This document shows, piece by piece, positions 1-64,000 of a DNA stretch of 64,000 nucleotides; within the stretch, counting starts at the first letter, position 1, and each line of letters begins with the position of its first letter. The position numbers and the translations under genes were made by a program. Origin of the DNA: an uncultured virus (IMG/VR IMGVR_UViG_3300006484_000005) (lineage: Duplodnaviria; Heunggongvirae; Uroviricota; Caudoviricetes); IMG/VR virus record IMGVR_UViG_3300006484_000005, positions 1 through 64,000 of that record, one strand, 5' to 3'. The notes under the pieces are model-generated. The model saw only the letters and a list, made by a program, of their open reading frames with translations, did no database searches and was not told the DNA's origin.

Positions 1-452
1 GTTAATTCCATTCCTACGTAATCAACAACCACATTAGTCTTGTAATTCTTGGGGCGTGTAAATAAAGAACATATTTTAACGCTGTTAACTTGCTTCTCAT
101 TAATTAGATAGTCTTTTAATTCAACCATTGTTAAGCCTGTCTCAACAATGTCCTCGACTATAATTATATTACGTTTATAGAGGTCGCGAGATATTCCAAG
201 AACTTGTTTTACAGTGCCTGTAGATTCAATACCTTCATATGATGACAATCTAACGAATTCTAATTCTGGGCTTAATGGATATAATTGTTCAGCTAGATGC
301 GCTCCAAATATACCTGCTCCCTTTAATACTATAACTAATACTGGATTATAATTTTGGTCATGTATTATTTCCATTGCTAATGCCTTAATCATAGCATTTA
401 GCTTTTGTTTTGGTATTAGTGGTTCGAAATGTTTATCTTTTATCTTTAGCAT
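1..452 (-). CDS. hpt: Hypoxanthine-guanine phosphoribosyltransferase (3' end runs off the window)
   Basis: Hand translation: MLKIKDKHFEPLIP...VLKGAGIF...RLSSYEG...IIIVEDIVETGLT (PRPP-binding motif)...DYVGMEL. Absent from the ORF track because it is truncated. Confidence 0.9.
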   Translation of the reverse strand, partial: MLKIKDKHFEPLIPKQKLNAMIKALAMEIIHDQNYNPVLVIVLKGAGIFGAHLAEQLYPLSPELEFVRLSSYEGIESTGTVKQVLGISRDLYKRNIIIVEDIVETGLTMVELKDYLINEKQVNSVKICSLFTRPKNYKTNVVVDYVGMEL

Positions 453-609
453 GTTCTCGTTTCAAATCCTCAGCTATTTGCTTAATAATTTCGTCTGGTG
501 TCAGTACTAATAGAGTATTTAATTTGTATTGTCCTCTATATTTGTCGTATGAAGTAAGTACTTCACGAATTAGGCTCTCCGTTATCGGAGTTTGGATATC
601 GTTCTGCAT
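433..609 (-). CDS. Hypothetical protein, 58 aa
   Basis: Hand translation MQNDIQTPITESLIREVL...HAKDKR; fills the gap and overlaps the hpt start. Confidence 0.55.
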   Translation of the reverse strand: MQNDIQTPITESLIREVLTSYDKYRGQYKLNTLLVLTPDEIIKQIAEDLKREHAKDKR

Positions 610-778
610 AACCTATTGTGTGATGTGTTGTTGTTATTTTATGTCCCATATTGTATGGGTTGTAGTTTATTTCTAATGTCAATGTAGATAATGTGTCGTC
701 CTCACATTGCTCATATAAATCAGCAAGTGCTTTAATTAACATTTGACGTTGGGCCGATTTTAGTTCCTGGATGTTCAT
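563..778 (-). CDS. Hypothetical protein
   Basis: ORF track; tiles with neighbours. Confidence 0.55.
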   Translation of the reverse strand: MNIQELKSAQRQMLIKALADLYEQCEDDTLSTLTLEINYNPYNMGHKITTTHHTIGYAERYPNSDNGEPNS

Positions 779-780
779 AG

Positions 781-1038
781 TTAATCTATGAAATCACTGA
801 TGTTGTCATTAGCAAATAAATCTTCTGGGAATTCATCATAATCATCATCATCTAATAAATCGTCGTCAGCCCATATTATTTCCCAGTTTTCATCCTCTAA
901 ATCATTTAATGGAGTGATAATTTCTTCTAATCCAAAATATTCTAAATCTTCCTCATATGTTTCATTGTAAGCGATATTATCGATATCAACATCAAGTGGG
1001 GTTTTTGGATCGCGTGGTTTAAAGTTCTGTGATTGCAT
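781..1038 (-). CDS. Highly acidic hypothetical protein
   Basis: ORF track; very D/E-rich. Confidence 0.65.
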   Translation of the reverse strand: MQSQNFKPRDPKTPLDVDIDNIAYNETYEEDLEYFGLEEIITPLNDLEDENWEIIWADDDLLDDDDYDEFPEDLFANDNISDFID

Positions 1039-1393
1039 CTACAATTGATTTTTTAAGTTTTTTACGAGTAAATTTAATTGTTGGTACTAATTCTTTTAAT
1101 TTAATAACCTTAGCACAATACTCATATTCTTCTGCTTCTTCTAATGTTGGTAAACAACCATCTAAATTCTCTAAATAATCAGTATCGTCCATTGCTAATG
1201 ATGTAGCCATATTCATTCCACCTACAGTAGGAGATAATATAATACATGCAATGACATATTTTACCTTGTATCTACAAGCAAATTCGACCGCTTTAACAGT
1301 TTGTTTAGCAATTTCCAACCTGTATTCAGGTGCTGGTGTGCCAAACTTACCTCCTTTAATTATAAGCGGTTCGAATTCGTCTTGTTCTTTCAT
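1019..1393 (-). CDS. Protein with C-terminal UVR (UvrB/UvrC)-like motif
   Basis: EEAEEYEYCAKVIKL resembles the UVR consensus (E.YE.AA.i). Confidence 0.6.
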   Translation of the reverse strand: MKEQDEFEPLIIKGGKFGTPAPEYRLEIAKQTVKAVEFACRYKVKYVIACIILSPTVGGMNMATSLAMDDTDYLENLDGCLPTLEEAEEYEYCAKVIKLKELVPTIKFTRKKLKKSIVDAITEL

Positions 1394-1405
1394 TACTGAT
1401 AAATA

Positions 1406-1615
1406 TTATGCTTCAATTACTGAAACAATATTTGATTTAGATGCTGATTTTACTTCAAAATCATTCTCACCACGTTCAGATAGATATTCTGTAATGCGTA
1501 CTTCAGCTTCTGTAACTGACATTGCATCAACTAAATACGTTTCTGTTTGTTTTTTAATTTTACCTTTTGCGTCTTCAACTTCGAAAACGGCTTTCACTGT
1601 GAAATATTGTGCCAT
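1406..1615 (-). CDS. DUF4494-like protein (Bacteroidota family)
   Basis: GKIKKQTETYLVDAMSVTEAEVRI matches my recollection of the family signature. Confidence 0.7.
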   Translation of the reverse strand: MAQYFTVKAVFEVEDAKGKIKKQTETYLVDAMSVTEAEVRITEYLSERGENDFEVKSASKSNIVSVIEA

Positions 1616-1636
1616 ATATATTTTGTTTTATTTAAT

Positions 1637-1653
1637 TAAAGATAATAAGGAAA
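1637..1653 (-). promoter_or_regulatory. Class A promoter motif (TTTCYTNATTANNTTTA)
   Basis: Minus strand TTTCCTTATTATCTTTA, about 20 nt upstream of an ATG; motif recurs about 13 times in the window. Confidence 0.6.
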
Positions 1654-1654
1654 A

Positions 1655-2299
1655 TTATTTATTCCTAGCAATTAAGCTATTTTCTTCGGGTTCGTCATCT
1701 TCCCACAATCCAAGTGCTTTCATATTAGCGATTTGATCCTCGTCTAATTGCCAGTCAAAATCAACTTGCTTGGTTTCCTGATTTGATTCTATAGAACGTA
1801 TTTGGTTGCCTGTAAGTACTTCACCTACATACAAGTAATAACAATTATAACATAACAATTGTAGATTTTCTAATCTATAATCTACTTTATTACCATTTCG
1901 AAAATGCATCAGTAATGGCATTTTATAATCTGTAACTCGTCGTTCTGTAAAGTCACATATATCACAGCATTCTTTTAGATATCCTTCTTCGACTGCCCTG
2001 ATTTTAATTTTCTCGGGTGTAAAGCTCTGCCAGCCGTCCTCACCTTCGAGTATAGCCTTAACATTCGGTTCTTTACGACGGTTAGGCAAGAATTTAGGAA
2101 TACCCACTCCGGTTTGGTTCTTATGTACCTCGAACAAAGTAGGAGAATTAGGATCGTTATCATCTATACGGTAGGACTTCATAAATGGCCATAAGTGCTG
2201 ATAGGAACACCCCAAATAACGAGCCGCAGCTCGAATTGATTTGGTATGTCTCATAGCCCTTAATAGGTCCTCTTTATTAAACGGTTTAGCTTTAGCCAT
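1655..2299 (-). CDS. HTH plus degenerate HNH-like zinc-finger protein
   Basis: N-terminal KSIRAAARYLGCSY (HTH-like); C-terminal CDIC...LMHFRNGN...LENLQLLCYNCY. Confidence 0.7.
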   Translation of the reverse strand: MAKAKPFNKEDLLRAMRHTKSIRAAARYLGCSYQHLWPFMKSYRIDDNDPNSPTLFEVHKNQTGVGIPKFLPNRRKEPNVKAILEGEDGWQSFTPEKIKIRAVEEGYLKECCDICDFTERRVTDYKMPLLMHFRNGNKVDYRLENLQLLCYNCYYLYVGEVLTGNQIRSIESNQETKQVDFDWQLDEDQIANMKALGLWEDDEPEENSLIARNK

Positions 2300-2300
2300 T

Positions 2301-2696
2301 TTATAACAATTGTTTTACAGCTACCCACAGCTGTTCTGGGTTTGATATTTCACGTTCAACTCCCTTTACATCAGTATACGGGATAGAACCATCCATTTCT
2401 AAACGATCATAACAGTAGTGAATAATTAATTCAGCAGCTTGTGTTCCAAACGATAAATAAATCAAATTATCGATGATTTGTAAATACATCTCATCATAAT
2501 CTGATAAATCAATTTTAAAGTCTGAATGTACTAATGTAGAACGATTGATTACTAATTCAATTTGTGTAATGATATTAATGAATAATTCATGTTTGATATC
2601 TTCATTGTTCTTCTTACGACGTACTATTTTAGTGTTAGTACCAATAAGACCATTAATTTGGTTTTGAATTCCCTCAATCTCTTTATCTACGTTCAT
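2301..2696 (-). CDS. Hypothetical protein
   Basis: ORF track; tiles with neighbours. Confidence 0.7.
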   Translation of the reverse strand: MNVDKEIEGIQNQINGLIGTNTKIVRRKKNNEDIKHELFINIITQIELVINRSTLVHSDFKIDLSDYDEMYLQIIDNLIYLSFGTQAAELIIHYCYDRLEMDGSIPYTDVKGVEREISNPEQLWVAVKQLL

Positions 2697-3001
2697 AACT
2701 TTTCTTTTAATTTTATAATTTCAGCACACGTTTCGTAATCTTCAAACTTTTCATAGTATGAGATTGACTTATTTAATGCGGATTCAAAATCTTGTTTGTC
2801 TACTGTTAAATAATTTCCAGTTGAGTTAATTTCTATTATTTTAGCGTGTTTTAATTTACGCTTAATAGCTTCTCTAATCCCCCATACTGTTTGAGAATAA
2901 ACAATATCTTGTATTATTTCATTTTCTCCGATTACTGAGTAATCAGGTTCGCCGTCTCCGTTTATATTAAACTGTAGGTTCGGTATTACTCGTTTGCTCA
3001 T
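2693..3001 (-). CDS. Protein with C-terminal UVR-like motif
   Basis: YYEKFEDYETCAEIIKL. Confidence 0.65.
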   Translation of the reverse strand: MSKRVIPNLQFNINGDGEPDYSVIGENEIIQDIVYSQTVWGIREAIKRKLKHAKIIEINSTGNYLTVDKQDFESALNKSISYYEKFEDYETCAEIIKLKEKL

Positions 3002-3383
3002 CAGAATTAGGGTTTAAAATGTTTTTGATAAATAATTTAAAGCTCTCTAATCGGATTAAGAATCCAATTACATTCTGATATGGTACGTCTAAATCGGTAT
3101 CAACTGATAATCCAATATCGGCTAATCCTTTATTTAATTTGGTTTTTAATTTTTGGGTAATTTCTTCCTTCTTAGCCTCGTCTGTGCTTTGAGGAACGAT
3201 GAATTGAACTTTAATGCCCTTCTTAGTTGGATTCTTGTTCACATCTACTACCATCTTTAATCCACTATCTGGTGATTGAGGTGGAGTCATATCAACTGCT
3301 GGAGATGTTGGTTCAGCTGCTGTTACTTCTTCTCCTACCTCACCAATGATAGCTTTAATCTCGTCTTCTAATAAGTGATGCAT
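2967..3383 (-). CDS. Hypothetical protein
   Basis: ORF track; preceded by a class B motif at 3405-3414. Confidence 0.7.
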   Translation of the reverse strand: MHHLLEDEIKAIIGEVGEEVTAAEPTSPAVDMTPPQSPDSGLKMVVDVNKNPTKKGIKVQFIVPQSTDEAKKEEITQKLKTKLNKGLADIGLSVDTDLDVPYQNVIGFLIRLESFKLFIKNILNPNSDEQTSNTEPTV

Positions 3384-3413
3384 ATTTTAGTATTTATTTT
3401 CATACATAAATAT

Positions 3414-3445
3414 AATAAAGAAAGGCCCTAGAAACTAGGACCTTT
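3414..3445 (-). terminator. Intrinsic terminator
   Basis: Minus strand AAAGGTCCTAG-TTT-CTAGGGCCTTT followed by CTTTATT, downstream of 3464-3847. Confidence 0.7.
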
Positions 3446-3463
3446 AACTTTAATCGTGTGTTA

Positions 3464-3847
3464 TTACTTCTTCTTAGGATAGTAACGACGCTTCTTCTTA
3501 ACTGGTTTAGGAGCTTCAACTACTGGGGCAACTTCAACAACTGGAGCTACAGGAGCTACTTCAACTGCAGGTGTTTGTTCTTCAACAACCTCTACTTTTG
3601 GAGCCTTTACTTCGGGAGCAGGTACAGCAGCTAATGCTTCGTCAATCTTTTTAGTCATTTTGTCTAACTTTTTATCGATTTTTAAAGCAGCTTGTTGAGC
3701 TTCCTTTAACTTAGCTTCTGTTTCATCAAATGATGGATTAGAAGCGGCAACATCCTCTTGTGAAAGAGTAACGGTCTGCGTTTGCTTACTAGCAAAGTAC
3801 CAGATGGCACCAGCAAGACCTAACAACACTAAAATTGCAATTAACAT
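3464..3847 (-). CDS. Membrane-anchored protein with Pro/Val/Ala-rich linker and basic tail
   Basis: N-terminal TM helix, VEVAPV repeats, KKKRRYYPKKK end. Confidence 0.75.
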   Translation of the reverse strand: MLIAILVLLGLAGAIWYFASKQTQTVTLSQEDVAASNPSFDETEAKLKEAQQAALKIDKKLDKMTKKIDEALAAVPAPEVKAPKVEVVEEQTPAVEVAPVAPVVEVAPVVEAPKPVKKKRRYYPKKK

Positions 3848-3872
3848 AATTGTTTGGGTTTTGGTTTAAAAT

Positions 3873-4109
3873 TTAATCTTCAAATAAACTGATAATATAA
3901 GCATATGTAACTACACCACATATCATAAGTAACAATATTGCTAATACTACTTCTGGAAGTCCAGGTATTAGTAAAAACTTTTTGTATTTTGATTTATACC
4001 ATCCATTATTATCAACTTCTTCTAATAATGAATGAGTAATGTGAGCTATAATAACGTGAACCATTAAGGCTACAAATATAAGAAAGGCAAGCATTAAGTA
4101 GTAAAACAT
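3873..4109 (-). CDS. Small two-TM membrane protein
   Basis: Start moved to MFYYLML because another ORF ends at 4111. Confidence 0.6.
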   Translation of the reverse strand: MFYYLMLAFLIFVALMVHVIIAHITHSLLEEVDNNGWYKSKYKKFLLIPGLPEVVLAILLLMICGVVTYAYIISLFED

Positions 4110-4110
4110 A

Positions 4111-4287
4111 TTATTCGTCTTTATGTTGTTTGGTTGTGTTATGATAAATAAAGAATGTAAGTAATACCCATCCGAATTTAGATGAATCAGTCCAATCAAC
4201 TAGAGCAACATCATAATTAATTAATGTAAATACTCCAAATGAAAGTAACATTGCTACGACTGCGTATTGTAATAAAACTTTATTCAT
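4111..4287 (-). CDS. Small membrane protein, 58 aa
   Basis: Hand translation MNKVLLQYAVVAMLLSFGVF...KQHKDE; class A-like motif at 4292-4308. Confidence 0.6.
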   Translation of the reverse strand: MNKVLLQYAVVAMLLSFGVFTLINYDVALVDWTDSSKFGWVLLTFFIYHNTTKQHKDE

Positions 4288-4314
4288 AATGTAAACTTAA
4301 TAAGGACATTTTAC

Positions 4315-5079
4315 TTAGACAAATATTCTGTTAGTTTGGGAATCTCGTTTCATATAACCACCCCATTTGTATCTAAATGCTTCATGACACATTTGTTCTT
4401 TATGTACTGCTTCTTGAATACGTTCTTCTGATTTAGTACCTACGGAAACAAAATGGTAAAACGAAATATTATGTAAACGAATACTTCCTATATTATTTAA
4501 ATTACATTTCATAAAGAATTCACAATCAACAACCCAACCACCTGGATATGATTCATCCCATCCACCTACTCTTAAATAATCTTGTTTAGACATGAATATA
4601 GGTAAGGTTGAACCACTTATGTCCTTAACCATTTTAGATGATTTAACTTCAAATACTCTAAATGCTTTTAAATCAAATGTTTTAGGATCACGTCCTAAAT
4701 CCTTAATTATAAATTGATTAAATATACTTGGAATCGGTTCAATTTGATTAGGGGCATAAACAGCACCTGGGGCATATTGTGATTCTAATCTTACATCCCA
4801 CTCAATAGGAAATACATTATCATCATTTACAATTAAAATTAAATCGTTAGACGCATTATAAACACCTAAATTAGTTGCTCGAGCTAATCCTACGTTTTGT
4901 TTTAAATCAAGTACTGAAATATCATCTTGGTATTTGTATAGTACTTCTTTATTTTCTTCGTAGAATCCATCTACAACAACAATAATTTCATTTCTATTTG
5001 TTTGACCTTCAATAGCTGATCTTAAACATAAATCAAGTACTTCTGGTTCTCTGTAAGTTGGGATTATAACTGATATCAT
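4315..5079 (-). CDS. Glycosyltransferase family 2
   Basis: MISVIIPTY, IIVVVDG, ILIVNDDNV (DxD), GGWDE. Confidence 0.88.
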   Translation of the reverse strand: MISVIIPTYREPEVLDLCLRSAIEGQTNRNEIIVVVDGFYEENKEVLYKYQDDISVLDLKQNVGLARATNLGVYNASNDLILIVNDDNVFPIEWDVRLESQYAPGAVYAPNQIEPIPSIFNQFIIKDLGRDPKTFDLKAFRVFEVKSSKMVKDISGSTLPIFMSKQDYLRVGGWDESYPGGWVVDCEFFMKCNLNNIGSIRLHNISFYHFVSVGTKSEERIQEAVHKEQMCHEAFRYKWGGYMKRDSQTNRIFV

Positions 5080-5759
5080 ATTTTTGACCAATCGATTAAG
5101 GGTGTTAACCAAGCTGTTTCGCCGTGAGTTGAATAGCCTGGTATTGGAGTAACTAAGTAATGAGCTGAATTGTATAATGAGACAAACATGTCGAAATCAC
5201 GGGGATAACTGCCTTGAGTATATTCACGCAATACATTTTCCGTCTTACGAAGTGTCTTCACTTTAGACGCGAATGTCATCGTTGTTGAATTAGTTACTTT
5301 CCAATGAGATGATGTAGATAACATAACACGAGTCATTTCACCCCCACCTTGTACATATGGATTAGCACCATCAATATATTTGTCTGGATGGTCATATAAT
5401 GAAACAAAATCGGCTCCAATTTCATTTAATCCTTCTTCAATTATTTTTTGTGAGCCGGGTTTGTGTAAATAATCATTTTCACAGAAGTATACTATTTCAT
5501 TATCGTCATAACCTAATGCTTCAGTTAAAGCAATATTAAATGTACCAGCACCATGACCTACTGAAGTGTAGAAGATATTATCTTTAGATACATACTCTTG
5601 AATCATGTTATCTGTTTTTTCAGATACATTATCGGCAATAATAGACCAATCAGCATCGTTAAACACATTAACTGCGTTCCATAAACAGTTTCTATTATTG
5701 ATGTATTTAGGTTTTACTTTACTATAACCTGCATCTGATATTCTATAAATAATTTTCAT
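5076..5759 (-). CDS. GT-A fold glycosyltransferase-like protein
   Basis: VYFCENDYLH motif; lies in a GT cluster. Confidence 0.6.
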   Translation of the reverse strand: MKIIYRISDAGYSKVKPKYINNRNCLWNAVNVFNDADWSIIADNVSEKTDNMIQEYVSKDNIFYTSVGHGAGTFNIALTEALGYDDNEIVYFCENDYLHKPGSQKIIEEGLNEIGADFVSLYDHPDKYIDGANPYVQGGGEMTRVMLSTSSHWKVTNSTTMTFASKVKTLRKTENVLREYTQGSYPRDFDMFVSLYNSAHYLVTPIPGYSTHGETAWLTPLIDWSKI

Positions 5760-5763
5760 ATTT

Positions 5764-5780
5764 TAAATATAATTAAGAAA
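5764..5780 (-). promoter_or_regulatory. Class A promoter motif
   Basis: Minus strand TTTCTTAATTATATTTA. Confidence 0.55.
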
Positions 5781-6846
5781 GAAGTAATTTAGATTGATGT
5801 AAAGCAGAAGCAATAACTTGATGCATATCATAATACTTGTAATCAGCTAATCGTCCTCCAAATATTATTCTTTCTTCCATGTTCATTAATTCCCTATATA
5901 GGTTATATCTATTGTTGTTTGCTTCATCATTTATTGGATAATATGGTTCACCTTCAGTAGTTGGATATTCACGAGTAATAACAGTATGTTTTTGTTTACC
6001 AAATTCAAAATGTTTATGTTCTACAATTCGAGTATATGGTACACTAGTTTCAGTATAATTTATAGCAGCGTTGCCTTGATAATCACTTATATCTAAACGT
6101 TCGCTTTCAAAACGTAATGAACGATATTCTAATTTACCAAACTCATAATCATAAAATTTATCAACAGGACCTGTATAGATTACTTTATTATGTTCTGGTA
6201 GTGTATCTTTAAAATAGTCTACATTGAGTTGAGTATCAATACCATCTAATAGTTTTTCAAATATTTGAGTATAACCACCTATTGGTATACCTTGATACTT
6301 ATCATTAAAATAATTATCATCATATGTCAATCTAATAGGTAATCGTTTAATAATTGAAGCGGGTAATTGTTTTGGATCACGTCCCCATTGTTTAGTAGTA
6401 TATCCTTTAATGAATTTTTCATACAATTTAACTCCTACCTGAGATATTATCCATTCTTCCAGATTGTTTGGTTTATTATTAGGTACTCGTTCTAATTCAA
6501 GTATTGACTCAGCTTGTTGGGGTGTTGTAACTCCATACATCTGATATAATGTCATTAAATTGATTGGGAATGAATAGATATTACTACCATATTTAACTTT
6601 AGGTCTGTAAGTAAAGTGATTAAATTCAGCATATTGGTTTACATAATCCCACACTTGTTTATTATTAGTATGAAATATATGAGGACCATAAGTATGAACA
6701 TTGATTCCATCTACATCAGTAGTATAACAATTTCCACCAATGTGGTCTCGTTTATCTATTACTAATACTTTTTTACCAGCATTAGTTAATTCACGTGCAC
6801 AAATACTTCCAAATAAACCAGCCCCTACAATTAGATAATCGTACAT
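5773..6846 (-). CDS. glf: UDP-galactopyranose mutase
   Basis: GAGLFG FAD motif, HIGGNCY, YGPHIFHT, YQGIP, EPYYP, GRLADYKYYDM. Confidence 0.96.
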   Translation of the reverse strand: MYDYLIVGAGLFGSICARELTNAGKKVLVIDKRDHIGGNCYTTDVDGINVHTYGPHIFHTNNKQVWDYVNQYAEFNHFTYRPKVKYGSNIYSFPINLMTLYQMYGVTTPQQAESILELERVPNNKPNNLEEWIISQVGVKLYEKFIKGYTTKQWGRDPKQLPASIIKRLPIRLTYDDNYFNDKYQGIPIGGYTQIFEKLLDGIDTQLNVDYFKDTLPEHNKVIYTGPVDKFYDYEFGKLEYRSLRFESERLDISDYQGNAAINYTETSVPYTRIVEHKHFEFGKQKHTVITREYPTTEGEPYYPINDEANNNRYNLYRELMNMEERIIFGGRLADYKYYDMHQVIASALHQSKLLLS

Positions 6847-7820
6847 GAATTTTTAACTTGGTTATTAAATGTTTCGACCTCTGCTTTAATTACTTTTCTA
6901 TATAAATTAAAGTTATTGAAATGTATTTCAAAATTATCAAATATATCCTTAATTAATTCACTTACACCTTCAACTGTATCATCAAATTTATACTGTGGGT
7001 CAATCATTATATCTTGAAAAAAACGAGCACTACCATTAAATGATGTTATTAAAGCACATCCACAAGTTACTGCCTCACGTGGGAATTTATCTTTACCTGG
7101 ATGATGTCCAAAATCAATATATAATTTACTTTTAAGCATTAATTCACGTAATTGATCCCTATCCATATTAATTAACGGAATAAATTCAATATCCGGATTT
7201 TCATCCATTAATTGTTTAGTTATTTCAATACCTTTTTTAGGGTTATACAAAACAACATTATCTCTATTTTTATGAGTTATATCTGTAATGTAATCTCTGT
7301 TAATATAATCGAATAATGGATAAACATATTGAGCACCATGATTAAGTAAGAACCAATAGGCGTATTGTGATTGATAAAAGTGGTGAACTCCTAAATATTC
7401 GGGTTGAGTCAATTTTAAATGGAAATCTCGTTGGTCTGTACCTAAAGCATTAGCTACACTTAACCACCATATTGATTTTTGAACGTTTAAATAACCATCT
7501 AACACATCAGGCCATATTTCAGGAATAATGATTAAATTATCTTCATTATCGTCTACTTCACTAACTACATCGTCTTGTGAAATATATTTACTATATGCTA
7601 ATGGAACACCAATATTTATTTTATGATTTTCGGTAGAAATAATTTTCTTCCAATCACTTCTGTGTTGGGGATGAATATCTGGATGGATTAATACCATTTT
7701 AGCATTTACTCCTAATTCTTTATAGGTAGAGCATAAAGCATATAAACACTCTATACCTCCAGTTTCAATATTAGATGGAGCGAAAACATATACTGTTGAG
7801 TTTTTATTTAAATTAATCAT
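6831..7820 (-). CDS. GT-B fold glycosyltransferase-like protein
   Basis: TGGIE N-terminal motif, YNPKKG, DFGHHPGKDKFPREA; start placed at MINLN. Confidence 0.65.
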   Translation of the reverse strand: MINLNKNSTVYVFAPSNIETGGIECLYALCSTYKELGVNAKMVLIHPDIHPQHRSDWKKIISTENHKINIGVPLAYSKYISQDDVVSEVDDNEDNLIIIPEIWPDVLDGYLNVQKSIWWLSVANALGTDQRDFHLKLTQPEYLGVHHFYQSQYAYWFLLNHGAQYVYPLFDYINRDYITDITHKNRDNVVLYNPKKGIEITKQLMDENPDIEFIPLINMDRDQLRELMLKSKLYIDFGHHPGKDKFPREAVTCGCALITSFNGSARFFQDIMIDPQYKFDDTVEGVSELIKDIFDNFEIHFNNFNLYRKVIKAEVETFNNQVKNSCTII

Positions 7821-8673
7821 TCCATTCTTTAATTTTAGTTTCAATAAAATCCATCATTGCTTGGGGTTTTTCATGACCTATAAAATGAATTACTTTAGAT
7901 TTAAGTAAGTGTTCCATATCAACCCAATAAGGAAACACATAATATTCTTCTGGGTTTAATATTTGGTGATTTGGGCTTAAAGCATTCATTAATGAATGAA
8001 ATGATTGTTCCTGAGTATCTAAGATAGTTCGAGTCCATCCTGTTTTTTCGGTTCCATCTTCATTGTATATTCCTGTAAAATCAAAACATTCAATTAACAT
8101 ATTAAATGTGTTTGGATTTAAAAAATTATCAAATATACTTAAATCTAATCCTTTAAAACCAGCATTAATACCAGCGTTAGTATACTTTACTACATTTTGG
8201 CCAAATAAATTAGTTAGTGATTGAGCTAATGCTTTATCACAACCAGCGTTTGCGGGTTCAATAATACCAAATGGTGTTTTGGTTTGTAAATAATTATCTA
8301 ATTGTGTTAAATCATCATTATTAAAAATAACATCATACTCAATTAACAATGAATAATCATAGCATAACACACGTCTTAAATAATGATTGATAATAATATG
8401 ATAGAAATGAATAAAATTAGGTATTTTACTAATTAATTCATCAGACGCGTAATTATTTTGTTTCAAATAATTAGTCATATCTTCTTTTGAATACCAAATA
8501 CATTTAAATGGTAATGCATCAATTTTATCTGACCATTCATCATGAAATGTAGGTTGGTCTAAAATGATATGGAATTCAAAATTAATATTAGGAAAATACT
8601 TTTGTAATTGGAGCATTGTATAATACTCTAATTTGCCTTTTTTATGCCATAATCTCGAAACTGGTATTACCAT
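7813..8673 (-). CDS. GT-A fold (GT8-like) glycosyltransferase
   Basis: IEYDVIF, INAGF, QEQS, IHFIG pattern. Confidence 0.6.
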   Translation of the reverse strand: MVIPVSRLWHKKGKLEYYTMLQLQKYFPNINFEFHIILDQPTFHDEWSDKIDALPFKCIWYSKEDMTNYLKQNNYASDELISKIPNFIHFYHIIINHYLRRVLCYDYSLLIEYDVIFNNDDLTQLDNYLQTKTPFGIIEPANAGCDKALAQSLTNLFGQNVVKYTNAGINAGFKGLDLSIFDNFLNPNTFNMLIECFDFTGIYNEDGTEKTGWTRTILDTQEQSFHSLMNALSPNHQILNPEEYYVFPYWVDMEHLLKSKVIHFIGHEKPQAMMDFIETKIKEWND

Positions 8674-8674
8674 T

Positions 8675-9238
8675 TTATAATTTTTTATAAACGATGAATT
8701 CTCTTCTATTTTTAATAATTTCCATGTTTGGAACTATTTCATTTGATAATTGTTCTTGCCACCATGGAGCAATATCTTCAATAATATATAATCCTCCAGT
8801 TTTTAACGATTTAGAAAGTTCATGTATTGAGGTTATTTGATGAGCAACATCATGTGAACCATCATCAATAATAAAATCAAATTCTACCTTAACTTCATCA
8901 ATAAATGATTTTAAACTATCTGTTGATGATTGATCAACAACATATGTTTTAATTCTGTCGTCCTCAAACATAACATCTTCTAAAATATCAACGGCGTATA
9001 CAGTAGCATTTGGAAAAAAATCACGCCATGCTTTTATACTCGCTCCGGGGATATAATTACTAACATATGGATTCATTAATGGAGCGTTTCCAATCCCAAT
9101 TTCTAACATATTAGTAAGAGTATGTTTGATTGGATTTAATAATTCAAAGTAATCAACTGAGTAATTGTGACCAATTGCCTCGCATTTATCTGCTCTATAT
9201 TCTTCAAATAGTAAGCATAATTCGGTTTTTTCTGCCAT
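8675..9238 (-). CDS. Class I SAM-dependent (sugar O-)methyltransferase
   Basis: LEIGIG, FDFIIDDGSH, GGLYIIED. Confidence 0.85.
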   Translation of the reverse strand: MAEKTELCLLFEEYRADKCEAIGHNYSVDYFELLNPIKHTLTNMLEIGIGNAPLMNPYVSNYIPGASIKAWRDFFPNATVYAVDILEDVMFEDDRIKTYVVDQSSTDSLKSFIDEVKVEFDFIIDDGSHDVAHQITSIHELSKSLKTGGLYIIEDIAPWWQEQLSNEIVPNMEIIKNRREFIVYKKL

Positions 9239-9239
9239 T

Positions 9240-10127
9240 TTATTTTAATGTATCTAAGTATTCGTGTAAGCAAACTTTCCAATTCCTCATATAATTTCTA
9301 TCTAAATCATTAAGTGATTTATTAATTAATTTTTCTGAGTATGGGCGAGGTGCAAAATAATCTACTGCAAAATGATTACTATCAACTTTATTAATAGTTA
9401 ATCCTAAATTTAAGTATTCATTAATAGCTACTGCTGTATCATATCTACTAGCTTCACCCTGACTTACCATATTATATAAACCATAAGGTAAATCTTCATT
9501 AATATGATTTAAAATTGATTGAGCAAAGTCTTTAGTGTATGTTGGTACTCCTAATTTATCATCTACTACAAATAATTCTTTAGCTCCTGATTCAATTTGT
9601 TTTAAAATCTTATTAACAAATTTTTTATCTTTAGCTCTACCACCTCCCATCATCCAACCAGCTCTAAAAATCCAATACTTTTCATATTGTTGATTTTGTA
9701 ATAGTTGTTCTGTGTAGTATTTACTTTTACCATAAGCACTTAATGGGTATGGGGTATCTTGTTCTGTATAAAATTCTTTATCATTACCAAAAATACCTGC
9801 TGTACTAATAAAAACGTATGGAATGTTTCTATCTTTAGCTAAATTAAATAAATGGATAGCAGCGATTGTATTAGTTAAATAACAATCATCTTTTTCGATT
9901 TCACAATATTCTAAATCAACTAAAGCAGCAAAATTTAAAATAATATCAGGATTGAATTCATTAATTACTTGTGATGTATGAGCTAAATCTCTTATGTCAC
10001 AAAAAGTAATATTATCTTCAATTTCTTTATCAGTTAATAAATAATCGGAAGTATCTGTAATATTTTGTAGTGTAGTACCTAACATACCATTAGCACCAGC
10101 TATGAATATTTTTTTAAAGTGTGTCAT
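9240..10127 (-). CDS. rfbD: dTDP-4-dehydrorhamnose reductase-like SDR
   Basis: GANGMLG, YGKSK (YxxxK), PTY, APRP; start placed at MTHFKK. Confidence 0.85.
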   Translation of the reverse strand: MTHFKKIFIAGANGMLGTTLQNITDTSDYLLTDKEIEDNITFCDIRDLAHTSQVINEFNPDIILNFAALVDLEYCEIEKDDCYLTNTIAAIHLFNLAKDRNIPYVFISTAGIFGNDKEFYTEQDTPYPLSAYGKSKYYTEQLLQNQQYEKYWIFRAGWMMGGGRAKDKKFVNKILKQIESGAKELFVVDDKLGVPTYTKDFAQSILNHINEDLPYGLYNMVSQGEASRYDTAVAINEYLNLGLTINKVDSNHFAVDYFAPRPYSEKLINKSLNDLDRNYMRNWKVCLHEYLDTLK

Positions 10128-10746
10128 AATATGCGTTTTGTTTTTCCTGACGTTTAATATCTTTATGATGCCATAAAAATAATTCAGCTGGAATATATGA
10201 AAGAGATCCATATCCTTCAAGTACTTCATGTACTTTATTCTTCCATCTTATAACACCATTATTTTTAAATATACGGTGCTGCCAATCTGGAAAGTTGATT
10301 AGATCTTTATTATCAATTTTTTGTACATTCCATCCCCATTTATCGATATGTTCTTGAGTTAACCCATCTACTGTATTACGTCGGGCAATATAAAATGATT
10401 CTGCTAGTCCTCGATTCGATTCAAATATAGCTGGTAAATATGCCCAAAATTCTTTAGATGGTAATTCATCAGCATCAATTTGAACAATATAATCACCTGT
10501 ACAATATTCTAGGAATTGGTTCTTCCAATCTGCAAAATGACCATTAAAATCTAATTTACGCCACGTTTGCACATTTGGTAATTTATTGAATGAAAGTAGG
10601 TACTCTAATACTTCCGGAGTACCATTTTTTTCATCATACAAGATAACGATTTCATCTTGTACTTGTTTATTTTCTAGTAAGCTAGGAAGGAGTTGTTTTA
10701 TCTCCTCTAATTCATTACATACTGTTACAGCAAAACTAAACTTCAT
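10114..10746 (-). CDS. Glycosyltransferase family 2 (WaaE-like)
   Basis: AVTVCNE, QIDADE, PDWQHRIF, KVHE. Confidence 0.85.
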   Translation of the reverse strand: MKFSFAVTVCNELEEIKQLLPSLLENKQVQDEIVILYDEKNGTPEVLEYLLSFNKLPNVQTWRKLDFNGHFADWKNQFLEYCTGDYIVQIDADELPSKEFWAYLPAIFESNRGLAESFYIARRNTVDGLTQEHIDKWGWNVQKIDNKDLINFPDWQHRIFKNNGVIRWKNKVHEVLEGYGSLSYIPAELFLWHHKDIKRQEKQNAYYDTL

Positions 10747-11182
10747 CGTCATTTTTAATTAAAATTGAATAAGCATACAAAGCAGCTGGAAACATCATAT
10801 TAGGATATACAACTGAGTTGGTCATATCTAATTTGTGGGTTTGACCAACTAATGCTTTATCATTCTCTCCAATTAGAATATATTTAGCAACCCTCCATCC
10901 CCAATTATCTGCGTTTTTGCCATCTGGAAATAACATAGCTTGATTTTGTTCATTTAGTACTGTTGGGTACCAAACAAATCCACTATCATCAATTAGTTTT
11001 AAATCTTTAAATAATTCTGGTTGTGATTCAAATATTGATTTTTCTACATCAGAACCATCTACCATACCTTCATTAGTTTGGTATCCACAATTTTGACAAA
11101 TACGAGTATCAACCCCTTTCATTTTAAGTGCTACTACTGATTTATCAGTTCCACAAATAGGGCAATCAAACATTTCTTCCAT
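10736..11182 (-). CDS. Zinc-ribbon protein
   Basis: CPIC and CQNC pairs. Confidence 0.7.
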   Translation of the reverse strand: MEEMFDCPICGTDKSVVALKMKGVDTRICQNCGYQTNEGMVDGSDVEKSIFESQPELFKDLKLIDDSGFVWYPTVLNEQNQAMLFPDGKNADNWGWRVAKYILIGENDKALVGQTHKLDMTNSVVYPNMMFPAALYAYSILIKNDDEV

Positions 11183-12495
11183 TATTTATTTAGTTTAGGT
11201 AATTCTAATTGATTTAATTTAGGTAAAGATAAAGGGATAAATTTCGGGATAGGTTGTGTTTTTTCATTTAAAATCTGACTTAATCTTTCAGTCATTTTAT
11301 CTAATGAAAATTTATTTTTAGATATATTTGCTTGTTTTTTAGCTAACGGGATAAATTTTTTATAATTTTCAAATACTTCTTTTAAAGCGTACCCTGCTTG
11401 TCCATCATTTGGAGCAAACCATTGAGAATCAGCAATTAACATATTAGGTACTACTGCGGATGCGTGTATTTGTTTTAACTCACCACCTACTAAAACAGCA
11501 GCATCTTTATTTAAGAAATCAATATGACCTGACCATCCTGAAGCAATTACTGGCTTTTCTGTAACTGTAAATTCTAATAATGGACGACCAAATCCTTCAC
11601 CTTTAGTAAATGATACCATTGCTTTTACTTTAGAGTGATTATATAAATCATTTATATCTTCATCTTCTAAATCACCATGTAACAAATAAATGTTAGGTAA
11701 ACGACCACTTACAGTTTTACGAATAGATTCAATTTTTTCAAACATTGAATTACGATCCATAATTGAAGTTGTAGCTGAATTAGTTTTCATAATCAATGCT
11801 GGTGGGTTTGTTTTGCCTTTAAATACTTCTAAAAACGCTTTAACCATATAACCAACATTCTTTCTATCTTCACCAAAATCACCTTGTAACCAATGTCCTA
11901 CAAATAAAAATGCAAAATCTTCTTTAATTTTAGATATTTGTTGTACTAAATCAGTTTGTGATGGAGTCGTTTTAAAGTATTTATTTAAATCTACACCTTC
12001 AAATAACGTTTCAACAGGTGATGTTAATTTAATAATAGCTGTTGTTTTATTTGAATTTTTATCTTTTTGTTCAAATTGACTATTTTCAAATACTGTTTTT
12101 GAATGTTCTGATGATGCTAATATTAAATCCATACGATTACAACCTTCAATCCAAGATGGATCACAAATTGTTGTTTCAATACCTGCTGTTACTCCAATAC
12201 TTAAATGTTTCCCCATTTTCTGGAATTCATTAGGAACTGTAATTTGGAACCATACATCAGGTTGAATTGGGAGTTGATTACCAGTACCAATAATACGGGA
12301 TTTTAAATCCGCTTCCTCTTCAATTTCATCATCTAAGAACCCAAATGGAGTAGATCCCCAACGCTGAGATAATAATTTAATATCCCATTCATCACCTTTG
12401 GCTTTAATTAATGATTTGATAAAATCTCTTGAGCGTGCACCGTATCCACTAAATGTGTCTACGGGTGAGCTTACTATACATAACGGCTTATTCAT
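11182..12495 (-). CDS. Glycosyltransferase family 4
   Basis: SGYG, RKNVG, GEGFGRPLLE (ExFGxxxxE). Confidence 0.88.
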   Translation of the reverse strand: MNKPLCIVSSPVDTFSGYGARSRDFIKSLIKAKGDEWDIKLLSQRWGSTPFGFLDDEIEEEADLKSRIIGTGNQLPIQPDVWFQITVPNEFQKMGKHLSIGVTAGIETTICDPSWIEGCNRMDLILASSEHSKTVFENSQFEQKDKNSNKTTAIIKLTSPVETLFEGVDLNKYFKTTPSQTDLVQQISKIKEDFAFLFVGHWLQGDFGEDRKNVGYMVKAFLEVFKGKTNPPALIMKTNSATTSIMDRNSMFEKIESIRKTVSGRLPNIYLLHGDLEDEDINDLYNHSKVKAMVSFTKGEGFGRPLLEFTVTEKPVIASGWSGHIDFLNKDAAVLVGGELKQIHASAVVPNMLIADSQWFAPNDGQAGYALKEVFENYKKFIPLAKKQANISKNKFSLDKMTERLSQILNEKTQPIPKFIPLSLPKLNQLELPKLNK

Positions 12496-13930
12496 GTTCT
12501 GCTACTGGGTATTTTAAGTAATTTGGTTTATAATCTTCAATTTTAATTAGGTCAAATAATGATCGCGGTGTCCATTTTTCGAATGTTTCATCAATACCAT
12601 CAACAACATTAATACACATATTTTTAGCAGTCATCATTGCTTCGTTTGATGTTACCCACTCACATGCTGCTTTTCCTAATTTAGCATATTCGTTTGAATC
12701 TTCCATTTTTAAAGCATATGCTGATGCTAATTGATTAGCTACATCTCTAAAATCACATCTATCATCAAAGATATATGGTGTTGGAGGAGATCCGATTAAT
12801 GAAATATTACTTGGGAATACTGGAAATGCCCATTTACCATGTTTTTTATATTTACCTAAATGGTTTGATCCGAATTGTTCTGTAAATTTAATCCAATTAC
12901 CATCTTCATCTTCAAAACGCATTTGATCTTGCATACCTCCAGTTACATTTGCTAAAATCGGAGTACCCGCCATCATTGATTCGGTAAGCGATAATCCCCA
13001 ACCTTCATTCGAGGATATCAACGCAGTAATATCGGCTAAATTATAGTAATAATTTAATTGAGATTGTGTGATCTTTTGATTTGAAATGTAAATGTTCTTT
13101 TGTTTATCACCCATTAACATTTCAATTACCTTAGGTAAATCGGTACCATTATCATCAATAGCATCTGTATGTAAAATTAAAGCACATTTATCTGCTTGTT
13201 GTTTTGGTAATTTATCAATAAATGTTTTAAATGCTAAAATCAAATCAGAAGTTGATTTACGTCTTAAATTACGAGCATTATGGAATGTTATAAAATCAAA
13301 TTTATTATTACCCAATACTTGCTTTTCAAATTCTTTAAAATCATTTGATGTTTTATCTACTGGGTGGAAATATTTTTCATTAATCCCATGAGGAACATAT
13401 TTGATTAATCTATTTTTAGCTACATCTCCTAATACTACATGATTAATATTTTCAGTTTGTTTTGAAATAGCAAATAATGTATCGCATGACTCGTAGTATG
13501 GCTTATTATACAATGGATAAGGTAAATCATCCCAAATATTTAAGTAAATAATAGGCATTTTTGAACGAATTTCACGCTCATGTTGAAATAACCAAATCCA
13601 ATAGCGTGGATCTGTAAACAACATAATTGCGTCTGGTTTTTCAATTTCCATAATTTGACGCACAAATTCAATCGTACCATATCCATCAGTAGGATAAATC
13701 ATCACCGATGCATCTTCTATTTCAGCGCTTTTATTAGTGTCTGAAGATAAATCTAATCTTTGGCCTTTTTCTGGGTGATTAATAGCTCCACCAATATTTA
13801 CCCAATTGTAATGATTTGCGGTACCAACAACGATTTCTCTAGCCATAGTTGCTATACCAGAGGTAAATCTAATGTCGTCGCACATTAATAGAATCTTTTT
13901 CCTTTGATCTTTAGGAATGTAATTTTGCAT
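12488..13930 (-). CDS. Glycosyltransferase family 4
   Basis: SGIA, RNLRRK, NEGWGLSLTES. Confidence 0.88.
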   Translation of the reverse strand: MQNYIPKDQRKKILLMCDDIRFTSGIATMAREIVVGTANHYNWVNIGGAINHPEKGQRLDLSSDTNKSAEIEDASVMIYPTDGYGTIEFVRQIMEIEKPDAIMLFTDPRYWIWLFQHEREIRSKMPIIYLNIWDDLPYPLYNKPYYESCDTLFAISKQTENINHVVLGDVAKNRLIKYVPHGINEKYFHPVDKTSNDFKEFEKQVLGNNKFDFITFHNARNLRRKSTSDLILAFKTFIDKLPKQQADKCALILHTDAIDDNGTDLPKVIEMLMGDKQKNIYISNQKITQSQLNYYYNLADITALISSNEGWGLSLTESMMAGTPILANVTGGMQDQMRFEDEDGNWIKFTEQFGSNHLGKYKKHGKWAFPVFPSNISLIGSPPTPYIFDDRCDFRDVANQLASAYALKMEDSNEYAKLGKAACEWVTSNEAMMTAKNMCINVVDGIDETFEKWTPRSLFDLIKIEDYKPNYLKYPVAEHE

Positions 13931-13947
13931 AACTGATTATTTTGTGT

Positions 13948-14148
13948 TTATAGACTTCCGGACATTACTAATGCATTATAACTATGAATTTGTTTTTTAA
14001 ACTCATCATTAGTTAAATATAAATGCATTGCTCTGTTCATTAATTTTTGTAAGTTGAATTTATCTTTTATAGAGGCCATTTTAAATTCCTCAAATATGTC
14101 TCCGTGCACCTTTACACTTGTCAAGACTAATTGTTCATTCTTTCCCAT
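13948..14148 (-). CDS. Ribbon-helix-helix-like small DNA-binding protein
   Basis: LTSVKV strand followed by two helices; first gene after the class B motif heading the GT operon. Confidence 0.5.
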   Translation of the reverse strand: MGKNEQLVLTSVKVHGDIFEEFKMASIKDKFNLQKLMNRAMHLYLTNDEFKKQIHSYNALVMSGSL

Positions 14149-14171
14149 TTTTGTATATTATTATATTTGTA

Positions 14172-14181
14172 TATAAATATA
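14172..14181 (-). promoter_or_regulatory. Class B promoter motif (TATATTTATA)
   Basis: Intergenic; recurs about 11 times upstream of minus-strand starts. Confidence 0.6.
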
Positions 14182-14189
14182 TAACAGAA

Positions 14190-15143
14190 TTAGAAAGATG
14201 AATCTTTATTGCATAGTTCTTTATTGTCTTTAAACGGACACCACTGACATGATTCCTTAGACACGTTTTTGATTAACTCTGTTGACTTATAAGTGCCATC
14301 AGGGTTGAATACTGTATTGATAAATTCTGTAATGTGTGATACTGCTTTAGTACGTTTGCCTTTACCTGAAGCGGGTTCAACGATTTGAATGCGTTTTTGA
14401 GGAAAATCAAGATTTTCATATAGTTTACGTTTAACGATGAAGAATTCCACATCGATTTGTTCTGGGTCGATATTATACTGTTTAGCAAAGTATTCCTTAT
14501 ATAGGATAATCTGCTGCATTTTTAGTTCGTCTTTCTTTTCCTTATCTTTCCACCCCATTTTAGATGTTTTGATATCGAATATTTTAATTTTATTAGTATT
14601 TTCGTTGTATAGAACGAAATCAATATATCCTTTTAAATAAACATTAGGATGATTATCATCAATCGGCTGCACTAGAGGCATTTCGATTCCAACTAAATCC
14701 CATTTTCTAGTACTAAAGTATTCACCTTTATTCTTTTTAAAGTAATCGATAATTGCTAATCCATCTTCATAATAATCACGCATTTCAGTTGCTGATGAGA
14801 AATGAATACCTTTATTATCGTTTAGTGTTTTCTTGTATTCGTCTGAGAATGTCTGTTGGAAGAATGATTCTATATCAATTCGATCGGCTTCGGCTCCACT
14901 TGTATCGAACATAACTTGAATGTAGTGTTGCATCGCAACGTGAACTGATGTTCCGAACACTGCAGCCATTGATGGCTGAAAATTACGATACCCTTCTCTA
15001 TATTCTAGACCCCAACGAAATGGACATTTAGCATAAATAGAGAACTGAGAATATGATATTGTTTTATCATTTTGATAATTTATTTCTCTTACCGCTTTGT
15101 TTTTTATTTCCTTTAGAAGGGCGGGTATCGGTGTTTTGGCCAT
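14190..15143 (-). CDS. PD-(D/E)XK nuclease (Cas4/RecB-like exonuclease)
   Basis: SYSQ...CP, GTSVH, GYIDFV, IFDIKT, Q...Y, C-terminal CQWCPF...C. Confidence 0.85.
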   Translation of the reverse strand: MAKTPIPALLKEIKNKAVREINYQNDKTISYSQFSIYAKCPFRWGLEYREGYRNFQPSMAAVFGTSVHVAMQHYIQVMFDTSGAEADRIDIESFFQQTFSDEYKKTLNDNKGIHFSSATEMRDYYEDGLAIIDYFKKNKGEYFSTRKWDLVGIEMPLVQPIDDNHPNVYLKGYIDFVLYNENTNKIKIFDIKTSKMGWKDKEKKDELKMQQIILYKEYFAKQYNIDPEQIDVEFFIVKRKLYENLDFPQKRIQIVEPASGKGKRTKAVSHITEFINTVFNPDGTYKSTELIKNVSKESCQWCPFKDNKELCNKDSSF

Positions 15144-15516
15144 AACTGTTTAATATGTCTTGAAATTGATCGTTGCTTAATAAAGCAAGATAATCGTTTG
15201 CTTCTCTTTGAGATACTTGTAATAATGAAGATAATTTAGAAACTTTATCCTTATCTATCTTTTCGGAAGCGGCTTTAGTGTATTTAAAATACTTTTTAGC
15301 TTTAGGTAATAATGATAAGTAAATATTATATACTTGTTCTGGTGTTAAATTAGGTATAGCTTGTACTTCATTAGCAAATACACAGTATTCAGAACTCATA
15401 GATAGGTACCTATGTAGCATATATGGATTAATACTTTTAATTTCAGTATCACTCAGTTTGCTATAAGGTACCTTATCATATGATAAGTAAGATAATATCT
15501 TAAAGAATTCGTTCAT
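15067..15516 (-). CDS. Clamp loader small subunit (T4 gp62-like)
   Basis: PYMLHRYLSM, LPKAKKYFKYTK, VSQREANDY; near the large subunit. Confidence 0.7.
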   Translation of the reverse strand: MNEFFKILSYLSYDKVPYSKLSDTEIKSINPYMLHRYLSMSSEYCVFANEVQAIPNLTPEQVYNIYLSLLPKAKKYFKYTKAASEKIDKDKVSKLSSLLQVSQREANDYLALLSNDQFQDILNSYGQNTDTRPSKGNKKQSGKRNKLSK

Positions 15517-15800
15517 TATTCAGGACGTGGAAAACGTGAACGTTTTGGAGCATCGCTTACATCTTCAACTGATGGAGCACCTGCTGTAGGTTGTGTTTTA
15601 GGCATGAATTGTACGTTTACATGTCCACACTTATCACAAGCAAACACGGGGATTGGCATCATACCATCTTGGGCAGTTCCGGTAATAAAGCGGGAAATAC
15701 TGCGTAATACTACTGCTTCATGGAATGTAGCGTTACCACACTCATCGCATGTTATCTCGGTAGTATCTTCGAGATTAATGTTCATTTTTACTGGATCCAT
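15516..15800 (-). CDS. Zinc-ribbon protein
   Basis: CDECG and CDKCG. Confidence 0.7.
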   Translation of the reverse strand: MDPVKMNINLEDTTEITCDECGNATFHEAVVLRSISRFITGTAQDGMMPIPVFACDKCGHVNVQFMPKTQPTAGAPSVEDVSDAPKRSRFPRPE

Positions 15801-16687
15801 TATTTAATTATGTTTATAATTGAGGCGATACACGCCATAAAGTTGATTTCTTTATCTACTACTGTTGCATGTTTGAATTGATAATCAGCTAATGTCATTG
15901 TGATCATTCCATTATCTTTACCTAATTCATCATATAACGCTCTATACATTGGTTCAAAGTCAGATATATTATTGTCTACTAAGTATTGTCTGACTGATTT
16001 AAATGCGTCTTTACCTTGAATTAATTTAATTACATCTTGTATATCAAATCTAGTACCAGCTTTAACAAGAGTTAACTTACCATCAATACTATTCTGTTGA
16101 GTTACATTGATGATTTTACGAATATCTGGATAGAAATTAGTAACGATAGCAGATATGTCTGGTAGGTTATATGTAGTATTTTCTGCTTCTAATATAGAAA
16201 CTAAATGGCGAGCAATATCTGGTTTAGATAATGTTTCAATTTTAAATGCTTGGCATCTAGATTGTAATGGCTCAATAATACGCTCAACGTAATTACACGT
16301 TAGAATAAAACGTGTTTTAGCCGAGAATGTTTCAATTATATTACGTAACGATGCTTGTGCATTAATAGTTAAATAATCGGACTCATCTAGTATTACTACC
16401 TTTAATGGTTGGAATGTAGATGTAGAAGCGAATGATTTTACTTTATCACGAATCGTATCAATACCGTTTTCATCTGATGCATTAATGTACATCATATCGC
16501 AATTGATATTTTTAGTGATTAATTTGGCTAATGTAGTTTTGCCTGTACCTGCTTTACCATATAATAATAAATGTGGTATGTCGTTTTTAATGATCCAACT
16601 CTGAATTGTGTTTTTTAATTCATCATTGCCTATATATTGATCTAATGTTTGTGAGCGGTACTTTTCAGTCCAAAGAGTGTGTTGCAT
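15800..16687 (-). CDS. Clamp loader large subunit (RFC/gp44-like AAA+)
   Basis: WTEKYR, GKAGTGKTT, ILDESD, SRC motif. Confidence 0.93.
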   Translation of the reverse strand: MQHTLWTEKYRSQTLDQYIGNDELKNTIQSWIIKNDIPHLLLYGKAGTGKTTLAKLITKNINCDMMYINASDENGIDTIRDKVKSFASTSTFQPLKVVILDESDYLTINAQASLRNIIETFSAKTRFILTCNYVERIIEPLQSRCQAFKIETLSKPDIARHLVSILEAENTTYNLPDISAIVTNFYPDIRKIINVTQQNSIDGKLTLVKAGTRFDIQDVIKLIQGKDAFKSVRQYLVDNNISDFEPMYRALYDELGKDNGMITMTLADYQFKHATVVDKEINFMACIASIINIIK

Positions 16688-16689
16688 AA

Positions 16690-16839
16690 TTAATTACCTG
16701 GAATATTATATTTTTCTTGAATGTAATTAAGAGCTTTTAATTTATCAATCGTATCTTCGAGTATAGCGATTTTTTCATTTAGTAAAGCGATTTCCTCTTG
16801 GGCGCGTTCTAATTGTAGTTTTACTGATTTTACTGTCAT
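16690..16839 (-). CDS. Small coiled-coil protein, 49 aa
   Basis: Hand translation MTVKSVKLQLERAQEEIALLNEKIAILEDTIDKLK... Confidence 0.55.
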   Translation of the reverse strand: MTVKSVKLQLERAQEEIALLNEKIAILEDTIDKLKALNYIQEKYNIPGN

Positions 16840-16844
16840 AACAT

Positions 16845-17093
16845 TTATTTTAATTTAACTATTGTTACTACCTCACCTGACTTTAAAGGACATTTATCAG
16901 GAATGCCATTTACATTACCACTATTTATAATCATATTTTCATATGGGTCCCATCCATCATCTTCCGTTATATAAATAAATCTTCTTTCTTCCGCTCTTTT
17001 CTTAAAATATGGGTGTCTACATTCCATACCATCCATGCTGTTTCCCCAAAATGGACAATCGTTACACTTTGTTACTTCTTCTACTATTGTCAT
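16845..17093 (-). CDS. Cys-containing hypothetical protein
   Basis: CNDCPF...C...CPL. Confidence 0.65.
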   Translation of the reverse strand: MTIVEEVTKCNDCPFWGNSMDGMECRHPYFKKRAEERRFIYITEDDGWDPYENMIINSGNVNGIPDKCPLKSGEVVTIVKLK

Positions 17094-17326
17094 AGCTTTT
17101 CTATTTCTTGTTTAACTTCTTGCCAATATCCCATAGTTGAATATTCAACATTTGTAAATGTATTAGAATGTGGATTAGCTAATATTATCTCATCTACTGC
17201 AATTAATGCACATTGTTTAGTATTATATTTATGTAAATCTTCATCATATAATCCTATCTTATTTCTTGATTCGGCATTATTAAAGAATTTATCATATAGT
17301 TCTAATGCTTGTTCTTTTGGTGTCAT
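17090..17326 (-). CDS. Hypothetical phage protein
   Basis: MTPKEQALEL...KQCALIAVDEII...YWQEVKQEIEKL. Confidence 0.7.
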   Translation of the reverse strand: MTPKEQALELYDKFFNNAESRNKIGLYDEDLHKYNTKQCALIAVDEIILANPHSNTFTNVEYSTMGYWQEVKQEIEKL

Positions 17327-17341
17327 AACATTTATTTTGAG

Positions 17342-17413
17342 TGGGCCCGGAGGATTACGATACCCCGGCCTAATGATTATGAGTCATTTGCTCTACCTCT
17401 GAGCTACGAGCCC
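17342..17413 (-). tRNA. tRNA with CAT anticodon (Met or Ile2), atypical T-loop
   Basis: GGGCTCG/CGGGCCC acceptor, GCTC/GAGC D-stem, AATGA-CTCATAA-TCATT anticodon arm, T-loop ATCGTAA; no encoded CCA. Confidence 0.8.
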
Positions 17414-17418
17414 TAAAT

Positions 17419-17552
17419 TGAAGAACTTACACGGGACCAACCGCAAGGTATTCTTCATGAAGGAGTGTCTATCTGTATTCTCCTAACCCTGGTTCAGGAC
17501 GTTTGTGTCGTCTAACCAGTCTCATCAGTTCTCGGCACAACCCTAGATGAGA
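17419..17552 (-). ncRNA. Candidate structured RNA (four hairpins)
   Basis: GC-richer intergenic island with stems TCTCATC/GATGAGA, CTGGTT/AACCAG, AGGAG/CTCCT, TGAAGAA/TTCTTCA. Confidence 0.5.
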
Positions 17553-17557
17553 GTCTG

Positions 17558-17704
17558 CTGTAGTGGATGGATTCGAACCATCAAGTGGAGATTCAATTGA
17601 TGACAAACGCTTGCAAGCTGGTGGTCTACCCCATATCATCAATCTATTTCTTTATCCACGTCCTCGGGACAGGAGGATACGTGTGCCAGTTCCGCCACAC
17701 TACA
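17558..17704 (-). ncRNA. tRNA-like RNA (GTC anticodon) with a 78-nt structured variable arm
   Basis: TGTAGTG/CACTACA acceptor plus G73, D-arm GCG-GAACTGGCACA-CGT, TCCTC-CTGTCCC-GAGGA, GATGG-TTCGAAT-CCATC. Confidence 0.8.
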
Positions 17705-17710
17705 GTTTAT

Positions 17711-18082
17711 TTACTCTAAATCTAATTCTAATTGGTTACTAGTGTAACTTACATTAGCACCTTTTGGTAAATTAGTCCAAGTTGTATTTCCATTTGTTAT
17801 AATACTAGAAGCATTATAACTAGTACCACTTCCTGATGTTGTTGTTAAGTTTGTATCACCAGGTTGGCAAGTTATCTTATACTTATCCCATGGATTTACA
17901 TAATGTGGTTCTTGCCACATCGGGCTTGGTTTGAATTCTTCAATAGGTGATCCATAATCAGGACAATCTTTAATCTGATCCAATTCCGAAACAATGGTTT
18001 CCCATTGCTTCGGTGTTGGTCCTTCTTCATTTACTGCTCTAGCAAATCCTTTAAGCCAAAATATAAATTGATCTTTATTCAT
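17711..18082 (-). CDS. Hypothetical protein
   Basis: ORF track; tiles after groEL. Confidence 0.7.
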   Translation of the reverse strand: MNKDQFIFWLKGFARAVNEEGPTPKQWETIVSELDQIKDCPDYGSPIEEFKPSPMWQEPHYVNPWDKYKITCQPGDTNLTTTSGSGTSYNASSIITNGNTTWTNLPKGANVSYTSNQLELDLE

Positions 18083-19712
18083 ACATTCCCATATTTCCCA
18101 TGTCTGGTTGTTGTTGGTCTTTCTTCTCTTCAGGTTTGTTATATATAATTGATTCTGTAATCAAAATTGTACCTGCAACTGATACCGCGTTTTCTAATGC
18201 TAAACGAGTAACTTTAGTTGGATCGATAATACCTTCTTCAACTAAGTCTGTGATGATTTTAGTTTTTAAATTATAACCATAATCGGATTCAACATTAGCT
18301 AATCGGTTTACAATACTAAATGATTCTAAATTTTCGTATCCGGCATTAGATAATATTTTTAGGAATGGGGCTGTACAAGCACGATAAACAATATCACGTC
18401 CTAAATCCAAATCTACATTATCGTATTTTTTATTAGCTAATACCTCACGAGCATGTATTAAAGCTACTCCACCACCAGGTAATATACCTTCTTGTAATGC
18501 TGCTTTGGTTGCGTGTAGTGCATCATCAACACGGTCCTTTTTCTCTCTCATTTCTACTTCCGTAGGAGCGCCGATATTAATTACTGCTACACCACCTGAT
18601 AATTTACCTAAACGTTCTTGTAGTTTTTCACGTTCAAACATTGACTTAGCATTGTCGATTTGTTGTTTTAAATCATCAATACGTTGCTCAATTTCCTCAA
18701 CATTACCTTTACCATCAACAATTGTTGTTGTTTCTTTAGCCACTGTAACTAAGCGAGCCGAACCTAGCCAATCGGAATTGAATTTCTCCAACTTCATTCC
18801 CTTTTCTGGTGAGATAACTTGCCCGCCTGTTACTGTAGCAATGTCTTCTAAGATATGCAAACGGCGATCTCCGAAATCAGGTGCTTTAACTACTGCTGCT
18901 TTTAGAATACCACGCATCTTATTTACTAATAATGTTGATAGCGCTTCACCATCAATATCTTCAGCAATAACTAACAATTCATCATTTGATTGTGATAATG
19001 AATTTAATAGCGGTAGTAATTCCTTAACTTGAGTTAAACGGCCATTATACAATAGAATCTTCGGATTGTTTAATGTAGCTGTCATTGTATCGTTATTAGT
19101 AACGAAGTATAATGATTTATATCCTTTATCGATTTGAATACCTTCTACAATCTCTAATGACGTTTCACCAATACGAGATTCCTCTACTGTAACTACACCA
19201 TCTACACCTACTGCTTGCATTGCCTCAGAAATCAATGCACCGATTTCCTCATCACCATTAGCTGAAATAACTGCTACTTGCTTGATTTGCTCGTCTGAAG
19301 TAATATCTTTAGATATTTCTTTAATTTTAGCAATAACTTCCTTAGTTGCTTGCTCAATACCGCGTTTAACTTCTACTGCATTCGATCCAGCTTTAATAGC
19401 ATTGAATCCATCTGCAATCATAGTAGCAGCAAGTAATGTAGTTGTAGTAGTGCCATCACCAGCTAAATCAGCTGTTTTAATTGCTGCTTGTTTTAATAAT
19501 TGTGCACCAATGTTTTCGATTGGGTTTTCCAATTCAATTGAACGAGCAACTGTAACACCGTCTTTAGTTGATACTGGGTTCTCACCTGCATTATCGATGA
19601 TTACGTTACGACCGTTTGGTCCTAATGTGCACGTAACTGCATCTGATAATTTGATGACGCCTTTTAATAATTTGGTTTTTGCGTCTTGATTAAATACTAT
19701 TTGCTTACTCAT
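18075..19712 (-). CDS. groEL: Chaperonin GroEL
   Basis: TLGPNGRNV, TKDGVTVA, GDGTTT, KAPDFGDRR, GIIDPTKV. Confidence 0.97.
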   Translation of the reverse strand: MSKQIVFNQDAKTKLLKGVIKLSDAVTCTLGPNGRNVIIDNAGENPVSTKDGVTVARSIELENPIENIGAQLLKQAAIKTADLAGDGTTTTTLLAATMIADGFNAIKAGSNAVEVKRGIEQATKEVIAKIKEISKDITSDEQIKQVAVISANGDEEIGALISEAMQAVGVDGVVTVEESRIGETSLEIVEGIQIDKGYKSLYFVTNNDTMTATLNNPKILLYNGRLTQVKELLPLLNSLSQSNDELLVIAEDIDGEALSTLLVNKMRGILKAAVVKAPDFGDRRLHILEDIATVTGGQVISPEKGMKLEKFNSDWLGSARLVTVAKETTTIVDGKGNVEEIEQRIDDLKQQIDNAKSMFEREKLQERLGKLSGGVAVINIGAPTEVEMREKKDRVDDALHATKAALQEGILPGGGVALIHAREVLANKKYDNVDLDLGRDIVYRACTAPFLKILSNAGYENLESFSIVNRLANVESDYGYNLKTKIITDLVEEGIIDPTKVTRLALENAVSVAGTILITESIIYNKPEEKKDQQQPDMGNMGMYE

Positions 19713-20004
19713 TGTCTTCTGTTTCGATTAATGCTAAAACGTTATTTTCTCCTGTAACGAGGTATTCTACCCCATCATATTCTACTCTTACTGGTCCGAT
19801 TTTAGGTAGGATAACTTTATCACCTACTTTAAATGTAGATGGAATTAATTTACCTTCTCCATTTCGGCGTCCAGGTCCTACTCCGATAATAGTTCCAACG
19901 TGGGGCATTTCCTTGCCCATATCTGGTACTACAATTGAACCGTAGAATTTCTCTCCGGATTCTTCATTTTTAACGACGATATTGTCGAATACTGCTTTTA
20001 TCAT
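19705..20004 (-). CDS. groES: Co-chaperonin GroES
   Basis: GSIVVPD mobile loop, VGPGR, KVGDKV; adjacent to groEL. Confidence 0.93.
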   Translation of the reverse strand: MIKAVFDNIVVKNEESGEKFYGSIVVPDMGKEMPHVGTIIGVGPGRRNGEGKLIPSTFKVGDKVILPKIGPVRVEYDGVEYLVTGENNVLALIETEDNE

Positions 20005-20297
20005 GCTGTTACTAAGTTTTTAATTTCTTCTTTTACTGATGTATAATTACTTAAAAATTCTCGGAGTGAATAAGTCTCGCGCTTATTTGCTACTTGGTAA
20101 CGAATAATTTTATCCATTGCATTTGACAATGAAGTAAAACTACCACAGAAATTGTTTCCAGTTTTTGTTGAATCGATTACAGTGTAGCTGTACTCATCTA
20201 CTTGGATTTCGTAAGGCGCTAATAATGCGTCAGAAATAATGGATTGTGATTTGGTTTGGCCTTTCACACGGCCAAATGCTTTTTTCTCTTCGCTCAT
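20001..20297 (-). CDS. Hypothetical protein
   Basis: ORF track; first gene of the groES/EL unit. Confidence 0.7.
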   Translation of the reverse strand: MSEEKKAFGRVKGQTKSQSIISDALLAPYEIQVDEYSYTVIDSTKTGNNFCGSFTSLSNAMDKIIRYQVANKRETYSLREFLSNYTSVKEEIKNLVTA

Positions 20298-20321
20298 ATA
20301 ACTTTTATTTTTAGTACAGTG

Positions 20322-20369
20322 TAAATATAATTAAGAAAATTATACTTCCCTATTTCGTATATAAATATA
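20322..20369 (-). promoter_or_regulatory. Tandem class A (20322-20338) and class B (20360-20369) promoter motifs
   Basis: TTTCTTAATTATATTTA and TATATTTATA both lie upstream of the chaperonin operon. Confidence 0.6.
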
Positions 20370-20370
20370 T

Positions 20371-21087
20371 CTAATTTAAAGAAGCCATAATAAAGTACTG
20401 AGAGATGGCATCTCCTTCAATAAACATTAGATGCATTAATCCATCTTCGTTTACTTTCATTTCAGCTTTATCGAAGTTTTTATTTGCTGTTAATATTTCA
20501 CGTAACACATCTGATGGAAATAATAATGGAGCAAACGGCATTCCTTCGGTTTTGGATGGAATATTGAATTCCAATTTATTAGCATATCCTGATGGATCAC
20601 CTAATATGATACGTGCTGTATCGTTATGTGGTTCTAATGTAAATGTTTTAATATCTGGTCCTAATGCTTTCTTACAATCAATAAATCGAGTAACGAAATC
20701 GGGCTCCATATCGTAATGCAACTGATAAGTTACATCAATTGCATTTGGTGTTTTAGGGATTAATGATATATCTGATGCTGAAAACATCATTTTGTATTGG
20801 TTATCTTCAATTAGTAGTTTTTCTACAATACCGAATTTCTCCTGGTACTGAATATCTACATTCGTATCTAGGATATGTAGTAATTTTAATAATGGGGATG
20901 TTTCGAATATACCGAATTCAGCATTTGGTAATTCAATTGGTAATACAACTTCACCTACTACATCACGATTAGTAGTAGAGAATGGAATTGTTAACACATT
21001 ATTTTTAATGTTGAACTTAACTGCTTCAGTCAGTCCATTCAGATAATATTTTTCAATACTATCTACTAATTTACGTTTATCGATCAT
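20371..21087 (-). CDS. DNA polymerase sliding clamp (gp45-like)
   Basis: 238 aa, EFGIFETSPLLKLL, GLMHLMF...SQYFI C-terminus; lies between PolB and the clamp loader. Confidence 0.7.
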   Translation of the reverse strand: MIDKRKLVDSIEKYYLNGLTEAVKFNIKNNVLTIPFSTTNRDVVGEVVLPIELPNAEFGIFETSPLLKLLHILDTNVDIQYQEKFGIVEKLLIEDNQYKMMFSASDISLIPKTPNAIDVTYQLHYDMEPDFVTRFIDCKKALGPDIKTFTLEPHNDTARIILGDPSGYANKLEFNIPSKTEGMPFAPLLFPSDVLREILTANKNFDKAEMKVNEDGLMHLMFIEGDAISQYFIMASLN

Positions 21088-21109
21088 AACCTTAATTTAA
21101 TGAAGAAAT

Positions 21110-21748
21110 CTAGTTTAGCTTTAAAAGCATACCAATTCCCATATAAGCATTTGGACGCATAGAACCTTCATGTACGTTACCACCAACTTGTAATTGAAGT
21201 AAATTGTCATTTAATGATTTACGAACAATTGATAATCCAAATGATTGGAATGGTTGTGTAAAGTTTGTAGTCATATGTGGGCCCATATACCACTGTACTA
21301 TCTTTGGACGGTATACTTCTACAATTCGTTCCTTAACTTTTGGTTTTACATCAGCAATCCATCTTCTACTTACTAAGCGATTATGTGAGATTGTATCTGT
21401 AATTATAACATTACCAATTCCATCTTCTAATGTAAGTGTTTCTTTATGTACATTTTTTGGATAGTATTGTTGTAGGATAGCAACAGTATCTAATGCTGTA
21501 GGAGCAGTTGGTACTGGTACCATTGTGTATTTTAATACTTCAACTGTTTTAGTAACTGTTCTAACTCGTGGTTTTGGTGCCTTAGCAACAGGTACAATTA
21601 TTGGTTTTGGTGCTGGAACAGGAATTGGTATTACTTTAGATACGGTAGCAATTCCGTTCTTATATGTTTTAACAATAATAAATTTTTGTTTTTGGCCAAA
21701 CGCTGACACTCCCATCAGCATTAGTAGTAGTATGTATAACTTTTTCAT
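21110..21748 (-). CDS. Secreted or outer-membrane protein
   Basis: Signal peptide, Pro-rich linker, C-terminal amphipathic beta strands; class B motif at 21753-21762. Confidence 0.65.
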   Translation of the reverse strand: MKKLYILLLMLMGVSAFGQKQKFIIVKTYKNGIATVSKVIPIPVPAPKPIIVPVAKAPKPRVRTVTKTVEVLKYTMVPVPTAPTALDTVAILQQYYPKNVHKETLTLEDGIGNVIITDTISHNRLVSRRWIADVKPKVKERIVEVYRPKIVQWYMGPHMTTNFTQPFQSFGLSIVRKSLNDNLLQLQVGGNVHEGSMRPNAYMGIGMLLKLN

Positions 21749-21768
21749 CGTATATAAATATATATTTT

Positions 21769-24408
21769 TTAATCAAAAGTGAAGAACTTGTTAAAATTAG
21801 CATTAAATATAGGCATTCCCCATCCAATATCGGAATATAGGCCTTCAATTTTGTTTTTCATTACTGAATCAAATAATAGTCCTCTATTAATGTATTTTTC
21901 AATAAATTCAATAATTTGTGGAGGATCATTATAGCCGTTAAATCCGATACAATCAATCTTAAATGGATTATCTTTTAAATAAGCAATTAGCATTTTATCG
22001 CCAATCTGGAATTTAGAGTATTGTTTATCTAATCCTTTAAATTGTAGTAAGTCATTATAGCGAATAGCAGCTTTAGTATTGATTGGACATTTTAATCGTA
22101 ATTTACTAAATATCTCACCATTTCTAGGACGTGAATCAATATATGATCCTAATTGTTTTAGGCCAGTCGGTTTCAATAGCTGACGCCAATCAATTGTGTT
22201 TACCTTAGTTTTAAAATCAAGTATTTGCTTATCGATGTCTTGTTTTTGTTTACCGAACATGATTTGATTTAGAATCGACTCACCAAATTCACGGAATAAT
22301 GGTGGAAAATTCGATTTCATCAGATCTAATCCCTTCATGTCTAGCTCTTCAACTGTAACACCTTCCTTATTTACAATATACATTGCGTAACGACGTTTAC
22401 CTGAGAAGTAGCCCCGTTCGATTACTACTTCTTGTTTTAATTCAAAGTAGTGAGGTCGATCATGTAAATTAAATAAGTCAACTACTAGTGTATCTAAATG
22501 TTTATTTGCTAATAATTGAATCTCGGTAGCAATCTCTAATGTAGCTGCAATACAAGCCGCTTTATCAGTTAAATCAACACCTTCAGCTCGTAGTAAATCC
22601 TTAACATGAATGAATAATGAGTCGGTATCTGAAGTAATAATATAATCTTTATTATTTGTACCTAATCGCTCATTCATTATTTTATTACAGAATATAATCG
22701 ATTCTTGAGTTAATCGTTGTCCTGTTAATGTAATAGCTTTAGATATCATTTTATGACCATCAGTGTAGCGCCATGAGTTTAAAGCAAATACACCATACAC
22801 GTCATTTAATTTAATTTTATATGCATGTTGGCGTCGGTTATAAAACTCACCCATAACAGTATCACCTGCTTTATATGCTTTTTTCATTAAATTCTTATAC
22901 TCGACACGTTTATTAAACCAGTCAGTTAGAATTTCACATACAACTGATTGTTTATTTTTATCGAATATAACACCAGCAGCTGATATAATTAGGTTATTAT
23001 TTTTAACGAAATTATACATTATACCTGCTGTGGTATCTGTTAGCTTTAATGTTTTATCTGGTAGTAGTTTTTCGACTGTAATCTTAGTGTTTGGGTCCAT
23101 GTGCTTCAGCTCATCTAAGGACCACTGACTATCAGTTTTATGTTTGTTTACAATTCTACCTACTAGCGTTTCAATACCAATATTTAAAGAACGAATAATA
23201 GATGGGTATAGCGATGTAAAGTCTAAGTCAATTACCCACTCGTATAGGCCCGGTTCTGGATCCTTTAAATATCCACCGGCATATTCAGATAATTCAATAA
23301 TTTCATCTAATTGTTCTTTAGTGATTTTACCTGTTTTGTAATCAAATTCAGCTTTCTTACGTGATAATCCACCTAATTTAGGATTTGATGTAGTCGGTTT
23401 ATTAGGCGATACAATATTCTTACGTTTTAGGTAAGTTAAAATAGCACCATCATTTAGAGCCGTTGAATAATAGATGTTATCGTAGGTAGTATGACATAGG
23501 TGACCAACAGTAACTGTTAGATCGATAAATTTCATTTTTTCCTCTAACTTAACTAGAATCTCAACGTCGCGAATGTTATATTCGATAAATTTCTGTACGT
23601 CTTCCTTAAATAATTTATCTAATGAACCATAATACTCAATTTTACCTAACTTAACGTATTTAGTTCCAATATTACCTAATGCGTATGATGGTTCTTGTTT
23701 AGTTACATATTTTTTAAATAGTAACATATAATCTAGGTGATTTAAACCACCAATTTTAACTACTTGCTCGCCATCATTTTCACCTACAGCTACTTTTCTA
23801 ATCGGAGATAAGCGGTCAGCTTGCGTTTTACCTAATACTTTGGCAATTCTGTTGTATGTGTAAGGCACATCGAAGAATTCACTATTCCACCCCGAGATTA
23901 TCGTAGGATCTAATTCATTCCATTTATCTAGGAACGTTTGCAGCAGGATTTTTTCCGAAATACAAGAGATAACAAATGTATTATCTTTTTCAGAATTTGT
24001 AAGTAATTGATCTTCATCTAGAATATAGCAATAATATTGCTTTAACGAATTATCATATAAAGCAATTGATGTAATTTTAGTTGGAGCATTAGCTACTGTT
24101 TGTGGTGTTAATGCACCTGCAATTTCGCACTCAATATCAAAGAATACCGTATTGTGAAATTCTGGTGTATCATCTGATTCTGAGTATAAATCAACTAGTA
24201 CTCGAGTGTGTTTATCAACGTCTGTTTCGTAGCAATCACCTGAGTATGTTTTAGTAGGTGATACTTTATCCCCAAACAATGTTAAATAATGTCCTTTGGT
24301 ATCTGGTTTGAAAAATGTGGGTTGGTACTCGAATGAGTTCCAACCCAATTTATCATCACGTAAGTGATATTTCTTTTCTCTAGAATCGTAATAGATTGAT
24401 TGATACAT
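21769..24408 (-). CDS. DNA polymerase family B
   Basis: Exonuclease FDIE, GWNSEFFD, YNIRDV; polymerase DFTSLYPSII, KIKLNDVYG, SDTDS, KRRYA. Confidence 0.96.
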   Translation of the reverse strand: MYQSIYYDSREKKYHLRDDKLGWNSFEYQPTFFKPDTKGHYLTLFGDKVSPTKTYSGDCYETDVDKHTRVLVDLYSESDDTPEFHNTVFFDIECEIAGALTPQTVANAPTKITSIALYDNSLKQYYCYILDEDQLLTNSEKDNTFVISCISEKILLQTFLDKWNELDPTIISGWNSEFFDVPYTYNRIAKVLGKTQADRLSPIRKVAVGENDGEQVVKIGGLNHLDYMLLFKKYVTKQEPSYALGNIGTKYVKLGKIEYYGSLDKLFKEDVQKFIEYNIRDVEILVKLEEKMKFIDLTVTVGHLCHTTYDNIYYSTALNDGAILTYLKRKNIVSPNKPTTSNPKLGGLSRKKAEFDYKTGKITKEQLDEIIELSEYAGGYLKDPEPGLYEWVIDLDFTSLYPSIIRSLNIGIETLVGRIVNKHKTDSQWSLDELKHMDPNTKITVEKLLPDKTLKLTDTTAGIMYNFVKNNNLIISAAGVIFDKNKQSVVCEILTDWFNKRVEYKNLMKKAYKAGDTVMGEFYNRRQHAYKIKLNDVYGVFALNSWRYTDGHKMISKAITLTGQRLTQESIIFCNKIMNERLGTNNKDYIITSDTDSLFIHVKDLLRAEGVDLTDKAACIAATLEIATEIQLLANKHLDTLVVDLFNLHDRPHYFELKQEVVIERGYFSGKRRYAMYIVNKEGVTVEELDMKGLDLMKSNFPPLFREFGESILNQIMFGKQKQDIDKQILDFKTKVNTIDWRQLLKPTGLKQLGSYIDSRPRNGEIFSKLRLKCPINTKAAIRYNDLLQFKGLDKQYSKFQIGDKMLIAYLKDNPFKIDCIGFNGYNDPPQIIEFIEKYINRGLLFDSVMKNKIEGLYSDIGWGMPIFNANFNKFFTFD

Positions 24409-24423
24409 ATAACCTTTTTGTTA

Positions 24424-24440
24424 TAAACATAATTAAGAAA
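24424..24440 (-). promoter_or_regulatory. Class A promoter motif
   Basis: TTTCTTAATTATGTTTA upstream of PolB. Confidence 0.6.
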
Positions 24441-26111
24441 TTAATTTTCTCTACGGTCTTCTCTAGGATAAAATTCAAATCTATCATGTTCAGTTGGTGT
24501 TGCTAATAATATTCCTGGATTGAGTATTTTATCAAGTGTTTGTTGATACATAAATGACATCCAAGTTTGTTCATATGGATAACCCCATTTAGTATCTAAG
24601 AACATTTTTTTATTACCTTCACGGGATACTACTTGAGGCCAGTTACAATAATATACTTCACCAGTTGCATAAGGTAACCCATTTAATGATTTTATATTTT
24701 TAAAATTCATATTAGGGGCAGCATTCACATCACTAGTTATTTTAACTGGTCTTTCAGGAAATAATTTAGCTCTAACATCAGCAGGAACATTATGCCAAGC
24801 CCATTGTTTAGAATTATCACCATAAAACTCACTAAAATTCCATTTTAAGAAATCAAAATTTTCAGTCCAAGCAATACGCATCATTGTATTATAGAAGTCA
24901 TTAATTTTTCTCCTAAATCCGTTTCTGCAGAATTCATCATTACCTAAATAAAAGAACATATCATCTTCAAAGAAAAAATGATAATCGAATCCATTTTCAT
25001 CAGCGTGTTCAGCTATGAATTGACGTCCACCACATATTCCAATATTATCTTTTTTAATTGCTTCAAATCCATACTTTTTACATAACTTATTATATTGTTT
25101 TGTAGTTGTTAGATCTGTAGAATTATTTAATAGGTATTTTTTAGGTTTATCTAAGAAGTTCTTATCATATAATTCAAACGACATACATAATTTTTCAAAT
25201 TGAGATGGGGAATTATAAGTTAAAACATATAATGCGGTATTATTTACATCATGGTCATTTTGTAATATTTCATTATTACTTTGATTTAAATTTTTTAATG
25301 TATCATTCTTTAAATTTTCAAAAAATGTACTTAATAAACCATTTCCTTCAATTTCAAAATATTGGAATAATTCTGGATGTTTATAAAGTAAAATAGTAAA
25401 TAATGATTCTTCTGTACCCATATACCCACTAGATAGGGAATCTATCAATAATGAATAGTACATGTTATTTACTTCGGCAATTAAATCTTTAGGTCCTCCA
25501 AAAATACCTCCACGACACACTTTATCTACTTCTCCTTGAGCATATTCACACATTGGTTCGTAGGTAAAACCATGTATTTCAACTTTACCATCATATGGGA
25601 AAGCAACAAATGAAAATTTATTAAAATATTTATCTAATTTAGATAGAACTTTATCATGCCAGAAATAACCTTCATGTACTGTATTTGTTAAACCACCATC
25701 AACCCACACTAAATGTGTTGAATTAAATTTATCAAATATTCTAGCATCATTCATTAGAAACATCTTAGACATTACTAATGGATTGTATAAATCTAATTTA
25801 GCTTGTGTACTTTCTGGTAGCCATCCTGATTGGTTATACCAATTTTCATTGGTTCTAATTTTTTGTATTAAATCATAATATTCATTATTTTTAAACCAAT
25901 CTAACTCACGAATAATCACTTGAGTATTTTCAGATGAACGTCGTTCCCATACCCATTGTTCATATTCTGGTTCTATAAATACAATAAAATTGTCTGGTGA
26001 TTTTAGTAATTTGTCTAAATTATTTAAATAATGATCAAATGAACGAGACCATCCCTCAGATAATTGATCTCTTTTAATATCCCAAATTCCCGTAACTATA
26101 GTTGTACTCAT
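24441..26111 (-). CDS. HtrL/YibB-like domain fused to a GT-A domain
   Basis: TIVTGIWDIKR...WVDGG...GGIFGG...GTEESL; C-terminal NIGICGGRQ, FFFEDDMF. Confidence 0.7.
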   Translation of the reverse strand: MSTTIVTGIWDIKRDQLSEGWSRSFDHYLNNLDKLLKSPDNFIVFIEPEYEQWVWERRSSENTQVIIRELDWFKNNEYYDLIQKIRTNENWYNQSGWLPESTQAKLDLYNPLVMSKMFLMNDARIFDKFNSTHLVWVDGGLTNTVHEGYFWHDKVLSKLDKYFNKFSFVAFPYDGKVEIHGFTYEPMCEYAQGEVDKVCRGGIFGGPKDLIAEVNNMYYSLLIDSLSSGYMGTEESLFTILLYKHPELFQYFEIEGNGLLSTFFENLKNDTLKNLNQSNNEILQNDHDVNNTALYVLTYNSPSQFEKLCMSFELYDKNFLDKPKKYLLNNSTDLTTTKQYNKLCKKYGFEAIKKDNIGICGGRQFIAEHADENGFDYHFFFEDDMFFYLGNDEFCRNGFRRKINDFYNTMMRIAWTENFDFLKWNFSEFYGDNSKQWAWHNVPADVRAKLFPERPVKITSDVNAAPNMNFKNIKSLNGLPYATGEVYYCNWPQVVSREGNKKMFLDTKWGYPYEQTWMSFMYQQTLDKILNPGILLATPTEHDRFEFYPREDRREN

Positions 26112-26983
26112 TGTAGTTGTTCTAAAACTTTATAAAATGACCGATTTCTAATAAAATATAAATTATCTTCATTTAAGTAAGCCTGAATGTTATTTTCATG
26201 CCACCATGTATCAAAATAATCAGTAGTAAATAATTCAGGGTAATTATAATAAAGAACTGTTAAGATATTCTCTTCATGCCATTGAATTTTATTATATTCT
26301 TCTATAATACTATTAACCCCATTATCAAATTTAATAAATAAATCATTAATTAACTTACTATCACCTCCGATAACACCTCCAATAACATGCCACTTTCCAT
26401 CATATTCATTAATAAAACATTCTTTAGGTTCATGAGCCCAAAAATTCAAATGATTTTCTTTTAATATCAAAAAGCATTTATTTTCGGTTTGATTATTTAA
26501 ATTAGATAAGAATGTATTATTAAATAATGGAGATGAATAATAACTTTCACCTGAAAAATAATCACCTTTACACTCCATGTATTTGTCGGGGATTAAACCA
26601 GTATATGATAAACCCGCGTCAAACCAATAAACTCTATCATAATCTGATGTAGTTTCTTCTTTCATCCAATATAATTTCATATATTGGACTTCTAAACATC
26701 TATCTGATGTTTTAGCGTCTTCAAAATTTTTATACTGTTCAAATTTATCTTTCCAATAATGATTATCTAAATCATAAGTTTTAATAGTAAGATTTTCATA
26801 CTCACCTAAATAGTTAGTTAAATTCTCTACTTCTTCTTCAGCTGTATATAATACAAAATCAGCATTTGTCATTTTTAACATTGACTTTACTGAGTTTATG
26901 TAATGATATCCTCTATTTATTCGTCCACCGAATTTAGTACCGTAAAGGTTACTATATATGCATGTTACTATCTTTGTTTTCAT
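26108..26983 (-). CDS. HtrL/YibB-like glycosyltransferase
   Basis: KIVTCIY, YWFDAG, IGGVIGG, HEENIL; paralog of the neighbour's N-terminal domain. Confidence 0.65.
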   Translation of the reverse strand: MKTKIVTCIYSNLYGTKFGGRINRGYHYINSVKSMLKMTNADFVLYTAEEEVENLTNYLGEYENLTIKTYDLDNHYWKDKFEQYKNFEDAKTSDRCLEVQYMKLYWMKEETTSDYDRVYWFDAGLSYTGLIPDKYMECKGDYFSGESYYSSPLFNNTFLSNLNNQTENKCFLILKENHLNFWAHEPKECFINEYDGKWHVIGGVIGGDSKLINDLFIKFDNGVNSIIEEYNKIQWHEENILTVLYYNYPELFTTDYFDTWWHENNIQAYLNEDNLYFIRNRSFYKVLEQLQ

Positions 26984-27924
26984 TAAGATATTAAGTCTTT
27001 AATTTTTAAAAATAAATTATACTCTTTAGAATTAAAATATTCATTTTTAATTTGATGAATTATTGGAAGATATTTATTATATAATTCAGTTTCATTTGAA
27101 ATAATATGTTTTAGTCTATACTCAATTTCATTTTTATCTTTTACTATATCAGTAAAATTAAATTCATCTAATTCACTTAAATATTCATTAAAATTTGAAC
27201 ACCCAAAATAAATAGGTATGGTATCGGTTAAAATACAATCCCAGAATTTTTCACTAATGTAGTTTTTTTGTATTGTATTCTCTCCTGAAATTGAAAATTT
27301 GTAATTATTAAGTCCTAACATTTTATTCCATATAGCACCTTTTACTTGTTTTCCGTTTTCTTCCCAATATTGACCATAAACATCAATATTAAAATTATTC
27401 TGAATTAAATATTCTACTATTTTAACTCGATCCTCATATATAGTTTGATATAAATCTGTATTGAAATTATAATGAGTTTCGTATGAGTTTCTAACTATGG
27501 TACTAATAGATTTATTCTTATTAAATTTTTTATTAATTAAATTACTATAAGTCCAATCATATTCAGATTCAGCAAAATTAATCTCTCCATGTCCCCCATA
27601 TAACATATAAACTAAATGTTCTTTATATGCTGGGGTATCTTCATATCCTTTTTTATCATGAACTATAATATGATTACTTATTTCATGTAAATGAGTTGAA
27701 TTATTACCTGACCATAATGGCTCCATTGTAAAGCAAAATGTAGTATCTTTACTTTTTACAATAGTATCATGACTGGGTCTCCCAAATATAAATAAAGCTT
27801 CATACGAATTATCATGAACAAATTTAATCCCATCTAATTGATTTGGATCTGTAACAAATTGTTTAATTACCCTATCAGTAATATTGTGAGAATTAGTCCA
27901 CCAACAATCTATTTTTACTTTCAT
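26983..27924 (-). CDS. Glycosyltransferase family 10 (fucosyltransferase-like)
   Basis: YKFSISGENTIQKNYISEKFWD...IPIYFG motif. Confidence 0.85.
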   Translation of the reverse strand: MKVKIDCWWTNSHNITDRVIKQFVTDPNQLDGIKFVHDNSYEALFIFGRPSHDTIVKSKDTTFCFTMEPLWSGNNSTHLHEISNHIIVHDKKGYEDTPAYKEHLVYMLYGGHGEINFAESEYDWTYSNLINKKFNKNKSISTIVRNSYETHYNFNTDLYQTIYEDRVKIVEYLIQNNFNIDVYGQYWEENGKQVKGAIWNKMLGLNNYKFSISGENTIQKNYISEKFWDCILTDTIPIYFGCSNFNEYLSELDEFNFTDIVKDKNEIEYRLKHIISNETELYNKYLPIIHQIKNEYFNSKEYNLFLKIKDLIS

Positions 27925-28685
27925 AGTTTGTTTTTATTATTTCTAAAAAATGACTCATATGGATATTGAGTAGCATCTGATTGTACTTTAATATATTTTG
28001 CCCCAAACATTCCTTCAATCCCTGTATCATCTCCCGATAGAATATATTTTGGATTATTATCTAAACTAAACATAAATTCTCGATTAAATGCTGAATATTT
28101 AGAAACACCTGGGCGGATGTTTTCATCTCTAATCCAATTTCCAGATGGTTGAATACCACCAATACTCCATTCAGTAACATTTCTATTATATTTACTTACA
28201 TATCTCCAAATAATGTCACCATCTTCCTCTCCAAATCCTAATAATCGCTCATCAAAATAACCTAATTCATCTAATATGTCTTTATGAACGGCATAATATT
28301 GGAATGAACTGTTAATTCTACAAATATCTGGGTGTTGATGAGTTAAATTTTGTTCTATCGTTGAAAAGAAATCATCAGATGTTAATTCTAAATCATCTTG
28401 GAGGATTACAGTCCAATCAGTAGTTGAGTGAATACATAATGTATTTACTAGTTTAGCTAATCCTCTTTGTTCTGGAAAAAATATTGGGTAAACGTTTTGA
28501 TATTCTAAACATAATTTTAAAATAGATTTCCTGTATTCGTCATCAAATAATTGTTGATAATTTCCATTTATAGCAACTATAATATCAGCGTCTGTTTGAC
28601 TTCTAATTTGGGATAAAAACTTAGTAAAGTAATCTAAACGATTAATAAAAGTAGTAATTCCTATGGTGTATTTTTTATCTGTCAT
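27921..28685 (-). CDS. Glycosyltransferase family 2
   Basis: IGITTF, ILQDD, GYFDERLLGFGEEDGD. Confidence 0.8.
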   Translation of the reverse strand: MTDKKYTIGITTFINRLDYFTKFLSQIRSQTDADIIVAINGNYQQLFDDEYRKSILKLCLEYQNVYPIFFPEQRGLAKLVNTLCIHSTTDWTVILQDDLELTSDDFFSTIEQNLTHQHPDICRINSSFQYYAVHKDILDELGYFDERLLGFGEEDGDIIWRYVSKYNRNVTEWSIGGIQPSGNWIRDENIRPGVSKYSAFNREFMFSLDNNPKYILSGDDTGIEGMFGAKYIKVQSDATQYPYESFFRNNKNKL

Positions 28686-29358
28686 AATATAATTTATTAC
28701 CCCAATCAGTAAAATGAGGCAAATGATAAGGTGAAATATTTGTTATTGGTTGACGATTTATTTTTCGTAGTAATTTATCTAAAGCATCTCCATCTTCTCC
28801 TCCCCACGTAGTAAATACAGGATCAAACCCTCCAATTTCTTTTAATGGTTTTGTGGGTGTAATAAAGAAGGCTCCTAATCCTCCAACACAACCATTTCCA
28901 ATAGCATAATTAAAATTGGTTTTTGATTTTAATGTTTTATTTTCATAATCAACAAACTCATCCCCACTAATTTTTTTCCAATCAAAATTATAAACAAAAT
29001 CGGAATCTAAATTGTTGTATAAATCTAAAATTAATGGATATTCTTCTTCATCAAAGAAACAGTCTGAATCTATAATTGATATAAAATCACTTTTTGAACG
29101 ATCTAATGCTATGTTTATTTTTTCTGAGCGTTTATATACTGATAATGGGTAAGGAATATGAATTGAATTTTCAATTATTTTATTAGGAGAGAAATCATAC
29201 ACTATATAATTAACATTACCTCCATTTTGGTTAATAAAATTAACTAATTCGGTATTTTTCTCAATAGTGAACAAAACATTACGTTCTCTATCACTATCTT
29301 CCCTACCATCGGTCCAAAATAAAGTAATTAAATCCCAAATTTTATTTTGATTTGTCAT
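28675..29358 (-). CDS. GT2/GT7-like glycosyltransferase (galactosyltransferase-like)
   Basis: IIDSDC, GGFDPVFTTWGGEDGD, YHLPH. Confidence 0.78.
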   Translation of the reverse strand: MTNQNKIWDLITLFWTDGREDSDRERNVLFTIEKNTELVNFINQNGGNVNYIVYDFSPNKIIENSIHIPYPLSVYKRSEKINIALDRSKSDFISIIDSDCFFDEEEYPLILDLYNNLDSDFVYNFDWKKISGDEFVDYENKTLKSKTNFNYAIGNGCVGGLGAFFITPTKPLKEIGGFDPVFTTWGGEDGDALDKLLRKINRQPITNISPYHLPHFTDWGNKLYYDR

Positions 29359-29899
29359 ATATCCAACAAGCACCTATTACAGATATTTTTTCTTGCCCAA
29401 AGAATTCGTTAACAGCAGGATAAACACCACAATCATAATGATAATCATGACCCGATATAATCCCGGTTGATTTTACTTTTGGAGCCCACGCTATTAAGTC
29501 TTTTTTTACGCTTTCATAATCATGTCCTGCATCAATGAATACAAAATCTAAGCTATCATCTGCGTAATTAGAAGCTGCGTCCCATGATACATCTTTGATA
29601 ATATTAATTTTATCCTTTACAGGTTCTATATTATTTAAAAATATATCATATAAATTTTCAAATTGATCTTCTTCTAATTCTTTAGATGTTGGAACATATT
29701 CCCAAGTATCAACACAATCAAATTTTATGTCTTTGTTTGAGTTTATAATCTCAACAGCCATAAAGCAAGCACTCATTCCCTTCCAAACCCCCACTTCAAC
29801 GAAGTGAGAGTTTGTTGGAAATTTAGATACTATTGAAGAGTATAAATCTTCATAATTAAACCAGTTTTCACTGTTTACATTTTTATAAAAATGCTCCAT
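29342..29899 (-). CDS. Class I SAM methyltransferase (Methyltransf_24-like)
   Basis: VEVGVWKG, FVFIDAGHDY, GIISGHDY. Confidence 0.88.
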   Translation of the reverse strand: MEHFYKNVNSENWFNYEDLYSSIVSKFPTNSHFVEVGVWKGMSACFMAVEIINSNKDIKFDCVDTWEYVPTSKELEEDQFENLYDIFLNNIEPVKDKINIIKDVSWDAASNYADDSLDFVFIDAGHDYESVKKDLIAWAPKVKSTGIISGHDYHYDCGVYPAVNEFFGQEKISVIGACWIYDKSK

Positions 29900-31164
29900 T
29901 ATAAATTACCTTCTATTTTATCACACCATCCTTTTGATATTGAATGTGGCCAAACAATCCATTTAGTTGGTTTACCACCATAATTAAATTCCCTCCAAAC
30001 TTTACAATAACCATCTGGATCGTTTTTCATGCGTTTGATTTCATCGCTATCAGCATCCTTTCTAAATATAGTTTCTCCAGTTTCATTTTCAAATGCTACA
30101 CACCAGAAATCATAATCATCTTCAGGAACGCGATCATACCCAACATCAATACAATGTTTAAATATTGTTAAAAATGCGTTTTCGTATTCAGTTTCATCTT
30201 CAATTACTGGATTAGGAGCAAATTTATTATCTAAAGTATACTGCTGCACACCTCTAGTTTTAAATTTTAATCCAGCATAACGCTCATAATCTTGTAATGT
30301 GCGTTCTTCACCAAACCAATACTGTCCAATATTACTACGCATACAAGGTGAACATTCTCCATCCATCCCAAATAATGAACGGTTTCTGAAGTGAGATGCA
30401 TTATTTTTAGCTACCCATTCTGGATCATCATCCCAATGTTTTGTTCTACCTTTACGAGTATATTCATGCCAAGCTACTACTTTATGAGGGTGAAATAAAT
30501 CATATCCATGAGTATAAGCTCTAACAGCAATCGAAATTTCTTCACCATGGAAGTAATAATTTGGATCATGAGGTACTTCTAAAGCAAACTGACCTAAAGT
30601 AAAACAGAAGTGAGCTGAATAGAATCTTGCAGGAACTGGTTCAGTCATATCTTCCCATCCTGGAATGGTTGCTGGTAGGAAAAATACAGCACCTTCAGGG
30701 ATAAATCTGTCAAACGTCATCCACCAAGGTTCTTTAACTCGTTCATCTGGATCGTTTTCAGGGTTAAAACTAGAAATATATGCTGTTAATAATGGTTTTT
30801 TATGGCCTTTTTCTTGGAGTTGTTTAATCATTCCAATTAAGGTTTCATCCCAATTTTCAGCAAATCTATGATGTGAATCAATTTGTAATGTATAATCTTC
30901 TCCACCATAATGTTGTTGGATTAAATTACGTGCCCAACAAGCCCCTAAAGATGATTTATATTCTACATCTACTATTTTAAATCGAGAATCGTCCCGGTAT
31001 TTATCTATATCTTTAGAAAATGTATCATCATCACTAAACTGATGAGCAATACAAAATACTAAATTTTCTGGATGTTTAGCATTAGAGATACAATCTTCAA
31101 CTGTAGGCAACAATTGGGGATCACGGTATGAAGCAATTTGAATAAATATTTTATCGTTTTGCAT
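29899..31164 (-). CDS. GT60-like GlcNAc transferase (Skp1 hydroxyproline GlcNAc-transferase family)
   Basis: IFIQIASYRDP, GACWAR, LQIDSHHRF..WD, FHGEEI..AVRAYTHGYD. Confidence 0.82.
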   Translation of the reverse strand: MQNDKIFIQIASYRDPQLLPTVEDCISNAKHPENLVFCIAHQFSDDDTFSKDIDKYRDDSRFKIVDVEYKSSLGACWARNLIQQHYGGEDYTLQIDSHHRFAENWDETLIGMIKQLQEKGHKKPLLTAYISSFNPENDPDERVKEPWWMTFDRFIPEGAVFFLPATIPGWEDMTEPVPARFYSAHFCFTLGQFALEVPHDPNYYFHGEEISIAVRAYTHGYDLFHPHKVVAWHEYTRKGRTKHWDDDPEWVAKNNASHFRNRSLFGMDGECSPCMRSNIGQYWFGEERTLQDYERYAGLKFKTRGVQQYTLDNKFAPNPVIEDETEYENAFLTIFKHCIDVGYDRVPEDDYDFWCVAFENETGETIFRKDADSDEIKRMKNDPDGYCKVWREFNYGGKPTKWIVWPHSISKGWCDKIEGNL

Positions 31165-31699
31165 TTTTTAATTCGTCTTCTGTAAAGAATTGTTTTAAAT
31201 TTGGGGCGAAATATGATAATGATTTTTGTACTTTACGATCTTCTGAACGATATACAACGTATTTATCACCACGTTTTTCAAAATGGCATGGACGTTGTGA
31301 AGCAGCAGCTCTATATTTAGCAGTTGCATCAGCTTCTTCCTCTGTAGCACATGATTTAGATAAATTAGATGCTTGTACTTCACCATATGCAGATAAGAAT
31401 TTATCTTTTAATCCATAGGCCATAATGCCTGCTGATAGCACGTACATAATATCACAAAAGGCATCCATTACTCCGATAATATCACCATCATCAGCTGCTA
31501 CTTTATATTCATCTAATTCTTCTTGGATGAAGTTATAGATAAAATCACGTTCCATTTTTTCTGGAATCGTAGGAATGTAATTGTTTAGTTTACCGAATAA
31601 TCTGTTGAATGTTTCTACTTCAGTAATAAAGTGTAAACGATCAGCATCAATTTCTTTTTTGATAATTTGGTCTTGCCAAGTTTGTTCTGTGTTTTCCAT
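31151..31699 (-). CDS. MazG-like all-alpha NTP pyrophosphohydrolase
   Basis: IQEELDEY, DAFCDIMYV, EVQASNLSK. Confidence 0.82.
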   Translation of the reverse strand: MENTEQTWQDQIIKKEIDADRLHFITEVETFNRLFGKLNNYIPTIPEKMERDFIYNFIQEELDEYKVAADDGDIIGVMDAFCDIMYVLSAGIMAYGLKDKFLSAYGEVQASNLSKSCATEEEADATAKYRAAASQRPCHFEKRGDKYVVYRSEDRKVQKSLSYFAPNLKQFFTEDELKNAKR

Positions 31700-31705
31700 A
31701 ACTGA

Positions 31706-32416
31706 TTAAATATATGCTTGTAGGTTAAATTTTAACATTTCTAATACTTCTTGTTTAGCTGTTTTAGCGTGGTCAGCAAATACACCTGATACTTCAGACG
31801 TCATCATACTAGCACCCATATGTTTAACTCCACGACATGATACACAATTGTGTGTTGCATGCATCATTACCATAATACCTTCGTTACCTACAATTAATTT
31901 ATCCATAGCATTATGAATAGCCATAGTTAATTGTTCTTGAATAGCGCCTCTACGTGAGAAATGTTCAACTACACGATTTAATTTTGATAATCCGATTACC
32001 TTTGATTCAGGACCTGGCACATATGCAATATGACATTTACCTAAAATTGCTTGGTGGTGATGAGAACACATTGATATTACTGGAATATCGCGCTCTAATA
32101 CAATACCATTATAACCATCTGATGGGAATGCTGTAACATCGCCTAATACTTCGTAACGACCTCTCCATAAATCATTAACGTATGCTTTGGCTACACGTTT
32201 TGGTGTGTTAGATGAATTTGGATCGTTTTTCCAATCAACACCTAATGCGTCTAAGAAATTACCATATGCAATAGTTGCATTATCGATAATGGTTTGTTTT
32301 TCTTCTACGGTTAGAGATCGCTCTTTACCTTCGGTTTTAATGATTTGTTGTAAATGGAGTGAGATACCATTTGCATTACCTGAATTGGTAATTTCTAAAT
32401 TGCTAATTTCGCACAT
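31706..32416 (-). CDS. folE: GTP cyclohydrolase I
   Basis: TPKRVAK, SMCSHH, GLSKLNR, IQEQLT, HNCVSCRG. Confidence 0.95.
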   Translation of the reverse strand: MCEISNLEITNSGNANGISLHLQQIIKTEGKERSLTVEEKQTIIDNATIAYGNFLDALGVDWKNDPNSSNTPKRVAKAYVNDLWRGRYEVLGDVTAFPSDGYNGIVLERDIPVISMCSHHHQAILGKCHIAYVPGPESKVIGLSKLNRVVEHFSRRGAIQEQLTMAIHNAMDKLIVGNEGIMVMMHATHNCVSCRGVKHMGASMMTSEVSGVFADHAKTAKQEVLEMLKFNLQAYI

Positions 32417-32451
32417 AACTTATTGTTTAAATTTATAACTGAATTTAATTA

Positions 32452-32478
32452 GGAAAGACTTGATTGACAAGTCCTTCC
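32452..32478 (-). terminator. Hairpin (probable terminator) overlapping a class A motif at 32440-32456
   Basis: GGAAGGACTTG-TCAAT-CAAGTCTTTCC. Confidence 0.5.
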
Positions 32479-32501
32479 ATTATTTAATATTTTAATTGGT
32501 A

Positions 32502-32813
32502 TTATTTAATACCTGCAATTTTATACCAGCGATATGAGATTTCGTCTAGTTCTTCTGGTTTTTCATGCATGTTATCTTCAACTGCATTCATTCCTGAAGT
32601 ATCAGCTCCGTCTACTTTAGTACCAACAATTTCATCGTATTGTTCCATCTGCATTATATCACCATCAGCACACATTTCGATTAATTTTTCAGCTACATCA
32701 TGTAACATCATATCATCAGTTGCATCTTCGCGAGCAAATTCTAGTAAACGTATAAATAATGGAACATCAACTGTGATGACGTCCATTTTATTTTCTTGTT
32801 CTTGGTCTTCCAT
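32502..32813 (-). CDS. Acidic hypothetical protein
   Basis: DVPLFIRLLEFAREDA; class B motif at 32826-32835. Confidence 0.7.
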   Translation of the reverse strand: MEDQEQENKMDVITVDVPLFIRLLEFAREDATDDMMLHDVAEKLIEMCADGDIMQMEQYDEIVGTKVDGADTSGMNAVEDNMHEKPEELDEISYRWYKIAGIK

Positions 32814-32852
32814 ATTATTATTTGATATAAATATAGTAGAGAAATAAATTAA

Positions 32853-34382
32853 TTACAAATTCAACTTAGAGCCTATAGTAAAGAAGAATGTTGGTTTATC
32901 AAATGTAGATGGTATGTTTGATTTGATATTAAAGTTAATTCGGAAACGTTTAGATAACGGAATATCGAATGAATTTCCTAACATAACATTAAAATCTTTA
33001 TTTACTTTCATTATTGGATCACTTGTAATATAAGATGTCGGAGAATAAAGTAAAAACACCTCAGGTGTGAATTTAATTTTAGTTTTTGTTTCTAATGGTC
33101 TCATATAGAATCCAGTTAATGACGGACCATACATTTGATCTCCTGATCCTAAGAATCCAGCAATTAATGATACGTTATAGCCTGCAACACCTTTTTTACC
33201 TAATAATTTAATGTAAGTATATCCAGCAAATGTTAAATGGTCTGTAAATGTAGTTGCGTATGTTAATGAATAATTTCGAACGTGACTAATAGCACCGTTT
33301 GTAGTATACATTTTAGTATACTTACCTGTTAATGCTAATTGTTTAAAATTCAAATGGATCATTGAAGTAGCACCCCACGATTCATTTCCCATTAACGATG
33401 CTTTAGATGCTGATACACCCAGTACTGGAGTAAATGTATTGTCTGCATTTTGCATCAATGCAAAGTCACCTTGTACTACTAATGGATTAGTTGTATTTAC
33501 TGTTTTAGCTTTCTTTTCGTCTTTTTTACTATCTGATTTCTTTTCGTCTTTTTTGCTTTCACTTTTAGCATCGTCTTTCTTTTCTTCCTTACTTTCAGAT
33601 TTTGATTCTGATTTGCTTTCTTCTTTAGATTCCGACTTTGATTCGCTTTTAGATTCAGACTTGGCTTCAGCTTTAGCCTCTGCTTTAGCTTCGGCCTTTG
33701 CTTCGGCTTTAGCCCCTCCCGGAGATCCACCGCCTCCTCCACCACCACCTCCACCTCCACCACCTGTAGCGCCTCCACCACTTGGAGCGGAACTACCCGC
33801 TGATGATGCGCTTGAACTCGCTGTAGATGATGCACTTGATGATGCACTAGATGATGCTGTACTTGATGCTGTGTTAGCGGCAGCACCTGCGGCTGTATTG
33901 GCTGCTGTACCTGAAGCTGTGTTTGCTGCTGTAGATGCTGCTGTATTGGCAGCTGTTGAAGCTGCTGTAGAGGCAGCAGTACTTGCTGCTGTTGACGCAG
34001 CAGTAGCAGCAGCTGTTTGGGCTGCTGTTTGGGCCGCAGTTTGGGCAGCTGTCTGTGCTGCAACTTGAGCTGCTGCTTGAGCTACTACTGCGGAAATTGT
34101 ATTTGATATTGTTTGAGTTTGGGTTTGAGCAACTACTTCTTGTGCTTTACACACATATGCTTTCATTTGCTCATTTACCCATAATTGTACCTCACCTTTA
34201 GCTGCTTCTTCATATGAAAATGAACGAGCAGAACTACGATATACAATCAATACAGAACCCCCGATCGGAACAGTATATAATACCATCTGTTTCGAACAGG
34301 GGTCAAAGTATGCGTTGGTAAGTACTTGTGCCTTACTTAAAAATGAAACGATTAAAAGTAAGAATACAAGTACATACTTCAC
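32853..34382 (-). CDS. Secreted protein with low-complexity linker and putative C-terminal beta-barrel
   Basis: Signal peptide; AAQT/AAST/ASSS/poly-G/AEAK/SESK repeats; alternating beta strands ending FFTIGSKLNL. Confidence 0.78.
   Translation of the reverse strand: MKYVLVFLLLIVSFLSKAQVLTNAYFDPCSKQMVLYTVPIGGSVLIVYRSSARSFSYEEAAKGEVQLWVNEQMKAYVCKAQEVVAQTQTQTISNTISAVVAQAAAQVAAQTAAQTAAQTAAQTAAATAASTAASTAASTAASTAANTAASTAANTASGTAANTAAGAAANTASSTASSSASSSASSTASSSASSAGSSAPSGGGATGGGGGGGGGGGGGSPGGAKAEAKAEAKAEAKAEAKSESKSESKSESKEESKSESKSESKEEKKDDAKSESKKDEKKSDSKKDEKKAKTVNTTNPLVVQGDFALMQNADNTFTPVLGVSASKASLMGNESWGATSMIHLNFKQLALTGKYTKMYTTNGAISHVRNYSLTYATTFTDHLTFAGYTYIKLLGKKGVAGYNVSLIAGFLGSGDQMYGPSLTGFYMRPLETKTKIKFTPEVFLLYSPTSYITSDPIMKVNKDFNVMLGNSFDIPLSKRFRINFNIKSNIPSTFDKPTFFFTIGSKLNL
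33500..34085 (-). repeat. Coding low-complexity repeats with a 12-nt period
   Basis: Successive tetrapeptide repeats AAQT, AAST/AANT, ASSS, AEAK, SESK plus a Gly run. Confidence 0.85.
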
Positions 34383-34385
34383 TTA

Positions 34386-35186
34386 TTACGCTCCTATTGC
34401 TTTACTAAATCCATTAGGACAAGTTCTAGTACATACTAAAGATGCAACAACTGGTGCTACTGCAGCTCCGATTGCAATACCAACTCCTGCTGGAGTAGCC
34501 CACAATGCAGCCGAATCTAAACTATAGTAAATACAATTTGAACATACATTTTTCAATAATTGTGGATCAACACTTCCACCAACACCAGGTATTGATAAAA
34601 ACCCATCTGCCACTATTGAACCCATTGCTGTTGCTACTACTGATTTAGCTGCCATATCTGCCGTATAAAGAACCGGTGTAGCCATCAAAGATAATGTAGT
34701 TGAAGTTGCTGCTCCAGCTGGTTGTGCTGGTGTAAATGCTGCAACACAACCCATAGAGATTGCCGCAGTTATTCCAATTGTACAAGCATTTGCATCAGCC
34801 CAATTATATGCAGCTACTGCACCTGCTGCTACTATTTCAACACCCGCAACAATTTGTTGTTCAGCTTGTTTAGATAATTGAACAAATTCGTTTTGAGTTA
34901 CATCAAATCCTACCTTTGCAAATTCTTCGGTAGTACTTGCAATAGTACAAGCTGCACTTTCTACTCTGTGTGCACTATCGGTAGCAAATGCTACTGAATA
35001 GTTGTATGCATCTTCTACACTACCTATTGCAGTGTTTATACCACTTCCAATTGGTTGAATTACGTTATCATTAATTGCATTTCCTGCATCTACAAATGCA
35101 TTACCAATTGGCTGAATAACATTATCATTAATTGCATTTCCCGCATCTACGAATGCGTTTTCAATTGCTTTTCCGGCTCCGCCCAT
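34386..35186 (-). CDS. Ala/Gly-rich protein with N-terminal tandem repeat and hydrophobic Cys-containing C-terminal half
   Basis: ORF track; NAFVDAGNAINDNVIQPIG occurs twice. Confidence 0.75.
   Translation of the reverse strand: MGGAGKAIENAFVDAGNAINDNVIQPIGNAFVDAGNAINDNVIQPIGSGINTAIGSVEDAYNYSVAFATDSAHRVESAACTIASTTEEFAKVGFDVTQNEFVQLSKQAEQQIVAGVEIVAAGAVAAYNWADANACTIGITAAISMGCVAAFTPAQPAGAATSTTLSLMATPVLYTADMAAKSVVATAMGSIVADGFLSIPGVGGSVDPQLLKNVCSNCIYYSLDSAALWATPAGVGIAIGAAVAPVVASLVCTRTCPNGFSKAIGA
35046..35159 (-). repeat. 57-bp tandem duplication (19 aa x 2)
   Basis: Identical peptide, with synonymous differences at the DNA level. Confidence 0.85.
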
Positions 35187-35199
35187 ATTTTTTTTTAGT

Positions 35200-35508
35200 T
35201 TAGTTTATTTCCATTCTCATTAAATATAACTCGTTGTTTTCAAACCAATCTTTGAATCCAAACATTTTTGCTAATTTCTTTGCTTTTAGGTTACCTTTTA
35301 CAGGTGCTCCATATATTTCATTATATCCTTCTTTTTTAAAATTATTAAGAATACCATCATAGATATACATCATTCTTTTAAAAAAGGAATGTGACCAAAT
35401 ATTCTCATCAAAAGTTATATGCATTGCAATCTTACTTTTATTGAATAGATAATCACATTCTACTAATACATCTTTATCTTCATATAACGTTACTCTTACT
35501 GATGACAT
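35200..35508 (-). CDS. GNAT-like acyltransferase domain protein
   Basis: GYNEIYG...NLKAKKLAKMFGFK resembles the GNAT C-terminal motif. Confidence 0.5.
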   Translation of the reverse strand: MSSVRVTLYEDKDVLVECDYLFNKSKIAMHITFDENIWSHSFFKRMMYIYDGILNNFKKEGYNEIYGAPVKGNLKAKKLAKMFGFKDWFENNELYLMRMEIN

Positions 35509-35520
35509 AATTACTTTCTA

Positions 35521-36363
35521 TTAAACAAGCAATTTGTAATACTCTTTAAAATGTTTGATGCGATCTGGTAGACCAATTGTACCACCATTAACGCGTTTTG
35601 TGATTTGAGTAACTACAGCATCGGAAGCTCCACTATCAGCCATCTTGTGTAATCCGTTTTTAGAGAAAAACCAAGCAGCTGAGAGCAAGGCATATTTCGA
35701 TGAAACCACATCTGGGTTAGACAAAATGTCTTCTCCAATGGACTTACCGAATGCTGTATAGTTCTCTTTTCCAGTTAGTTGTATATAACCTCTTCCACGA
35801 AACTTATATCCTTCACCTGATGCTTCATTGCCATTACCCATTCTACCTCCGTATACTTTGGCAGCAATTTTAGCAGGTTTACGTTCGTATTGAGCAGCTA
35901 ATGATGCGTTTGGAAAATATTTTTTAAATATTCCCATTAGACCTTTAGCTGAATAATTTAAATTTTCTTGAGTTGCACGGAACCCACCTGATTCGTGTCC
36001 GCACTGTGCTAAAAAGTGAGCTAAACGTAATGGTGTATTAATACCAAATTTAGCTGCTGTATCAGGAATCATTGCGATTACTGCATCTGGAATGTGTCCT
36101 TTTAATTTAGATAATTTTAAATTACCTGAATTAGCAATTGGAGCAGAAGGTGCAGCAGGTGCAGCAGCTACTGGAGCAGCACCTCCAAACATTTTTGCCC
36201 AAGTACCAGCACCCACAATACCATCAGCTGTTAATCCATTAGCTGATTGCCATGCTTTAACAGCGGCGTCTGTTTTAGGTCCAAATTTACCAATGGCTTC
36301 TATACCTAATTTTGCTTGAAGCTTTTTTACATCTTCACCCTCGGATCCTAGCTTTAATAGCAT
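35521..36363 (-). CDS. Endolysin: peptidoglycan-binding domain plus GH19 catalytic domain
   Basis: LKLGSEGEDVKKLQ, GLTADGIVG; AHFLAQCGHESGGF, ENLNYS, FRGRGYIQLTG. Confidence 0.92.
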   Translation of the reverse strand: MLLKLGSEGEDVKKLQAKLGIEAIGKFGPKTDAAVKAWQSANGLTADGIVGAGTWAKMFGGAAPVAAAPAAPSAPIANSGNLKLSKLKGHIPDAVIAMIPDTAAKFGINTPLRLAHFLAQCGHESGGFRATQENLNYSAKGLMGIFKKYFPNASLAAQYERKPAKIAAKVYGGRMGNGNEASGEGYKFRGRGYIQLTGKENYTAFGKSIGEDILSNPDVVSSKYALLSAAWFFSKNGLHKMADSGASDAVVTQITKRVNGGTIGLPDRIKHFKEYYKLLV

Positions 36364-36409
36364 CGTTTATTGTTTTTATAGTTAATTATTACAGTTGTAC
36401 TCTTTGTTC

Positions 36410-36829
36410 TTAGAATTGGATTTTATCCAATTTGTAAGTTAAACCTAAACCTGGTGTGAAATTAGATCCTACTAAGTTTCCAATAACCCAAATTTTAAGC
36501 CCTTCAGATTTTAACGGAGCATATCCTATCCACACGTTAGGCTTATTAACATTGTCTACAGGTTGGATACCCATACCTAACATTAAACGCTCGCTAGCAA
36601 ACATACGGATAACACCAAATTTCATAGTTTTATCAAAACTACCTGTTTTAGTAGATACCATTGGATCAGCATCATACTTGAAACCAGCATAAATACCCCA
36701 TCCTTTTTTGATATAACCACCTGTTAAGTATCCGTCCATACCTTTATTAGTAGCGGAACCGAAAAATTCTTGTGCATTAGCAGCTACTGCAGACAAACAC
36801 AAAATTGCAATCAATAATAACTTTTTCAT
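36410..36829 (-). CDS. Small outer-membrane beta-barrel-like protein
   Basis: Signal peptide (ANA), amphipathic strands, terminal Phe. Confidence 0.6.
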   Translation of the reverse strand: MKKLLLIAILCLSAVAANAQEFFGSATNKGMDGYLTGGYIKKGWGIYAGFKYDADPMVSTKTGSFDKTMKFGVIRMFASERLMLGMGIQPVDNVNKPNVWIGYAPLKSEGLKIWVIGNLVGSNFTPGLGLTYKLDKIQF

Positions 36830-36832
36830 AGT

Positions 36833-37546
36833 TTAATTTTTAAATATATTCTTTTTTATCATACGTGATACTATCCTAGAAGCTGCTGTTTCCAACGCTT
36901 TTTTGGTGGTAATTCCGATTGTTGATTGATTAAATTTAATTTCATCAAACGAATCAGATAACGCACCTTGTTTTACTGTACTTGCTTCGCCTAAGCCTGA
37001 ACCAGTGATGTACTCAGCAGTCTCAGCGTTAACGAACTTAACTTGTAGACCCAACCGGGTAGTTTGAGTTTGCTTAACACCATCTTTTAATTTTAATTGC
37101 TCGTCTTCAGAAACAGAGAAGTCGTATACCTCTACATATACAAAATATTGTGCAAGCTTAATTTTTCCTCTACCATCTAATTTATTTTCTGTAAAACCCG
37201 ATTGAGACGCCTGGAATTGTTTTACCATTCTGTTCTTAATCTCGGCTTTATCTTCAGTAAATGTAAATCGATTAGTTTCTTCTAAAAATTCAACTACAAT
37301 ATTTGTTAATCCTAAACCAACACGTTTGTCTTTAAGTTCTGGATACATTGCAAATATCTCATCTGTAATTCCAATACTCAATAATTGAATTGGGATTTTA
37401 GGTCCTTCATAATCCGATACAACATCAATTGATTGTTTCTTTTCAAAATCAGCTTGGTATGTTTCTGTCTTTACAGAACCAATAGTTTGTCCAAGCATTG
37501 GTAAACATAATAAAGACAGGAATAATACCAATAAATTAGCCTTCAT
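36833..37546 (-). CDS. CsgG/HfaB-like protein
   Basis: Signal peptide; GLTNIVVEFLEETNRFTFTE, VYDFSV, LGLQVKFVNAETAEYI..SGLG. Confidence 0.7.
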   Translation of the reverse strand: MKANLLVLFLSLLCLPMLGQTIGSVKTETYQADFEKKQSIDVVSDYEGPKIPIQLLSIGITDEIFAMYPELKDKRVGLGLTNIVVEFLEETNRFTFTEDKAEIKNRMVKQFQASQSGFTENKLDGRGKIKLAQYFVYVEVYDFSVSEDEQLKLKDGVKQTQTTRLGLQVKFVNAETAEYITGSGLGEASTVKQGALSDSFDEIKFNQSTIGITTKKALETAASRIVSRMIKKNIFKN

Positions 37547-37832
37547 ATTCTTCTTCTTTTTTTTCTGCTTTAGTAGCTTCTGATATTTGTTTTTTCATTC
37601 CTGTAAATTTATCTACTGAAGATAAACCTAATGAACCGAATGCAAGTAATGCTACTGCATTTACTAATGATTCTGCTGGGGCTATATGTGCTTCAGAGAA
37701 TGAATTTTGATACATTGTAATACACAATGTTAATGCAGCTAATAAACCAACAAATCGTTTTGATGATACAGCACCTTTTTCATCAGCTAGTAATGAATTA
37801 GCACCTGCCATAAATTTTTTTAATATTTCCAT
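37536..37832 (-). CDS. Two-TM membrane protein (holin-like)
   Basis: SSKRFVG plus two TM helices and a charged C-terminus; near the endolysin. Confidence 0.55.
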   Translation of the reverse strand: MEILKKFMAGANSLLADEKGAVSSKRFVGLLAALTLCITMYQNSFSEAHIAPAESLVNAVALLAFGSLGLSSVDKFTGMKKQISEATKAEKKEEEYEG

Positions 37833-37833
37833 T

Positions 37834-37986
37834 TTACCAAGGTTGTTTTGAGATTTTAGCCGCTATTTGGTTTGCTTTCTCATTCTGATTAGTAAAATGT
37901 AGGTATACAAAATACATCTGAGTGCTAAAGCCAACTATAATTCCAGCTAAAACTAATTTTGAATAAATTTTATATACCTTTTCCAT
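37834..37986 (-). CDS. Small membrane protein, 50 aa
   Basis: Hand translation MEKVYKIYSKLVLAGIIVGFSTQMYFVYLHF...KQPW; fills the gap exactly. Confidence 0.55.
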   Translation of the reverse strand: MEKVYKIYSKLVLAGIIVGFSTQMYFVYLHFTNQNEKANQIAAKISKQPW

Positions 37987-37990
37987 TTTA

Positions 37991-38563
37991 TTATTCTTCT
38001 ATAGATTCTTCTATATCCTTTATTTTACCACACTTTAAACATTCTTCATCCCCATCACCGTCTGAGTCACCCCATACGTGTTCGCATTGTCTATGTTCAA
38101 AGTACATGTCAATAACACCATCACCATCAAAATCAATACCATCAAATTCCCCATCCCCATCTTCATCAACTTCGATACCGGTTCTAGGTTCTGGTTTAGG
38201 TTCTGGAGACGGTGTAGGAGTTGGTGCATCACCTCCTTTAGTATCGGATAATGACACACCATCTTCCTCGTCCATTTTCTGAACCAACATTTTATCTTTG
38301 TCTGTATCAGAGAACCAGTAATCAATTATTTTACCATATGAACCAATAAAGGCTCCAAGTAATAGTAATAATAATTCTTTCCATTCACCTTCTACATTAG
38401 TTCCTCTAACTATAGCAACGAATATACCACCAATTATTAACATAAACCCACCTAAAACCATAGCGGTAATATACCATCTACGTTTCATCATTTGGTTTAA
38501 TAGTTCCTTAAATCCCGTAGGAGTAGGTTGTGCCATAGGTTGTTCTTCTTTAAATAACTTCAT
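37991..38563 (-). CDS. Two-TM protein with DxDGDG Ca-binding-like repeats
   Basis: DEDGDG, DFDGDG, DSDGDG; CEH...CLKC. Confidence 0.7.
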   Translation of the reverse strand: MKLFKEEQPMAQPTPTGFKELLNQMMKRRWYITAMVLGGFMLIIGGIFVAIVRGTNVEGEWKELLLLLLGAFIGSYGKIIDYWFSDTDKDKMLVQKMDEEDGVSLSDTKGGDAPTPTPSPEPKPEPRTGIEVDEDGDGEFDGIDFDGDGVIDMYFEHRQCEHVWGDSDGDGDEECLKCGKIKDIEESIEE

Positions 38564-38569
38564 TTTTAA

Positions 38570-38872
38570 TTACCATTTAGGAGCTTCTTCTAGCTCTTCT
38601 TTAGCTGTTTTAGGTTTTGGTTTAGCTGGAGCAGCAGCTGGTTTTACACCACCACCTCCACCACCTACAACATTCTTTTGTTGTTGTGTGTTGTTAGTAG
38701 TAATATTGATTACTGGAGCTGGTGCTGTTACTGCTTGAGGAGCTGGTTCATCACCTTCACCTGTAAGAGTTTTTGTGACATACCCACCAACACCTAGTGC
38801 TACTGTGCTTGCTAGACCAATAATGATGCTTTTAAATGATCCTCCTCCTGAGTTTTCTGATTCTTCTGCCAT
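38570..38872 (-). CDS. Membrane-anchored low-complexity protein
   Basis: Single TM helix, VINITTNNTQQQ, Gly run. Confidence 0.65.
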   Translation of the reverse strand: MAEESENSGGGSFKSIIIGLASTVALGVGGYVTKTLTGEGDEPAPQAVTAPAPVINITTNNTQQQKNVVGGGGGGVKPAAAPAKPKPKTAKEELEEAPKW

Positions 38873-38879
38873 GTTATTT

Positions 38880-39248
38880 TTAACGTTTAATTACTAATGG
38901 TTTTTTAACTGATACACCATTGATATCAGTTAATGTTATATCGTATATTCCATCTTCTAAATCTTTGAAATCATATATTTTAGTTACAATTTCTGATTCA
39001 GCAGTTAATGGTAATGTTTTTACAGGTTCAGTAGCAGCAAATTTGTATACTTGTACAGAGTACTTAGCTCCAGTCGTAACCGCGTATTGTACTGTAACTT
39101 GACCACCTGTTGATACTACACTGAGTATGTCGGTAGATTTTGCTGTAACTCCTAATTTAATGTCAGGTGTTGATAATACTTCCATATCACTGCATCCTGC
39201 GGTAATAAATATAAGGCCGATTAAAACAATTGATAATATATTTTTCAT
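38880..39248 (-). CDS. Lipoprotein with Ig-like domain
   Basis: Lipobox ITAG-C; DLEDGIYDITL...KKPLVIK. Confidence 0.7.
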   Translation of the reverse strand: MKNILSIVLIGLIFITAGCSDMEVLSTPDIKLGVTAKSTDILSVVSTGGQVTVQYAVTTGAKYSVQVYKFAATEPVKTLPLTAESEIVTKIYDFKDLEDGIYDITLTDINGVSVKKPLVIKR

Positions 39249-39250
39249 AT

Positions 39251-41059
39251 TTAAAAGTTATTATATCCTGTTAATTTTATTGTTTCTGTATTTAAGTTAA
39301 TTCCTAGCTGAGATCCGTTAGTAGATGCGGCATCTGTTGCAGTAGTTATTTTAATAAATGAATTAATATCTAATCCGTTTTGTAGAGCTGTAAATTTCAG
39401 TTTGAATGGAACTGTATTACCTGATAATGGAGTTTTTAATTTCTGATCAATTGCTCCAAATTTTACCTTGCCTGATGCTGAATTAGCAAATACATACCAA
39501 TCAGCTGGTACTTCTGAACTCATTGAATCAAATTTAACTTTATTTGGATCGTATGCAAATTCAAATTGCAATGCAGCTACATCTTTTCCATTTGTATTAA
39601 CTGCAACTGGTATTTCAATTGTATTTGAAGTTACTGTTACGTTTTTAATATTAACATCAATAGCAGGAACAGATTGAGGAGTATTAATAAATGATTCAGT
39701 ACGGTTCATAATTGGACCAGCAGCATATCTTTTATTTGCAATACTTTTATTTAATGAAACTACAGCGTTTGTAGCTACAGCTCCATTTATTACTACTTGA
39801 GATGAATGAGAACGATTTATATCACCAGGAAGTACATATTTTACATTAATTGTTAATGGTGTTCCTGGGGTAGCTGGAGTAGTGTATTCATAAGTACGCT
39901 GTGCATTAGTAGGTAATGTAGTAAATACGTTAGATGGGGTAGCAGCATTGAATTCAGCAGCTTTAAACGTAGGTAAACTCATCCACCCATTAGACCCAAC
40001 TGTATATCCTTCTGGTAATACGATTAATTGATTAACACCAACTGCTTGTGCATATAATTTAGTTAAATCACCACCATCGAATCCGTTTGATCTGTTAACA
40101 TCTACCGCCCAATATCCCATACCAGTTATAATACTAGTATTTTTATATGTTCTATCTAGATTTTGAGATACAAATTCTGCTTGTGCTGTTGTATAATCCG
40201 ATACTGATACTGCTGAGTTCATTATAGCTGGTAATTGATCCATATTGGCCATTACCATAATTTGATAAGCTGTATTTGCAGTTAATAATGAATCTACAAT
40301 ATTTACTGTACCATTTGCGGTTACATTAAACATTGGTCCTGTATTATCAGCTTTTTTAAATAATACTTTAACGTGAGTTGGATTAATATTTCCATTCAAA
40401 TCCAATACCGCTTTAACAAATTTCTTAGCGTCTGGATTTTGGGTGATTACTGTAGTTAATGGTATTTCATTTAAACAAGCACCTGATGAACCATTTTGAT
40501 TAAATGATGCAGCAAAGTTCATTTTAATTGGATCCCAGGCATCACCTACTGCTGTTGTTTTTAATCTAAAGCGAAGTCTTAATAAATCACCATATCCATT
40601 ATAAGGTAGTGGTGAATTAGTAGCCCAGTTTAAATAAACACGAATAATTGTTTTAGGACCACCTTGAGTAAAACTGTATCCCGCATTGTTGTAATTTTGA
40701 TTACCATTAGGGGATGTGTTATTACCATTTCCAGCAAATGAATAACCTGGATATGTGTAATTATCCATTGTAATAGAAGCACCTGCAGGAAGTACACCAC
40801 CATTACCACCTGTTCCAGTATTAATTACATTAATAAAATCAAATGCAGCATTATTAAATTCAAAATCAAAATACAATGAACGAGCAGTTGTATTTCCATT
40901 ACCATTTAATTGAACATTAACGATGAATTCATCACCTTTATCAATTACTCCACCAGCAATATCTACCTTAGTAGAGTCATCAGCTAACCTAATTTTAGGT
41001 TCTTGCGCAAACGCGGTTAAACTTACTAATGATAATAGTAAGAATAATAATTTTTTCAT
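39251..41059 (-). CDS. Secreted cohesin/dockerin-like domain protein
   Basis: Signal peptide; cohesin-like N- and C-terminal domains (IEIPVAV...ALQFEFAYDPNKVKF); dockerin-like DVNRSNGFDGGD and GDINRS. Confidence 0.7.
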   Translation of the reverse strand: MKKLLFLLLSLVSLTAFAQEPKIRLADDSTKVDIAGGVIDKGDEFIVNVQLNGNGNTTARSLYFDFEFNNAAFDFINVINTGTGGNGGVLPAGASITMDNYTYPGYSFAGNGNNTSPNGNQNYNNAGYSFTQGGPKTIIRVYLNWATNSPLPYNGYGDLLRLRFRLKTTAVGDAWDPIKMNFAASFNQNGSSGACLNEIPLTTVITQNPDAKKFVKAVLDLNGNINPTHVKVLFKKADNTGPMFNVTANGTVNIVDSLLTANTAYQIMVMANMDQLPAIMNSAVSVSDYTTAQAEFVSQNLDRTYKNTSIITGMGYWAVDVNRSNGFDGGDLTKLYAQAVGVNQLIVLPEGYTVGSNGWMSLPTFKAAEFNAATPSNVFTTLPTNAQRTYEYTTPATPGTPLTINVKYVLPGDINRSHSSQVVINGAVATNAVVSLNKSIANKRYAAGPIMNRTESFINTPQSVPAIDVNIKNVTVTSNTIEIPVAVNTNGKDVAALQFEFAYDPNKVKFDSMSSEVPADWYVFANSASGKVKFGAIDQKLKTPLSGNTVPFKLKFTALQNGLDINSFIKITTATDAASTNGSQLGINLNTETIKLTGYNNF

Positions 41060-41547
41060 ATTTTGTCTAATAATTTAGTTGTTAATGAAACCGATGCTTT
41101 CTTCAACGCATTTGATAATGATGTTTGATTAAAACCACCTGCTTCAGAAATAACTAAAGTAGACATTGATACTTCGCTTGATTTTTCTGTTGCTGTTTTT
41201 GTTTTGACGACTTTATCGCCCTTTAATAATTTACCCACCATACTAATAACGACGGATTGTTTATCTTGGTGCATTATACCTATGCTTACATTTGATGATT
41301 CAACATCTAAGAATACGATGTCGACTTGTACTGAATAATCAGCAGCGTCTTTAGTAGGTACTAATGAATAATTTTCGGATAATAGTTCTTCAACTATATT
41401 TTTAACACCAAATGCTAAATTGCGGTTTCCTGCTAATTTACCAATTTGGATTTTGTTTTCTACATTATGTAAAAACAATTTAGGAGTTTGCGCTTGGCTA
41501 ATGAATGATGCCAAAACTAATATTAATATAGATATAATTTTTTTCAT
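41056..41547 (-). CDS. Secreted protein (possible CsgG-like alpha/beta fold)
   Basis: Signal peptide MKKIISIL; GVKNIVEELL and ALKKAS resemble 36833-37546; class B motif at 41566-41575. Confidence 0.6.
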   Translation of the reverse strand: MKKIISILILVLASFISQAQTPKLFLHNVENKIQIGKLAGNRNLAFGVKNIVEELLSENYSLVPTKDAADYSVQVDIVFLDVESSNVSIGIMHQDKQSVVISMVGKLLKGDKVVKTKTATEKSSEVSMSTLVISEAGGFNQTSLSNALKKASVSLTTKLLDKI

Positions 41548-41700
41548 GATGAGAACTAGGTCTATCATAAATATAGTATATACTACAAAATCAAATTTGA
41601 ATATTATAGGCGTAGTGTGGATTTTTCAACGAACATTATGGCAATTTGTCGTTTTCGTGGAAGTGTTATATACGTATTGTCGAACAAAATATAAAATAAA

Positions 41701-41862
41701 ATGCCATTATTAGCAATTTCATTATTAATTAGTACATTATTTAGCGCGGTTTTAGTCAAATTTGACAATGCTGAGCGGAAATCAAAACAACCCATCTCTA
41801 ACCGCAGACATGCTGGTGGAAGAAACGGGTTGTTAAATATTGATAAAGACTTATCTGTTTAG
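41701..41862 (+). CDS. Small membrane or secreted peptide, 53 aa (only plus-strand gene candidate)
   Basis: MPLLAISLLISTLFSAVLVKFDNAERKSKQPISNRRHAGGRNGLLNIDKDLSV; A-rich leader; fills an otherwise empty gap. Confidence 0.5.
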   Translation: MPLLAISLLISTLFSAVLVKFDNAERKSKQPISNRRHAGGRNGLLNIDKDLSV

Positions 41863-41876
41863 TAAAATAGTTATAC

Positions 41877-42224
41877 CTATAATGTCATAGGTTCTATTTT
41901 AACGTGCTCTAACGAATCTTTTTCAATGATTTGTTTGAGCACTTTGATTTTTTTCTTAGTTTGAGTAAGATCCTTTTTATGTTGGGTTAATTTATCATCG
42001 GTTTTTTTCTCTTTTAACCAACTAGATGCAAAATCAGTTTTTTCTGTTTTGTTTACATCATCCCACATTTTACGATATTCAAGCGCTTTAATTTCTGATT
42101 GAAGCTTTTGCTCCATTATCATCTCATTGCTTAATTTTTGTCTGTAAAATGTCATGTCTTGATTAGGCATCGGACCACCTACGGCCAAACCAAGCATTAT
42201 AAGTAACTCTTTTAAGTCTAACAT
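41877..42224 (-). CDS. Coiled-coil protein with hydrophobic N-terminus
   Basis: ORF track. Confidence 0.65.
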   Translation of the reverse strand: MLDLKELLIMLGLAVGGPMPNQDMTFYRQKLSNEMIMEQKLQSEIKALEYRKMWDDVNKTEKTDFASSWLKEKKTDDKLTQHKKDLTQTKKKIKVLKQIIEKDSLEHVKIEPMTL

Positions 42225-42226
42225 AA

Positions 42227-42358
42227 CTATCCTTTTAGTAATTGTTTTTTATTATCATTGCACTCACATTTACATTTAGGGCAATCAAATGCTAATAGAG
42301 TACAAATACATCCTAAACCAAATCCAGCCAATGAGGCAATTGCAATTGTTGTTATCAT
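42227..42358 (-). CDS. Small Cys-rich membrane peptide, 43 aa
   Basis: Hand translation MITTIAIASLAGFGLGCICTLLAFDCPKCKCECNDNKKQLLKG. Confidence 0.5.
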   Translation of the reverse strand: MITTIAIASLAGFGLGCICTLLAFDCPKCKCECNDNKKQLLKG

Positions 42359-42369
42359 AATAATAAATA

Positions 42370-42948
42370 TTAAATTTCAAATAGGAAATTTATTACCATT
42401 CTTCTATCCGTTTCTCGTGGGGAAGAAGATGTGTGTATGGTAGTAGAATCAAATACTACTGCTGTATTTGCTTTTGGTGTTATTCGTTTGGTTATAACCA
42501 ACTCATCCGTTCTATCCTTAAAATCTGGCATATTATTATACGTTTGGTTAAACATGTAGGTATCTCCATCAGAATCGTTTAGATAATACAATAAAGTACA
42601 AAACTTACCTTTATCGTTTATATCCGAATGTGGTGGATGAAAATGATTTATTGGATATAATGGATCCTTCATCAACATATTTGCCTTTATACGTAATAAA
42701 TTGGTTGGTATAATTCCATGATGAATTAGTTTATCCTTAAATGGGTTCATTGATTCAATAAATTTAAAAGCTTGCTTGTGGGAAAAAAACGTATGTATAA
42801 ATTGGTTACTTTCAGTTACATTACTGCCACCATGTAATTCACTATAACTAGTATATGGTATGTAATACCAATCGAATACATTACTTGTAACCAATTCAGT
42901 TAAGTCTTGGTATTCTTTATCCGATAAGAAGTTTTCAATAATTCTCAT
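42370..42948 (-). CDS. 2OG-Fe(II) oxygenase
   Basis: PHSD (HxD), LLYYLNDSDGDT, IHTSS...RMVINF. Confidence 0.85.
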   Translation of the reverse strand: MRIIENFLSDKEYQDLTELVTSNVFDWYYIPYTSYSELHGGSNVTESNQFIHTFFSHKQAFKFIESMNPFKDKLIHHGIIPTNLLRIKANMLMKDPLYPINHFHPPHSDINDKGKFCTLLYYLNDSDGDTYMFNQTYNNMPDFKDRTDELVITKRITPKANTAVVFDSTTIHTSSSPRETDRRMVINFLFEI

Positions 42949-42993
42949 ATGTTTTTTAGAGGTATGCTTACTACAACCTCATTTGTTTATTTG

Positions 42994-43064
42994 TTACCCG
43001 AGCAGGATTCGAACCTACCATAAGCGCACCAAAAACGCTTGTGTTACCGCTACACCATCGAGCA
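42994..43064 (-). tRNA. tRNA-Gln(TTG)
   Basis: Cloverleaf; AGCGT-TTTTGGT-GCGCT; GTTCGAATC. Confidence 0.9.
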
Positions 43065-43072
43065 ATTTACTG

Positions 43073-43144
43073 TAGCCCCAACGGGAATCGAACCCGTGAC
43101 TCATCCGTGAAAGGGACGTGACTTAACCGCTTGTCGATAGGGCC
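43073..43144 (-). tRNA. tRNA-Glu(TTC)
   Basis: Cloverleaf; loop CTTTCAC; GTTCGATTC. Confidence 0.93.
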
Positions 43145-43151
43145 ATTACTG

Positions 43152-43224
43152 AGCTTCCGGTCGGGGTCGAACCAACGGCCTGCTGATTACAAGTCAGCTG
43201 CTCTACCATCTGAGCTACGGAAGC
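43152..43224 (-). tRNA. tRNA-Thr(TGT)
   Basis: Cloverleaf; GCTGA-CTTGTAA-TCAGC. Confidence 0.93.
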
Positions 43225-43228
43225 AATT

Positions 43229-43334
43229 TAGGAAAGTGGAAGATGGGTGCGTGGACATCTACTTTTATGATTGGCATTTCTAACCGATCGTACCCGCCCT
43301 TCCTACAGTTAAAGGATACATCCCAATCAACCTA
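43229..43334 (-). ncRNA. Candidate structured RNA between tRNA-Ser and tRNA-Thr (distal)
   Basis: TAGG/CCTA, TGATTGG/CCAATCA, AAAGT-AGATG/CATCT-ACTTT stems. Confidence 0.5.
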
Positions 43335-43340
43335 TTAAAT

Positions 43341-43414
43341 AAAACACAATCACTTCACATCTGCAAGTGCAAAAGATTGTCGAGCTAATTGCATATACAA
43401 TCTAATTGTGTTTT
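43341..43414 (-). ncRNA. Candidate three-way-junction RNA directly 3' of tRNA-Ser
   Basis: AAAACACAAT/ATTGTGTTTT closing stem; AGATTGT/ACAATCT and CACTT/AAGTG arms. Confidence 0.5.
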
Positions 43415-43415
43415 G

Positions 43416-43500
43416 AGGAGAGTGAGGGATTCGAACCCCCGGTCCTATTACAGACAATAGTTTTCAAGACTACCTCGTTCGACCGCTCTGACAACTCTCC
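43416..43500 (-). tRNA. tRNA-Ser(TGA)
   Basis: GGAGAGT/ACTCTCC acceptor; loop CTTGAAA; long variable arm. Confidence 0.92.
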
Positions 43501-43508
43501 TTACATAA

Positions 43509-43525
43509 TAAACATAATCAGGAAA
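43509..43525 (-). promoter_or_regulatory. Class A promoter motif inside the tRNA array
   Basis: TTTCCTGATTATGTTTA, 8 nt upstream of tRNA-Ser. Confidence 0.55.
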
Positions 43526-43540
43526 TCTTATATTTCCTAG

Positions 43541-43615
43541 AGTTGAGTGCTGGATTCGAACCAGCGATTTTATCGTTTTGCAAACGAGTGCGTTTGGCCA
43601 CTCCGCCAACTCAAC
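43541..43615 (-). tRNA. tRNA-Cys(GCA)
   Basis: GTTGAGT/ACTCAAC plus U73; loop TTGCAAA. Confidence 0.9.
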
Positions 43616-43620
43616 TTATG

Positions 43621-43691
43621 CACACCCTCTAGGACTCGAACCTAGAACAACGGTTTTGGAGACCGTGATGATACCATTTCACCAAAGATGC
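43621..43691 (-). tRNA. tRNA-Trp(CCA)
   Basis: ACGGT-CTCCAAA-ACCGT; GTTCGAGTC. Confidence 0.92.
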
Positions 43692-43696
43692 ATATT

Positions 43697-43797
43697 AACT
43701 TATCAGATGAATATTTTATCCCCATATGGGCCACAGCCATTAAGTGTATTACTTTCATTCATCGGCTATCACACGGTTTCACCGCATATGATAAGTT
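43697..43797 (-). ncRNA. Candidate pseudoknotted RNA between tRNA-Tyr and tRNA-Trp
   Basis: AACTTATCA/TGATAAGTT closing stem; GCGGT-GAA-ACCGT; GATGAAT/ATTCATC crossing TAGCC/GGCTG. Confidence 0.5.
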
Positions 43798-43799
43798 TG

Positions 43800-43879
43800 T
43801 GGGAGTGGAGGGATTCGAACCCCCAATGTCGTAGACCACAGATTTACAGTCTGCTAAGCAACCGTTGCTCAACACTCCC
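43800..43879 (-). tRNA. tRNA-Tyr(GTA)
   Basis: GGGAGTG/CACTCCC plus A73; GCAGA-CTGTAAA-TCTGT; variable arm present. Confidence 0.92.
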
Positions 43880-43912
43880 AAATAAAAAGCCCCTAACTTG
43901 TGATTAGGGGCC
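43880..43912 (-). terminator. Intrinsic terminator (attenuator) immediately 5' of the tRNA array
   Basis: GGCCCCTAA-TCACAAG-TTAGGGGCT followed by TTTTATTT, ending at the first base of tRNA-Tyr. Confidence 0.85.
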
Positions 43913-43939
43913 ATTTTAATATATTGTACGTTATCTATA

Positions 43940-44002
43940 TTATTCCCCTATCCTAGCCGTTTCCTGCCAAGTCGAAGTACAATATGTAGATGTGTTTTTC
44001 AT
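43940..44002 (-). CDS. Putative attenuator leader peptide MKNTSTYCTSTWQETARIGE
   Basis: ATG AAA AAC ACA TCT ACA TAT TGT ACT TCG ACT TGG CAG GAA ACG GCT AGG ATA GGG GAA TAA; core residues match the seven downstream tRNAs. Confidence 0.8.
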   Translation of the reverse strand: MKNTSTYCTSTWQETARIGE

Positions 44003-44006
44003 TTCG

Positions 44007-44016
44007 TATAAATATA
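44007..44016 (-). promoter_or_regulatory. Class B promoter motif driving the leader and tRNA array
   Basis: TATATTTATA, 4 nt upstream of the leader ATG. Confidence 0.65.
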
Positions 44017-44022
44017 TGTAAC

Positions 44023-44226
44023 CTAATCTTTTTGCAATTCTTGTTTTAATTTTTCAAGATATAAAATTCCATCCATTAACTCATCCTGAGCGTGATTAAT
44101 CCAATCGATTTTCTCTAAATCAGTACGATCTAAATCAGTACCATATTTTTGGTTTCCCATACGAGCTCTACGCTCAAATTTAGCAATCACGCTTGCTACC
44201 ACTGTGTCTACTTTAAATTGATCCAT
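44023..44226 (-). CDS. Small helical phage protein (NTP-PPase-like)
   Basis: GNQKYGTDLDR...WINHAQDELMDGILY. Confidence 0.65.
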   Translation of the reverse strand: MDQFKVDTVVASVIAKFERRARMGNQKYGTDLDRTDLEKIDWINHAQDELMDGILYLEKLKQELQKD

Positions 44227-44455
44227 TGTGTCCTATAACTTGTTCTAATGATTTATAATTCATTTCTTCACCATGATAAAATCCTAATTTGATATTATTA
44301 TTATTGTCTTTAATAATTTCACTAAAACCATATCCTTCACATATAATTCTAATACCATAATTTGGTTTTAATTTATTTGCCTCTTCAATAATATCAAAAT
44401 CCCACGGCATTTCGGGATCATAACTTTCACACCATTGTTTTGAAAAATCAGCCAT
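44213..44455 (-). CDS. Hypothetical protein
   Basis: ORF track; class A motif at 44469-44485. Confidence 0.65.
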   Translation of the reverse strand: MADFSKQWCESYDPEMPWDFDIIEEANKLKPNYGIRIICEGYGFSEIIKDNNNNIKLGFYHGEEMNYKSLEQVIGHNGSI

Positions 44456-44503
44456 AACTTTTTTTATTTAAATGTAACGAGGAAATATTTAAGGAACAAA
44501 TTA

Positions 44504-45127
44504 TTATTTGAATGTAAATCCAGTTAATTTTTCAATTTGTGCTAATGGTACTTCGTTGTTTTGGAATCCATCAGGATTAGATAAATCATTGTTAAATAGA
44601 TAAGCATGCCATTTACCTGCTACCTGAACTACTTTCCAACATTGAGTAGGAACTGATACTAAACCAATCTTTTTTGCCTCACCAACTGAGCCACTCCATA
44701 CTCTTACTTTTGAACTAATTAATGCCCAATTTCGGGTTGCGGTTTCTAATGATTTCCAATCTCCAGCATTTAATCTATGTGTTTGAGCAACCATATTTGA
44801 AAAGTAGAAACACTCATCTTGTACTGCTTGTGTTTGACAAAGATTGTCTGCTGCCGGCATTACATGTCCTCTATCGTATCCGCTCTTTACATAGTAAAAT
44901 GCGATATTAGTTTCATCTACCAATTGTGGGTCTGGTTTGAAATTGTCTTTACGTTTTAAAGGTGTAGGGCAGCCTACCATTGCTTTTGTAGTTTCCCATT
45001 GAACCATTACTGGATACCTTTTTGATTTGCTAAAATGTGTTGTGTAATTTGTGTGTTTGATTACCACAATATCTTGTGCTGTTAAACCAAACGATACGAG
45101 TAATAATAGTAATAATAATTTTTTCAT
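44504..45127 (-). CDS. Secreted DNA/RNA non-specific endonuclease (NucA/EndoG family)
   Basis: Signal peptide; GYDRGH, FYFSNMVAQ, LNAGDWKSLE. Confidence 0.9.
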   Translation of the reverse strand: MKKLLLLLLLVSFGLTAQDIVVIKHTNYTTHFSKSKRYPVMVQWETTKAMVGCPTPLKRKDNFKPDPQLVDETNIAFYYVKSGYDRGHVMPAADNLCQTQAVQDECFYFSNMVAQTHRLNAGDWKSLETATRNWALISSKVRVWSGSVGEAKKIGLVSVPTQCWKVVQVAGKWHAYLFNNDLSNPDGFQNNEVPLAQIEKLTGFTFK

Positions 45128-45131
45128 AGTT

Positions 45132-46190
45132 TTATTTAAAGTAATTTACCCAGATTTTACGTGTTTTATCTGTATACGATTTCAATAAACATTTATTCAT
45201 ATAAACATTCACACGTGGATAATTATACGTATCACATAAAGTACTAAAGATGTCATTTGTATTAGTTTGACGCGTTGTAAACCAATGACTAGCCCAAGGT
45301 ATTTCAGGTGATGCTACTAATGGTACACCTTGTGAAATAATGTCAGCTGCTACAATATTAAATGTTTCGTTGAACGATACTTGCATTCCAATATCCATTT
45401 TAGAGCATAATTCTAAAAATTCTTCACGTGACGCCCATTTATGGATTACTAACTTATGTCCCTTATTTTCTAATTGTTCAAATAAAGCAACTAAATTGTT
45501 AAATATAGGTTCGCCTTTTTGCTCTAATCTAAAGTTAATATGGAAATTAAGTTTTTTACCTATCTTATCAGCTAATCCAATAGCAGCTATTGCCTGTATT
45601 AAATGGTTTTTTAATGGACGAACAGCACCAAAACATGCTATATCGATAGTATCTTTTGATTTATCTAATTTTTTAGATTTATAGTCTTGAGGATAATAAT
45701 TAGGTAAAAATATTACTCGTTGTTTTTGTAATTTTTTATCCCAATTGTTTTTATATCCTAAATAAAATTGGATGTCTTTAGTTGTTTGGGGAGAATTACA
45801 AGCTACAACTACATTATCGTACTTGCTATAATTACCTAACCAATTCATTGCTATTCCTTCATTTGCTAAAAATGGTACTTCACTATGTAAACGAATTACC
45901 CATTTAACGTTTGGATGTAATTTAACTAATACATCAAATTTGGATGGAACTACCCATAGCGCTTCGATAATAACGTGTGTTGGTTTGAATTCTGTTACTT
46001 CACGATCAATGTCGTTATTATCAGTTACCACCACCATTTTAGATTCAATGTGATCTTTCTTTAGCATCTCATCCATAAAGAGAGCTGAATTGTACAGGCC
46101 AGTGCTTAATCCTACGTGAGAATATTGTTCAGCACCATAATTTTCGTTGCGTTTTAAAATAAAGAGTACTTTATTTTTGTTGGGTTTCAT
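45132..46190 (-). CDS. GT-B (GT4-like) glycosyltransferase
   Basis: FGAVRPLKN, ETFNIVAAD; class B motif at 46221-46230. Confidence 0.72.
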   Translation of the reverse strand: MKPNKNKVLFILKRNENYGAEQYSHVGLSTGLYNSALFMDEMLKKDHIESKMVVVTDNNDIDREVTEFKPTHVIIEALWVVPSKFDVLVKLHPNVKWVIRLHSEVPFLANEGIAMNWLGNYSKYDNVVVACNSPQTTKDIQFYLGYKNNWDKKLQKQRVIFLPNYYPQDYKSKKLDKSKDTIDIACFGAVRPLKNHLIQAIAAIGLADKIGKKLNFHINFRLEQKGEPIFNNLVALFEQLENKGHKLVIHKWASREEFLELCSKMDIGMQVSFNETFNIVAADIISQGVPLVASPEIPWASHWFTTRQTNTNDIFSTLCDTYNYPRVNVYMNKCLLKSYTDKTRKIWVNYFK

Positions 46191-46265
46191 AAAAGTTTTA
46201 GATAGACATTATTGTATATATATAAATATCAATTTTATCTTTTATGTAAATTAACTTAATTATTA

Positions 46266-46856
46266 CTACTTTGAATAATGTATATTAGCTAATACAAATT
46301 TAGCAAATTTACGATGTCCTGATGCTTTCAAATGTATCCCATCACCAGAATCTGAACGATCTATAGTAGTATCTACTGGAATAATATCACATCTCATTAA
46401 TTGATTGTTTAATCTTGCTTGTAAATTAGCATATCTTGTTCTAGCACGGAACATTGTTACTTCTGGATAAGGTCCATCTTTAAGTATTTTATGAGGTGAA
46501 TATCCCAACACAACTACAACTGGAATATCATAATAGATACACTCATCTATCATATTTTGAACATTATTTACTACTTTAGATAATGGTACACTTGAAAAAG
46601 CATCATTTACTCCACCATAAATTACTACCATTTCATAATCTGAATAAGTTGAAAGTTGATTATGTAGTGTTTTATACATCCAATCTGTACGTTTTCCTAC
46701 AGATGATAAATTTACATACTCGCGTCCTAATCCTTTAGCAAATTGATGTTGCCACCCACCTGAATAACATGTTAATGAGTCTCCTATAAACAATATTCGT
46801 TTTGGCTTAGTAAACGAAGGAAACAATAAAGCCAATAATAAAACTAAGTACTTCAT
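46266..46856 (-). CDS. Secreted SGNH/GDSL hydrolase
   Basis: FIGDSLT, GGVND, DGIH. Confidence 0.88.
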   Translation of the reverse strand: MKYLVLLLALLFPSFTKPKRILFIGDSLTCYSGGWQHQFAKGLGREYVNLSSVGKRTDWMYKTLHNQLSTYSDYEMVVIYGGVNDAFSSVPLSKVVNNVQNMIDECIYYDIPVVVVLGYSPHKILKDGPYPEVTMFRARTRYANLQARLNNQLMRCDIIPVDTTIDRSDSGDGIHLKASGHRKFAKFVLANIHYSK

Positions 46857-46940
46857 AACTAATATATTTTTGATAATTTATACAATGCGTAAACAAACAT
46901 GAATATCCCAACAACTACTCCTATTTTATATATCATAGTT

Positions 46941-47117
46941 TTACTTTTTATAAACATCCATGTGTTTAATTACAAATCCTAATCCAAGTACTACTTTATT
47001 AGTTCCAACAAATACATCCCAATCTTCATCGTACGTATAAATGATAGGATCGCTACTTCTTGTTTTCCACTGTTTAGGCATTAATGATGGAAATATAGTA
47101 TATAATATTTTTTTCAT
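46941..47117 (-). CDS. Hypothetical protein
   Basis: Start moved to MKKILY, directly after the thyA stop. Confidence 0.5.
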   Translation of the reverse strand: MKKILYTIFPSLMPKQWKTRSSDPIIYTYDEDWDVFVGTNKVVLGLGFVIKHMDVYKK

Positions 47118-47118
47118 A

Positions 47119-48264
47119 TTAATTTGATAATGGTGCTTTAATTCCTGAATGTGATTCATATCCGATTAGCTCAAAGCAATCTGGACGATATGATAATATT
47201 TTTTCACTAAATGTTTTTGGTCCTAATCGTTCTTTAACTAACTCGTGTTGGTACCAATTACGTTCAGTAATGTTTACTTTTGGTAATGAAAATGGCTTAC
47301 GTAATATTTGCATTTTAGCTTGTTCAATATGATTTTTATATAAATGAACATCACCTAAATTACCAATCAATTCATCAGGTATCATATTAACTTCTTTTGC
47401 TATGATTTCTAATAATAAAGCATATGAAGCAATGTTAAATGGTAATCCTAAAAATGTATCTACTGAACGTTGATTCCACATTAAAGAGATTGCTTTAGTT
47501 GGAATATTAACATCATCACAAGTTTTTTTAATTATTTCAAGTATTTTTTTACCAGATTTATAATTTTTTGCATTACTATTCAATAAACCACTATAACCTT
47601 TTTTTCCCAAAATAGATTGTCTTTCTCCTAAACTAAGCTCTCTTGTATACATTTGAAATCCATAATGACAAGGTGGTAAAACCATTTGGTCTAACTCTGC
47701 TACATTCCAAGCTGATACCATCAATCTTCTACTATCTGGATTAGTTCTAAGTGAATGAATTAATTGTAAGATTTGGTCATACCACAATGAACCTTTCTCA
47801 TTACCATTCATATCCATCCAACCTTGCCACTGTCTCCATTGCTTACCATAGATTGGTCCTAAATCACCTAATTTATAACCTGTTAAATCAGGAATAAAAT
47901 GTGATTGTTTGTTATTACTAAGTTTGATAGCTGAAATGAATTGTTCTTTTGACATTGGGTCTACACTATGTGTAACACATTGTGCTTCGTATCCTTTATA
48001 AGCATCACCATCCCAAATGTGGCAATTGTAATCCAATAGGAATTTGATATTGGTATCACCACGTAAAAACCATAATAATTCAGTTACGATTGATTTCCAC
48101 GCCATCTTCTTTGTGGTTAGCAATGGAAATCCATCAGACATTTTATGACGAATCTGACGTCCAAATACGGATATAGTACCAGTACCTGTTCTATCAGATT
48201 TTTCTACTCCGTTGTCTAAAATGTCTTGTAATAATGCTTGATAATGTTTGTCTATATTATTCAT
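47119..48264 (-). CDS. thyA: Thymidylate synthase
   Basis: DRTGTGT, ELLWFL, LPPCH, QRSVDTFLGLPFNIASY, DVHLY. Confidence 0.96.
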   Translation of the reverse strand: MNNIDKHYQALLQDILDNGVEKSDRTGTGTISVFGRQIRHKMSDGFPLLTTKKMAWKSIVTELLWFLRGDTNIKFLLDYNCHIWDGDAYKGYEAQCVTHSVDPMSKEQFISAIKLSNNKQSHFIPDLTGYKLGDLGPIYGKQWRQWQGWMDMNGNEKGSLWYDQILQLIHSLRTNPDSRRLMVSAWNVAELDQMVLPPCHYGFQMYTRELSLGERQSILGKKGYSGLLNSNAKNYKSGKKILEIIKKTCDDVNIPTKAISLMWNQRSVDTFLGLPFNIASYALLLEIIAKEVNMIPDELIGNLGDVHLYKNHIEQAKMQILRKPFSLPKVNITERNWYQHELVKERLGPKTFSEKILSYRPDCFELIGYESHSGIKAPLSN

Positions 48265-48881
48265 TATTGAATTTTTGGAAATAAAACTGTGTCCATAAAA
48301 TATTTAGCGCGTTCTTCACCTAATTTAGCTTTCAATACATTATATGTACGTTCATTTTTAGATTGTTGTTCGCAATAATAATTTTGTGCTTCAACTACTA
48401 ATTTAGGGTCAGCAAATAGACCTACTGTTTCAGTATACGATTCAAATAAATCGGTTGCTTCACTACATAATCGAACCATTTCTTCAGTACCTGGTCTAAT
48501 TGCTACTGCGTGTTCTGAAAATATATTATTAGCCCATTCAGGTAGTGGGTATGGTTTTTTAAATTCGTAATCAATAAATTTATCAGGTGAATACGTAACT
48601 GGGGATAAATCAATGAATGCAGCTAATGGTTTTTCATTGGTACATATAATATCAAATCCAAATATTGGATCCGCAAAATTCAATTGGGGGAATGCTGTAA
48701 AGTGTAGTACTTCTAATGCTCTATCACTATAGCGTTCAATATGAGCTATACGAAACGAATCAGAAACATATCGGGTGTTTTCCCACCCGAAGTCTTCTGT
48801 TTCAATTTCAAATCCATTATTTTCAATCAGAATACTTTTTAAAATATTAGCTGTTTGATCCAGTAGCGTTTTGTAACTCAT
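48264..48881 (-). CDS. Ferredoxin-dependent bilin reductase (PcyA/PcyX family)
   Basis: FRIAHIE, LEVLHFTAFP, PIFGFDII, AAFIDLSP, LPEWANNIFS, QNYYCEQQSKNERT. Confidence 0.85.
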   Translation of the reverse strand: MSYKTLLDQTANILKSILIENNGFEIETEDFGWENTRYVSDSFRIAHIERYSDRALEVLHFTAFPQLNFADPIFGFDIICTNEKPLAAFIDLSPVTYSPDKFIDYEFKKPYPLPEWANNIFSEHAVAIRPGTEEMVRLCSEATDLFESYTETVGLFADPKLVVEAQNYYCEQQSKNERTYNVLKAKLGEERAKYFMDTVLFPKIQ

Positions 48882-49362
48882 CTGCTATATTAATGATAAA
48901 TTGAAATCCTTTATTTACTTCGTCTGCCCACTCGTCTTTTTGAGTTGCTCTAATAGATCCTACAGATACATGCATGTTTTCAAAATCATACATTTTACCT
49001 GAACCTGGTACTTTGGTTTTCATCATTTGACCACCATAAGCTAATGCTAAATAATTTAAATAAACGTGTGGTAAAAGTTCTTCTTGAGTAAGTGATGATA
49101 AATATTCAGAATATTCAAATGCGGTTGGGAGATATTCTATTTCATCTGATTTTAATTCAAGTAAATCTTCTTTAACTTTATCAACACGAGCTAATGATGG
49201 GTGTGGAAGTTGTTTTGCTTCAATTGCTTCAAATATTATTAATTGTTGGTACAAATATTTTGCATATTCTTCTGTTGATAATTCACCACGAAACATTCGT
49301 TGGTTAAATTCCATTTTTTCTGCTTTACTGTGTAGTTCAGCTGTTGCTTCTCTTAATCCCAT
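48847..49362 (-). CDS. Heme oxygenase
   Basis: LREATAELHSKAE (proximal His), HVYLNYLALAYGGQMM. Confidence 0.9.
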   Translation of the reverse strand: MGLREATAELHSKAEKMEFNQRMFRGELSTEEYAKYLYQQLIIFEAIEAKQLPHPSLARVDKVKEDLLELKSDEIEYLPTAFEYSEYLSSLTQEELLPHVYLNYLALAYGGQMMKTKVPGSGKMYDFENMHVSVGSIRATQKDEWADEVNKGFQFIINIADELQNATGSNS

Positions 49363-49364
49363 TT

Positions 49365-49742
49365 TTATAATTTTAAATTTTTAATATTTTCTTTTTCAAG
49401 TTCATGTGTGTATCTTTCTCTCATTCCAACTATTCTATGAAAATCTTTATATGCTGTTGGATGATAATCTTTTAAATAAGATAATCCAATTTCATAGTCT
49501 AGCAGTACATCTTCATATCTATGTTCTCTAGAATCGAATCCATCTTCTAATATTTTAATATCGGATTGTAAATTACTAATTACATTTTGTAATGAATCAG
49601 CTTTACATTCTGTAATTGTTGGTTTTGAGGGTGTATCATCGGGTTTAATTACAGTCCAAAAAATTAATTGAAATAATGCAGCCCCTAAAATAAATGTTAT
49701 TATTGCTATTGTTTTACCTCCAAACTTGTGCGTATCTGCCAT
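49365..49742 (-). CDS. Membrane-anchored coiled-coil protein
   Basis: N-terminal TM helix. Confidence 0.65.
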   Translation of the reverse strand: MADTHKFGGKTIAIITFILGAALFQLIFWTVIKPDDTPSKPTITECKADSLQNVISNLQSDIKILEDGFDSREHRYEDVLLDYEIGLSYLKDYHPTAYKDFHRIVGMRERYTHELEKENIKNLKL

Positions 49743-50001
49743 GTCTATATACTGTTTTTTGTTTTTTTACTCGTTGTGGTTTTAATGATCGGGTTATTCT
49801 ATTATCATCTTCAGGCGGCATCCGCCTATAATCTTCTTTAGTATCGAATGAATAACGGATATCACTGTCAGTAAGCCAAGTTTCATATGAGTGTGTATTA
49901 TCAACAGGAAAATCGATTATAACGTAGTATCTCTCGTTTTCTACACGTAATACACTACCAATACCTAAATCCGTAACTATGCGTTGTCCTACTTGATACA
50001 T
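49714..50001 (-). CDS. Hypothetical protein (SH3-like N-terminus)
   Basis: YQVGQRIVTDLGIGSV. Confidence 0.6.
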   Translation of the reverse strand: MYQVGQRIVTDLGIGSVLRVENERYYVIIDFPVDNTHSYETWLTDSDIRYSFDTKEDYRRMPPEDDNRITRSLKPQRVKKQKTVYRHGRYAQVWR

Positions 50002-50156
50002 TGCTTATTATGTTTTCCTTCTATTAATTCTTTTAACAATACAGCAAGTACCTTATCATCATTTGTATCTATAATATTCTTAATTAGAATACTTCCTTCA
50101 TTCCACTCGTCGTTAGTCATAGTATACTTGAATATTTTTTCTTTCTTCTTAGCCAT
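49989..50156 (-). CDS. Hypothetical protein, 55 aa
   Basis: Hand translation MAKKKEKIFKYTMTNDEWNEG... Confidence 0.5.
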   Translation of the reverse strand: MAKKKEKIFKYTMTNDEWNEGSILIKNIIDTNDDKVLAVLLKELIEGKHNKQCIK

Positions 50157-50159
50157 AAC

Positions 50160-50738
50160 TTAGTATAATATATTTCGTATTTTACTTTCTAATTGTCTTT
50201 GTTCAGCAAATGCTTCTATTTCCCAAGGTCTATCATTATATTTTGATTCAGACACCTCATACCCGGAAATAACCTTACCATCCCAAATAACTTCATTTTT
50301 ATGTAATATTAGTTTTTGAGTAACATATTGTCGTAGATGTATTAATTCATGTGATAATACCTTAATAGATTCATCTCTGCCCATATCATCTAAGAATATA
50401 ATATATTGTCTGCCTCTGCCAAGTATATGTGCTTTTAAAGTACCTTCAGAATCGAACTGTTGTTTTACTTCATCGGTTATAGGTCGTATAGTAACTGCTA
50501 TACTATCCATACCCAACTCATCTAATCCAACATAAACAACTGAATCCAAGTAATTATCTTCAGTTCTATTCGCTACCATATTAGTGGTTTCTATATCGAA
50601 CTGTTTAAATGTTTGTTCCTGATATATTCCAATATTCATTTTGAATTTTAATCCATCTAAGAATGACTTCCTAAATAGGATAAATCCGATAATGATTAAT
50701 AGTATAATTCCTATAATCCATTTTACTTTTGTTGTCAT
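50160..50738 (-). CDS. Membrane-anchored zinc metallopeptidase
   Basis: HELIH (HExxH), PWEIEA. Confidence 0.8.
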   Translation of the reverse strand: MTTKVKWIIGIILLIIIGFILFRKSFLDGLKFKMNIGIYQEQTFKQFDIETTNMVANRTEDNYLDSVVYVGLDELGMDSIAVTIRPITDEVKQQFDSEGTLKAHILGRGRQYIIFLDDMGRDESIKVLSHELIHLRQYVTQKLILHKNEVIWDGKVISGYEVSESKYNDRPWEIEAFAEQRQLESKIRNILY

Positions 50739-50741
50739 AAC

Positions 50742-50966
50742 TTATGATAGTAATTGGTCTAAATCGATATTATATTCATTCATCATTTGAATGAATTTCT
50801 CTCTATATTCATATGCTCCTTCATTACCACCATGTTTGTATTCTGATCGTAAATGCTGGTCATATTTCCACATCATCAATACTAAATCCAATGACATTAC
50901 AGCTCTTAAATGTGCTTGTTTATCTTCTGGATCGTTTAAATCGTATGTTAGTGTTGCTGTTGCCAT
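50742..50966 (-). CDS. Hypothetical protein
   Basis: ORF track; class A motif at 50984-51000. Confidence 0.65.
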   Translation of the reverse strand: MATATLTYDLNDPEDKQAHLRAVMSLDLVLMMWKYDQHLRSEYKHGGNEGAYEYREKFIQMMNEYNIDLDQLLS

Positions 50967-51008
50967 AACTTTTATTTTATACTTAAATGTAATCAGGAAA
51001 AGGTCGAA

Positions 51009-51146
51009 TTAACGACCTTGTCCACGATATCTTTTAACGTAATTTTTAGATTGCTTAGCAAATGATTGTTTTGTTTTTGAATGACGAAACAATGTTTTCT
51101 TTTTGATTTCAATCTTGCGAGATTCCGCTGCTTTAGCTTTTGCCAT
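51009..51146 (-). CDS. Small basic protein ending YRGQGR, 45 aa
   Basis: MAKAKAAESRKIEIKKKTLFRHSKTKQSFAKQSKNYVKRYRGQGR; class B motif at 51170-51179. Confidence 0.7.
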   Translation of the reverse strand: MAKAKAAESRKIEIKKKTLFRHSKTKQSFAKQSKNYVKRYRGQGR

Positions 51147-51179
51147 GTTATAACAAGTTAAGGGTTTAGTATAAATATA

Positions 51180-51953
51180 CTAAACTTCCCTCTTGTCACC
51201 GTATGCAATGATGTGATCTCGTCCTGAAAAATTATATGAATGTGCTGTACAGTAATCTAATACTATTGGGTACATTTTAATTAATTCTTCACGAGTATCG
51301 CCAGCAGGCATAATCCATGTTTTGTGTTTTGGTATATTAAAGCGTTTTCTGAATGCCTCAATCTCATACATTAATTCAGATGTACCATCCCATACTGGTT
51401 TAAAATGGTAGTTCTTATGGTATGCTAATAATTGACGAATTGCATCATATTTTTCTCTATACTTATTATGTTGATCAATCATTTTCTGATCTACAATTTT
51501 ACCTTGTGGTGTTTCAACACCAATTACTGGGATTGAATTAGAGAATTTTGGTGATAATGAAATAACATCAATACGATGATCTGTAATTAATGGATGTGAT
51601 CCTTCGGTTTCAATAGTTACAATACCTTTCTTATCATGTAGTGCTTTAAATAAATTAATGATTTCATTACACATTTCAGGATGCATTGTAGGCGAACCAC
51701 CAGTCAGCATCAAATGATTAATATCCCAATTGTCAGAAAAGAACTGCTTAATATCAGTTAATGTATATTTACCTTTTTCTGGATGGATTGATGTATACCA
51801 TGAATCACACCATCCACCTTCACCAAAGTAACACCTATGAGTACATCCTGTAGTACGTACAATGATATGTGGTTTACCAGCTAATGATCCTTCGGTTTGA
51901 ACGCAACGATATACTTCTAATATAGGTTGTGTTTTAGTATAATCTAGTGCCAT
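51180..51953 (-). CDS. queE: 7-carboxy-7-deazaguanine synthase (radical SAM)
   Basis: VQTEG, RTTGCTHRC...WCDS, LTGGSP, IETEG, SLSPK. Confidence 0.9.
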   Translation of the reverse strand: MALDYTKTQPILEVYRCVQTEGSLAGKPHIIVRTTGCTHRCYFGEGGWCDSWYTSIHPEKGKYTLTDIKQFFSDNWDINHLMLTGGSPTMHPEMCNEIINLFKALHDKKGIVTIETEGSHPLITDHRIDVISLSPKFSNSIPVIGVETPQGKIVDQKMIDQHNKYREKYDAIRQLLAYHKNYHFKPVWDGTSELMYEIEAFRKRFNIPKHKTWIMPAGDTREELIKMYPIVLDYCTAHSYNFSGRDHIIAYGDKREV

Positions 51954-52167
51954 CTTGTTTTTCTTTTAATTTTAAACGTTTAGCTAATTTTTTATCTACA
52001 ACTACTTCTGCATTAACATCTACCTCAACGGTTTTCTTATTTGCATCGCGTACTTTAATTTTCCATTCGGCTTTAGGAGCAAATGTCCATCCATGTACTT
52101 TTACTTTGTTATCAGCATCTACATCTGATACTCTACGGATTTCACCGTCTTTTTTAATACATTTCAT
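51934..52167 (-). CDS. Basic hypothetical protein
   Basis: ORF track. Confidence 0.65.
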   Translation of the reverse strand: MKCIKKDGEIRRVSDVDADNKVKVHGWTFAPKAEWKIKVRDANKKTVEVDVNAEVVVDKKLAKRLKLKEKQDGTRLY

Positions 52168-52304
52168 ATTTTGAATTTTAATTTAATTAATTGTTGAATG
52201 TAAGTAAGAAAATTCACATCACCAGCGAGTACAGATAAAATGTTAGGGTGTGCATCGCCGCACACTCCTAACAAATGACTAATAACATGTCTAATTTCCT
52301 CCAT
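52164..52304 (-). CDS. Small hypothetical protein
   Basis: Start moved to MEEIRH...GVCGDAHP. Confidence 0.5.
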   Translation of the reverse strand: MEEIRHVISHLLGVCGDAHPNILSVLAGDVNFLTYIQQLIKLKFKI

Positions 52305-53224
52305 TATTTGGCGTATTCTGCTAATACTTGTTCTACTGCTGCTTTGGCAACTTCCCAACTAACTGGACCATTCTCATCGGCATAATTTACTGGATCAGGA
52401 CGTCCTAATCGAATAAATGCTTCGATACGTTCAACTGATGCTGCTGATTTATAATCTGAATACCATGTTCCAACTTCGGTTAATGCTGTAACTTTACCTG
52501 TTATTTGATCTGTATGAGACATTGCAGCAATGAATATTGGCTTGTATGATGTATTAGTACGTTTGTATACTTGATTAAAATCTAAACCTAATTTTTCACA
52601 ACATGCTAATCCGTCTTCCAAAATAGTAAATTTATTACCTTCCAAATATGGAGTATAATGGTATACTAATTCAGAATCCCAATTACCAATTTTAAATGCT
52701 TCCATATCGGCATCACGGAATTCTTGACGGCAATCAGGATAAATAGCATGATCACCAGCGTGAATACCCATCGCAATCGCTACTTCTTGCTTATCTCCTT
52801 TAGTTGCAATCGATAATGCCGCTGCTTGAATTAATGAAGCGAATATTTTATTACGATTTGGTACAACAGTTTCTTTCATGTTGTCTTGCTCGTAATGTCC
52901 TTCAGGTACATCATCTCCTCCTGTAACTAATGCTGAATGTAGTAGATTCTGTAATCCATCTAATTTAATAATTTGATGTTTTATTAATGGAAAATTTTCA
53001 CCAGTTACTGTAATTGTTCCTAATTGATCTTGTTCTGTTTTTTGAGAGCATCCATTTAGATATTCAACTAATGATTTAGCACGATCTAATTCAACGTGGT
53101 GTTTTTGACCATAATCAAATCCTAATGCTGTAACTTCATAGCCGTTAGCAAGTAGATGAAGTAATAATGTGGAGGAATCCATTCCTCCGGATAATGATAA
53201 AACTGCTTTTTTTGTACTAGACAT
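52304..53224 (-). CDS. queC: 7-cyano-7-deazaguanine synthase
   Basis: LSGGMDS, FDYGQKH, VPNRN, YPDCR. Confidence 0.92.
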   Translation of the reverse strand: MSSTKKAVLSLSGGMDSSTLLLHLLANGYEVTALGFDYGQKHHVELDRAKSLVEYLNGCSQKTEQDQLGTITVTGENFPLIKHQIIKLDGLQNLLHSALVTGGDDVPEGHYEQDNMKETVVPNRNKIFASLIQAAALSIATKGDKQEVAIAMGIHAGDHAIYPDCRQEFRDADMEAFKIGNWDSELVYHYTPYLEGNKFTILEDGLACCEKLGLDFNQVYKRTNTSYKPIFIAAMSHTDQITGKVTALTEVGTWYSDYKSAASVERIEAFIRLGRPDPVNYADENGPVSWEVAKAAVEQVLAEYAK

Positions 53225-53261
53225 AAAATTATAAAATATAAGATTGGAACGTATTGTTTTA

Positions 53262-53465
53262 TTAATCGATTAGTCCCGATAACCGACGTACTGTAAAAAA
53301 TTCATCTAATAATGTTTGCTCATATAATAATACTTTTCCAGTATACCGTGGATTAGCTACTTCACGAGTTTCAATTTTAGCTTTTTTAGATGTAGCATAT
53401 GCTGCTACTTCAGCTCCTAATTCTTTACCAGCTGCGTGACCTAAATAATCAAATAATGATACCAT
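53262..53465 (-). CDS. Hypothetical protein
   Basis: ORF track; class A motif at 53488-53504. Confidence 0.65.
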   Translation of the reverse strand: MVSLFDYLGHAAGKELGAEVAAYATSKKAKIETREVANPRYTGKVLLYEQTLLDEFFTVRRLSGLID

Positions 53466-53504
53466 AACTTTTATTTTGTTTATACTATAAATTTAATTAA
53501 GAAA

Positions 53505-53984
53505 TTAAATAGGCATGTATTCCTCTTCGTATGAAGCTGAATTACGGCCATTTTCGAATACTTCTACTTTAGCTACTCTAACTCTGTAATGTGTTTCGTC
53601 TTGAACGAATTCATTAATCTTTTGAAATAGATATTCAGCAAAACGTTCAGCGCCAACGTAAGGTAAAATACGTAACTGGATAATTCCATCATCAGCCATT
53701 TGTTTGAATTGCTCTAAATATGGATCGTCTTCAGCAATGATTGTAGTGTGATCTAATAAATAATCGAACCATTGTTTTGGATTCATACCATCAATATTTC
53801 CATTAGCGCGTTTCATACCACCAAAATCCCATACCCAATTTTTCTCATCTAAATCTCCTTCAAAATCTACTTTAAAGGATATAGCGTACCCATGTAAGAA
53901 CCTACAGTGGGTTCCTTCTGCTCTCCATTGACGAAATACGGTGGAGAATCCATCAAATAATTTTGATGATTTGAATGTAATCAT
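53505..53984 (-). CDS. queD: 6-carboxytetrahydropterin synthase
   Basis: HCRFLHGY, WVWDFG, LLDHT, AERFAEY, FENGRNSA. Confidence 0.88.
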   Translation of the reverse strand: MITFKSSKLFDGFSTVFRQWRAEGTHCRFLHGYAISFKVDFEGDLDEKNWVWDFGGMKRANGNIDGMNPKQWFDYLLDHTTIIAEDDPYLEQFKQMADDGIIQLRILPYVGAERFAEYLFQKINEFVQDETHYRVRVAKVEVFENGRNSASYEEEYMPI

Positions 53985-54775
53985 GATAATAGTGTTCTAA
54001 AATGTTTAACGTTATATAATACATCAGAAATTTGTTGATCCGATAATCTCTGATCAAAGTATGTTTCTAATTTTTCTTTTGGTTTATCTAACAATACTTC
54101 ATCTGGGTATTTACCGTGTTTTAAACCATAAATAACTGGGTTAGATGTATCGATTGTTTTGATGAATGAATATTCTTTACCTTTATAATTAGAGAATTCA
54201 TTAGGTAATGTAGCACCTAATAAGTGATGATGAATTGTTTTATTAAATCCATTTAATGATGGAAGCATATTAACGAATTTAATACGTCCCGTCATTAAAC
54301 TTAATAACTCGTTTTGATGCTTATATAATTCCTTAAAATAAACCCCAGCATGATTTAATGCAATGTGGGTGTAACCTAACTCAACGAATTTACTATATGT
54401 AAGCATCGCATCAGATACAGTTTTTGCTTGTACTACTGCCATTAGATTAGTTGTAGATGGGATTTTATCTACATAATAATCAATCCATTTTTTAGCGTTT
54501 TTAACTGTTGTTTGGGGGTCATTCCATGCATCAGGAACAATGAATATACTTGGCTTAATATCATTGATTTTCTCGAGTAAATCTTCGATTGTATGCGATA
54601 CTCCTTCAAATAAACCATTGTCCATGATGATTAAATCTCCACGTTCAGATGCGCTTTTAAAGAATTGATAGTACTGTTTATTTTCTAATAAGTGAGGTAA
54701 ACAATAATGATAGTCATTAAATTTTAATGACTCATCTAATAGATCTAACGGTACTTCGTGGGAAACCAATGCCAT
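53981..54775 (-). CDS. TGT/DpdA-like TIM-barrel (putative deazaguanine transglycosylase)
   Basis: IMDNGLFE, IVPD, AVVQ, HLLG, IDTS mirror TGT-family motifs; overlaps queD. Confidence 0.6.
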   Translation of the reverse strand: MALVSHEVPLDLLDESLKFNDYHYCLPHLLENKQYYQFFKSASERGDLIIMDNGLFEGVSHTIEDLLEKINDIKPSIFIVPDAWNDPQTTVKNAKKWIDYYVDKIPSTTNLMAVVQAKTVSDAMLTYSKFVELGYTHIALNHAGVYFKELYKHQNELLSLMTGRIKFVNMLPSLNGFNKTIHHHLLGATLPNEFSNYKGKEYSFIKTIDTSNPVIYGLKHGKYPDEVLLDKPKEKLETYFDQRLSDQQISDVLYNVKHFRTLLS

Positions 54776-54777
54776 AA

Positions 54778-55272
54778 CTATTTATTATAATTTTTTAAGT
54801 ATTCATAGAATTCTGAAGTAGTGCCATCGAATTCTTCTGCTAATTCATTAATTAAATCTATACGAGACAATTTGTCAGGCCCCAAATGTCTGAAATCTCC
54901 AGCTAATTCGCCTACCAATTCTGACCATATTTTTGGTTCTTCCTTATCGAACGCATTCATTAATTTATGGTAACGATCGTATTGTTGTTTTTCAATTACT
55001 TCTCTACGATTCATCCAAGCTTCGTGAGATGGATATTTCTTACGTTCGGTTTTTAATCGATCGTCTAATAACCATAACTCATAAAACGCTTGTTGCCTAT
55101 AATCAGATATTTCAAAATCCCCATTTTTAATGCGGGTATCTAATGGAGTGTACTTGTGCATTGGTTGACGTGATTTAAAACGCCTCCAATAATAAAATAC
55201 ATTAAAGTTCGCTGGTTGGAACTTCTGTTCCACTATCGTTTGAATGTTGTTTGGGTATTTCCTTATTTGCAT
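54778..55272 (-). CDS. Hypothetical protein
   Basis: ORF track. Confidence 0.7.
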   Translation of the reverse strand: MQIRKYPNNIQTIVEQKFQPANFNVFYYWRRFKSRQPMHKYTPLDTRIKNGDFEISDYRQQAFYELWLLDDRLKTERKKYPSHEAWMNRREVIEKQQYDRYHKLMNAFDKEEPKIWSELVGELAGDFRHLGPDKLSRIDLINELAEEFDGTTSEFYEYLKNYNK

Positions 55273-55408
55273 GTTCTAATGTTTTTAAAACCCTAGCAGC
55301 AAGATCATGTAATAATGCTGCTTTTTCTTCTATTGGAAGTTGATCCATATATTCTTGGCTAACTTCATTTTCGATTTTTTTTAAATCGTTTAATAAATTA
55401 TCTAACAT
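55202..55408 (-). CDS. Hypothetical protein
   Basis: ORF track; class A motif at 55411-55427. Confidence 0.55.
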   Translation of the reverse strand: MLDNLLNDLKKIENEVSQEYMDQLPIEEKAALLHDLAARVLKTLEHANKEIPKQHSNDSGTEVPTSEL

Positions 55409-55428
55409 AGTAAATTTAATTAAGAAAA

Positions 55429-57153
55429 TTATCCTTCACAAGCTACACAAGCAGCCGTTCTATCTAAATTATCACCTCGTAATACAGATTCTGTACGTAA
55501 GTAATATAATGTTTTAATACCAGCTTTATGTGCTTCTTTATGTACTTCTGACATCCAACGAGGTGTATCGTTTGGATCAAAACATAAATTTAATGATACG
55601 GTTTGATCAACATATTGTTGACGAATACCAGCTTGACGTACAATTTCTAATTGATTAATTTCTTTAAATGTACGGAATACTTCTTTTTCTTCATCTGATA
55701 GAATGTGTTCTTGTATTCCATAAACTGAACCTTGATCTTTAGCGATTTGATCCCATACTGAAGTAATATTAAATCCTTTAGATTCAAGTAATGCTTCTAA
55801 TACCGGATTCTTTTTAATGAATACGCCTTTAGCTGTCTTTAAATTATAGATATTAGCGGGTAATGGCTCAATTGATGGAGAAACACCACCTGAAATGTGT
55901 GCATTCGATACTGTAGGAGCAATTGCCATTCTATGTGAATGTCTTACGCCTGTACCTTTACACCATTCTGGCTCGCCATATTCTACAGCCATATCTTTAG
56001 ATGCTTTTAATGATTCGGCATCAATAAATGAGAATATTTCACGTGTATAAGCATTTGCTTGGATTCCAACAAATGGAACACCTTTTGCTTGTAGGAATGT
56101 GTGCCATCCTAAAGCACCAATACCAATTGCTCTACCTTTTTGTGCTGAACGTACTGTGTTTTCCATAAAGCGGATATTTTTAGCACGATCAATAAATTCT
56201 TGTAGTACACCTTCTAAGAACCAAGTCATTAATTCAGGAACTGACATGCCGTTCTCAAAACGATAATCTTTCCACTCATCATAACGAGCTAAATTCAATG
56301 ATGATAAACAACAGATGAATGAATGTAATGGATCTGTATATAATACGATTTCAGAACAGATATTAGTCATTGTAACTTCTAAGTTCAATTTCTTATATCC
56401 TTCAGGATTGGCCTTATTTACATTATCTTTAAACATAATATATGGCTCGCCTGTCTCTAAACGTGTACGTAAAATTTCACCCCAAATCTTTAATGAATGG
56501 GGATCGCGATCTTCTACCTTTTGCATAAATACATCATCAACAACTACGCAGTGATGGGTATTTAAACACTGACGATTAACATCACCTTTTGGACGTCTCA
56601 TCATTAAAAATTCTTCAATGTCTGGATGATTAATATCCAAATTAAATGAAGCGGCCCCACGACGAACTGATCCTTGATTTGTAGCAAGTATCGTTGAATC
56701 ATAAATTTTAGCCCAAGGAATAATACCTTCACTTACACCATTACCTGTAATTCTAGCACCACGTCCACGAATACGAGATAGCGACATACCAACACCACCA
56801 CCTTGAGATGACAATCTCATTAGTTCGGAATTGGCTGATGCAATTCCTTCTACAGAATCATCAACATCAATTCCATAACATGAGATAGGCAATCCACGTT
56901 CAGTACCCATATTTGAAAGTACTGGTGATGCTAAACATAACCAATTCTTCACCATTGCTTCATAGAAGAATGGTTGAAGATCTTTACGACGTAACCTACG
57001 AGCAGCAGATTTAGACACACGTTTAAAACCATCGAATACGCTTTCATCTGATAGTAAGTATCCCTTAGAGATCATACTTAATGCAATATCATCCATCCAT
57101 TCGGGATAATCCTTTCCTACAACCCATTTGCGGGTATCTACTGTTATGCTCAT
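55429..57153 (-). CDS. nrdA: Ribonucleotide reductase class I alpha subunit
   Basis: PISCY, TNICSEI, IAPT, TLYYLR, C-terminal CVACEG. Confidence 0.95.
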   Translation of the reverse strand: MSITVDTRKWVVGKDYPEWMDDIALSMISKGYLLSDESVFDGFKRVSKSAARRLRRKDLQPFFYEAMVKNWLCLASPVLSNMGTERGLPISCYGIDVDDSVEGIASANSELMRLSSQGGGVGMSLSRIRGRGARITGNGVSEGIIPWAKIYDSTILATNQGSVRRGAASFNLDINHPDIEEFLMMRRPKGDVNRQCLNTHHCVVVDDVFMQKVEDRDPHSLKIWGEILRTRLETGEPYIMFKDNVNKANPEGYKKLNLEVTMTNICSEIVLYTDPLHSFICCLSSLNLARYDEWKDYRFENGMSVPELMTWFLEGVLQEFIDRAKNIRFMENTVRSAQKGRAIGIGALGWHTFLQAKGVPFVGIQANAYTREIFSFIDAESLKASKDMAVEYGEPEWCKGTGVRHSHRMAIAPTVSNAHISGGVSPSIEPLPANIYNLKTAKGVFIKKNPVLEALLESKGFNITSVWDQIAKDQGSVYGIQEHILSDEEKEVFRTFKEINQLEIVRQAGIRQQYVDQTVSLNLCFDPNDTPRWMSEVHKEAHKAGIKTLYYLRTESVLRGDNLDRTAACVACEG

Positions 57154-57169
57154 TTTTTATTATTTTATA

Positions 57170-58117
57170 TTATAAATCTGACCAATCCGCTACCGACTTC
57201 GAATAAGACGAAGGTCGTTGCGCAAAGAAATCTTGTTGTTCTACTCCTGATGTGATTTGACCAAACCAAGCGATCTCGTCTAATAGTCGTTCATTCACAT
57301 CATATAATGGTTTATAACCTAATTCAATCATTTTTTCATTGGCTCTAGCGCGAATGAAATTCTTTAATTGCTCCTTAGTTAAATTTTCTAAGTCGCCCAT
57401 TTCAAATACTTTATTAATAAATGCAAATTCTAATTCTACTGAAATAGCACATGCTGTTTTGATACGTTCCTGTAAATCGATTGTATTTAATTCAGGACGT
57501 TCTTTTAACAATTGAGTAAATAACCAACATCCAGCTTTTGAATGCAATGATTCATCTCTAACACTCCATGCAACGATTTGTCCCATACCTTTCATTAGAT
57601 TTCTCATTTGAAATGACATTAGGATAGCAAACGATGAAAATAAATTAACACCTTCGGTAAATGCTGAGAATATAGCTAATGATTGTGCTATTTCATCCAT
57701 TGTACCTGATTTTACTTGTTGTAGTCGCTCAATTTTATTACGAGCTTCTTCATCATCCATAAATGCAGCAAAATCATCTAAACCTAATGATTCATTTAAT
57801 AATGAATATGCTTCAGCATGAATTGATTCAAATGAACCAAACGTAACAGCCATTGATTGTATTTCTGGTTTTGGAAACCAATGCGAAACATTAGATGACC
57901 AATAATCCTCAACGTGTGTTTCAGTCTGAGCGAATGATTTTAATATTTGTCCGATTAGATTTTTTTCTGATTCGGTTAATTTTAATTTAAAGTCATTAAC
58001 GTCAGCCGCTAATGTAACTTCTTCGGGTAACCAATGCACACGTTGCTGTTGTTTTAAAAATTCATGTGCTTGGTCGTATTCAAACGGCTTGTAAAATAAG
58101 CGCTTATCTGTGATCAT
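57170..58117 (-). CDS. nrdB: Ribonucleotide reductase class I beta subunit
   Basis: ESIHAEAY, TEGV, RDESLH, DFF. Confidence 0.95.
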   Translation of the reverse strand: MITDKRLFYKPFEYDQAHEFLKQQQRVHWLPEEVTLAADVNDFKLKLTESEKNLIGQILKSFAQTETHVEDYWSSNVSHWFPKPEIQSMAVTFGSFESIHAEAYSLLNESLGLDDFAAFMDDEEARNKIERLQQVKSGTMDEIAQSLAIFSAFTEGVNLFSSFAILMSFQMRNLMKGMGQIVAWSVRDESLHSKAGCWLFTQLLKERPELNTIDLQERIKTACAISVELEFAFINKVFEMGDLENLTKEQLKNFIRARANEKMIELGYKPLYDVNERLLDEIAWFGQITSGVEQQDFFAQRPSSYSKSVADWSDL

Positions 58118-58118
58118 A

Positions 58119-58379
58119 TTATTTAAACGAGTTAATAGTTGAGGTTAATGCTGCTTGTGTAGTTCCGCCTACAATACGTTTTACTTCCTGTCCATTTTTT
58201 TCAATAACGATAGTAGGAACACCTCGTACTTTGTATTGTATAGCTAATGCAGAATCTGCGTCAACATCAACATCTTGGAATGAAACTCCATCGACTGTTG
58301 ATTTAACTTGTTCAAATATTGGTGCCAGCACTTTACATGGTCCACACCATGATGCTGAAAATTTGGTAACTTTTATCAT
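58119..58379 (-). CDS. Thioredoxin
   Basis: WCGPC, VPT. Confidence 0.93.
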   Translation of the reverse strand: MIKVTKFSASWCGPCKVLAPIFEQVKSTVDGVSFQDVDVDADSALAIQYKVRGVPTIVIEKNGQEVKRIVGGTTQAALTSTINSFK

Positions 58380-58436
58380 AAATTTTATTTTAATTTTTTA
58401 AGGTGCAGATATAAATACAATATATACTAACGATAA

Positions 58437-59825
58437 TTAAGAAGGAGTCGCAAGTTCAAAAAACTTCTTTCGTAGATAATCTTTATCATCGTGGTCGAAG
58501 TCTTGTTTAGTTCTTTGTGGAGATTGTTGTGGAGAATCCGACTCTTCATCTTCAACATATTCTCCAGTAATACGAGTTATACCTGTAGATCCTTCAAAAT
58601 CACAATTAAAAGTAATACCATCTGTACCATAACGATTTTTAATAATATGCCAACGAGAAGTATTATCTACTTTATCTTTTCGTAAACGTGATGTTGAAAT
58701 AATAATATCACCAATCATGATTTTGTCATACGATCCAGCAGCTTTGTCACCTTCTACTACTTTATCAGCAGCACCTGAGCGATTTACTTGTGATGGTGAT
58801 ACAATTGGTATACCTAATTCCTTAGCTAATCCTTTAGCATCTGTATAGATATCATCTAAATCATCTTTACGTTCATTTCTGGCGCGTTGACGATTCTTTA
58901 ATAAATCTAAATAATCAATAAAGATAACATCTGGTTTGAAATTATGTTGGTTCCATAATTGATCTAAATGTCGTTCAATATCATCTAATGATGCACGTTT
59001 TGGTGGGTATTCTTTAATAATTAATTTACCTGCTAATCCTTTAGTAGCATCTTCAATTTTAACTCGATGTAATGGTAATTGATCAACTGGAATTCCTAAT
59101 AGATTAGCATCAAAACGTTGTCCGACATATCCTTCACCTAATTCTAATGTGTAGTATACTACTTTACCACCTAATTTAGCAGCTTCTAATGCCATCGAAA
59201 TGGCAGCCCATGATTTACCAGAACCGGGCCCACCAAAGAATATAATTAAATCGCCTTTACCATATCCACCTTGCGTAATTGAATTAATCTGCGGCCAAGG
59301 AGTAGGAATAACACGTCTATCGTCTGGTCTATAACGTGCTTCAACATCTAATTCATAATCGTGTCCTGTATTTTTTTCTTGTGATGTAACGATTGCTTTA
59401 GAAATTAATGAGCGTATCGATTCATAATCACCATCATTTAGTAAATCAACAGATGTCATAATTGCTTTCTTCATCTGTTGGTTTTGGCAGAATTTTAGGA
59501 ATTCCTGCTCGATATATTCTTTATCATGTGATTGATCCGCCATTTTATAGGCTTCCTTTAATTCCTCAATAACAGCAATCTTTAATACATCATTATCTTC
59601 TTTTTTTACTTCAATCTGAAGTGCCTCCATCGTAGGAGTAGTATGGAATTCGTCGAAGTATTTATTTAATTTAGTTACAATCCACTTTCTGGCTGTATTT
59701 TCAAAATACTCATCTGTAACTGAATCTGATACATCTACTAGAAATTTTCTATCCGTTAGAAGCAAACCTAATACTTTGGTTTGAAACGAATTCCCGTACT
59801 TATCTAAACTATCTAGTGCTGTCAT
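58437..59825 (-). CDS. Replicative DnaB/gp41-like helicase
   Basis: GGPGSGKS, YYTLEL, IDYLDL, SQVNR, KNRYG. Confidence 0.92.
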   Translation of the reverse strand: MTALDSLDKYGNSFQTKVLGLLLTDRKFLVDVSDSVTDEYFENTARKWIVTKLNKYFDEFHTTPTMEALQIEVKKEDNDVLKIAVIEELKEAYKMADQSHDKEYIEQEFLKFCQNQQMKKAIMTSVDLLNDGDYESIRSLISKAIVTSQEKNTGHDYELDVEARYRPDDRRVIPTPWPQINSITQGGYGKGDLIIFFGGPGSGKSWAAISMALEAAKLGGKVVYYTLELGEGYVGQRFDANLLGIPVDQLPLHRVKIEDATKGLAGKLIIKEYPPKRASLDDIERHLDQLWNQHNFKPDVIFIDYLDLLKNRQRARNERKDDLDDIYTDAKGLAKELGIPIVSPSQVNRSGAADKVVEGDKAAGSYDKIMIGDIIISTSRLRKDKVDNTSRWHIIKNRYGTDGITFNCDFEGSTGITRITGEYVEDEESDSPQQSPQRTKQDFDHDDKDYLRKKFFELATPS

Positions 59826-59847
59826 TTATAACCTTTATTTATAACTT

Positions 59848-60879
59848 TTATTGCTTCCAATCTAACGAAGAAAAATTCTCTATCAACCATCCTTGCCAAT
59901 TTACACGCTCATTTAATTGGTCATCCTCCGTCATTTCAACGAAATTACCTATGTTTAGTGATGGTGGTGCATTTTCAACTGCATCATCAACGATGCGCTT
60001 ATCCTCGTCATCTATATTCGGATCTTTTAATGACATTAATTGATAATTAATACCTAATTGGCGTTCAAATTGAATGATTTTAGTATATAATTGATTTTTA
60101 TCTTCATTTTCTTTTGCTTTATGTAACATGTATTCTAAATCAATAGGAATAGAATCCATCAATTCAGGATATAACTTAAATACTTTTTTAGGACCTAATC
60201 CTTGTATTCCAGGAACGTTATCGCCAGAATCCCCTAATAACATTTTGTAATTAATAAAGTTATTTGGATGTACAAAATATTCTTCTAACACATCATCAGC
60301 TCGGTATGTTTTTTTCTTAGTAGGTGAATATATTTCTGTTTTATCTGATACTAATTGTAGGAAATCCTTATCAGCAGACATAATCGTTACTTTATCTGTT
60401 TCTGGATCTGCTTCAAATTTTTTAACTAAATAACCCATCACATCATCGGCTTCGATTTTTGGGATGCAAATCATCGATACTGGTAATTGAGTACAGTATT
60501 CAATTAATCGCCCCATTTGATTAGCCATTGATTCGCTTTCTTCCTTTTTATCGCCAAATACTTTCCAATTAGTTACTTTAATATTAGTACGATTAGCTTT
60601 ATAATCAGAATATAGATACTTTTTATTAGTAGAATTACCTTGTCCATCAAATACTAAAATAACCCTAGTCGGTTGGTATAGCTTAATAGCATAACCAACC
60701 GATTTAAGGAAGCCAACAAGACCACCTACATGGTGGCCGTTGGGGTTTAAGTGCTGAATAATAGCAAATGAGCGGAGAAATGTATTCATTGAATCTACAA
60801 CAAGTACTCTAGCATTCTTTGAATTATTTTTATCTGCGCTTAATTCAGAAAATAATTTATTTAGGAATTCTTTATCCAT
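59848..60879 (-). CDS. 5'-3' exonuclease / flap endonuclease (T4 RNase H-like)
   Basis: VVDSMN, YKANR, EADD, SADKDF, GDSGDNVPGI.GLGPK. Confidence 0.93.
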   Translation of the reverse strand: MDKEFLNKLFSELSADKNNSKNARVLVVDSMNTFLRSFAIIQHLNPNGHHVGGLVGFLKSVGYAIKLYQPTRVILVFDGQGNSTNKKYLYSDYKANRTNIKVTNWKVFGDKKEESESMANQMGRLIEYCTQLPVSMICIPKIEADDVMGYLVKKFEADPETDKVTIMSADKDFLQLVSDKTEIYSPTKKKTYRADDVLEEYFVHPNNFINYKMLLGDSGDNVPGIQGLGPKKVFKLYPELMDSIPIDLEYMLHKAKENEDKNQLYTKIIQFERQLGINYQLMSLKDPNIDDEDKRIVDDAVENAPPSLNIGNFVEMTEDDQLNERVNWQGWLIENFSSLDWKQ

Positions 60880-61000
60880 TGTCTTGTTGTTCTATTATTG
60901 ACATAATTTCTCTAGTTAAAGAACCTGCGGTTTTAGTGCCATCAAGACTCCAACGTATAATAGCAGCTTCTATAACACTATATAATTCATCTTTATTCAT
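60872..61000 (-). CDS. Hypothetical protein, 42 aa
   Basis: Hand translation MNKDELYSVIEAAIIRWSLDGTKTAGSLTREIMSIIEQQDNG; overlaps both neighbours. Confidence 0.55.
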   Translation of the reverse strand: MNKDELYSVIEAAIIRWSLDGTKTAGSLTREIMSIIEQQDNG

Positions 61001-62099
61001 TATCTAGTTCATCATCAATAGCAATTGTTGGGGCAATATTTTTACCTTCGTCCCACTCACTACTATCTTCAGTAATTTGTAGATCATCTACATCTGTTAG
61101 TCCATTAAACCACTCACGTGCGTGTTCTTTCTTATATTTAGCAATTGCATTTGGTGTATCGCTAATAAAACCATGCGGAGTAACAATAATAGTAGATGCA
61201 GTTGCTACACCACAATCAGCGTGGATCTTATCAATCGCTATTTTAGTACGTTTAGCAAATTCTACTGATTTACCATCTTTAACTGCTTTGATCTTAGACG
61301 TACCTGAATTAGTTACATTTCCATAAGTAATAACAACTGCCGCATCCCAATACATTGTATCTCCACCTTTATTAGTACGTTTAGGTTGTGCCATTGGCAT
61401 CATAGCCGGCTGAACACCCGTTTTATTAATAACGAAGAATGTATTCGTGTATGGATATTTTTCCTTACGTGATAATGGAAATTGCTGATTGATAAAGTTA
61501 CCAAATTGAGTAGCCATCGCACCTGCATTCCACATTGGATTGTTTTTGCCTTGATCTACACTCATTTGACATGGCAGTGACCCAACTGAATCCCATAGAA
61601 ATAATAAATCATATGGTAAACGTCCTTTGGCTTGCTCATTCATGATATCTGAAATGAATGCTGCTACATCTTCAATATGATCAATTGATGATCTATCAAT
61701 GTAAAGGAAAAATCCATCATAATTAATTATTTCACCTGTTTCTTCGTCTGGAATTGCGGTTAATTCCAATCCCATTTTCTGAGCATGAGCAAAATCCCAC
61801 TTCATTTCCGAAATAATGAATACAGGTAATATACCCATTTTCTGAGCTGTAACAGCAGTTTCAATAAGTAATGTTGTTTTACCTGTATCAGAACCTCCAC
61901 GCGCAATCGTAATTTGTCCCATTGGTACACCAGGAATGGAAAGTGCTTCCTTAACTGCTGGAGTGAATGGGATCCATTTTTGTTCTTTAAATTTAGTAGT
62001 CTGATCTAAGTATTTAGATTTCTTAAATGCAGATAAATTAAATTTAGACTTGTCACCCAAAATATGGGTGACAGTCTCTGATGGTGATTTTTTAGCCAT
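60993..62099 (-). CDS. RecA/UvsX-like recombinase
   Basis: Walker A GGSDTGKTT, Walker B FLWDSVG, KGG motif. Confidence 0.85.
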   Translation of the reverse strand: MAKKSPSETVTHILGDKSKFNLSAFKKSKYLDQTTKFKEQKWIPFTPAVKEALSIPGVPMGQITIARGGSDTGKTTLLIETAVTAQKMGILPVFIISEMKWDFAHAQKMGLELTAIPDEETGEIINYDGFFLYIDRSSIDHIEDVAAFISDIMNEQAKGRLPYDLLFLWDSVGSLPCQMSVDQGKNNPMWNAGAMATQFGNFINQQFPLSRKEKYPYTNTFFVINKTGVQPAMMPMAQPKRTNKGGDTMYWDAAVVITYGNVTNSGTSKIKAVKDGKSVEFAKRTKIAIDKIHADCGVATASTIIVTPHGFISDTPNAIAKYKKEHAREWFNGLTDVDDLQITEDSSEWDEGKNIAPTIAIDDELDNE

Positions 62100-62944
62100 T
62101 ATTGAAATAATTCGTCGAATTTATCTGATGAGCTTGTGTTTAAAGAGAACGCTGCTTTTTCTTGCTCTGTTACTTGATTATCATTTACCCAATCTGACTG
62201 AACAGCTGATGGAGTTGTAGGGATTGCTGTTGGAGCAGGAGTAGCTACTGATTGTTCTTCTTCAGCTTCTGGATTTAGCCACTTAGCTAATAATTCCTTA
62301 ATATCATTGTATTCGCGTTTGCGATTAATCGTCATAATATCAGGTTGCTCTTCTAGCCACTTATTAATCTGATTAATATCTTCAGAAATTGGTGACGCTT
62401 TTGGACGAGGGCGTAATGTACAGCTAACTACTTTACGACCAGCAACTTCTGCGGCCACTGCATCGATTTTAAAATCAAATCCTTCTTGGATATCAGTAAA
62501 ATCACCGTAATCTTCATCCGCAGCAAATCCTAGTAATGATTTGTATACTTCCTTACCGAATTCCCATAAACGAACTCCTAAATGCTCTTCGCCACGAACA
62601 ACAACAGGAACAAATACACGCATTTTTGGATCTAACTTCTTAGCTAATGCCCAGTTATCGCGATCTTTTGATTGACGTAATTTTGCTGCAAATTCCATGA
62701 TTGGATCTGCTTCTCCAAAGTTGTTTAGAGCTAATACCGGACCTTTAGCGAACCCATAGTGGAAATATACTTCCTTAAATGGATTTTGCTTATTTGATTT
62801 TGCGGGTACGATGCGAATCGTATAATTGCCTACCTGAGGCTTCCAGAACACTTTCGTGTAGTCGATTTTTTCGTAAGTCTTACCACCACTGTTTTTGGGT
62901 GCGTTAAGATTACCTAATTTTTGCTTTAACAAAGCTAAATCCAT
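62099..62944 (-). CDS. Single-stranded DNA-binding protein (gp32-like)
   Basis: FWKP..G...IRIVP, LWEFGK, GFDFKI, acidic tail DKFDELFQ; class A motif at 62980-62996. Confidence 0.82.
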   Translation of the reverse strand: MDLALLKQKLGNLNAPKNSGGKTYEKIDYTKVFWKPQVGNYTIRIVPAKSNKQNPFKEVYFHYGFAKGPVLALNNFGEADPIMEFAAKLRQSKDRDNWALAKKLDPKMRVFVPVVVRGEEHLGVRLWEFGKEVYKSLLGFAADEDYGDFTDIQEGFDFKIDAVAAEVAGRKVVSCTLRPRPKASPISEDINQINKWLEEQPDIMTINRKREYNDIKELLAKWLNPEAEEEQSVATPAPTAIPTTPSAVQSDWVNDNQVTEQEKAAFSLNTSSSDKFDELFQ

Positions 62945-62998
62945 AATATAACTATTTAAGTTTTAAAAATTGTACTCAGTAAATGTAATTGAGAAATC

Positions 62999-63391
62999 CT
63001 ACAGATTAATTATTCTGTGGATTTTTGTTTGAATGATATTTAAATCATTACTTTGAATTAATAAGATTGAATTTTTATAATCCAACCAGGTAATACGGAA
63101 ATTAGTATCTAATATACCGTTGTTTAAAGACTTTATTAATGCATTCAATGCATTTATTGTATATAACGTATTTGACTCTTTTTTACGATGTAGCAATATT
63201 GTGTTAGGTAACACTGATTGTTGCTCCATATTAAATGTATCTATATTATAAGTACAGACATATTCTTCAGTCGACAGCGATTCTAATACAAATATTTTAG
63301 AATATAAAATAGTATATTTAGTCGTTAAAGTATTTAGAGTATTGTCTAATTCTTCAGGAGCCGTGAATGTGCAGAATAGCTTATTAGCCAT
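62999..63391 (-). CDS. Conserved-looking hypothetical phage protein
   Basis: MANKLFCTF...HRKKESNTLYTINALN; start moved because a class B motif overlaps 63431-63440. Confidence 0.7.
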   Translation of the reverse strand: MANKLFCTFTAPEELDNTLNTLTTKYTILYSKIFVLESLSTEEYVCTYNIDTFNMEQQSVLPNTILLHRKKESNTLYTINALNALIKSLNNGILDTNFRITWLDYKNSILLIQSNDLNIIQTKIHRIINL

Positions 63392-63444
63392 TAAAAATGT
63401 ATTATTAAATAAATCGTAACTTAAGTCCAACATAAATATACGGT

Positions 63445-64000
63445 TTATTTTATTTCTGCGTAATTGTGTCCAGTTTTCGTGGAGTAATTAAATTTTAGTA
63501 GCGAAGTTATGCTATCTAATAAATTTTCCGACGAGTCGTAATCAAGTAATATAGAATCGTATGTGTATAATATAATTTTAGTTTTCTTATCTTTGAGTAA
63601 ATTTACTATTGCGGAAAATTGCACTACATTAAATACGGTTTCTGTATTTTGCACAATATAATTAAGTAACTTTTGTGGTGTTGGGTTTTCAATCATTTCT
63701 TTAGTGAAACGTTTACCGAATTGTGTACCAATCACACCATTATCACTCCACAATCGATTTGTATAATCATTTACTTGTTTAAAGAATGGCTTATCTTGGA
63801 AGTCCTTTCTAACACCACCATATAATTGCTGAAATACTAATTCCTTAATTGTTTCGGGTGTTGATCCAGGAAATTGGAGCGATAATTGTTCGTATATATT
63901 TCCTGTAAATTCATACCCAGCTAATTTAGCTATAATAGTTGGGTGATATGCTTTAAAATCAATTTCAACTAATGTATCGTTTTCAGGAATAAAGGCAGCA
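63445..64000 (-). CDS. Divergent family A DNA polymerase domain (5' part outside the window)
   Basis: Frame open to the edge: motif A EIDFKAYHP, motif B KELVFQQLYG, NYIVQNTET, motif C YTYDS. Confidence 0.75.
   Translation of the reverse strand, partial: AAFIPENDTLVEIDFKAYHPTIIAKLAGYEFTGNIYEQLSLQFPGSTPETIKELVFQQLYGGVRKDFQDKPFFKQVNDYTNRLWSDNGVIGTQFGKRFTKEMIENPTPQKLLNYIVQNTETVFNVVQFSAIVNLLKDKKTKIILYTYDSILLDYDSSENLLDSITSLLKFNYSTKTGHNYAEIK

What the first reader, a model, noticed from the sequence alone, without database searches (positions are those of the whole stretch)
43880..44016. Candidate tRNA-sensing attenuator: the leader peptide encodes exactly the amino acids of the downstream phage tRNA array
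Seen in sequence (minus strand): promoter motif TATATTTATA (44007-44016), then a 20-codon ORF MKNTSTYCTSTWQETARIGE (43940-44002), then an intrinsic terminator (43880-43912) ending at base 1 of tRNA-Tyr, then tRNAs Tyr, Trp, Cys, Ser, Thr, Glu, Gln. Codons 4-15 (ACA TCT ACA TAT TGT ACT TCG ACT TGG CAG GAA ACG) use all seven of those amino acids and nothing else, and both Ser codons are UCN, the box of the tRNA-Ser(UGA). My rough chance estimate with uniform codons is (19/61)^12, about 1e-6. The switching elements are present: leader TAGGGG (43945-43950) can pair with the terminator 5' arm CCCCTA (antiterminator), and ATATTGTAC (43977-43985) pairs perfectly with GTACAATAT (43921-43929), enclosing TAGGGG (protector stem). 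Established: this is the layout of trp/his/thr-type ribosome-mediated attenuation. Inference: a ribosome reaching the stop masks TAGGGG and transcription terminates; stalling on a depleted, cleaved or uncharged tRNA frees TAGGGG and allows read-through. The phage would then make replacement tRNAs on demand, for example against host anticodon-nuclease defences. I know of no described attenuator controlling a phage tRNA array.
Basis: partly seen in the sequence, partly recalled or inferred. Interest (0 to 1): 0.96.

Follow-up and report, generated by a model that had tools for sequence, protein, structure and literature searches.

The report
Leader-peptide attenuator gating phage tRNA genes
A tiny translated test gene, written in the amino acids of the seven tRNA genes behind it and wired to a switchable transcription stop, probably lets this phage make those tRNAs only when ribosomes run short of them.

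Summary
The comparison it asked for supports its reading.

- **Relatives:** related and unrelated phage contigs carry the same layout of recurring promoter-like motif, short ORF, antiterminator strand inside the ORF's 3' end, intrinsic terminator and tRNA array. So does the cultured Cellulophaga phage phi4:1.
- **Leader matches array:** across nine independent leader/array pairs, the true pairing scored best of 362,880 permutations. Four complete arrays covering all 20 amino acids sit behind 43-codon leaders holding 19 or 20 amino-acid types. A 43-residue peptide holds all 20 by chance about 0.6% of the time.
- **Folding:** with a ribosome-masked window, a ribosome on the cognate codons leaves the antiterminator free. 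One at the stop blocks it in 11 of 13 leaders.

**Weak points:**
- There is no expression or ribosome data.
- One leader family does not fit its array.
- The two 43-codon leaders folded do not mask the antiterminator at the stop.
- Matching among the closest relatives is loose.

Eight literature searches found no published attenuator for tRNA genes. This scan's own notes describe the same kind of element on other phage DNA. I class it as a new variant of classical leader-peptide attenuation, with confidence about 0.75.

The parts
44006..44016 (-). Recurring promoter-like motif (TATATTTATAY), ending 3 nt before the leader ATG
   Evidence: The pattern occurs 6 times in the window against 1.15 expected, all on the minus strand. 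Genome-wide, 19 of 22 copies with at most one mismatch are on the minus strand, mostly just upstream of ATGs and after terminators. A 212-aa ORF (21110-21748) starts 3 nt after the same motif. Promoter function is inferred.
43940..44002 (-). Leader ORF of 20 codons plus stop
   Evidence: The frame is kept at 20-21 codons in 12 of 12 sequence variants from relatives, while its middle is hypervariable.
43958..43993 (-). Sensor codons 4-15: only Thr, Ser, Tyr, Cys, Trp, Gln and Glu codons, all seven present
   Evidence: Nine of the 12 codons are readable by the array's anticodons under strict wobble, and the other 3 with four-way U34 reading.
43945..43950 (-). Antiterminator strand TAGGGG inside the ORF, 2 nt before the stop codon
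   Evidence: RNAduplex gives it as the best partner of the terminator 5' arm at -10.8 kcal/mol; 11 of 300 shuffles do as well. It pairs in 98.6% of cells across 12 variants, but it never varies, so there is no covariation.
43977..43985 (-). 5' arm of the long-range stem (codons 7-9)
   Evidence: Exact complement of 43921-43929. The stem is 75% paired across 12 variants, and one pair shows GC, AU and GU.
43921..43929 (-). 3' arm of the long-range stem, between the stop codon and the terminator
43880..43912 (-). Intrinsic terminator: hairpin 43912-43888 and T-run to 43880
   Evidence: Hairpin energy is -15.1 kcal/mol. It is 100% paired in 12 variants, with one compensatory pair (GC 7, AU 4, GU 1).
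43799..43879 (-). tRNA-Tyr (gta)
43620..43691 (-). tRNA-Trp (cca)
43540..43615 (-). tRNA-Cys (gca)
43415..43500 (-). tRNA-Ser (tga)
43151..43224 (-). tRNA-Thr (tgt)
43072..43144 (-). tRNA-Glu (ttc)
42993..43064 (-). tRNA-Gln (ttg)

Best explanation
This is a ribosome-mediated (leader-peptide) transcription attenuator that gates a phage tRNA operon.

1. Transcription starts at or just after the recurring motif at 44006-44016 (inferred).
2. The 20-codon leader is translated while RNA polymerase moves on (inferred).
3. If ribosomes decode codons 4-15 quickly, they reach the last codons and the stop. There they cover the TAGGGG strand, the terminator at 43880-43912 forms, and transcription ends one base before tRNA-Tyr. 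Those codons belong to the seven amino acids served by the array.
4. If a ribosome stalls on one of those codons because its tRNA is scarce, cleaved or uncharged, TAGGGG stays free. It pairs with the terminator's 5' arm, and polymerase reads through into the seven tRNA genes.
5. The new tRNAs decode the same codons, so the loop is a negative feedback on decoding capacity.

Shown here are the parts, their conservation, the match between leader and array, and the fold geometry in silico. Translation, stalling and read-through are inferred.
For: 1. **Anatomy.** All parts are confirmed at the stated coordinates.

2. **Leader tracks array.** Nine independent leader/array pairs were compared: the window, four arrays of one 596,785-base virus record, a contig from a Cytophagaceae MAG, another phage family, and two blocks of Cellulophaga phage phi4:1.
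   - The true pairing is the best of 362,880 permutations, and the own array ranks first for 8 of 9.
   - Per-leader binomial p values are 8e-4 for the window, 2.4e-7 for L261 and 5.6e-6 for L239.
   - Three of the clusters in the 596,785-base virus record and both phi4:1 blocks were not selected by my terminator pattern and have different terminators.

3. **Arrays covering all 20 amino acids.** Four complete arrays with all 20 types (22-25 tRNAs) follow 43-codon leaders holding 20, 20, 20 and 19 amino-acid types. The chance of all 20 is 2,876 of 500,000 simulated 43-mers, and 158 of 31,288 real 43-residue windows in this phage's proteins.

4. **Close relatives.**
   - One with added His and Pro tRNAs has His and Pro codons in its leader.
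   - One with added Ile, Asn and Ser(gct) tRNAs has Ile, Asn and AGC codons in its leader.
   - The window's Tyr-Trp gap aligns with the spacer beside tRNA-Pro in that relative. The window lineage therefore lacks both the tRNA-Pro gene and the Pro codon.

5. **Conservation.** In 12 variants, the ORF's middle has 53% mean identity against 85-96% for the motif, start, antiterminator, spacer and terminator. The frame stays at 20-21 codons in 12 of 12.

6. **Position of the antiterminator strand.** In 13 of 13 leaders, the best partner of the terminator's 5' arm lies inside the ORF, 1-45 nt before the stop. In 9 of 13, at most 6 of 300 shuffles do as well.

7. **Masked folding.** The antiterminator probability is 0.6-0.84 with a ribosome on upstream codons. 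It falls to 0.4 or less at the stop in 11 of 13 leaders, and to 0.2 or less in 7. The boundary falls at the end of the cognate-codon run, between codons 14 and 15 in the window.

8. **Translation is plausible.** Only 3 of 117 long ORFs in this phage have a Shine-Dalgarno-like 4-mer. A 212-aa ORF starts 3 nt after the same motif.

9. **Rfam.** Its only non-tRNA model spanning the whole element is a leader-peptide attenuator, Phe_leader. It matches over its full length at 24.4 bits, below its threshold of 55.
Against: - **No experimental data.** RNA-library contigs cannot show transcript ends.
- **One leader family does not fit.** L150/L157/L186 leaders have 19-20 amino-acid types, but only 8-9 tRNAs were found. 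The fit is 11 of 30 residues (p=0.2), on a record estimated 24% complete.
- **Clusters without a fitting leader.** phi4:1 block 3 has an annotated small ORF that does not match its array (6 of 32, p=0.66) and has no terminator. One Met/Tyr cluster in the 596,785-base virus record has no leader. The single-Gln leader is marginal (3 of 25, p=0.057).
- **The two 43-codon leaders folded do not fit the stop-masking rule.** A ribosome at the stop does not mask the antiterminator, with probabilities of 0.57 and 0.81.
- **The window's antiterminator is weak.** It has only 6 pairs at -10.8 kcal/mol, against -15.1 for the terminator, and 11 of 300 shuffles match it. Without any ribosome it already forms with probability 0.59, so there is no clear 'superattenuated' state here.
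- **Close relatives discriminate poorly.** Among the six with complete arrays, the own array is not clearly the best match. One leader keeps Pro, Cys, Thr and Gln codons whose tRNAs are absent from its array.
- **The leader is dispensable.** Two relatives have no leader or terminator, and their array starts 6-7 nt after the upstream gene.
- **Codon level.** The leader codons are not biased towards exact Watson-Crick matches of the phage anticodons.
Confidence: 0.75

Rival explanations
1. The leader is translated and the terminator is regulated, but the signal is general translation speed or amino-acid supply, meaning uncharged tRNA during starvation. It is not the abundance of the tRNAs themselves. 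The element would then be a growth-state or infection-stage timer, not a tRNA-depletion sensor.
For: The design cannot tell an absent tRNA from an uncharged one (established logic of trp/his attenuation). Leaders holding all 20 amino acids would respond to any slowdown in translation. In the window, the antiterminator already forms without a ribosome at probability 0.59, so any delay of the first ribosome gives read-through.
Against: A pure timer would not need the leader's codon set to follow each array's content. It does follow: best of 362,880 permutations, and four differently composed leaders for four arrays within one genome.
Confidence: 0.12
2. The leader is translated and matched to the array, but it acts by a route other than terminator/antiterminator choice. 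Examples are control of precursor processing or stability, Rho access, or setting a fixed partial read-through level.
For: In the two 43-codon leaders folded, the stop-codon ribosome does not mask the antiterminator. The window's antiterminator is short and not far outside shuffles, with 11 of 300 doing as well. The terminator's T-run abuts the first tRNA base, so RNase P would remove the whole leader (RNase P role from established knowledge).
Against: In 13 of 13 leaders, the best partner of the terminator's 5' arm lies inside the ORF's 3' part. In 11 of 13, the masked folds switch as the attenuation model needs. The hairpin and T-run are conserved and show a compensatory pair.
Confidence: 0.08
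3. This is an ordinary terminator of the upstream operon followed by a tRNA array that is read through at a low constant level. The short ORF and its codon content are chance.
For: The 67-aa gene ends 20 nt upstream of the leader, and no other terminator lies between them. Runs of 12 or more codons from the 19-codon set occur 6 times in the genome. Most matches to the terminator pattern elsewhere are not followed by tRNAs: 94 of 105 and 78 of 98.
Against: Leader and array co-vary across independent lineages. Leaders with all 20 amino acids sit before arrays covering all 20. The frame is kept in 12 of 12 variants despite 53% identity in its middle. The motif recurs directly upstream of the ATG.
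Confidence: 0.03
4. The short ORF encodes a functional micropeptide, and its position before the array is incidental.
For: The ORF is conserved in length and frame.
Against: The peptide sequence is the least conserved part of the element. It differs completely between lineages while following tRNA content. No protein family search of the peptide itself was made.
Confidence: 0.02

Closest known systems
Multivalent leader-peptide attenuators of enterobacterial amino-acid operons (thr leader with Thr/Ile codons, ilvGMEDA leader with Ile/Leu/Val codons; also trp, his, leu, pheA). Recalled from textbook knowledge; Elf and Ehrenberg, PMC1183508, abstract seen in the listing.
   Same: A short leader ORF rich in regulatory codons. 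An antiterminator strand that a ribosone near the stop would cover. An intrinsic terminator just before the regulated genes. More than one amino acid sensed by a single leader.
   Different: The regulated genes are tRNA genes, not biosynthetic enzymes, so the product feeds back on decoding of the sensor itself. Valency is far higher, from seven amino acids here to 20 in relatives. Each amino acid usually appears once or twice, not in long runs. The start has no Shine-Dalgarno sequence and is nearly leaderless. The element sits in phages of probable Bacteroidota hosts.
Rfam RF01859 Phe_leader (pheA leader peptide attenuator)
   Same: The covariance model aligns end to end (1-125 of 125) over 43880-44003: ATG-AAA start, long-range stem and terminator.
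   Different: The score is 24.4 bits against a gathering score of 55 (E=0.048 in 301 bases, 0.32 in 2 kb), so it is not a member. There is no run of Phe codons.
pheM leader of pheST and other attenuators or T-box riboswitches that control aminoacyl-tRNA synthetase genes (recalled, not read here)
   Same: These are regulatory leaders that read the state of a tRNA or of codon decoding and control a gene of the translation apparatus.
   Different: Those control synthetases, and T-boxes bind uncharged tRNA directly without a ribosome. No T-box or other riboswitch family matched 42500-44500 at E up to 1. Here the output is the tRNA set itself.
Phage-encoded tRNAs as counter-defence against tRNA-cleaving immune systems (PMC12409363, abstract seen in the listing)
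   Same: Phage tRNA genes that could replace host tRNAs lost during infection.
   Different: That abstract concerns what the tRNAs do, not how their genes are switched on. Whether that paper describes any control of phage tRNA genes I did not check, as I did not read its full text.

Membership tests
Ribosome-mediated leader-peptide transcription attenuator | Short ORF in the transcript leader, conserved as an open frame in relatives | tested here: met
   The ORF is at 43940-44002. 29 of 31 pattern-matched terminators followed by tRNAs have a 20-43 codon ORF ending 24-39 nt before the terminator. 12 of 12 close variants keep 20-21 codons.
Ribosome-mediated leader-peptide transcription attenuator | Leader enriched in codons cognate to what the operon supplies | tested here: met
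   In the window, 13 of 19 residues are in the set against 5.9 expected (p=8e-4). Across nine independent pairs, the true pairing is best of 362,880 permutations.
Ribosome-mediated leader-peptide transcription attenuator | Intrinsic terminator between the leader ORF and the regulated genes | tested here: met
   Hairpin at 43912-43888 plus T-run to 43880. It is 100% paired in 12 variants, with one compensatory pair.
Ribosome-mediated leader-peptide transcription attenuator | Antiterminator pairing that competes for the terminator's 5' arm and is masked by a ribosome at the end of the ORF | tested here: met
   In silico only. The partner lies inside the ORF in 13 of 13 leaders. The probability at the stop is 0.4 or less in 11 of 13, and 0.09 in the window. 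This fails in the two 43-codon leaders folded.
Ribosome-mediated leader-peptide transcription attenuator | Anti-antiterminator (1:2) pairing that gives termination when the leader is not translated | tested here: inconclusive
The no-ribosome antiterminator probability is 0.3 or less in 6 of 13 leaders, but 0.59 in the window.
Ribosome-mediated leader-peptide transcription attenuator | Leader translation and codon-dependent read-through shown experimentally | not testable with these tools
   Only contigs of RNA libraries were available, and they cannot show ends or levels.
Classical amino-acid operon attenuators (trp/his/leu/thr/ilv/pheA) | Regulated genes are amino-acid biosynthesis genes | tested here: not met
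   The genes behind the terminator are seven tRNAs.
Rfam RF01859 Phe_leader | Score at or above the gathering threshold (55 bits) | tested here: not met
   24.4 bits.
T-box riboswitch or other known cis-regulatory RNA | Match to an Rfam model | tested here: not met
   No such family matched 42500-44500 at E up to 1. Only tRNA and sub-threshold hits were found.

The most novel reading that the evidence does not exclude
tRNA arrays of many large phages carry a self-referential sensor of decoding capacity. So does at least one tRNA array on a bacterial MAG contig that lies beside RNA-repair and conflict-system genes (not shown to be chromosomal).

The sensor is a mini-gene whose codon set mirrors the array behind it. 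In some cases it is a peptide of about 40 residues using all 20 amino acids. When any one of those tRNAs is depleted, for example by host anticodon nucleases or by tRNA loss during infection, read-through of a terminator is triggered at once and replacements are made on demand.

The hypervariable middle of the leader would then be rewritten as arrays gain and lose tRNAs.
Probability: 0.45. Interest if true: 0.92.

Novelty: new variant of a known kind. Interest (0 to 1): 0.87.

Why it matters
How phage tRNA genes are switched on is largely unexplored. Most discussion concerns codon usage and, more recently, escape from tRNA-cleaving host defences (PMC12409363, abstract seen in the listing).

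A leader-peptide attenuator matched to each array would mean that the phage measures the host's decoding capacity codon by codon and tops up only what is missing. That would be a feedback loop in which the regulated product is the molecule being sensed.

- It extends a textbook mechanism to a new class of genes and to a valency never described, up to 20 amino acids in one leader.
- It gives a ready-made natural reporter of tRNA shortage.
- It is directly testable, because a cultured phage-host pair carries the same layout. That pair is Cellulophaga phage phi4:1 on Cellulophaga baltica.
- It also suggests re-annotating small 'hypothetical proteins' between phage tRNA genes, such as phi4:1 gp075, as regulatory leaders.

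Tried and rejected
**Searches that gave little or nothing**
- Near-identity BLAST of 42900-44300 against cultured phages gave only a 39-base tRNA-Thr match.
- Related loci for the downstream 2OG-Fe(II) oxygenase returned only the window's own lineage.
- Rfam gave only a sub-threshold Phe_leader hit and chance-level sRNA hits.
- The sigma-70 consensus scan was uninformative, with 14 sites against 13.9 expected.
- The scan's notes hold nothing for this genome.

**RNA libraries**
- Four metatranscriptome runs, held as contigs, were laid on 42900-44500.
- They carry relatives at 90-99% identity over the tRNAs.
- One 152-base contig (X16, record 14) covers 43794-43920 and so bridges the terminator into tRNA-Tyr.
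- Contigs show neither ends, strand nor level, and DNA may be present in these libraries. I draw no conclusion on expression.

**Excluded after inspection**
- L094 is a GC-rich contig whose 45-aa hydrophobic ORF has its own terminator and does not match its array.
- L217 is truncated after one tRNA.

**Negative or weak results**
- The leader family L150/L157/L186 against its 8-9 tRNAs.
- phi4:1 block 3. I dropped it from the permutation because it has no terminator. Its fit is 6 of 32, p=0.66.
- The Met/Tyr cluster L259, which has no leader.
- The single-Gln leader, which is marginal at p=0.057.
- Among the six close relatives with complete arrays, the own array is not clearly the best match (matrix).

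**Other points**
- The helix finder failed on L261. It was repaired.
- The tRNA-Met at 17341-17413 has no leader-like ORF or terminator upstream.
- A micropeptide function and a T-box-like direct tRNA sensor were considered and set aside (see rivals and membership test).
Full report
**1. The observation**

On the minus strand, the window holds these parts in order.
- A motif at 44006-44016.
- TAGGGG at 43945-43950.
- Two exactly complementary 9-base arms at 43977-43985 and 43921-43929.
- A hairpin at 43912-43888, whose T-run ends at 43880.
- From 43879, the tRNAs Tyr(gta), Trp(cca), Cys(gca), Ser(tga), Thr(tgt), Glu(ttc) and Gln(ttg), down to 42993.

Codons 4-15 use those seven amino acids only and use all of them, and both Ser codons are UCN. 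The whole genome is one contig of 118,326 bases with 32% G+C. Its only other tRNA is a Met at 17341-17413.

**2. Is it more than chance?**

I scanned all six frames of the genome, 236,648 codon positions.
- *19-codon set:* codons of the set make up 28.5% of positions. Six runs of 12 or more occur. The other five are low-complexity Ser/Thr/Cys runs with 3-4 amino-acid types.
- *17-codon set:* restricted to the codons these anticodons can read, the leader's run of 12 is the longest in the genome. It is the only run that contains all seven amino acids.

On its own this is suggestive but chosen after the fact. The comparative test decides the matter.

**3. Relatives with different arrays**

The 67-aa gene just upstream (44023-44226) has many relatives in viral contigs. 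In eight of them it is followed by a tRNA array, and the arrays differ.
- *L002:* its array adds Pro and His, and its 21-codon leader gains a Pro and a His codon.
- *L180:* its array adds Ile, Asn and Ser(gct), and its leader has Ile, Asn and an AGC codon.
- *L008:* it has 23 tRNAs for all 20 amino acids, and its 43-codon leader holds all 20 amino acids. Its Ser, Leu and Arg codons come from both codon boxes, matching two isoacceptors each.
- *L004 and L007:* these have neither leader nor terminator, and the array starts 6-7 nt after the gene.

The window's Tyr-Trp spacer aligns with the spacer beside tRNA-Pro in L002. The window lineage therefore lacks both that tRNA and the Pro codon.

**4. 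Unrelated lineages**

I scanned three collections for the terminator's shape.
- 11 of 105 and 20 of 98 oriented matches are followed by a tRNA, within 60 and 80 nt respectively.
- 29 of those 31 have a 20-43 codon ORF ending 24-39 nt before the terminator.
- The pattern selects terminators, not leader content.

New, unrelated leaders each fit their own array.
- *Cys, Leu, Leu, Gln:* the leader core is almost all Leu, Gln and Cys (L239; 13 of 27, p=5.6e-6).
- *Val, Leu, Ile, Leu, Arg, Asn, Cys, Thr:* the leader has 28 of 34 residues in that set (L127/L261; p=2.4e-7).
- *A second family covering all 20:* the L089 type, with 22 tRNAs.

The 596,785-base virus record that holds L127 has 17 tRNAs in five clusters. 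I fetched the others.
- Three more clusters each have their own leader, their own different terminator and a shared upstream motif.
- *Trp, Phe, His, Lys:* 12 of 33, p=1e-3.
- *Ser, Arg, Ser:* 8 of 22, p=2e-3, with Ser codons from both boxes.
- *A single Gln:* 3 of 25, p=0.057.
- A Met/Tyr cluster has none.

**5. A cultured example**

A distant DNA search with a relative's array found Cellulophaga phage phi4:1, NC_021788.1, whose host is Cellulophaga baltica.
- *Block 1* (Pro, Glu, Gln, His, Leu, Leu, Arg) is preceded by an unannotated 22-codon ORF. It has eleven consecutive codons from exactly those six amino acids, a copy of the terminator's 3'-arm core inside the ORF, and a terminator abutting tRNA-Pro.
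- *Block 2* (Ala, Lys, Ile, Gly, Met, Asp, Thr, Val, Arg, Met, Tyr) is preceded by the annotated 'hypothetical protein' gp075. 30 of its 38 residues are in the set, and a terminator follows.
- *Block 3* has a small ORF that does not fit (6 of 32) and no terminator.

**6. Statistics**

- *Background:* amino-acid frequencies came from this phage's 118 ORFs of 100 aa or more. Each leader was scored against every array as a z-score.
- *First test:* across seven independent pairs, the true pairing was the best of 5,040 permutations.
- *Second test:* across nine pairs including phi4:1 blocks 1 and 2, it was the best of 362,880. The own array ranked first for 8 of 9.
- *Dropped row:* phi4:1 block 3 was left out of that test.
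- *Coverage of all 20:* a random 43-mer holds all 20 amino acids in 2,876 of 500,000 simulations, and a 31-mer in 71 of 500,000. Among real 43-residue windows of this phage's proteins the count is 158 of 31,288.
- *Observed:* ten rows have leaders with all 20 amino acids. They fall into four leader types (L089, L008, L199, L150).

**7. Conservation pattern**

I aligned 12 sequence variants of the window's own leader family.
- Mean pairwise identity is 90% for the motif and first seven codons and 53% for codons 8-17.
- It is 86% for the antiterminator-to-stop segment, 85% for the spacer and 96% for the terminator.
- The frame is kept at 20-21 codons in 12 of 12.
- The terminator pairs in 100% of cells and has one compensatory pair (GC 7, AU 4, GU 1).
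- The antiterminator pairs in 98.6% of cells but never varies.

So the scaffold is conserved and the sensor codons are rewritten.

**8. Does the switch fold as the model needs?**

- *Partner of the 5' arm:* in 13 leaders, the best RNAduplex partner of the terminator's 5' arm always lies inside the ORF, 1-45 nt before the stop. In 9 of 13, at most 6 of 300 shuffles do as well. In the window it is 11 of 300.
- *Method:* I folded each transcript cut just before the terminator's 3' arm. A 28-nt ribosome window was held unpaired at each A-site codon.
- *The window:* the 5' arm pairs upstream with probability 0.6-0.7 for A-site codons 1-14, and about 0.1 from codon 15 to the stop.
- *All 13 leaders:* the plateau is 0.6-0.84. 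The value at the stop is 0.4 or less in 11 of 13, and 0.2 or less in 7.
- *Position of the boundary:* in the window, L261, L257, L258, L239 and phi4:1 block 1, the boundary falls at the end of the cognate-codon run. In the single-Gln leader, only codons 9-15, which include two Gln codons, open the antiterminator.
- *Exceptions:* the two 43-codon leaders folded fail this test (0.57 and 0.81 at the stop). Their stop lies 17-18 nt past the end of the strand.
- *No ribosome:* the antiterminator is suppressed (0.3 or less) in 6 of 13 leaders, but not in the window (0.59).

**9. Promoter, translation start and host**

- *Motif:* TATATTTATAY occurs 6 times in the window against 1.15 expected, all on the coding strand. 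Genome-wide copies sit after terminators and just before ATGs.
- *Same spacing before a long ORF:* a 212-aa ORF starts 3 nt after the motif, the same spacing as the leader.
- *Shine-Dalgarno:* only 3 of 117 long ORFs have a Shine-Dalgarno-like 4-mer. Its absence before the leader is therefore normal here.
- *Phage identity:* the window's genes include DNA polymerase, a GroEL-like chaperonin, ribonucleotide reductase, thymidylate synthase and a DnaB-like helicase.
- *Host hints:* cultured-phage homologues of the 67-aa protein are mostly from Flavobacterium phages, 102 of 128 records. Related arrays lie on contigs binned with Flavobacterium and Cytophagaceae MAGs. The host is probably a member of Bacteroidota, on weak evidence.

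**10. Mechanism and its limits**

The best-supported reading is classical ribosome-mediated attenuation applied to a tRNA operon.
- Fast decoding of the array's codons carries the ribosome over the antiterminator strand, and transcription stops one base before the first tRNA.
- Slow decoding leaves the strand free, and the array is transcribed.
- The product relieves the stall, so this is negative feedback.

What triggers it in nature is inference. Candidates are tRNA cleavage by host defences, tRNA decay during infection, codon-usage mismatch, or plain starvation.

The evidence against this reading is real.
- There are no expression data.
- One leader family does not fit its array.
- The antiterminator is short.
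- The two 43-codon leaders folded do not fit the stop-masking rule.
- Matching among the closest relatives is loose.

**11. Known or new?**

Eight full-text searches found no paper describing leader-peptide attenuation of tRNA genes.
- I saw only the search listings with abstract openings, plus one passage of PMC3082878, which was unrelated.
- The library lacks most subscription journals, and I could not check older work on phage tRNA regions.
- This scan's own notes describe the same kind of element on other phage DNA, and one on an archaeal array. Those are unchecked AI notes and are not independent evidence. They agree with my reading, which I had formed before seeing them.

I class the element as a new variant of a known kind.

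Noticed in passing
window 17414-17710 (minus strand): A GC-richer stretch just upstream of tRNA-Met starts and ends with complementary 8-base acceptor-like ends. It has a T-arm-like sequence before its 3' end and spans about 150 nt. Neither ARAGORN (also in intron mode) nor Rfam calls it. It may be an odd or interrupted tRNA-like gene.
   Followed up: partly
window 43225-43414 and 43692-43798 (minus strand): There are two long spacers inside the array. The 107-nt one aligns with the spacer beside tRNA-Pro in relative L002, so a tRNA is missing here. The 190-nt one differs between relatives (joints) and folds no better than shuffles, z=-1.27.
   Followed up: partly
L239 1-5655 (contig of a Cytophagaceae MAG): The Cys-Leu-Leu-Gln array and its matched leader sit among five genes. 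These are a Tpt1/KptA RNA 2'-phosphotransferase, a PP2C phosphatase, an HD/cytidylyltransferase-like protein, a protein with effector-associated domains EAD7 and EAD11, and a DUF7935 protein. No clear phage genes are present. This may be a bacterial island combining spare tRNAs, RNA repair and conflict-system parts.
   Followed up: partly
L262 4295-4414 and 3370-3500 (Cellulophaga phage phi4:1, NC_021788.1): The annotated hypothetical protein gp075 looks like a leader peptide for the second tRNA block. A similar unannotated ORF precedes tRNA-Pro. Both follow a shared upstream sequence of about 28 nt.
   Followed up: partly
window 21110-21762 and other copies of the motif: The motif TATATTTATAY recurs on the coding strand after terminators and as little as 3 nt before start codons. 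With only 3 of 117 ORFs carrying a Shine-Dalgarno-like 4-mer, this suggests near-leaderless mRNAs in this phage.
   Followed up: partly
L257, L258, L260, L261 (596,785-base virus record): All four leaders share an upstream element: GGAAG, an A-rich spacer, then a TATATAC-ending box 4-6 nt before the ATG. This is probably a phage promoter class dedicated to the tRNA operons.
   Followed up: no
L004 4201-4215 and L007 4192-4205: Two close relatives lack the leader and terminator altogether. Their arrays start 6-7 nt after the upstream gene, so the control element can be lost as a module.
   Followed up: no
window 18075-19712 (minus strand): The phage encodes a full-length GroEL-like chaperonin (PHROG 5725, E=9e-156).
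   Followed up: no
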